Of a stretch of DNA of 29,102 nucleotides, positions 1 to 29,102 are shown piece by piece. The DNA is from Salpingoeca rosetta. Lineage: Eukaryota; Protista; Choanoflagellata. Position numbers and translations under genes: made by a program. Every line of letters begins with the position of its first letter. Within the stretch, counting starts at the first letter, position 1. The notes beneath the pieces were generated by a model that was not told where the DNA came from, did no database searches, and saw only the letters and a list, made by a program, of their open reading frames with translations. The stretch covers positions 1,974,610 to 2,003,711 of the forward strand of contig JAWQFM010000008.1 of NCBI GenBank assembly GCA_033442325.1, read 5' to 3'.

Positions 1-1178
1 CCAGTACGAGGAGAGCCCATGATCAGGGTGAATCCAGTCGAAGTCGAGTAGTCGTGGAGGAGGAGTGGATTGAAGTCCTGATGGGCTGTCTTGGATGTGG
101 GAATGTGGGAATGGAAACGGGACGGCGTTCAGGGACTCAGGAAGCGATCAGAATCCGTTCAAGACTGACGTGGTGATGGATGACGGGCCTGCAAGGCACA
201 AGCAGAACAAGTTCAATCGTATTGAAGAATGGCAGGAGGGCACGCAAGACAATGTCATGTCACATCACACACAAGCAATGGCAACGGTGTGAGCGCAGAG
301 CGGGGTTGGTTGTGAAGAGGACGTGTCAGTCACGGCGTCAGATTACACCATTCTGAGCAGATCTTCTCACAATCAATCAATCTCGGGATGAAGAGAGAGT
401 ACGCTCGCTTGTTTGCTCTTGCTTGCAAGCACGAGCAAAACAGGGGCAAACAAAGGAACAGTGCTCGCAATAAGAGCATTGCCAATACCTCTCCTCTATT
501 CACACCTACACACCATCACAATACAACACAGGACGGCAAGCAACACACAAGGCACAAGAACGTACCACACGCGTGTCTGTGGGTGTGTGCTTGAAGGTTG
601 AGAGGAGGAATGAATGGCTGTGGGCCTGGCGGGTGTTTGGCTTGCTTCGAAAGGACAGCCTGTTCCGTTACCCATGCATCGAATCTTTGCAGAGGTCGGG
701 TTTATTTTTTTTTGAGTGAAAGAGGCGAAGGCAACAAGAAGAGCATGGGGAGTGCGAAAAAGAGGAAAAGAAGGAAGGGGGGGGGGGGACCCTGGCATGC
801 TGGCATGCTGGGGTGGAGAAGTGGGTGGTGTTGGCAGTGGCGGGCATTGGGGGATTGTGCGTGCACGCTCCCTCTTGGAAATAACAAAACACCCGAAAGA
901 AAATGGCACGCGTGCAGGCGCACCGTACACGAGGGAAAATGCGCACACGCTGAACACGTTCACAGACACGGAACAACAATCACAAAGCAAGCAGGCAGGC
1001 ACAGGAACACACACAAGAACAACAAGAAGAAGAACAGTCACAGGAACGATAAGATGAGCAATCACAAGAACAAGAAGACGAGCAATCACAAGAACAAGAG
1101 CAAAGAACATGATCATGAACGTTGACAGATGAGGCCCTAACAAGTACTTGGTGGCGAGGCTAGCACGACTGACAGCTG

Positions 1179-2012
1179 TTAGCCTTTGCTCGTCTTTGAT
1201 GTCAGCCACTCCAACCCTTCATAGAGCCCTTCCCCGGTGAGTCCGCAACACGACTGGATGTGCCAGCTGTGGTCCTTGATGGACGTCAGGTTGAACTCCT
1301 TGGAAATCTCCGCCGATGACATGGCGCCCTGCACATGAACGAGCGAGTTGGTGAATGTGCGTACGTTTGAGTGTGTGTGTGTGTGAGTGTGAGTAAGTGA
1401 GTGAGTGAGTGTGTGTGTGTGTGAGTGTGAGTGAGTGAGTGAGTGAGTGAGTGAGTGAGTGAGTGAGTGAGTGAGTGAGTGTGTGTGTGAGTGAGTGAGT
1501 GCATCGTGCACGCATGTGTTTGCAGCTGCGCCGTGTGTGCGGTGTGGCTGGGTTGCAATGGTGTGACATGGCAACCTAGCACATACACTGTGCCCCACCT
1601 TCAAATCCTGCTTGTTGGCGAACACGAGCACGTGTGCTCCTTGCAAATCCTACAGCGAGAAGCAAAACGCCGTGTGAGTACAATCAAACAAATGTGCAGA
1701 AAGCTGAAGCGTGGCCACAGTCACAAAAACCTGAGCTGGGATACACACGTCACTTTGTCACTTCATTCACGCACCTCATGCGCAAGCATACGGTACAGTT
1801 CCTCCTTTGCCAATGCCAGGCGTTCCCTGTCTGTGCTATCAATCACCAAGATCAGCGCCTAGTCGCAGCAACAGTACGAGTGAGAAGGGCGAGGGAGCAG
1901 CATGTGAGCACACAAACATTCCATATGACAAGCAAAGTGAACGGAGGAGTTGGTGGTGGGGGAGAATGGTAAGGCAGTCAATGCACGTCGTGTGGCACGG
2001 CATTGCGACGAC

Positions 2013-2092
<80 letters not shown>

Positions 2093-2466
2093 CACACAGC
2101 ACCTTTGCGCCGGTGTAGTAGGTGGTCCAGGACGCGCGCAGCGAATCTTGCCCGCCAATGTCCCACATCACAAAGTGCATGTTTTTGTATGTCACCTGAA
2201 ACCACGCAGAACAGCAAGCAGAGCAAAGGCCACGAGCATGAGCTTGTGAGCTCAGCCTGCAGGGCATTTCGTGCACGGGCATGTGCGCGCCATATGAGCG
2301 CTCGCACCCCATACTGCACTCTGAGATGGTTCATACCTCTTCAACATTGCTGCCAATGGTCGGTGAGGTCACCACAACTTCACTCAACAAACTGAATGTG
2401 CCAAGCAAGCAGAACGGCGCCATGCATGGGCGAGAGCGTGTGCGTCAATCACTTCGAGGACCGCGG

Positions 2467-2521
<55 letters not shown>

Positions 2522-2632
2522 ACAAGCACAAGCACAAGCACAAGCGCAACACGCATCTTCTCCGTCTTGTCTTTTGTTTTTTTCCGTCTACACACAGACA
2601 CACAGACACACAGACACACAGACACACACACA

Positions 2633-2668
<36 letters not shown>

Positions 2669-3067
2669 AGCTTATGTGCCACGTACTACTGGTAGAGGAT
2701 GGTCGTTTTGCCAGCGTTGTCCAAGCCAACAATGATGACCTTTTGCTCTGCAAGGCAAGCCATATGGAAACAAACATAGCAGGCATGCGTGCACGGACAC
2801 TCAACATGAGCACGGTGACGGTCATCATCGTCATCTGCATGAAGCACCTCCCACGCCGCACGTGTACCACTGCCACGACCTATGCTCGCACATTGATTCT
2901 TGTTTGCGCACGTGCCGGGTCAATATGCGCCACCATAACCGTAGCAGCGCCGCCGCAAACACAACGCCACCACAAGCGTGGGCCACATCAGCACATCGCA
3001 ACTAACCCCCACCATGCCCACCTTCTTTTCCCCAGAGGGAGTAGAGCGTCGACAGCAGTACACCCAT
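1179..3067 (-). CDS. ARL5: ADP-ribosylation factor-like small GTPase 5, 7 exons, 179 aa
   Basis: Exons 3067-3022, 2747-2687, 2391-2337, 2195-2103, 1858-1775, 1649-1599, 1328-1179, all GT-AG, total 540 nt. Protein: [36 protein letters not shown]...[11 protein letters not shown]...[13 protein letters not shown]...NKQD...[14 protein letters not shown]. Gly2, P-loop [14 protein letters not shown] and NKQD are present; PTIGSNVEE and TILYQ are ARL5-typical. Confidence 0.95.
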
Positions 3068-3465
3068 GAAGAAGCCTTTGGTACGAGCTGTTCGTCTGTA
3101 GTAAACGTAGGGCGTGCGTGCGTGCGTGCGAGCGAGCGAGTGCGTGATCCGCGTGGGCGTCTAATGTGTGTCGGTGTTCCGTGTCTGCCTGTGCACCCCT
3201 TGCTCGGTGTGGGAGACAAGATCGTGGTTTGTTGTGTGGTGTGTCGCGTTGGTTGTTGTTGTGAATCACAATTAATTTACCCACGGGTCCCAGCAGACGA
3301 GCTGAGGCAAATTCACGCTTACCACTAGAACGAGAGGGTGGTAAATTTCCTGCGTGAGCTTTCATGTATGTCTTGCACCAATCGTCCATATTGTGCCTTT
3401 TTTTCCCTTCCTCCCCCGCGTGCGACGAACCAGCTTCTCTCCTTCCTTCCCACCACACCAGCATC
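3068..3465. promoter_or_regulatory. Putative bidirectional promoter between ARL5 and RPL22, with pyrimidine tracts upstream of RPL22
   Basis: Divergent ATGs at 3067 (-) and 3466 (+). Microsatellite-poor spacer. Pyrimidine tracts at ~3396-3417 and ~3434-3451. Confidence 0.5.
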
Positions 3466-4301
3466 ATGCCTGCTGTAAGTGTGCATATGTGTGCGAGTGC
3501 GTGTGGGTGCATGTGTGTGTATGTGGGTGCGTGCGTGTGTGTGTGTGTGCGTGTATGTGTGTGTGTGTGTGTGTGTGTGCGTGTGTGTGTGTGTTTCAAT
3601 GAGTGTGCGCATACATGCGTTTGCGTGCGTTTGCGTGCGTTTGCGTGCGTGTGTGTGCGCGCTTTCCNNNNNNNNNNNNNNNNNNNNNNNNNNNNNNNNN
3701 NNNNNNNNNNNNNNNNNNNNNNNNNNNNNNNNNNNNNNNNNNNNNNNNNNNNNNNNNNNNNNNNNNNNNNNNNNNNNNNNNNNNNNNNNNNNNNNNNNNN
3801 NNNNNNNNNNNNNNNNNNNNNNNNNNNNNNNNNNNNNNNNNNNNNNNNNNNNNNNNNNNNNNNNNNNNNNNNNNNNNNNNNNNNNNNNNNNNNNNNNNNN
3901 NNNNNNNNNNNNNNNNNNNNNNNNNNGTGTGTATGTGTGTTTTGTTTATTTTCGACTGTGTGTGCGTGTGCGTGTGTGTGTGTGTGTTTATTTTCGACTG
4001 CGTGTGCGTGTGTTTCTCGTCGCACGCTTTCATGTCCTCGACTCTTGACTTTGTTTGTGCTCCCTCGCTCTTTATCAACTGTCCCCCTCACTCACTCTGC
4101 TTTGCTTCAACTGCACCTCACTCCGCCTCCTCAAACATACACAGCTACATCAAGTACCTGACGAAGAAGTTCCTGAAGAAGACCAAGGTCAACCAGGAGA
4201 TCAGCCTTCGCGAGTACCTGCGCGTCGTCGCCAGCAACCCCACCACATACGAGGTCCGCTACTTCAACGTCGAGGGCGCCGAGGAGGAGGAGGAGGACTA
4301 A
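3466..4301 (+). CDS. RPL22: 60S ribosomal protein L22 (eL22), middle exon(s) missing in assembly gap
   Basis: Last exon 4145-4301 encodes [12 protein letters not shown]...[31 protein letters not shown], the eL22 C-terminal signature with acidic tail. Likely first mini-exon is ATG CCT GCT|GTAAGT at 3466-3474. Its phase (0) does not match the last exon (2), so an exon must lie in the N gap. Confidence 0.9.
3668..3926. other. Assembly gap (259 N) flanked by TG-rich repeats
   Basis: Run of N in the sequence. Confidence 1.
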
Positions 4302-4680
4302 GCGCCTGCGCTTGGTTGTCTGCTTGACTCGTTGCTCGCTCTAGCTGTGCTGCCTTGCTTCTCTCTCCATCCCCTCTCAATCCCCCAGTGCTGTTTTGAG
4401 GCGGTGGCGATGGTGGAGACGAGATGGCGCACATGTGGAGTCATGGGGGTTTCTTTGTATTCTCGCTGGCACTCGTGACCGTTGTGCGTTCATGAGTTGC
4501 GACCGAGGAATAAACCACAAAGCAACCCTACCCACTTGTTCATTGTGTCATCTCACGTCGTGTCATTGCGAGCGGTTGAGGCTTTAAGAGAGAGGAGACG
4601 AGGAAGATGAATATCAAGTCGAAGTGTGTCAAGATGAGGGACCACAGGCAGCGTGATGTTGTGTTGACGATGGACAGCAG

Positions 4681-9111
<4,431 letters not shown>

Positions 9112-9610
9112 GCTGCTGCTTCCTTCTTGCCTTGCTTTGCTGCTGCTGCTGTTTGCACCTGTTTGCTGTGCTCGCTTCGCCTCTTGCCCTGATCTTGGGT
9201 GGTCGCGTGGTCGTCTCTTCTTTTGTGTGTCAGCCGAAGAATAAAAATTGTTTTCGCGCTCTGTGAATTTGACCAATCATTTCACACCATTTCCTTCAGC
9301 ACCCCATACGAACGCCACCCCTCCACCACGCACCCGTGTTTGTGTTTGTGTTTTTGATGAGCTGTTTGGCTTACGCCCCAAGCGACAAACAACTGTTGCC
9401 ACCTCCTTGGCGCCGTTATCTTCTTTTCCCTTCTTCTCCCCTCTCCTTGCTGCGTCTCTGAGACTGGATGACACAAACACAGTGTTGAAGTGAGCACCTC
9501 CTTCAGCGCCGAAGATTGTCAGCGTCCCCCTCTGTCCACGCACGCGCGCGTGCGACTCAAAGACGCCCATCCAGCAGCACATGCGGTGGCGCTCCTCGAG
9601 ACTCATCAGG
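9112..9610. promoter_or_regulatory. Putative bidirectional promoter between LSG1 and the Notch-like gene
   Basis: Divergent ATGs at 9111 (-) and 9611 (+). AT-richer core at ~9238-9295. No long microsatellite. Confidence 0.45.
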
Positions 9611-10030
9611 ATGTCGGCTCGCCACCTCGCAGCTGCGTTGGTTCTTGTCGCCGCTGTTCTGTGGAGCGCGGCGATAAGTTGCCAAGCCACCGAGGAAACC
9701 TGCAATGACCAATCGGTGCTGCTGCAGATTGAGGGCCTCTTCAATGAAATGGACTCCGACAACTCCACGACCATCGTGTCAGCAGAATACACGGCATATT
9801 GCGCCTCTGATATCAACGGCACTTGCCCCAACATCTCTTTGTGAGTGCAACTGTATCGCCTGCCTCCTGTCTGCCCTCGGCTTCCTTTAGTGCGCTCGTT
9901 GTTTGTGCGTTCATGTCTGTGCGTGCTTTGTTTGCACCTGTGCCATCATGCATCCTCTCTCTTGTTGATTCGTTTGAATCAGCGCGCACGCGCTTGGCAG
10001 CAGGGATGCATGCTTCATCCATTCGCTCGC

Positions 10031-10101
<71 letters not shown>

Positions 10102-13100
10102 TTTGTCACTTGCACCAGCTCACACGTCTCTGTTGTGGTGCACTTGCGCTCTACTCATCACCCACCACCCCAACACCGGTGTCTTCCATTGCAGGGCCTT
10201 TTCTTTTGACACCGACGGCAGCGCGTCGTTGGACCCGCACGAGTTCCGCACGCTGGTGTGCTCTCTGCTGTTGAATGGAACGGACATTGCTGCCAACGCA
10301 ACGACGACGTCGGCACCACCCACATCAGGCGCCCTCTCCACCACCGCCACGACCAGCACCTGCCCGTTTGGTGGCTGTGGCGTAGGAGTGTGCGAGGAAG
10401 GCCGGTGCGTGTGCCCGTCAACGCACACGGGCGACGCGTGCGAGTTTGAGCTGTGCGCGGACACCCCTGGCGACTGCATCAACGGTGGCGAGTGCATCCA
10501 GCACAGCTTCGGCGGCCAGCAGACCCAGGAGTGCCTGTGCCCTTCCAATGCGTGGGGTTGGACGTGCGAGTATGTGGAGTGCGACCAAGGCATGTACCGC
10601 AACACAAACACGGACACGTGCGAGAACATCACGGCGTGCGCGTACCCGGCGCAGTACGAGGCACAGCCAGCCACGCGCTCCACGGACGCCATCTGCCTGG
10701 CCGTGTCTCCCGCGTGCGACTTTCCAAACACATATGAGGCGCAGGCGCCGAGCGAAACGCAGGACCGCGCGTGCTATCCCGTCATGCCGTGCTTTCCAGG
10801 GCAGGTGGAGGTGCAGCCACCAACGCCAACCAGCAACCGCGTTTGCCAGTACACCACGACCACCACAAGTTCCACCACGATTGCGACAACGACAACAACC
10901 AGCAGCAGCAGCAGCAGCAGCACCACCACCACCACCACCTCAACCAACTCCACGTCCACAACAACAACAACAACAACAACAACAACCACAAGTTCCACCA
11001 CCAGCACCACCACCAGCAGTGCGAGCTCGACTGCGTCGTGTGCGGGCGTGACGTGCCTCAATGGCGGCCGCTGCCGTGCTGGCAGGTGCGTGTGTGCGTC
11101 TGGGTGGGTTGGGGCCGCGTGCGAAGCGTCGGCCAACACCGCTGTCGTCAATTCCCGCGGCAACATCACCGACCTTAACCGCATCTACCGCCTCTCAAAC
11201 CAGGAGGCAACGCTTATCAACCCCTGGCACGCCTGCGCCAACCAGACCTGCCGCACCGTGTTCGCTGACGGCGTGTGCGACCCCTCGTGCAACACCGCCG
11301 CGTGTGTGTTTGACGGCGACGACTGCGTGGCCATCGCCCCCATCTGCAAGCAGGTGGCGGCCGGCACATGCACGTTTGGTGGCGACGCGTGCAACCCGGC
11401 GTGCGCAACCTCCGAGTGCCTCTGGGACAACAACGGCTGCGGCACGTGGGATACAGGCGACAACAGCCTGGCTTACACACTGCGCCTGTTTCTGGACCTT
11501 GAGCTGTCTGTGTTCACAGGCCGCGTGCAGAGCACGTTTGCATATCGCCTCTCCCAACGGCTCGACGGGTTTGTCACCTTTGCCGCTGTTCGCCAAGCCG
11601 TCATGTTTGGTCCATCATCGTCGCCATCATCAGCAGCATCTGCCGCAGCATCGTCGTTGTCGTCGTCGCCGTCATTGCTGAGTGCCTCCTCCGCCATCGC
11701 CAACCGTCCATGGCGGGCGCGGCGCGAGGGCGATGTTGCGTCGCGTCCAGTGCTCCAAGTTGACGCCACCATCACCCCGCGCTGCAGCGTCAGGTGCATC
11801 ACCTCCTCGCAGGCCGCCGCAGGATATGTCAACGCCATTGTCGCCGCTGGGGCGTCCTCGTCTGATCTTGGTGTCCCCGTGCTCCGTGCACAGGCAACGA
11901 CATCGGGCAATGGCGGTGACGGTGGCAGTGGTGGCAGCGTGAGCGTGTCGCCTGCGGGCGCAGCCACCATCGCGGGTGTGTGTTTGCTTGCACTGGGTGT
12001 GCTGGTTGTGATTGGCGTTGTTGGCAAAGGAGCCAAGCGACGAGTGACGATTGAAGCCATTGAGCTGCATGAGGGTGGCGCACACACCAGCCCGCCACCG
12101 CCACCGCCACAAGTTGATGATGCTGCGGCGTGGAGCGATGGAGGACCGCTCCCGGCCAAGCGAGCACGCCACCACCACCACCAGCAGCAGTACGAAGACA
12201 GCCCGCAGTTCAGTGGCAGGATGGCGACGGCTGTGTCGTCATCGTCGTCGCGTCTGCTGGCGATGCGCGGAGATGACGACTTTGACCCCAACATGGACCA
12301 TGCTGCTTATCCCCGTTTTAAGAGCAGCACCAACACCAACAGCAGCGTCACGTCACCACAACACCAGCACCAGCACCACCAGCACCAACACCAGCAGCCC
12401 GAGTACCAGCCGCTGCCGCGGCGCCGCAGCTCTTCGGTGTCGTCGTCGTCGTCGGTGGCTGCTCTGATCCGCACGCTGAGTAGGAGCGCCAGCACCTCTG
12501 CAAAGGTCTGGCCCGCGCCCCAGCCACCAGCATACACCGAGCACGATCCACACCAGCAGCAGCAGCAACAACGCCAACAACAGCACCAACAGCACCTGCA
12601 ACAGCACCAACAAGACCAGCATCAGCATCATCAGCAGCACTTGGCCCGTGGTGATGACGCCCTGTTCTCGCATATGGGGGCGATTGGTGAGGAGCAGGAC
12701 GATGATGGCTGTGGTGGTGGTGAGACGGCGCTGGACGCGTTTATCAACTCACAGGCACAAGGAGAATGCAGCACAACCACGGGCACCACTCATCACAGCG
12801 ACAGCAGCATCCCTGGCACGACTGACACGTGGATGGGCAGCGAGCACGCCAGTATGGCGAACAGCCCTGCGGAGAGCGCGTGCACGGGGTCGAGTGTGCA
12901 CGGCAGCGCCATGGCCACCAACCCGCTGCTGCTGGACAACGACGCGCTGGACTTTGCAGTGTTCTCATCGGATGCTCATGCACTGATGCACAGCGACCAC
13001 CAGCACGGCGCTTACGACGACGCACACAACGTCCGCTTTGATCGCCATCACCATAAGCCGCGGCCCGTGCTCTCGCCCATTGTTGGCGACGTTGATCTTG

Positions 13101-15214
13101 ACCAGCAGCAGCGGTATGGGTGGCAGTCTGATGGTGCTGATCACGCGGGACCCGTGCCCGTGATCGGTGTTGGCGATGGCGACGTTGGTGGCGACGATGC
13201 GTTGCGCCCTGCACCGCTGTGGTCGCCTCACACCACAGCAGCACCACCGCCGCCGCCGCCCATGATGGCGCTGCATGGCGACGACGACGGCGCGATCACC
13301 AATGACGAGGACTTGATCCGCGCGTGTGCACGGGACTTGGCGGCGGCGCGGCGGTCTGCAAACATCGGGGTTGTTGTTGCCAACACGCACGCGCGCGCAG
13401 CTGGCAGCGTTGCTGACCCACAACAACAACAGCAGCAGCCAGACGTGCACGTGCACCCCTCGCGTTACTTACACCTGCAGATGACCGGCGACGGCAGCTC
13501 TTTGTCGCTGGAGCAGCTGTGCACAGACATCACACCCGTCCTGCCGCGCCGTGCTATTCCGGCACGCAGCGAGCGGCAGCACAGCACCCAGCGGTACGAG
13601 CAAGGCAGTGACGCTGTTGGCCCTGCTGTGTCTCATGCACAGCAACACGAGTCATCGTCATTATCACCACTTGTGCGTGGTGGGGAGTGGTCATCGCCGG
13701 GCAGTTCGCCGGGTGACGGCAGCACGACCGCCAGCACCACACCGCCACAGGGCCATACGCCGCGCTCACATGCTGACGATGATGACAACGACGATGACAA
13801 CGACGACATTGCTCATGATGGCGACACGAGTGGCGGTTCTAGTGCACAGGGTCACGTGCACGCTCACGCCAGCCCGCGCGAATCGCACCAGCCACCGCGC
13901 ACCGCTGCGCCGGCCGTGCCCTGCGCGCCCGCTTCATCTCCCCTGGCGCGGGCATGCACAACAGCGTCTCCAACGTCACAACTTCCGCCACCACAGGAGC
14001 AGCAGCAGCAACAGCAGCAGCAACAGCAGTCGTTGTGGAGTGCTGATGATGCGCGCAATGAACAGCGGGAGCTGTTGGCCGCATGTGCGTCTGCGAGCGC
14101 TGTGGAACGCGGTGCCATCTTCACTGCCCTCTTGCAACTCGAGTCGGCAGCATCATTATCCTCATCACCATCATCATCGTCGTCGCCGTCGTCAGCATCG
14201 CCATCAGCGCGTGGAGCGATCGCGATCGCGACCACGAACACAACGCCGTCGTCGTCGTCCGCGCCCTCTCCGCAACAGATCGGCGACGACGAACCCACAG
14301 CCCGTGGTGGTGATCGTGGTGATGGCCCTCGTGCTGGTGATGGTGCGGGTGTGCGCGCGTTCCTGCGTGCCATTCCCTCCGGCGAGCTGCTGTGCGTGGC
14401 CGGCCCCCGTGGCGAGACGCTGCTACACATGGCGTGCGAGGCGCAGTGCATGCCTGCGGTGCGTGTGCTGCTTGCGGATGCGGTGCGAGCGTCGGCGCTG
14501 CTTGCGACGAGAGATGACGACGGCCGCACGCCGCTGCACATTGCCGCGTCCGTCGGCTTTGAGCCCGGTGTCGAGGCCATCCTCAGCCTCAGGACCCCGC
14601 AGCCCAGGCCCGGTGCTGCTCGTGGCGCCCGCGGTGCTCGTGGTGGTGTTCACAGCAGGGATGGCAACAAGGGGCAGCGAGGTGGGCCATCAGCTGATGT
14701 TGATGTTGATGTTGAAGTTGACGTTGATGCTGCGGACAGCACCGGTGCGTCGCCGCTGATTGCGTGTGTGCGGCAGCGCCAGTTGCGGTGTGCCAAGCTG
14801 CTGCTGCGGGCGGGCTCGAACCCGGACCATCGCGACGTGCGCGGGTGGGCGGCCGTGCACTGGGCGGCCGTGCAGAACGACGCGAGCGGCGTGAAGCTGC
14901 TGTTGGCGTACCGTGGCGACATCAACATCAAGACCAACAACAGCCAGACGCCGCTGCACCTTGCCACGCGCGAGGGCAACGTGAAGGTGGTGCAGCTGCT
15001 GTTGAGCAGATTTGCCAAGCGGCACGTGGAGGACGCGTTTGGGCAGACGCCCGCGGGCCTGGCGCGCGAAATGAAGGACACAGCTGTTTTGCAGGCGTTT
15101 TCGTCCACCACCTCTGTGTCTGGTCGTGGTGGCCAGGCCCTGCGCAGCAAGCGGCCCGCTGCCCCCAAGATGCCGCTGCTGCGACGCGGCAGTGGCGGCG
15201 GCAGCACAGCGTGA
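9611..15214 (+). CDS. Notch-like single-pass receptor, ~1749 aa: signal peptide, EF-hand pair, EGF, TNFR-like Cys repeats, Thr/Ser stalk, 2 LNR, NOD/NODP-like, TM, low-complexity linker, ankyrin repeats
   Basis: Exon 1 9611-9840 (|GTGAGT) and exon 2 10195-15214 (GCAG|), phases match, 5250 nt. Signal peptide MSARHLAAALVLVAAVLWSAAISCQA. EGF at ~10361-10444, 10454-10570, 11039-11125. LNR PWHAC...DGVCDPSCNTAACVFDGDDC (11222-11326) and second LNR (11345-11440). RARR at 11714-11725. TM at ~11960-12025 followed by KGAKRR. Ankyrins GETLLH, GRTPLH, GASPL, AVHWAA, QTPLHLATREG, GQTPAGLA (~14400-15100). Confidence 0.92.
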
Positions 15215-15619
15215 TGCCAGCGTGTTTGTATGTATGCGTGCGTATGTGTTTGGAAGCGTGTGCGAATATGGTTGACGATTGTATGTGTGTGCACGTATGT
15301 TTGACGTGTTGGCATTTGTGGAAGTGTTGTTTTTTGAAGTGATGTGTTTGTTGGGTTGGTTCTGACAGCGTGTGCACAGTGACTGTGTATGTGCAAGAGC
15401 TGGTGTTCCGGGGGGGGGGGTTGTTCAGTGCTCTTTCTTGCGGTAGCTATCTTGGGTGGTTTGTTGGATTGCGGTATTCTTATGCAGCAGTGGTGGAGAT
15501 GACATGGTGTTCTGCTTCTTTATTTGACGTCTTAACTGATGAATGAACACGATGACATGAAATGATACAACTTCTTACACGCACGTGTGTGTGTGTGTGC
15601 GCGTGCGTGTAGGTGTGCG

Positions 15620-15666
15620 TGAGCGTGAGTACTTTTTCGTTGTGCACCTGTGCAGATGGCTGTCCG

Positions 15667-15751
<85 letters not shown>

Positions 15752-15800
15752 CGTGAGTGCTTTTGGGTTGTGCGCCTGTGCAGATGGCTGTCTGAGGTGT
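15620..15800. repeat. Local tandem duplication: ~52-bp unit repeated on either side of a (GT)n tract
   Basis: gagcgtgagtactttttcgttgtgcacctgtgcagatggctgtccgaggtgt (~15620) versus gagcgtgagtgcttttgggttgtgcgcctgtgcagatggctgtctgaggtgt (~15749). Confidence 0.85.
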
Positions 15801-15845
15801 CTGTGAACAAGAGCACGCCTTCCTTTGCGTCCACCATCTCTGCAT

Positions 15846-17797
15846 CTATTCGACGAGTGAGGCAAGAACGCGGCGGGGTCCATCAAACGCGCGGCGTGCG
15901 TGCATGACGAGGTAGTTGTCAAGCAGCGCAACGTCGCCCGGCTGCCACTCCAACTCAACGGCTGCATCCTCGCACATGGCCTTGATGTCAAGCAGGACCT
16001 GCGCCAAGGGGGGGGGGGCAGCAGCCGTGTGAGGTACAAATGATGGGCTGGGAATGGTAATGCAGCAATGGTACAGCGCACAGGTGCACAGGGGGCAGAC
16101 AGGAAGGTAACAAACAAAAAGGCACACAGGCTTTGAGAGCACGTTTACAAACACAAACACACACGCGCGCACACATTCACACACACACACACACACACAC
16201 GCGCACATTCACATGCACATTCACACACACGCGCACAAACAAACACACAAACAAACAAACAAGCACACACACACGCACACAAACAAACACACAAGCAAAC
16301 AAACAAGCACACACACACACACGCACACAAACACACACATACACACACACACGCGCGCACACACACAAACACAGAGCACGGCACACCTTGTATGGCATGG
16401 GCTCGTCGTCACCGAAGCAGATGAACCGTGCAAGGCGCTTGTCACTGCTCTCGCTGTCCCCACTGTCTGCTGTGCCGCTGAACTCGGACGCATTGGCGAT
16501 GGTGGCAACAATCTGGTTAAAGAACACCACCTTGTCCGTGCCGGGCGCTGTGCGGATGCCCTTGAGCACGGGCGACGTTGCTGCCAGCGTGTCGTCCTCC
16601 AGCCACCTCCACGTGTATCCGAGCTCGCGCATGTGCTCCTCCACGGCCTCCTTCGTGTCGCGCCCGAAGAACGACTTCCAGCTGCGGCCGGCGCCCTTGG
16701 ACGTGTCCTGCTGCGCGGCCATGTACGACGTGTACTTGACGCCGTGCTCCTCCAGGTGCCGGTAGAACTCGGGGTGCTTCTCCTTGACGCGCTGGCACAC
16801 GATGTCCGAGGGGCAGACGGCCGTGCCTCCGCCAGTCGTTGCGGGGCGCTCGCAGAAGAAGAACAGCTTGCTTGGCCAGTACGGTGTCTGCGCTTGCTCA
16901 TGATGAAACACCTGTTATGTGTCCGTCGAGGGAGAGGTTGAGGTAAGCGTGGGTGAGGGGAGTGCGGGTGAGCAAGGGTGGGTGAAGGGGCAAGCGTAAG
17001 CAAGGGAACTGTGTGATGAAGAAGACCATGAGGCGACCGTGTGGTGACTAAGGCAACAGAAGGGATGGAGGAGCATGTACGCGAAGCACAGCCACTGTCG
17101 CGTATCATGGGTAAAACGTACCTGGCCACCTTTCTTTCCCTCGTTTGTGGTGCACACGCGGTCTGTGACTTGGATGCGAACGGCAAAGGACAGGGATCGG
17201 GAGTATGGCAAGTCCTTGTAGCTACACAAGTGGGGTGGCGAAGGAGAGCATCAAAGCAGTTGGAATGACAGCAGGTGAGACAAGAGACGTTGTGGGACTG
17301 GGGGGGGGGAAGTAAGAGTTGCTGGGTGATACACGTGTTGATGCGGGTGTTGATGCGGGTGTTGATGCGGGTGTTGATGCGGGTGTTGATGTGGGTGTTG
17401 ATGCAGGTGTTGATGTTGAAGTCGGATGGACGCTGGCACGCCAAGTGACATCAATGGCGTTCGAACGTTCGATGAAACGCACAAAAGATGCGACCATCCT
17501 CCCAGTGTACCTTTGGAAGCTGCACACGAACGAGTCAAAGTGCTGGGCGGTGGTGAGCGGGAAGCCGCGGAACAAGATGGCGCCGTGGTGCTTGAGCTTC
17601 TCCTCCAGCGTGCTCTGGTTCTTTTTGATCCACTCACAGACCCCGTCCATAGTCACGGCTGCTGGCTGATGTGTGCACTTGACAACAAGCGGCACCGCCA
17701 CGTCGTTGAATGTCCGCTGCTGCGGTGGTGCCAGCGAGCCTACCTCGCCAAGCTCCCCAATCATCTCCTTGCTGCGCTTGCTTTCTTGCTGAGCCAT
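15846..17797 (-). CDS. TauD/TfdA-family Fe(II)/2-oxoglutarate dioxygenase, clavaminate-synthase-like, 4 exons, ~354 aa
   Basis: Exons 17797-17511, 17221-17122, 16911-16387, 15998-15846 (1065 nt). Motifs: HHGAILFRGF, FHHEQAQTPYWPSKLFFFCE (HxE iron ligands), GGGT, VFFNQI, WQPGDVALLDNYLVMHARRAF (distal His), RRVLASL. Alternative in-frame ATG at 17893. Confidence 0.92.
17335..17418. repeat. 12-bp minisatellite (GTGTTGATGCGG)n in intron 1 of the dioxygenase gene
   Basis: About 7 near-perfect copies visible. Confidence 0.9.
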
Positions 17798-17901
17798 GGC
17801 GACGGTTGGTTCAAGGGTCAGTGGACTGACTGCTTTGCTGGTTGGTGTTTGTATTTGACCGCTCGAGGGTGTGCAACACGGAATAGTGGCCATTTCTTAC
17901 A

Positions 17902-22838
<4,937 letters not shown>

Positions 22839-22856
22839 ACCGCAAGCAACCAAACA

Positions 22857-24446
<1,590 letters not shown>

Positions 24447-24451
24447 ACGCG

Positions 24452-24532
<81 letters not shown>

Positions 24533-24816
24533 TGTGCCTGTGTACATACGCTTGCTCTTGTGCAATGTCATGTGTGTGCGTGTGCTCGGTTGTGGGTACG
24601 GAAGCACCTGCCGCTGACGACCAATATGAGGCTTTATTGAGTCTCTTATCCGACCACTTGGCATCTGCTAATGTAAATTAAACGAGCCCCCAGTGAAACA
24701 GCACCAAGCGCTGTCGAACTAAACACACACACACCCCCGCACGCACACACACACACGCACACACGCACGCACACAATCTCTCTCTCTCTCTCTGTCTAGC
24801 CCGCAACCTCTCCGTG

Positions 24817-26024
24817 CTAGCTCACCAAACTGTAAATCAGAAAAGAAAAGAGTGCTCCCGCATAGCCTGCCGCCTGCATGCACGACACGTGTTCACCCAA
24901 GAGCATCGAGCACAGCAGAACAAATGCGCCTCCCCGAATGGCCACCAGAATCTGCACAAACACACACCCGCACGCATATGTGTGTGTGTGTGTGTGAGCA
25001 GAGGCGATTATGACATGCCGTTTGGTGTTGTGGTGCGCAGCAGTGATCACGACAGGAGGCCACGACAAGAGACCAGCACCACATACAAGTGCGTACCTTG
25101 AGGTTAAGCGTGCTTGTTGTTTTGATGACGAGAAACGCGGCATAGTTGACGGCGGTACCTAGCACGACGGCGACAACAAAGGGGGTGGGGTTGTTCAGGA
25201 CCAACTGCCCGACTGGTGTGTAGTCATGACACCAGGGAGTGGAGTAGGTTAGGAAGGCGACAAATGCACTTGATGGGGCAACGTGCAACAGTGACGTACA
25301 ACATACATGTGTGTGTGTGTTTTTTTTGTGTGTGTGAACAGAAACACGACCATGAATACGTGTATGTGTGCACCAGCGCTCTCCCCATGGCTACAGACCT
25401 TCGTGTGTAAGCATGGGCCTTGCTTCAACAGCTAGGATGGTGACGAGAGACCACAGTGATCTGTTGCGTCGATTCATGCGAGGACCGTGTTCGTGCAGAC
25501 AAACAGAGCAGAACGCACACGCATGTGGTGAGAACGGGGAGAGGGGGGGGGGTTGGCCACGGGGACGAACGTTGAGGTCGAGTACGGAGGGCGTTCATAT
25601 TCCACCCATCAAGACACCATGACAGCGTTCTGGGTTGGTGCGCACATGTTTACACATGCGTTAACACTCACATGCACGCGCACACACGCACACACACAAG
25701 CACACACGCACACACACACACACACATTCGGAAGCTTACGTTGCAGGGCCGATGTAGTAGAGGCTCTCGATGACGTTGAATCGGGCGACGCCGCTGAAGA
25801 GCTGCTGCGTGACCATCATCTTGATGGATTCCGTCAGCACAGACAGCATCATGATGGCGAACCCAACAGCAGAGAAGTCCGCCTCCCCAAACACTGATGG
25901 CACATGTACAGGTCATGAGCGGCGAGGGAACAGACACGTGCATTCACACAGAGCTACATGGTACGTGCGAGAGAGAGAGAGAGCGTGTGTGTGTTTGTGT
26001 GCGTGTGCTTTGTGTGTTTGTGTT

Positions 26025-26095
<71 letters not shown>

Positions 26096-26955
26096 CTGGT
26101 GGATTGACAGACCGGCAACGGTGGAGAATCCGGTGATGCCAAGAACAGCGGCGATGCGTGGCGGTGTGGGTGAGACGAGCCCAGCGAGCCACAGGAACAG
26201 CAGCGTCAGTGCAGGCGCAAACGACTGTGGCAAAAGGAGGAGATGTAAGCGGAATTGAGGATGAGCAAGATTGATCGCAATCCTTGTGCCTCTCAATATG
26301 TGAACATCCACAGCACATACGCATACACACACCGCATGCACATATACACACACAACGCGCGCGCACATGCCTTGAGGACTTGTATGAATGACATGGAAAG
26401 ATAGAGCAGTGCTGCATTCCCAAAGCTGAAGAAGACGACATAAAGAGCGTGGCAGATGATGAGTACGGGTCCATGTTCTGCATGATTCGAGTCGGCACGC
26501 CTGCATCATACCCACACGAACAAATACAGGCTCAGGCACAAGTACAGGCACGCGCACGCGACGTACCATATTGAGAGGGCACCAAAGAGGCCAACGGGCA
26601 TGACGCGCCACAGGTAAAACTCGGATGTGACCGTTTGCGCGTGAGGCAGCTCCATCTGACGAGCAACAGTGGTGATGGTGGTTGTGTGTGATGCTCTATG
26701 AGTGAACTGCGATTCAATCCACAGAGTCACATGTCTCATACTGCAGCGATGCGAAACATGTGCAGCGTCCGAACATCAAGTACCTTGCGCACGTGTACAA
26801 TCATGTGCGTCAGCAACGTTGCTGCAAGCGTCCCGGCAGTGCCAACCGTAACAGGAAACCGAAAGTTGAGGTCCTACAAGACGCGCCATCCGTCAGCGTG
26901 AGAGTGAAAGGTGAGATCGGATCAAACCCCTCTTTCAACAAGGCGCGCGCGCGTG

Positions 26956-27051
<96 letters not shown>

Positions 27052-27318
27052 ATAGGACAGATGGTACCGCGCGGGGGCACGTGTTGCTTCCATGATTGTT
27101 AAAACGAAATAAACACAGCGGTACACAGCAGTACCAAGAGGTAACACATCACAGCTTACCCGAACAAGGTACTTGTTGATGACGGTGACTGCCGGTCCCA
27201 GGATCATGAACAGCGTACAGGCAAAGACGGCTGGCCAACTGCGTGCATACGCATGTGACCGGGGTGGCGGTGGTGGTTTGAATGTGTGAGAAGAAGCATG
27301 TATGCACACGCACACACA

Positions 27319-27380
<62 letters not shown>

Positions 27381-27614
27381 TGCAGAAGTGTCAAGCACCC
27401 TGCATGCGCAGATTGGGTCGTACATGGTCTGCTTCTCTTGTTTGGTCGTGGGGATGTTGTTTTGCACGTCCGCGTCATGGGAGGAACTTGGGTTGTTGTT
27501 CTTGAGATCGGTGTCGTGAAGCAACAGGATCTCTTCCTCTTTGCGCTTCATCCCACGCCCTTGCTCTGACTGCGACCTTCTGCGATCATCATCGCCATCG
27601 TCACCGTCGTGCAT
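24817..27614 (-). CDS. Triose-phosphate-transporter / SLC35-family (nucleotide-sugar or sugar-phosphate) transporter, ~10 exons
   Basis: Exons approx. 27614(or 27551)-27424, 27238-27160, 26873-26784, 26655-26567, 26425-26371, 26224-26113, 25893-25740, 25460-25399, 25212-25097, 24951-24817. Motifs: INKYLV..LNFRFPV, VMPVGLFGALSI, FGNAALLYLSMSFIQVLKSFAP, GEADFSAVGF, SLYYIGP, NYAAFLVIKTTSTL, GYA. About 10 hydrophobic segments. Start codon uncertain. Confidence 0.88.
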
Positions 27615-27711
27615 GTTGGTAGCTCAACACGTTCCCACCCACCAACAACCAACAACCGTCCTGTCTTGCGGAAAATTGACGCAAATCTTCGTCGATCTTC
27701 TACAATGGTGG

Positions 27712-27757
27712 TGCGTGTGTGTGTGTGTGTGCGTGCGTGTGTGTGTGTGTATGCGTG

Positions 27758-27801
<44 letters not shown>

Positions 27802-27848
27802 CGTGTGTGTGTGTGTGTGTCTGTTTGGTGTGTGTGTGTGTCTGTTTG

Positions 27849-27878
<30 letters not shown>
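27712..27878. repeat. Compound (GT)n microsatellite upstream of the transporter gene
   Basis: Direct inspection. Representative of the many TG/CA tracts in the window (e.g. 2013-2090, 6406-6517, 10032-10098, 23419-23582, 24454-24526, 26957-27050, 29039-29087). Confidence 0.95.
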
Positions 27879-27881
<3 letters not shown>

Positions 27882-29037
27882 ATTGGATGGGGCTGGCGTG
27901 TGGTTGACGATGCTTCGCTGTCAAGCTCATCCCCTCCATTCTCTACCATCTTGCGTCTGTGCACACACAATTCACAGCGTTGAGGAGGCGCATGAAGCGA
28001 TGGAACCAACGAGGATGACGATGACGAGTGATGGAGGTGAGAGGCCGACTGAGATGTGTGTGTGTGCGTGCATGTTGGTTGACATGTTGTGTTTCCTTCT
28101 TCGCCTCCCTCTTTCCTTGTCTGTTATGTCCACTCATGTGCCTTTTTCTTCTTCCCCCTTTTTCGATTGATTTTGACGCAGGGCCATGCATCCCGCTTCC
28201 ATCCATTCAACCGACCAACCAAACAGCCGAGCGAGCGAGCAAAGGACACGGCATGGCATGGGGCCGTTTGTTTTCACCGTTTCCACCACCAGCAACAACA
28301 GCAACAACAGCAGCAAGAGCCGATGTGTGGCTGCATTTTGGATGAACTGGCCCTCTGTCTCTCGTCCATCTCCTCCTCATCCTGTCGTCGTCATTGGTCA
28401 TCAACAGCAGCGGCTGCTGCCGTGGATGTGGAGGTGAGATGAATGGCGGTGGTTGTGGTGATGACGTGGGTGGTGTGTGATGTGTTGGGTGTGAACATCA
28501 GCATGTATATGTGTGTGATTGTGCGGTGCTGGTTGGATGTCCTTGGGTCTGTTGGTGGTGGCAATGGATGTTGTTGTCGTTGATATCCTGATTCTGTGAC
28601 AACTCACCTCTTTCTCCACACGCATATACATACAGGGTGTGATGTGCGTCGGTGTGCTGTTGCCTCGCGTGACGACGATGGTGGTGGTGGTGAGTGATTT
28701 GTGGTGGATGTGGACGGCGCACGCACACGCATGTGTAGATGTGCTGCTTGTGGTGGTGGTCGTGGTGGTGTGTGTCTGTGTTTGGAATGTGCGTGCACAG
28801 GTGGTGATGTGGGTGTTGTGGGTGACAAAGGAGGTGGATGTGGTTTGTTTCTGCCATGCTGGCTCACTGCGTCGCGTCATTCTTGCTTACTTGATTGTTT
28901 GTGCTTGCGCACGTGTACATGTGTGTGATTTGCACAGGGCGGTGGCCGATCTCTTCCCAAGCCCTCATGACACGAGCAGGGCGACGCACGCACACACAAG
29001 TGTGCCAGAGAAGAAGGCGCAAGGTGAGACGCTGCCG

Positions 29038-29090
<53 letters not shown>

Positions 29091-29102
29091 GTGAAGGGTG
29101 GA

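Follow-up and report, generated by a model that had tools for sequence, protein, structure and literature searches.

The described genes closest to the locus considered here are the 'Notch-like' gene of Monosiga brevicollis, Monbr1:35907 (Gazave et al. 2009, PMC2770060, Additional file 4), in which no HD domain was recognised and whose similarity to Notch was termed very weak, and the Notch homolog of Mylnosiga fluctuans (Richter et al. 2018, PMC6040629), which was read as a sign that Notch is older than animals. The latter call was made on Pfam architecture alone, and the same study reported NOD/NODP to be absent from all choanoflagellates and treated both Salpingoeca rosetta and M. brevicollis as lacking an intact Notch. 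Here, we describe a gene of S. rosetta, contained in a 29,102-nucleotide stretch of genomic DNA (the window), that is a Notch-family homologue. With EGF modules that fall short of the Pfam cut-offs, it would be graded 'moderate' (Notch+Ank+TM) by the criteria of Richter et al. It possesses the order signal peptide, EGF-like, two LNRs, TM and ANK that characterises choanoflagellate Notch-like proteins of the Gazave 2009 type. Since it is of the same kind as the Monosiga and Mylnosiga genes, it represents a new member and not a new class, as an earlier note on this DNA had anticipated and as both published studies support.

The gene has two exons and encodes a protein of ~1,760 residues (Table 1). 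Its frame has an ATG at 9581, 30 nt before the start at 9611 chosen in the earlier note, whose two-exon model, for which RNA-seq had been proposed as the check, was borne out: the intron is seen in five spliced reads of RNA run X22 across the 9840/10195 junction and in an X4 RNA contig, and read depth is ~400 in the exons against 1.5 in the intron. Strand-specific RNA coverage extends throughout exon 2 as far as 15400, and one RNA contig (11023-13983) runs from the LNRs through the TM into the tail, in agreement with the claim that the canonical domain order is present in one transcript. The gene is expressed as a single transcript. It is extremely improbable that this model is an artefact in which two adjacent genes, one for an ectodomain with TM and the other for an ankyrin protein, have been joined in one frame, or that the gene comes from an animal contaminant. 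While the great length and low complexity of the cytoplasmic linker would fit such an error, as would the breaks of the RNA contigs at repeats (10877-11022, 12319-12403 and 13984-14038), the open frame is uninterrupted over 1789 codons (9845-15214), the contig spanning LNRs to tail is continuous with same-strand coverage beyond it, and an ortholog in Barroeca monosierra likewise carries the full architecture in one protein. The gene is also embedded in C8, a multi-megabase contig of a 55-Mb genome on which the window occupies 1974610-2003711. The choanoflagellate origin suggested previously is supported.

Table 1. Features of the S. rosetta Notch-family gene, in positions of the window
Feature	Position	Strand	Evidence or remark
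Exon 1	9581..9840	+	start codon 9581; second in-frame ATG 9611; sequence, RNA coverage, spliced junction
Signal peptide	about 9581-9682	+	read from sequence
First EF-hand loop DSDNSTTIVSAE	9752-9787	+	exon 1; sequence
Intron, phase 2	9841..10194	+	GT..AG (GTGAGT...CAG), long (GT)n microsatellite inside; sequence, spliced RNA
Exon 2	10195..15214	+	1672 codons; stop TGA 15212-15214; sequence, RNA coverage
Second EF-hand loop DTDGSASLDPHE	10208..10243	+	pairs with exon-1 loop to give an extracellular EF-hand pair; Pfam EF-hand_1 weak (15 bits)
Two EGF-like Cys modules	10361..10573	+	Cys pattern; sub-threshold Pfam EGF matches (EGF_Tenascin 17 bits)
TNFR/NGFR-type cysteine-rich repeats	10580..10849	+	Pfam TNFR_c6 31.5 bits (cut-off 29.4), two stretches; kept in Barroeca
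Ser/Thr-rich mucin-like stalk	10850..11041	+	sequence composition
Third EGF-like module	11039..11128	+	EGF_Teneurin 24.2 bits (cut-off 24.3); EGF_2 21.7 bits (cut-off 22.1)
Conserved strand VVNSRGNITDLNRI	11138..11194	+	precedes LNRs; family alignment; in model overlays part of NOTCH1 LNR-A region
Two LNR modules	11219..11443	+	Pfam PF00066, 48.6-53.7 bits (cut-off 21.2)
HD domain	11465..11893	+	HD-N 11465-11614; S1-like loop 11615-11734; HD-C 11744-11893
Furin-type RARR-E	11714-11728	+	in disordered loop between HD-N and HD-C, homologous to Notch S1
TM helix and basic stop-transfer KGAKRR	11960..12043	+	sequence; model helix 276-299; conserved in family
Cytoplasmic linker, ~790 residues	12044..14410	+	low-complexity, S/A/Q/P/D/H-rich; sequence
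NLS-like PAKRARHHHH	12152-12181	+	within linker
PPxY motif	12524-12535	+	within linker; also in Barroeca ortholog (SPPPY)
Ankyrin domain, six repeats	14411..15100	+	Pfam Ank_2 133.9 bits; colinear with Notch repeats 2-7
Insert, 47 residues	14591-14731	+	between ankyrin repeats 2 and 3
Short C-terminal tail	15101..15211	+	RRxS motif 15179-15199

From N to C terminus, the protein consists of a signal peptide, an EF-hand pair, two EGF-like modules, a TNFR-like cysteine-rich region, a mucin stalk and a third EGF-like module, followed by two LNRs, the HD, the TM, ~790 disordered residues and the ankyrin domain. The signal peptide, EGF-like, two-LNR, TM and ANK type is represented by at least ten more proteins or fragments, from Barroeca (P0001/P0137) and from transcriptomes or metagenomes (P0003, P0004, P0006, P0008, P0009, P0015, P0016, P0087 and P0097). 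The full-length ortholog of Barroeca monosierra (EukProt EP01147_P007078; P0137/P0001; 1691 aa) has all modules in the same order, with 34% identity over the ectodomain and NRR and 39% over the ankyrin domain, and shares an RSKR-Q motif in the S1-like loop, the PPxY motif and a C-terminal RRxS (RRDS, where S. rosetta has RRGS). It differs in its longer S1-like loop, in an ankyrin domain without the insert and in having HFAA in place of HWAA. Read by eye, the published sequence of Monbr1:35907 likewise contains a signal peptide, an EGF-like module, two LNRs, an HD-like stretch with a C-x3-C pair, a TM with a KRR stop-transfer and C-terminal ankyrins ending REx...LL..GAER; yet at 980 aa it lacks the EF-hand pair, TNFR-like repeats and mucin stalk, its linker is much shorter, and it reads HYAA and HGAERH where the S. 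rosetta gene has HWAA and RFAKRH. The Mylnosiga fluctuans protein, as described, has EGF, Notch (LNR), TM and Ank in canonical order.

The ectodomain differs from that of animal Notch, which carries 10-36 EGF repeats. Pfam identified neither tandem EGF repeats nor a ligand-binding Ca-EGF pair in it, and gave no EGF_CA match; the three isolated EGF-like modules score at or below the Pfam cut-offs, and the remainder is made up of EF-hand, TNFR_c6 and mucin sequence, which animal Notch does not have. The EF-hand assignment, weak in S. rosetta, is above the cut-offs in the Barroeca ortholog P0137 (Pfam EF-hand_7 30.4 bits, EF-hand_1 33 bits). The view taken earlier, that this ectodomain is divergent, holds. 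The three EGF-like modules then listed were also recovered, at or just under the cut-offs, but that inventory had omitted the TNFR_c6 region and the Ser/Thr mucin stalk; similarly, the LNRs were confirmed by Pfam but number two instead of three.

Animal Notch proteins (human NOTCH1 NRR, 3ETO; NOTCH2, 2OO4; NOTCH3, 4ZLP) possess three LNRs, and the two modules of S. rosetta align best with LNR-B and LNR-C, while in a structural model the conserved strand takes part of the place of LNR-A. Pfam finds no match to NOD/NODP in the protein, whereas LNR and ANK match. Nevertheless, an HD-only profile-profile comparison (hhalign) of the choanoflagellate-type and animal Notch HD gave a probability of 97.9% (E 4.7e-13, 119 columns). 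The 19 long matches scanned from an exhaustive NRR-profile search were all LNR+ANK proteins, either of choanoflagellate type or animal Notch, although one is a fragment that bears ANK but lacks its LNRs; the matches extend beyond the LNRs into NOD. An AF2 model was generated from a choanoflagellate-only alignment, with no animal sequences and no templates (pLDDT 75.8, pTM 0.69; pLDDT >90 in folded parts of the HD domain). Foldseek comparison of this model with the PDB returned Notch1/2/3 NRRs as all of the best 14 matches (E 5.5e-10 to 3e-4; next E 0.24), and VIA-align superimposed model residues 1-259 on 3ETO 1466-1727 with Z 18.0 and an rmsd of 3.4 A over 198 residues (next fold, Z 6.6). As in animal Notch, a furin-type basic motif lies in the HD loop (7/11 family members have a basic motif in the S1-equivalent loop), HD-C bears a conserved C-x3-C pair, and the TM, a single hydrophobic stretch (AATIAGVCLLALGVLVVIGVVG) followed by KGAKRR, comes directly after the HD. 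At the level of sequence profile and predicted fold, these data show the juxtamembrane region to be a true Notch-type NRR of the same LNR-HD fold, giving substance to what had previously been merely asserted. A genome search found no other LNR-HD gene. Separately, the juxtamembrane domain of other mucin/TM proteins of the genome shows weak similarity and includes an RRRRE loop.

Of the seven ankyrin repeats of animal Notch, numbers 2-7 have colinear counterparts in the six repeats of the gene, which align in register with a turtle Notch3 (BLASTP); HWAA and FA[KN]R features are shared with animal Notch. The peptides quoted in the earlier note (AVHWAAVQN, NNSQTPLHLATREG and LLSRFAKRHVED) are all present in the translation, and the Notch-like character it attributed to the last repeats is supported by this register and by rare substitutions: LHWA, shared with Notch, occurs in 16/2479 generic ankyrin repeats, and LL..[FY]A.R, also shared, is absent from the generic repeats, in which LL..GA contexts number 1450. 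In the ankyrin phylogeny proposed at that time as a check, choanoflagellate and animal Notch ankyrins were placed apart from 66 generic ANK segments (UFboot 100 / SH-aLRT 97), but support was lost when the terminal cap repeat was removed, and stood at 91 with terminal registers as the outgroup. Ranking by HMM speaks for Notch in just one of the two directions: with the family ANK profile, 13/15 animal Notch proteins reached 86-106 bits and the best other ANK locus of the genome 79.6 bits, whereas with an animal-Notch ANK profile these ankyrins reached 43-79 bits and did not surpass the best generic registers (up to 81.5 bits). A PDB sequence search with the ankyrins returned ankyrin and DARPins at the top ranks. 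The ankyrins thus make a less strong case than they first seem to.

A rival account is convergence, by which LNR, EGF and ANK would have been shuffled independently in choanoflagellates with no descent from the ancestor of animal Notch. It was kept formally open by Richter et al. 2018 (PMC6040629) and accords with the weak similarity seen in the M. brevicollis gene by Gazave 2009 (PMC2770060), and each of these domains is found in other proteins, such as a GNPTAB-like LNR gene elsewhere in the genome (locus L002). However, the HD matches nothing in the PDB at comparable scores other than Notch NRRs and lies between the LNRs and TM, where it has the same Cys pair and a basic loop; the LNRs are colinear with LNR-B/C plus NOD; and the ankyrins resemble those of Notch in peculiarities of individual repeats and cluster with them. 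Convergence would need to have reproduced four linked features, and we regard it as very unlikely. Instead, this is probably the genome's single Notch-family receptor gene, with an LNR-HD-TM-ANK core that shares descent with animal Notch and a lineage-specific, sensing ectodomain (EF-hand pair, EGF-like, TNFR-like and mucin). Since the cleavage-control module, TM and ankyrin domain are as in animal Notch, the Notch receptor core would therefore be older than animals.

The cytoplasmic region also differs from that of animal Notch, in that ~790 residues separate the TM from the ankyrins. There is no WxP (RAM) motif within ~390 residues of the TM; the sole WxP of the protein, LWSP, is far downstream and unconserved. 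Nor does the sequence of the C-terminal tail contain a long TAD/PEST region. KRAR-like motifs resembling the NLS-like motif of the linker recur in family members P0003, P0008 and P0016. With respect to pathway components, the genome contains presenilin, furin-like convertases (furin-type P domains) and CSL exons, together with sub-threshold disintegrin matches. A six-frame search with PF01414 found no credible DSL ligand in the genome; the sole match (25.7 bits six-frame) falls to 19.5 bits in context, overlaps stronger EGF matches and belongs to a giant VWD/C8/LamG protein. The 'non-canonical output' proposed earlier agrees with the missing juxtamembrane WxP; given that the genome does contain CSL, however, the output may still depend on it.

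From these features we infer cleavage and nuclear signalling of the S. rosetta protein, which would proceed as follows. The protein would be made as a type-I receptor, possibly cut at RARR-E by a furin-like convertase, and would stay off as long as the two Ca-binding LNRs clamp the HD; it would be switched on when a stimulus, either the pull of a bound partner or Ca2+ loss, opened the NRR. Cleavage by a metalloprotease near VLRA-QAT, immediately outside the membrane, might follow, allowing presenilin/gamma-secretase to free a tail carrying the NLS-like motif and the ankyrin domain. That the protein is, in this unicellular or colonial organism, a direct counterpart of animal Notch, acting as a force- or Ca2+-gated proteolytic switch (furin, juxtamembrane shedding, then presenilin releasing a nuclear ankyrin fragment, with or without CSL) but with no Delta-type ligand, is a tentative proposal, and on balance a doubtful one.

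A rather unlikely alternative is that this Notch homologue sends no signal from membrane to nucleus and serves as a surface adhesion or mechanosensing protein, in which LNR-HD would be a shedding or SEA-like stalk and the ankyrins a membrane scaffold. Such a role would fit the lack of RAM WxP, long C-terminal activation/PEST region and DSL ligand, the disordered residues between TM and ankyrins, the PPxY and RRxS motifs, which suggest regulation by ubiquitin ligases and kinases, and the genome's other mucin/TM proteins with a weakly similar juxtamembrane domain. It is less easily reconciled with the recurrence of the NLS-like KRAR motif in the family, with the presence of presenilin and CSL, and with the retention, in the ankyrin repeats, of the Notch-specific features that make up the CSL/Mastermind interface of animals. 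If, on the other hand, the proteolytic-switch reading is true, the regulated-proteolysis core of Notch signalling would predate animals, and DSL ligands, the RAM hook and Mastermind would be later additions.

In the gene under study, an open frame of 1789 codons occupies 9845-15214 (+ strand); its initial 350 nt are intron. The two-exon model proposed in the earlier note was checked against RNA-seq and holds: five spliced reads from one raw RNA run, together with an RNA contig from another run, join 9840 to 10195, and RNA depth is ~400 across the exons versus 1.5 within the intron. RNA coverage is strand-specific and unbroken as far as 15400, and a single RNA contig of 3,064 nt covers 11023-13983, reaching from the LNRs across the membrane span and on into the tail. 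Ecto- and endodomain are therefore carried by one transcript and not split between two. Other apparent joints in the reads were rejected as splicing, since all of them fall in CAG/CAA low-complexity repeats and represent cross-mapping artefacts. RNA base differences at 12573-12574, 12631, 13787, 14161 and 14186 also appear to come from cross-mapping and not from editing or allelic variation, with every position lying in or beside CAG/CAA/CAC low-complexity sequence, where reads from other loci pile up to a depth 5-10x that of the flanks. On either side of the gene (1-9400 and 15400-29102) there are ten long ORFs with no Pfam domain, and Rfam gave no match anywhere in the window. The introns and intergenic DNA of the window are very rich in (CA)n/(GT)n microsatellites.

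Features of the S. rosetta Notch-type receptor gene and of the protein it encodes (window coordinates)
Feature	Position	Strand	Basis
Exon 1	ATG 9581 (second in-frame ATG 9611) to 9840, then GTGAGT	+	sequence, RNA
Intron	9841-10194, (GT)n-rich, CAG end at 10192-10194	+	sequence, RNA
Exon 2	10195 to TGA at 15212-15214	+	sequence, RNA
Signal peptide	N-terminal, first module		sequence
EF-hand pair	loops 9752-9787 and 10208-10243, one each side of the intron	+	sequence; weak here
Two EGF-like modules	after EF-hand pair		sequence
TNFR-like repeats	after first two EGF-like modules		Pfam TNFR_c6 31.5 bits (cut-off 29.4)
Ser/Thr mucin stalk	after TNFR-like repeats		sequence
Third EGF-like module	after mucin stalk		sequence
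Conserved strand VVNSRGNITDLNRI	between third EGF-like module and LNRs		sequence
Two LNRs	after VVNSRGNITDLNRI strand		Pfam 48.6-53.7 bits (cut-off 21.2)
HD domain	~170 residues, LNRs to TM		profile-profile comparison, predicted fold
Transmembrane helix (TM) + KGAKRR	after HD		sequence
Low-complexity linker	~790 residues, TM to ankyrins		sequence
PPxY motif (PPAY)	12524-12535		
Six ankyrin repeats, one 47-residue insert	after linker		strong Pfam ankyrin matches
C-terminal tail	37 residues, after ankyrins		sequence
RRxS motif (RRGS)	15179-15199, near C-terminus		

The order of modules confirms that a Notch architecture, as claimed previously, is present in one protein, with the LNR-HD-TM-ANK core encoded by a single transcript. 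The EGF matches are at or slightly under the Pfam cut-offs. The nearest homologue comes from the choanoflagellate Barroeca monosierra (EP01147_P007078, 1691 aa), and in this ortholog the EF-hand pair passes these cut-offs. A further database homologue, P0003, likewise opens with a loop of EF-hand type; for a Notch-type receptor, such a pair outside the cell is unusual. The Pfam NOD and NODP models, which together describe the heterodimerisation domain (HD), found no match in the protein or across the whole genome. This blank reflects how sensitive the models are and does not show that the domain is absent; the question was settled by profile-profile comparison and by the predicted fold.

A profile of the LNR-HD region (the NRR), built from the S. 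rosetta and Barroeca sequences, was searched against 1.84 billion representatives, yielding 135 matches at E <= 1e-3. All 19 of the 19 long matches scanned were LNR+ankyrin proteins or ankyrin-bearing fragments of one. They form two groups: a choanoflagellate type, with two LNRs and without Pfam NOD/NODP, and animal-type Notch, mostly with three LNRs together with NOD and/or NODP. The NRR-profile matches are colinear from the LNRs into the animal NOD domain, with the two LNRs studied here corresponding to animal LNR-B and LNR-C. We also noted a 327 aa database fragment, P0052, with an EGF module and three LNRs followed by an HD that resembles the choanoflagellate type in its C-terminal half (YCSDQCIKSVEEAVNFLNAYYASGQ); this protein may be an intermediate between the two-LNR family and animal Notch.

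Profiles restricted to the HD (the segment from the last LNR cysteine to the TM) were then compared for 11 choanoflagellate-type and 24 animal sequences, giving a match with 97.9% probability and E 4.7e-13 over 119 columns that cover both halves of the domain. In this alignment a C-x3-C pair of the family falls on the conserved cysteine pair of the Notch HD-C, and VLRA-QAT is aligned to the strand that in animal Notch carries the S2 cleavage site. An AlphaFold2 model of 11129-12070, generated template-free from the 11 choanoflagellate-type sequences only, has a pLDDT of 75.8 and a pTM of 0.69, with pLDDT >90 in the LNRs and in a beta-alpha-beta / beta-alpha-alpha-beta core. When this model was searched against the PDB with Foldseek, the best 14 matches were all NRRs of Notch1, Notch2 or Notch3 (E 5.5e-10 to 3e-4; next match, E 0.24). 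VIA-align superimposed residues 1-259 of the model on 1466-1727 of the human NOTCH1 NRR (3ETO) with a Z of 18.0 and an rmsd of 3.4 A over 198 residues, and gave the best unrelated fold a Z of 6.6. A Notch HD in the juxtamembrane region, which the earlier note had only asserted, is thus borne out by the profile-profile match, Foldseek and VIA-align: the domain is real and, as modelled, packs with the LNRs in the manner of the autoinhibited Notch NRR.

A furin-type motif, RARR-E, lies in a disordered S1-like loop that separates the two halves of the HD. Barroeca has RSKR-Q in its S1-like loop, and 7 of the 11 family members carry a di- to tetra-basic motif in the equivalent place. A basic motif is likewise found in the HD loop of animal Notch, for example RLRRRELD of turtle Notch3. 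Furin-type P domains are encoded at four loci in the genome. On the cytoplasmic side, no WxP motif was found near the membrane, an NLS-like PAKRAR lies 43 residues past the TM (similar motifs occur in three more family members), and the C-terminal tail has no long activation or PEST region. The PPxY and RRxS motifs are both conserved in the Barroeca ortholog (as PPPY and RRDS), though the rest of the tail is unalignable, and represent a candidate ubiquitin-ligase (WW-domain) site and a candidate basophilic-kinase site, respectively.

A sequence search of the PDB with the ankyrin domain was led by ankyrin-1/2, NOMPC and DARPins, and a database search with the ankyrin region was dominated by giant ankyrins, with the ortholog outside the top 120; raw similarity is unable to place domains of this kind. 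An animal-Notch ANK profile showed no preference either, scoring these ankyrins at 43-79 bits versus up to 81.5 bits for the best registers of generic ankyrins. Four lines of sequence comparison nevertheless point to Notch-like ankyrins. BLASTP matches the six repeats, in register, to repeats 2-7 of a Notch3. The choanoflagellate family and animal Notch have in common two substitutions that are rare and position-specific; of 2479 generic repeats, 16 have LHWA, and LL..[FY]A.R has no generic matches versus 1450 generic LL..GA contexts. With a family ANK profile, 13 of 15 animal Notch proteins scored 86-106 bits, and the best other ankyrin locus in the genome scored 79.6 bits. Finally, in a maximum-likelihood tree of the final 3.5 repeats (9 choanoflagellate-type sequences, 14 from animal Notch and 66 best-register segments of generic ankyrins, a sampling that left out capped 6-7-repeat families such as IkB), the Notch-like sequences split from the generic segments with UFboot 100 / SH-aLRT 97. 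The last ankyrins thus do not group away from Notch, in line with the earlier claim, and the grouping is weaker than these values imply: support was 91 when the outgroups included 41 C-terminal registers taken from generic arrays, and was lost once the terminal cap repeat was removed. On their own, the ankyrins would be too little to establish Notch homology, a case that rests on the NRR.

Only one gene in the genome, which totals 55.45 Mb over 68 contigs, is of this LNR-HD kind. The sole other LNR locus (contig C12:295878-295943; L002:937-2096) resembles a gene for a GlcNAc-1-phosphotransferase (Stealth/GNPTAB-type). It has an LNDD motif, and its small exons, with (GT)n introns between them, contain two LNR-like modules. 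A 622-codon frame on contig C21 (182980-183321; L008:40-1908) specifies a protein with a signal peptide, modules rich in Cys, mucin stretches rich in Thr, and a TM. Its juxtamembrane domain, which has an RRRRE loop, shows a weak match (23 bits, E 0.001) to the family profile over the HD-C part. With this marginal match and no Pfam domain it was set aside as an HD gene, and it may be another surface protein that has a shedding module of SEA/HD type. Amongst potential pathway partners, we found presenilin and a CSL/Su(H)-type gene (C1:708919-712065) with LAG1 and BTD-like sequence (VRRVENRKLTDADNDPVSQLQK) in many small exons separated by (CA)n/(GT)n-rich introns. A whole-genome search for the BTD family was blank, missing the sequence in these exons, because small exons defeat a six-frame first look. 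Disintegrin matches were sub-threshold. No Delta-type (DSL) ligand was found in the genome search; the single DSL match (C34:645889-649026) was rejected as such a ligand, being an EGF module within a >12,000-codon open frame with C8, VWD, EGF and laminin-G domains.

Choanoflagellate Notch-like genes have been described before. The M. brevicollis 'Notch-like' protein (SP, 1 EGF, 2 LNR, TM, 3 ANK) was judged weakly similar to Notch (Gazave et al. 2009, PMC2770060); we compared its sequence, from the 2009 supplement, with the S. rosetta protein by eye. An EGF-Notch-TM-Ank protein of Mylnosiga fluctuans led to the conclusion that Notch is older than animals, in a study that found NOD/NODP in no choanoflagellate and counted S. 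rosetta with the species that lack an intact Notch (Richter et al. 2018, PMC6040629). A 2025 review reports no true Notch in M. brevicollis (EvoDevo, PMC12166595). The lack of a true Notch in S. rosetta and M. brevicollis, and of choanoflagellate NOD/NODP, is still stated (PMC6040629, PMC12166595), and a 2025 preprint mentions NRR-reminiscent structures for choanoflagellate Notch-like genes (10.1101/2025.09.30.679519). Given the 2009 and 2018 papers and the preprint, the gene class is already known. What is new is a member in this genome that is full-length and expressed and whose EF-hand/TNFR/mucin ectodomain is unusual, a family comprising at least 10 related sequences, and direct evidence for homology of the HD/NRR module with that of animal Notch, which argues that choanoflagellate Notch-like genes are explained by shared descent and not by convergent domain shuffling.

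In summary, this Notch-family homologue has an LNR-HD-TM-ANK core; unlike animal Notch, it has two LNRs and few EGF modules and is without a RAM hook and a DSL partner. By a modest preference, we infer that it most likely acts by regulated proteolysis. In this expressed single-copy gene, the regulatory module that defines Notch (LNRs clamped on the HD) is joined to a TM and Notch-like ankyrins. S. rosetta is amenable to transfection and gene editing. Whether the receptor is cleaved, what opens it without Delta and whether CSL is needed are all testable questions, and in an editable S. rosetta the ancestral function of the Notch core would be directly testable in a model choanoflagellate, which is the main value of the finding.

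Follow-up and report, generated by a model that had tools for sequence, protein, structure and literature searches.

[quoted passage not shown] Notch-like genes have been described in choanoflagellates: that of Monosiga brevicollis encodes a signal peptide, one EGF, two LNR, a TM segment and three ANK repeats (Gazave 2009, PMC2770060), and Mylnosiga fluctuans possesses an EGF-Notch-TM-Ank protein (Richter 2018, PMC6040629). Neither study lists NOD or NODP for a choanoflagellate or sponge (PMC2770060; PMC6040629), and a prior sequence-only reading of the DNA analyzed here was thus right that the literature regards these domains as animal-specific. Richter et al. hypothesized that the Pfam NOD and NODP models are too bilaterian (PMC6040629), and a 2025 preprint mentions, in loose terms, choanoflagellate “structures reminiscent of” the Notch negative regulatory region (NRR; 10.1101/2025.09.30.679519). 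SEA-like juxtamembrane proteolytic switches are also represented by mucin SEA, dystroglycan, protocadherin-15 MAD12, cadherin-23 MAD28, and IA-2/phogrin (SNAPS toolkit, PMC6586460).

We analyzed a stretch of 29,102 nucleotides from Salpingoeca rosetta (the window). Our results support, with a probability of about 0.8, the interpretation that a Notch-like type I receptor of this choanoflagellate has its extracellular juxtamembrane module encoded at 11123-11902 (+), and that this module, although divergent, is truly homologous to the animal NRR. In the module, two Cys-knot LNRs, the equivalents of LNR-B and LNR-C, would pack on an SEA-like alpha/beta sandwich of the heterodimerisation domain (HD) type, the two halves of which would be the counterparts of Pfam NOD and NODP, split by a disordered Ser/Ala loop with a furin-type RARR|E. 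Relative to the studies above, what is new is that the HD itself was tested for and found by profile methods. The motifs named in the sequence-only reading all lie in frame 1 of 11195-11900 (+) where it had placed them (Table 1).

Table 1. Features of the Notch-like gene and its juxtamembrane module, numbered from the first letter of the window
Feature	Position	Strand	Basis and remarks
Exon 1	9612-9841	+	ATG at 9612; signal peptide MSARHLAAALVLVAAVLWSAAISCQA, read from sequence; RNA reads over 9400-9793
Intron 1	9842-10194	+	GTGAGT donor, ttgcag acceptor; predicted from sequence, no splice-joint read among those listed
EGF-like module just 5' of the NRR	11039-11125	+	ORF aa 399-427; Pfam EGF_2 at 17.5 bits, EGF_Teneurin at 20.8 bits; neither reaches its cut-off
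Conserved Cys-free motif VVNSRGNITDLNRI at the LNR-A position	11144-11185	+	Includes an N-glycosylation sequon
LNR1, LNR-B equivalent	11234-11326	+	NPWHAC...FADGVCDPSCNTAACVFDGDDC; 6 Cys; canonical FDGDDC calcium-ligand motif; PF00066
LNR2, LNR-C equivalent	11345-11440	+	6 Cys; Pfam LNR; collinear alignment to LNR-C
HD N-terminal half (NOD-like)	11474-11614	+	Strand YTLRLFL, helix (model residues 109-122), beta hairpin (125-140); AF2
TLRLFLDLELSVF	11477-11515	+	Read in frame 1
FAYRLSQRLDGFVTF	11537-11581	+	Read in frame 1
Ser/Ala-rich disordered loop, S1-loop equivalent	11615-11734	+	Model residues 141-180; pLDDT 41-48
RARR (then E), candidate proprotein-convertase S1-like site	11714-11725	+	Sole RX[KR]R in the ectodomain
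HD C-terminal half (NODP-like)	11735-11896	+	Strands 181-195, Cys pair PRCSVRC, helix SSQAAAGYVNAIV, short helix, strand VLRAQA
VLQVD	11750-11764	+	Read in frame 1
RCITSSQAAAGYVNAIVA	11792-11845	+	Read in frame 1
LGVPVLRAQ, last HD strand	11867-11893	+	HMM alignment to Notch1 chains, opposite YKIEAVQ
Gly/Ser-rich stalk, HD to membrane	11897-11959	+	Sequence
TM helix AATIAGVCLLALGVLVVIGVVG and basic stop-transfer KGAKRR	11960-12043	+	Sequence
Cytoplasmic ankyrin-repeat domain (approximate limits)	14342-15079	+	Pfam Ank_2, E 5e-39

The encoded protein has a type I membrane layout, in which a signal peptide is followed by EGF-like modules, two LNRs, the juxtamembrane domain, a TM helix and, after a long linker that is disordered, ANK repeats. 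The signal peptide indicates type I topology and thereby places the NRR outside the cell. The order EGF-LNR-TM-ANK, by which Notch receptors were recognized in earlier work (Richter 2018), was found here together with that signal peptide, and the EGF-like modules score 17.5-22 bits in Pfam, under the cut-offs. Positions 11123-11902 (+) form part of one transcribed exon without introns, and RNA reads showed + strand transcription of the region 11195-11900 and no splice joint within it. Across the predicted intron 1, which preserves the frame through a split codon (TT|G) and contains a (TG)n microsatellite at about 10034-10100, RNA depth was zero over 9991-10187. The Gly/Ser stalk is presumably longer here than in animal Notch, and the TM helix with its basic anchor aligns with those of relatives and of animal Notch. 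In comparisons of the ANK domain with PDB sequences, generic ankyrins and DARPins came first, ahead of Notch.

Pfam PF00066 detected two LNR units above cut-off (E 1.3e-12 / 2e-13). The pair is collinear with LNR-B plus LNR-C in Notch2/3 NRR chains (query 6-91 to 2oo4_A 37-121, and query 9-83 to 6xsw_C 42-119), and the same collinear LNR-B/C alignment was obtained against animal Notch proteins, in which LNR-A appeared only as a separate weak match. LNR1 aligned to LNR-B in Notch1/2/3 chains and was modelled by AlphaFold2 (AF2) with pLDDT above 90, and LNR2 ends in LWDNNGC rather than DGxDC, with part of the acidic calcium ligands absent. These alignments bear out the claim of the sequence-only reading that two LNRs resembling LNR-B and LNR-C follow a Cys-free linker in place of LNR-A: Pfam yielded two LNRs only, a third (LNR-A) was not found, and no Cys occurs from the last EGF-like Cys to the first LNR Cys. 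In Notch, the linker of LNR-A (the A-B linker) plugs the S2 site. At the LNR-A position, the VVNSRGNITDLNRI motif, modelled with low AF2 confidence, is clear in five of the seven two-LNR relatives and takes a degenerate form in P0013 and in P0011, a fragment, and the hydrophobic residues immediately 5' of NPW are kept (TLINPW).

For the HD, we compared an LNR-free juxtamembrane profile of seven two-LNR relatives (A1) with an HD (NOD+NODP) profile of ten animal Notches (A2). hhalign matched the two with a probability of 96.8% (E 2.8e-10, score 61.8, 121 columns); the best of 60 column shuffles scored 17.9 and a reversed profile 12.4. The sequence from the window alone matched A2 at 91% (E 1e-6), and A1 retained a probability of 96% after removal of the window sequence and that of Barroeca. 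Each half was also recovered separately, as expected from the NOD-like and NODP-like segments proposed earlier: the first half alone matched animal NOD+NODP with a score of 29.0 (E 2.8e-5, columns 6-42 to 6-42) and the second with a score of 40.4 (E 1.9e-7, columns 17-57 to 94-137), in register and in order, and shuffles reached at most 13.2. Searching all PDB sequences with A1 returned four matches, every one a Notch1 NRR or HD (E 0.006-0.016), and the profile matches the Notch1 HD-C chain 3i08_B. Furthermore, phmmer alignments to two animal Notches ran continuously over query 8-278, through LNR-B/C, then the HD, then the TM helix. Homology to the animal NRR is well supported.

Profile methods thus identify the HD as homologous to NOD plus NODP, whereas curated Pfam thresholds do not. 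Pfam NOD (PF06816) and NODP (PF07684) gave no match on the window even at E<=10, and none genome-wide at lenient thresholds; one relative matches Pfam NODP (E 0.0014). Among the A2 members, Pfam recognized NOD in eight of ten and NODP in nine of ten, and the Notch of the sponge Sycon likewise falls under the cut-offs, so that the silence of Pfam on the window is uninformative.

Structure prediction was consistent with these comparisons. From an alignment including animal Notches, AF2, the training set of which included Notch NRR structures, produced a model with pLDDT 80.6 and pTM 0.77, in which the LNRs pack on an HD predicted as an SEA-like alpha/beta sandwich (pLDDT 90-94 in its C-terminal half). 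The comparison with Notch NRRs suggested in the sequence-only reading came out in its favor: in Foldseek, NRRs of Notch1/2/3 took each of the best 13 places (E 1.6e-8 to 5e-7), and the next unrelated match had E > 0.1. When animal sequences were left out of the alignment and the upstream motif was added, mean pLDDT was 55, with the LNRs below 50, and Notch2 ranked ahead of other SEA-like folds by little (8.7 versus 7.4); a confident prediction of the closed LNR-on-HD arrangement therefore requires an alignment with animal sequences. An ESM Atlas shape search returned nothing with TM > 0.35. Autoproteolysis of the SEA type was rejected, as the window sequence has no GSVVV-type (G|SVVV) motif.

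The loop between the HD halves varies in length among relatives; the idea that it is an intron or artefact was rejected, since read coverage is continuous and no joint lies within it. Its RX[KR]R motif is found once in the 588-aa ectodomain, and of 20,000 ectodomain shuffles, 0.5% put such a motif in the loop. The furin-type RARR reported in the sequence-only reading is exact in position and lies in the S1-equivalent disordered loop, with RARR|E eight residues ahead of the next strand and RQRR|E of mouse Notch1 spaced similarly. Five of the seven relatives carry a basic site in the loop, with RSKR (Barroeca), RRR, RRR, and RR at the equivalent place. Also as proposed there, LGVPVLRAQ occupies the S2-equivalent position, aligning by HMM to the YKIEAVQ strand of Notch1, which carries the S2 (ADAM) site; the S2-equivalent bond would be V|L (11879-11884), where cleavage may occur. 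The genome contains all three protease classes: furin/kexin-like convertases (Peptidase_S8 plus P-domain, with or without GF_recep_IV), an M12B ADAM-type protease gene and a presenilin gene. CSL is borderline at best, as a weak partial LAG1-DNAbind match of 30 bits, and so is a DSL ligand.

Homologue searches by word index (with the window NRR and with P0003) were uninformative because low-complexity words dominate, and an exhaustive HMMER search was used instead. In the HD segment, where the relatives are 21-40% identical to the window, conservation covers the hydrophobic core as well as the Cys pair and the final strand. For five of the seven “non-animal” relatives, the source is a transcriptome or metagenome assembly, and the taxon was assigned by architecture and by a tree with weak support; for P0003, P0004, and P0017, non-animal status reflects architecture and a tree of modest support (57/73).

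If the gene were not a choanoflagellate gene, through contamination or recent horizontal acquisition from an animal, nothing would follow about pre-animal evolution. We found no evidence supporting this and rejected contamination, and we consider such an origin very improbable: the window lies inside a contig of about 2 Mb or more in a 55.4-Mb, 68-contig assembly, the closest named relative is from the choanoflagellate Barroeca monosierra (44% identity), animal Notches are just 24-30% identical and on the opposite side of the tree, and the 24 public runs listed share one organism label, with 14 holding at least half of the sampled words. Convergence is likewise improbable, if less so. Under this explanation, a generic, unrelated SEA/ferredoxin-like stalk domain, of the kind in mucins, protocadherin-15 MAD12, and IA-2, was combined with LNRs separately from the animal lineage, and NOD/NODP proper are animal-specific. 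Such a history has to contend with a PDB profile search matching Notch1 only, with an hhalign match to NOD+NODP (E 2.8e-10) holding each half in register, with an order of LNR-B, LNR-C, HD, TM, and ANK identical to that of Notch, and with a Cys pair, a subsequent helix motif and an S1-like site in the same loop common to both. Richter et al. call convergent domain shuffling formally possible (PMC6040629), and Pfam NOD/NODP are silent here; as Sycon Notch is also below cut-off, that silence does not discriminate. Points counted against an NRR homologue or a switch are the lack of Pfam NOD/NODP, the absence of LNR-A, an LNR2 short of calcium ligands, a PDB profile E of only about 0.006, an ANK domain that is not specifically Notch-like when searched against PDB sequences and the borderline CSL and DSL.

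A homologous NRR may or may not act as a switch. We infer that it could do so in four steps, with cleavage at RARR and gating by force. A furin/kexin-like convertase would cut the loop in the secretory pathway, leaving the halves as one domain; at rest, LGVPVLRAQ, the last strand of the HD, would be shielded by the LNRs and by the linker retained before LNR1; if the ectodomain were pulled or otherwise perturbed, this strand would be bared to an ADAM-type metalloprotease; and presenilin/gamma-secretase would then free the ANK-bearing tail. That the single-celled ancestor shared by choanoflagellates and animals already used a complete Notch-type proteolytic switch, with a convertase-made heterodimer, an LNR-guarded metalloprotease site bared by force or ligand, and an ANK tail freed by presenilin, and that this switch still works here, we regard as rather unlikely; in this lineage, its cap would have two LNRs, and it might function in the absence of DSL ligands or CSL. 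Alternatively, the homologous fold may serve as a rigid stalk or adhesion spacer, with RARR uncut or cut without consequence and no regulated intramembrane proteolysis, which is possible though doubtful. The missing LNR-A, the lost acidic calcium ligands of LNR2, the long Gly/Ser stretch from the HD to the TM helix, the loop lacking a basic site in two of the seven relatives and the borderline CSL and DSL in the genome are consistent with an inert stalk, as is the finding that fly Notch functions largely independently of S1 cleavage (PMC4810162), which is not universal even among animals (PMC4810162; 10.1101/2025.09.30.679519). That core, Cys pair, and last strand are preserved at 21-40% identity points instead to selection on the whole module; the constant position of the basic site and a genome encoding each of the three protease classes also argue against a stalk without a switch.

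An NRR-type protein module is probably older than animals. Because an LNR-HD module conserved in sequence and predicted fold is expressed in a choanoflagellate, the regulatory core of the receptor, and not only its generic EGF, LNR, and ANK pieces, would date to before the split of animals and choanoflagellates, and the silence of Pfam for NOD/NODP in sponges and choanoflagellates would be a problem of sensitivity. As S. rosetta appears to be a model amenable to genetics and synNotch/SNAPS chimeras are available, mechanically gated receptor proteolysis before animals, and the purpose it served in single cells, can be tested directly.

The families of SEA-like switches show no sequence-profile link to the window, ranked below Notch in every search and lack an LNR cap, unlike the module described here. 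The animal Notch NRR (PDB 3eto, 2oo4, 4zlp, 7abv) likewise has LNRs capping a membrane-proximal alpha/beta sandwich (predicted here), an HD split by a disordered loop with R-x-R-R|E (a candidate site here), an HD-C in which an amphipathic helix comes after a Cys pair, and a last strand (the S2 strand in Notch) directly ahead of the stalk and TM helix. In contrast to the three LNRs of the animal NRR, the S. rosetta module has two, with a Cys-free motif bearing an N-glycosylation sequon in the place of LNR-A; its LNR2 lacks part of the calcium-ligand motif, its Cys pair is CxxxC rather than separated by six residues as in Notch1 (CVQASSQC), and its sequence is beyond the reach of Pfam NOD/NODP. 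Domain order is the same as in the M. brevicollis and Mylnosiga fluctuans proteins, and the count of two LNRs is that described for M. brevicollis; the gene is evidently the S. rosetta counterpart of these choanoflagellate Notch-like genes.

The two LNRs and the juxtamembrane domain of this Salpingoeca rosetta protein probably form, at odds we put near 80%, a homologue of the negative regulatory region (NRR) of animal Notch. They lie within a long open frame in which Pfam also detected weak EGF-like modules and ankyrin repeats (ANK; E = 5e-39). The frame as called begins within intron 1, so the initial ~117 codons do not code for protein. Stranded RNA-seq (three runs) covered 9400-9793 and then 10188-15300 without a break, with zero depth over 9991-10187. 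Reads from these runs revealed no splice joints within 11195-11900 and covered the Ser/Ala loop at a depth of 6-26. The RNA coverage together with the signal peptide indicates that the gene is expressed and that the segment is a true exon, encoding an extracellular part of a type I membrane protein. Further downstream, reads piled up over the repeat-rich cytoplasmic linker, giving many false joints that go back or skip (e.g., 13439 to 12554), and an apparent GC>AA difference at 12573-12574 inside this pile-up may be a mapping artefact.

Features of the gene and of the segment under study (window positions)
Feature	Position	Strand	Detail
Exon 1	from ATG 9612	+	Classic signal peptide and acidic D-x-D-x-S loop
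Intron 1	9842-10194	+	GTGAGT donor at 9842; acceptor 10194/10195; frame kept
(TG)n microsatellite	~10034-10100		~33 units, inside intron 1
Open frame	9845-15214	+	1789 codons; contains the segment under study
Segment under study	11123-11902	+	Two LNRs and HD-like domain
Cys-free motif VVNSRGNITDLNRI	11144-11185	+	N-I-T N-glycosylation sequon; precedes LNR1
LNR2 end	11420-11440		LWDNNGC
Furin-type motif	11714-11725		RARR
Putative S2-equivalent bond	11879-11884		Between V and L of LGVPVLRAQ
Hydrophobic helix, then KGAKRR	11960-12025	+	From sequence
Cytoplasmic linker	12090-14190		Abundant poly-Q, poly-H, and CAG/CAA repeats

An exhaustive HMMER search over 1.8 billion representatives returned 131 matches, including numerous animal Notches, that of the sponge Sycon ciliatum among them, and a small family of like architecture with two LNRs, a juxtamembrane segment, a transmembrane helix, and ANK (Barroeca P0132/P0001, P0003, P0004, P0013, P0015, P0017, and P0011). 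The nearest named relative was a protein of the choanoflagellate Barroeca monosierra, with 44% identity. Two-LNR and animal sequences were collinear end to end in a MAFFT alignment, and phmmer aligned two animal Notches with the query (8-278) from the LNRs to the transmembrane helix without a break.

All strings quoted in the sequence-only reading, RARR included, were found in place, and its description of two LNRs akin to LNR-B and LNR-C, behind a Cys-free linker where LNR-A would be, was borne out. Pfam recognized both LNR units (PF00066, E = 1.3e-12), each with six Cys, and both matched LNR-B plus LNR-C in phmmer comparisons with solved Notch NRRs and animal Notch proteins; LNR-A of animal Notches gave a separate weak match only. 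The 36 residues from the last EGF-like Cys to the first LNR Cys are Cys free. The motif VVNSRGNITDLNRI, modeled by AlphaFold2 with low confidence, recurs in most two-LNR relatives (clearly in 5/7) and may substitute for LNR-A. At the end of LNR2, the window sequence compares with LWGNNAC near residue 590 of Barroeca P0132, and the acidic residues of DGxDC are gone from both proteins; they are retained in LNR1 of the window and in LNR2 of P0003, P0013, and P0011. The pattern suggests that one calcium site was lost in a particular lineage. Elsewhere in the genome, the LNR model (PF00066) matched just once more, in a 217-aa open frame (G000:C12:295878-295943, +; 27.6 bits).

Pfam gave no match to the juxtamembrane segment, even at E≤10, and Pfam NODP had none over the whole genome (55.4 Mb, 68 contigs). 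We report profile comparisons of juxtamembrane segments aligned alone, so that the LNRs exert no pull: A1, from seven two-LNR proteins, and A2, from ten animal Notches (8/10 with Pfam NOD and 9/10 with NODP). With hhalign, full A1 matched A2 at 96.8% probability (E = 2.8e-10; score, 61.8; 121 columns), compared with a maximum score of 17.9 for 60 column shuffles of A1 and 12.4 for reversed A1. The window sequence by itself reached 91% (E = 1e-6), and A1 without the window and Barroeca reached 96%. The NOD-like and NODP-like halves recognized in the sequence-only reading each matched A2 separately, the N-terminal half with a score of 29.0 (E = 2.8e-5; columns 6-42 to 6-42) and the C-terminal half with 40.4 (E = 1.9e-7) on NODP columns, against a maximum of 13.2 for column shuffles of either half. 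Among 177,635 distinct PDB sequences, A1 found four matches, all Notch1 NRR/HD chains (E = 0.006 to 0.016). These findings make us highly confident that the heterodimerization domain (HD) is homologous to that of animal Notch. The HD of Sycon Notch (P0019, residues 898-1040) also fell under the Pfam NOD and NODP gathering thresholds (15.9 and 18.8 bits), which lends support to a conjecture by Richter et al. that these models have a bilaterian bias (PMC6040629) and is evidence that the published absence of NOD/NODP from sponges reflects it.

An AlphaFold2 model of 11195-11902 (18-sequence alignment; pLDDT, 80.6; pTM, 0.77) placed after the LNRs a strand-helix-hairpin, a disordered loop (residues 141-180), and a hairpin-helix-helix-strand. 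The structural comparison that had been proposed favored Notch: the top 13 Foldseek PDB matches, each with a probability of 1.0, were NRRs of Notch1/2/3 (E = 1.6e-8 to 5e-7), and E then jumped to above 0.1. The SEA-like fold is thus a robust prediction, and its assignment to the Notch HD in particular comes chiefly from the sequence profiles. The packing of the LNRs onto the HD in a closed state is a prediction that may owe something to animal sequences.

RARR, the only RX[K/R]R within the 588-residue ectodomain, lies as anticipated in the loop between the HD halves (pLDDT, <50), followed by E and 8 residues from the next strand; spacing is similar in mouse Notch1 (7abv), which reads RQRR, then E, nine residues, and SIVYLEIDN. 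Only 0.5% of shuffles carried RX[K/R]R in the loop. Relatives have RSKR (Barroeca), ARRR (P0003), NRRR (P0004), or LRR (P0013) at this position, and P0015 and P0017 have no basic site there. The Sycon Notch loop bears RSKR, qualifying a preprint statement that RXXR is confined to bilaterians (10.1101/2025.09.30.679519).

The genome encodes Peptidase_S8 plus P-domain convertases, presenilin, and a propeptide-bearing M12B protease of the ADAM type. One convertase, L001 (G000:C1:1687127-1690333; at least two exons), combines Peptidase_S8 (180 bits) with a P-domain and a furin-type GF_recep_IV Cys-rich region, an architecture that looks furin-like; Furin was counted as metazoan specific by Gazave 2009 (PMC2770060). 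From this parts list and the homology, we infer each cleavage step of a proteolytic gate. Convertase cleavage would come first, after which the HD would keep the ectodomain attached to the membrane stub, its last strand shielded by the LNRs. Unfolding would lay this strand open to a metalloprotease, at an S2-equivalent bond suggested by alignment of LGVPVLRAQ with Notch1 YKIEAVQ, and presenilin would afterwards release the tail. Caution is called for by the missing LNR-A, DNNGC for DGxDC in LNR2, and a stalk that we take to be longer than its animal Notch counterpart. The same applies to the ANK domain, which is not demonstrably Notch specific, and to the borderline matches to CSL (partial LAG1-DNAbind, profile positions 102-148; G000:C1:710419-710565, +; 30.1 bits) and DSL (25.7 bits; cutoff, 24.2; G000:C34:647389-647526, -). 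The 12,438-codon open frame holding the DSL match could encode a giant EGF/DSL-like surface protein, a possible ligand. Operation as a Notch-type switch is conceivable, and we regard it as rather doubtful.

Choanoflagellate Notch-like proteins with EGF, two LNRs, a transmembrane helix, and ANK were known, including in Monosiga brevicollis (PMC2770060; PMC6040629). NOD/NODP have been regarded as animal specific, as the sequence-only reading stated, being described as absent from choanoflagellates and sponges or as eumetazoan innovations (PMC2770060; PMC6040629); one bulk-alignment claim has them widespread (PMC7649014), and a preprint mentions NRR-reminiscent choanoflagellate structures in passing (10.1101/2025.09.30.679519). 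We found no published test of the HD in choanoflagellates. What is new here is the occurrence, outside animals, of an NRR that has two LNRs and a genuine HD; homology and predicted fold support the reading that the NRR predates animals. Specialists will not be shocked, since this had been hypothesized earlier, but a claim of absence is now replaced by positive evidence, and an old question becomes testable in a tractable organism. Three LNRs are a defining feature of the animal NRR, whereas this segment has two and failed curated Pfam thresholds; we therefore term it a homologue or variant of the animal NRR rather than a standard member.

Follow-up and report, generated by a model that had tools for sequence, protein, structure and literature searches.

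A W-acidic/KRxR motif without a CSL-binding hook in the tail of the Notch-like receptor of Salpingoeca rosetta

The locus analysed here encodes a Notch-like receptor in the choanoflagellate Salpingoeca rosetta and raises the question of how the cytoplasmic tail of such a receptor would signal, and with it the open question of whether Notch signalling is older than animals. The published case is built on domain order only, with convergence by domain shuffling conceded as a possibility. In Richter et al. 2018 (PMC6040629), choanoflagellate Notch homologues (Mylnosiga fluctuans and partial ones) are recognised by their EGF-Notch-TM-Ank order only, homology versus convergence with animal Notch is left open, and S. 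rosetta is placed among the species without detected Notch. A 2025 ctenophore preprint was unable to find NLSs in all holozoan Notch-like proteins; the tail motifs described below are discussed in neither source. A linear motif common to choanoflagellate and animal tails, lying in disordered sequence at the same relative place, is evidence for common descent of another sort than domain order.

The analysis presented here points to a receptor, the only Notch-like one found in S. rosetta, whose disordered tail begins without the PhiWPhiP hook and with a W-acidic/KRxR motif homologous to that of animal Notch, and whose tail would be released and enter the nucleus by means of KRAR. Taken as a whole, this reading is held with about even confidence.

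The receptor gene and the layout of its tail

The receptor frame comprises 1789 codons, opens at position 9845 of the window (the whole stretch of 29,102 nucleotides that was analysed) and specifies EGF-like sequence, LNR, a TM helix, a disordered tail and ANK repeats. With the LNR N-terminal and the ANK repeats C-terminal to the single TM, these parts share a single open frame and a single transcribed exon (Table 1): stranded RNA-seq gave unbroken cover of the + strand from 10091 to 15400, juxtamembrane region included, and revealed no GT..AG joints inside the exon. RNA-seq "joints" within it were attributed to cross-mapping of CAG/CAC repeats, and the corresponding introns were rejected. Pfam recognised Notch/LNR (1.3e-12), reporting also a second LNR stretch, and Ank_2 (5e-39); the EGF scores were below threshold (EGF_2, 17.5 with a cut-off of 22.1; EGF_Teneurin, 20.8 with a cut-off of 24.3). 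The TM helix is the only such hydrophobic segment beyond the signal and intron region.

Comparison of the receptor ANK repeats with the PDB placed ankyrins and designed repeats on top, with Notch ANK outside the best 60 matches, and by this measure the domain looks generic, without specific likeness to Notch ANK; PDB rank was set aside as uninformative on ANK orthology. By eye, the last ANK repeat and its cap resemble the ..FANRDITDHMDRLP.. block of animal Notch. LNR sequences were found at one other locus of the genome (L007), which was rejected as a second Notch, since by eye it is GlcNAc-1-phosphotransferase-like.

After the helix, the tail runs in the order KGAKRR, VTIEAIELHEGG, a proline run and WSDGGPLPAKRARH (window 12026-12172, frame +2), with IELHEG starting at 12059, WSDGG at 12131 and AKRAR at 12155. 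All the strings quoted in an earlier note on this DNA were found in the translation where it had placed them. The cytoplasmic part has 1062 residues. The tail is of disordered composition, with 16% of order-promoting residues and a net charge of -42, and K and W are scarce in it (6 K and 7 W in 773 residues). The stretch from TM to ANK is nearly unalignable, even with that of Barroeca monosierra, the closest relative. Some short elements do recur, including AKR(R/G) after the TM (Barroeca, relative P0002 and Monosiga brevicollis), "ELH" and "ELQ" (relatives P0002 and P0013) and the "PQVD" of the proline-rich spacer (Barroeca). EWSSPG, which appears as GWSSPG in Barroeca, is the sole tryptophan motif of the disordered tail common to both species.

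Table 1. Features of the receptor locus, in coordinates of the window
Feature	Position	Strand	Basis
TG-repeat intron	9894-10090	+	zero RNA-seq cover
Notch-like receptor gene, large exon 2	10184..15214	+	ORF list and translation, Pfam, stranded RNA-seq
Best LNR (Notch/LIN-12) repeat, aa 461-494	11225..11326	+	Pfam
TM helix, aa ~709-727, C-terminal end GVVG	11969..12025	+	Kyte-Doolittle mean 2.84, 19 residues
Stop-transfer basic cluster KGAKRR	12026..12043	+	translation
VTIEAIELHEGG, short acidic-hydrophobic stretch at the site of PhiWPhiP-EGF in animal Notch; without W, without P	12044..12079	+	translation
Proline-rich acidic spacer ..SPPPPPPQVDDAAA	12080..12130	+	translation
W-acidic and P-x-P-A-K-R-A-R-H motif, candidate classical NLS	12131..12172	+	motif HMM, regex control
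Distal VWPAP	12506..12520	+	translation; misfit to PhiWPhiP; W not conserved in Barroeca
Distal LWSP	13217..13228	+	translation; PSSM below chance; W not conserved in Barroeca
EWSSPG, tail W motif	13685..13702	+	Barroeca counterpart GWSSPG
ANK repeat domain, conserved C-terminal cap ..FAKRHVEDAFGQTP..	14372..15094	+	Pfam, alignments

The W-acidic/KRxR motif, the RAM hook and CSL

Significant similarity to animal Notch was found for the WSD..PAKRAR element (WSDGGPLPAKRAR), which scored 10.6 bits against a motif HMM made from animal Notch only. In three shuffle sets of 5000 sequences each, 0 reached this score, ORFs from the same genome (a background of about 60,000 residues) peaked at 4.8 bits, and the regex control for the W-acidic/KRxR motif gave 2.5e-5. 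The element fits the pattern of a W-x-(D/E) with P..K-(K/R)-x-(K/R) no more than about 12 residues further on, located between TM and ANK. The match is real and non-random, in agreement with the likeness to the W-x-D..P-K-R-x-R segment between animal RAM and ANK that the earlier note had proposed. The motif is also present in the Notch of Trichoplax, molluscs (Lottia), insects (Aedes) and amphioxus and in vertebrate Notch1/2, and a version of it (AWTEDRSLPTKR, AW-T-E-D..LP-T-K-R) was read by eye in the Notch-like protein of M. brevicollis. The S. rosetta motif is probably homologous to the RAM-ANK linker motif of animal Notch, NLS-like and ancient.

Among the sequences compared, conservation of the motif is patchy. 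Its basic half is kept in relatives P0002, P0008 and P0009. Barroeca has neither IELHEG nor WSD..KRAR at the corresponding position, and only a DGWSTDDPL, a W-acidic half that lacks its basic counterpart, was found about 335 residues into its tail. Since the motif is missing at this position in Barroeca, it is not under uniform constraint. Nowhere else in the cytoplasmic part does K(K/R)X(K/R) occur than at KRAR (aa 772-775), which, in a region of disordered composition, fits the K-(K/R)-X-(K/R) core of a classical monopartite NLS (consensus as quoted in PMC3128743). The animal counterpart is not a proven NLS, because according to that same source mouse Notch1 can be imported without the two putative NLSs ahead of NLS3, which we take as those on the RAM side.

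The hook that binds CSL in animals is a different matter. No PhiWPhiP-like site was found at the RAM position, within about 20 residues of the membrane, or elsewhere in the tail, either by motif scan or by PSSM, and in this respect the earlier note, which had reported the WFP motif missing, was borne out. HMMER is powerless with a WFP motif of 12 residues, and a PSSM of animal GITWFPEGF was used instead; over the entire tail its top score was 1.0 bit, away from the RAM position, and 2147/5000 shuffles did equally well or better. A nine-sequence animal RAM profile gave 2.3 bits on the S. rosetta region (157/1000 shuffles equal or better) and 15.1 bits (0/1000 shuffles) on the positive control, Sycon, in a test that is low-powered because a nematode Notch fails it too. 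The DGQEM, W-T-Q-Q-H-L and TPPQGE blocks of animal RAM were undetectable in the S. rosetta tail, and a phmmer search of the juxtamembrane region against all PDB chains returned no Notch, only His-tag artefacts. Thus, of the alignment with holozoan Notch RAM that had been suggested, the WSD..PAKRAR segment held, whereas the IELH/LWFP pairing and the whole-region RAM profile stayed at chance. The distance from KRR over 5 aa to IELHEG does agree with that to LWFPEG in the vertebrate Notch1 rows of Gazave 2009 (Additional file 1), but the similarity of the residues is at chance level. As for VWPAP and LWSP, put forward as weak alternative sites, the former does not fit PhiWPhiP, the latter scores below chance, and the W of neither is conserved in Barroeca (Table 1).

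A search of the genome for CSL/LAG-1 recovered a CSL gene (contig C1) in which the NTD (5.7e-12 versus Su(H)) and the TIG domain (3.8e-15) are strong and the beta-trefoil (BTD) is barely recognisable. Pfam BTD gave no match in the genome scan, since the domain has diverged and is interrupted by introns; its exons were recovered by reading ORFs and, searched one by one and unjoined, scored 16.8 bits each, with no PDB match. All six RAM-type contact residues (E260, F261, V263, K275, A284 and Q333, in what we take to be the numbering of mouse RBP-J) appear to be substituted in S. rosetta CSL. The residues were mapped by eye, exon by exon, against blocks that are identical across the animal rows shown, sponge, placozoan and mollusc included. 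Presenilin is present in the genome, and Mastermind (MamL-1) was not found in the genome scan. Judged from sequence, both sides of the RAM-BTD contact appear to be missing, and the absence of the hook together with the divergent beta-trefoil of CSL fits signalling without docking of this kind. This does not imply independence from CSL, since NOTCH1 without RAM reportedly keeps its association with RBP-J and its ability to activate transcription (Aster 1997).

A possible mechanism, its alternatives and the order of events

In the mechanism proposed, ectodomain shedding would be followed by a gamma-secretase cut at the cytoplasmic end of the helix and release of the tail. Importin-alpha would bind KRAR of the freed tail, and the tail, ANK domain and acidic, Q/H-rich stretches included, would then enter the nucleus. 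Docking of RAM to the beta-trefoil of CSL at high affinity would not happen, since the tail lacks the hook and S. rosetta CSL apparently lacks the pocket residues.

The W-acidic/KRxR element could instead be an old conserved linear motif unrelated to import, serving to recruit a trafficking factor, a ubiquitin ligase or a kinase. The part that is invariant across animals includes the W and acidic residues, although a classical NLS works without them; it is the W-acidic half, with the basic half missing, that Barroeca retains, and the dispensability for import of the putative mouse Notch1 NLSs ahead of NLS3, taken as RAM-side, points the same way (PMC3128743). Nevertheless, KRAR is the sole classical-consensus site of the tail, the basic half is what P0002, P0008 and P0009 keep, and no alternative partner motif class matched; we consider this explanation unlikely. 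It is quite improbable that the region has no specific function, being a fast-evolving disordered linker whose match to animal Notch is coincidental and helped by post-hoc choice of the motif. Chance of this kind would be in keeping with a TM-ANK stretch that can hardly be aligned even with Barroeca, with the non-significant region-wide RAM profile and with the fact that the earlier note had drawn on human Notch1 in one half of its comparison and on fly Notch in the second, but it has to contend with the 0/5000 shuffles and an own-genome maximum of 4.8 versus 10.6 bits. Moreover, the rare K and W of the tail (6 and 7 in 773 residues) co-occur in the correct order and spacing, and M. brevicollis independently has AW-T-E-D..LP-T-K-R.

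The tail might also work through CSL without a RAM hook, either by contact of ANK with the Rel-like domains of CSL or by another tail peptide acting on the divergent beta-trefoil. The well-conserved DNA-binding NTD and TIG of S. rosetta CSL, the behaviour of RAM-less NOTCH1, which reportedly associates with RBP-J and activates transcription (Aster 1997), and the conserved EWSSPG/GWSSPG of the tail are all compatible with such a route. It is nonetheless rather far from probable: no Mastermind that could clamp an ANK-CSL complex was found in the genome scan, the ANK repeats have no specific likeness to Notch ANK, and the beta-trefoil contact residues appear changed.

Returning to the preferred reading, that of a hookless tail with an import-type motif, the earlier note had described the hook as replaced, that is, as lost. 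This description does not agree with the comparisons made here. The hook was found in none of the named choanoflagellate relatives compared and fungal CSLs lack the pocket residues, so that a gain of hook and pocket in animals is the simpler account, and it is more likely that the PhiWPhiP hook never evolved in S. rosetta than that it was replaced. Some room for loss is left by an environmental relative, P0014, which has WLPPGF. The docking pair of RAM and beta-trefoil would probably have been added on the animal stem. The absence of both hook and CSL pocket suggests an order in which receptor, cleavage machinery and nuclear-targeting motif came first and coupling to CSL later, with a nuclear-import-type motif that would predate this coupling. 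More tentatively, and with doubt prevailing, the W-acidic/KRxR element may be a module that was functional before animals, the choanoflagellate proteins that it marks may be true Notch homologues and not products of convergent domain shuffling, and ancestral cleavage and nuclear entry may have preceded a joint gain of hook and pocket on the animal stem. S. rosetta is amenable to transfection and editing, and each step is therefore directly testable.

Comparison with known systems

In animal Notch (fly, vertebrate Notch1/2, Trichoplax) the corresponding region likewise borders the TM, on its cytoplasmic side, in a receptor of LNR-TM-ANK type, and the RAM/linker likewise combines a basic stop-transfer cluster, disorder and a W-acidic plus P-x-(P/A)-K-(K/R)-x-(K/R) motif. 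However, animal Notch has the PhiWPhiP-EGF hook, whereas the S. rosetta tail does without it. At a distance of 36 residues, the S. rosetta motif is closer to the membrane than its counterparts in the aligned animal sequences, and the gap of about 740 residues between motif and ANK is several times theirs.

The Notch-like protein of M. brevicollis (Monbr1:35907; Gazave et al. 2009, PMC2770060) has the same order of EGF, 2 LNR, TM and ANK. By eye, it also has AKRR after the TM, no PhiWPhiP, and an AW-(S/T)-(D/E)..LP-x-K-R motif with an (S/A)KR..HH stretch, although the motif lies about 125 residues past the TM and the tail is much shorter than that of S. rosetta. The CSL of M. brevicollis is without detectable beta-trefoil, just as the BTD of S. 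rosetta is near-unrecognisable. In fungal CSLs (Prevorovsky et al. 2007, PMC1973085) the DNA-binding residues are conserved and the coregulator-pocket residues absent. As in S. rosetta, no RAM-bearing partner accompanies these CSLs; unlike fungi, S. rosetta encodes a Notch-type receptor alongside its CSL.

The receptor gene and its expression

The segment at 12026-12172 lies within a 1789-codon open frame on the + strand (9845-15214, by translation), whose product follows the order EGF-like, LNR, TM, ~770-residue tail and ANK. Pfam recognized two LNR stretches (1.3e-12) and C-terminal ankyrin repeats (5e-39), with all EGF matches sub-threshold. By composition the tail is disordered: order-promoting residues make up 16%, the net charge is -42, and there are 52 His but only 6 Lys and 7 Trp. 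Three stranded RNA-seq runs gave unbroken cover of 10091-15400, with RNA from the + strand, and zero cover of 9894-10090, a TG-repeat stretch that is an intron. RNA-seq joints inside the exon were rejected as introns, being without GT..AG ends and located at CAG/CAC repeats. Given the uninterrupted stranded cover and the lack of GT..AG joints, the juxtamembrane segment at 12026-12172, with its W-acidic/KRxR motif (WSD..PAKRAR, 12131-12172), sits in an expressed exon. At the CAG/CAC tracts of 12573-12574 and 13420-13439, apparent depth was high, bases differed and "goes back" joints occurred, all most simply explained by cross-mapped reads of other Q/H-rich genes and not by editing.

Features of the receptor tail and location of the CSL gene
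Feature	Position	Strand	Basis or detail
Hydrophobic TM helix	aa 709-727	+	Kyte-Doolittle 2.84
KGAKRR	from 12026, right after TM helix	+	translation
VTIEAIELHEGG	after KGAKRR	+	translation
Proline run with acidic residues	between VTIEAIELHEGG and WSDGGPLPAKRARH	+	translation
WSDGGPLPAKRARH, then His and Gln	C-terminal to proline run	+	translation
CSL / Su(H) gene	G000 contig C1 ~709649-712815 (L008 5650-8816)		at least 8 short exons

The genome (55.4 Mb, 68 contigs) was searched for other LNR loci and pathway genes. The sole other LNR match (L007, G000:C12:294378-297443) adjoins exons with ..LYLNDDVMFG.. and ..CAVGCADHWLGDRYCD.. and was rejected as a second Notch, as by eye it resembles a GlcNAc-1-phosphotransferase (Stealth/LNR) gene; no Notch-like receptor besides the present one was thus found in the genome. 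The protein nearest to this receptor comes from Barroeca monosierra. The last ankyrin repeat and cap (..LLSRFAKRHVEDAFGQTP.., 15020-15094) are near-identical at the C-terminus of the Barroeca protein P0001, and repeat and cap together resemble by eye the ..LLDHFANRDITDHMDRLP.. block of animal Notch. Presenilin was found as a multi-exon gene on contig C5, and genome matches to MamL-1 were no better than the bacterial-control level.

A tail motif in common with animal Notch

In the animal Notch proteins from a representative search, the interval from RAM to ANK held W-S-(D/E)-(D/E)-(D/E)..(P/A)-K-(K/R)-x-(K/R). The same block is present in Trichoplax (W-N-D-G-E-T-P-P-R-K-R), Lottia, Aedes, amphioxus, and vertebrate Notch1 and Notch2, the chicken Notch2 version being W-A-G-D-G-G-P-Q-P-K-R-V-K (Gazave 2009, Additional file 1, PMC2770060). 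An HMM trained on five protostome sequences and nothing else aligned S. rosetta WSDGGPL--PA-KRARH at 10.6 bits, a score reached by none of 5000 shuffles of each of the first 150 residues, the 773-residue disordered part and the whole tail; the own-genome background maximum was 4.8 bits (~60,000 residues of six-frame ORFs), and a regex control gave 2.5e-5. The likeness of WSDGGPLPAKRAR to the animal segment, proposed in the earlier note, is thus significant at the sequence level, and the motif has a pan-metazoan distribution (the Amphimedon row being ambiguous) and a counterpart in M. brevicollis. A chance match seems unlikely, even after allowing for a few alternative motifs open to choice, and the S. 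rosetta motif is probably homologous to that of animal Notch.

In the M. brevicollis "Notch-like" protein, AKRR follows the TM and the PhiWPhiP hook, by which animal RAM binds CSL, is absent (Gazave 2009, Additional file 4, PMC2770060; by eye), and A-W-T-E-D-R-S-L-P-T-K-R lies ~125 residues into the tail (Gazave 2009, PMC2770060; by eye). The environmental proteins P0002, P0008, P0009 and P0014 have LNR-TM-ANK architecture (Pfam); the P0002 tail contains GAKRR, ..TELH.. and ..GLPAAKSAR, and in P0008 and P0009 another basic cluster follows, 40-60 residues past the TM. Near the membrane, Barroeca, the closest named relative, shares just AKR and PQVD with S. rosetta, and its DGWSTDDPL, ~335 residues into the tail, has no basic cluster after it. 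As far as these sequences indicate, the motif recurs across the family, yet is kept unevenly.

Elsewhere in the long disordered tail, the sole tryptophan motif common to S. rosetta and Barroeca is EWSSPG (13685-13702)/GWSSPG (P0001, tail position 551). Acidic-hydrophobic stretches (..ALDAFI.. and ..DALDFAVF.., ~12720-12750 and 12930-12960, aa ~960-970 and ~1030-1040) resemble activation-domain motifs, and comparable stretches occur in the M. brevicollis (..DDLDFLGAL..) and Barroeca (..MENFIF..) tails.

The classical NLS consensus is K(K/R)X(K/R) (quoted in PMC3128743). KRAR (aa 772-775), the basic core of the motif, is its sole site among 1062 cytoplasmic residues. In mouse Notch1, NLS1 and NLS2 presumably lie on the RAM side and NLS3 after ANK. 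The putative NLS1 and NLS2 are dispensable there, and NLS3 is functional (PMC3128743). With NLS1 and NLS2 taken as RAM-side, the animal counterpart thus counts as a putative, not a proven, NLS. The S. rosetta motif may act in import, the tail presumably being released from the membrane; an NLS role alone does not account for the conserved tryptophan and acidic residues.

The CSL hook and its pocket

Every string quoted in the earlier note was confirmed in the sequence, the distal VWPAP (12506) and LWSP (13217) among them. IELHEG, which had been aligned there with LWFPEG, keeps the spacing after KRR of the vertebrate Notch1 rows, but its likeness is not above chance. The juxtamembrane region matched no Notch chain in a phmmer search of all PDB chains, RAM-containing Notch chains among them. 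On the first 150 tail residues, a RAM profile of nine animal regions scored 2.3 bits, equalled by 157 of 1000 shuffles; the positive control, sponge Sycon, reached 15.1 bits (0/1000 shuffles as good), and the power of the profile is limited, a nematode Notch failing too. The best tail site for a PSSM of animal GITWFPEGF scored 1.0 bit (equalled by 2147 of 5000 shuffles) and was not at IELHEG, and a motif scan found no strict PhiWPhiP in the whole tail. The proposed lack of the hook at the RAM position was therefore borne out, and a residue-for-residue replacement of WFP by ELH was not upheld. No PhiWPhiP was found near the membrane among M. brevicollis, Barroeca and the environmental relatives examined.

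Sycon ciliatum Notch (P0034) has ..TVKIFPEP.. 10 residues past the TM, the tryptophan of PhiWPhiP-EG in other animals being missing, and the Amphimedon row of the Gazave 2009 alignment reads ..GIWHVDG.., with no proline. In P0014 (L015, JGI metagenome 3300046028), a choanoflagellate-type LNR-TM-ANK protein, the sequence DLSWLPPGF comes close to the WFPEGF hook of animals (PSSM, 11.1 bits; 3/5000 shuffles as good) but stands 72 residues past the TM.

A CSL gene, for which the earlier note had proposed a genome search, was found on contig C1, interrupted by introns dense in TG/CA microsatellites. Its NTD exon matched Su(H) and RBP-J structures (5.7e-12) and the TIG domain was recognized (3.8e-15). 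With exons searched singly, two beta-trefoil exons reached only 16.8 bits apiece in Pfam BTD, the two matches following one another along the profile, and gave zero PDB matches, even at E=10; a third was not recognizable as BTD. NTD and TIG are well conserved and the beta-trefoil is highly divergent. Lag1 and IPT are listed for M. brevicollis CSL, the beta-trefoil not, and all three for Monosiga ovata (Gazave 2009, PMC2770060).

The blocks ..EEFTV.., ..YGSTVKL.., ..GMALPRL.. and ..RIIQFQ.. are near-identical in sponge, placozoan and mollusc rows, with conservative M/L and E/D differences only. RBP-J residue numbers were placed on them via what we take to be the mouse sequence, and the spacings agree. 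RBP-J contacts RAM-type peptides through E260, F261, V263, K275, A284 and Q333, F261 and A284 being the weightiest (PMC9825171); the S. rosetta equivalents, read by eye on separate exons, are A, R, S, T, L and G. These contact residues are absent from fungal CSLs too (Prevorovsky et al. 2007, PMC1973085).

Origin of the hook-pocket pair and comparison with known systems

RAM-BTD docking would be lacking in S. rosetta. Because S. rosetta and M. brevicollis have neither hook nor pocket, and fungal CSLs are without the pocket residues, the most parsimonious history is a gain of the pair on the animal stem and not a replacement of WFP in S. rosetta. DLSWLPPGF in P0014 and the detectable beta-trefoil of M. 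ovata leave room for the loss of an older pair. The absent hook is no proof of the CSL independence suggested in the earlier note, since NOTCH1 without RAM still associates with RBP-J, according to the title of Aster 1997.

The searchable literature yielded no account of the tail motif as a common feature, nor of hook and pocket being missing together, and both findings in S. rosetta are open to direct testing. A Notch-like protein of M. brevicollis was already reported in 2009 (Gazave 2009, PMC2770060), and a 2025 ctenophore preprint states that NLSs are not found in all holozoan Notch-like proteins. Choanoflagellate Notch was recognized by domain order in 2018, with convergence admitted as possible and S. 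rosetta counted among the species without detected Notch (Richter et al. 2018, PMC6040629).
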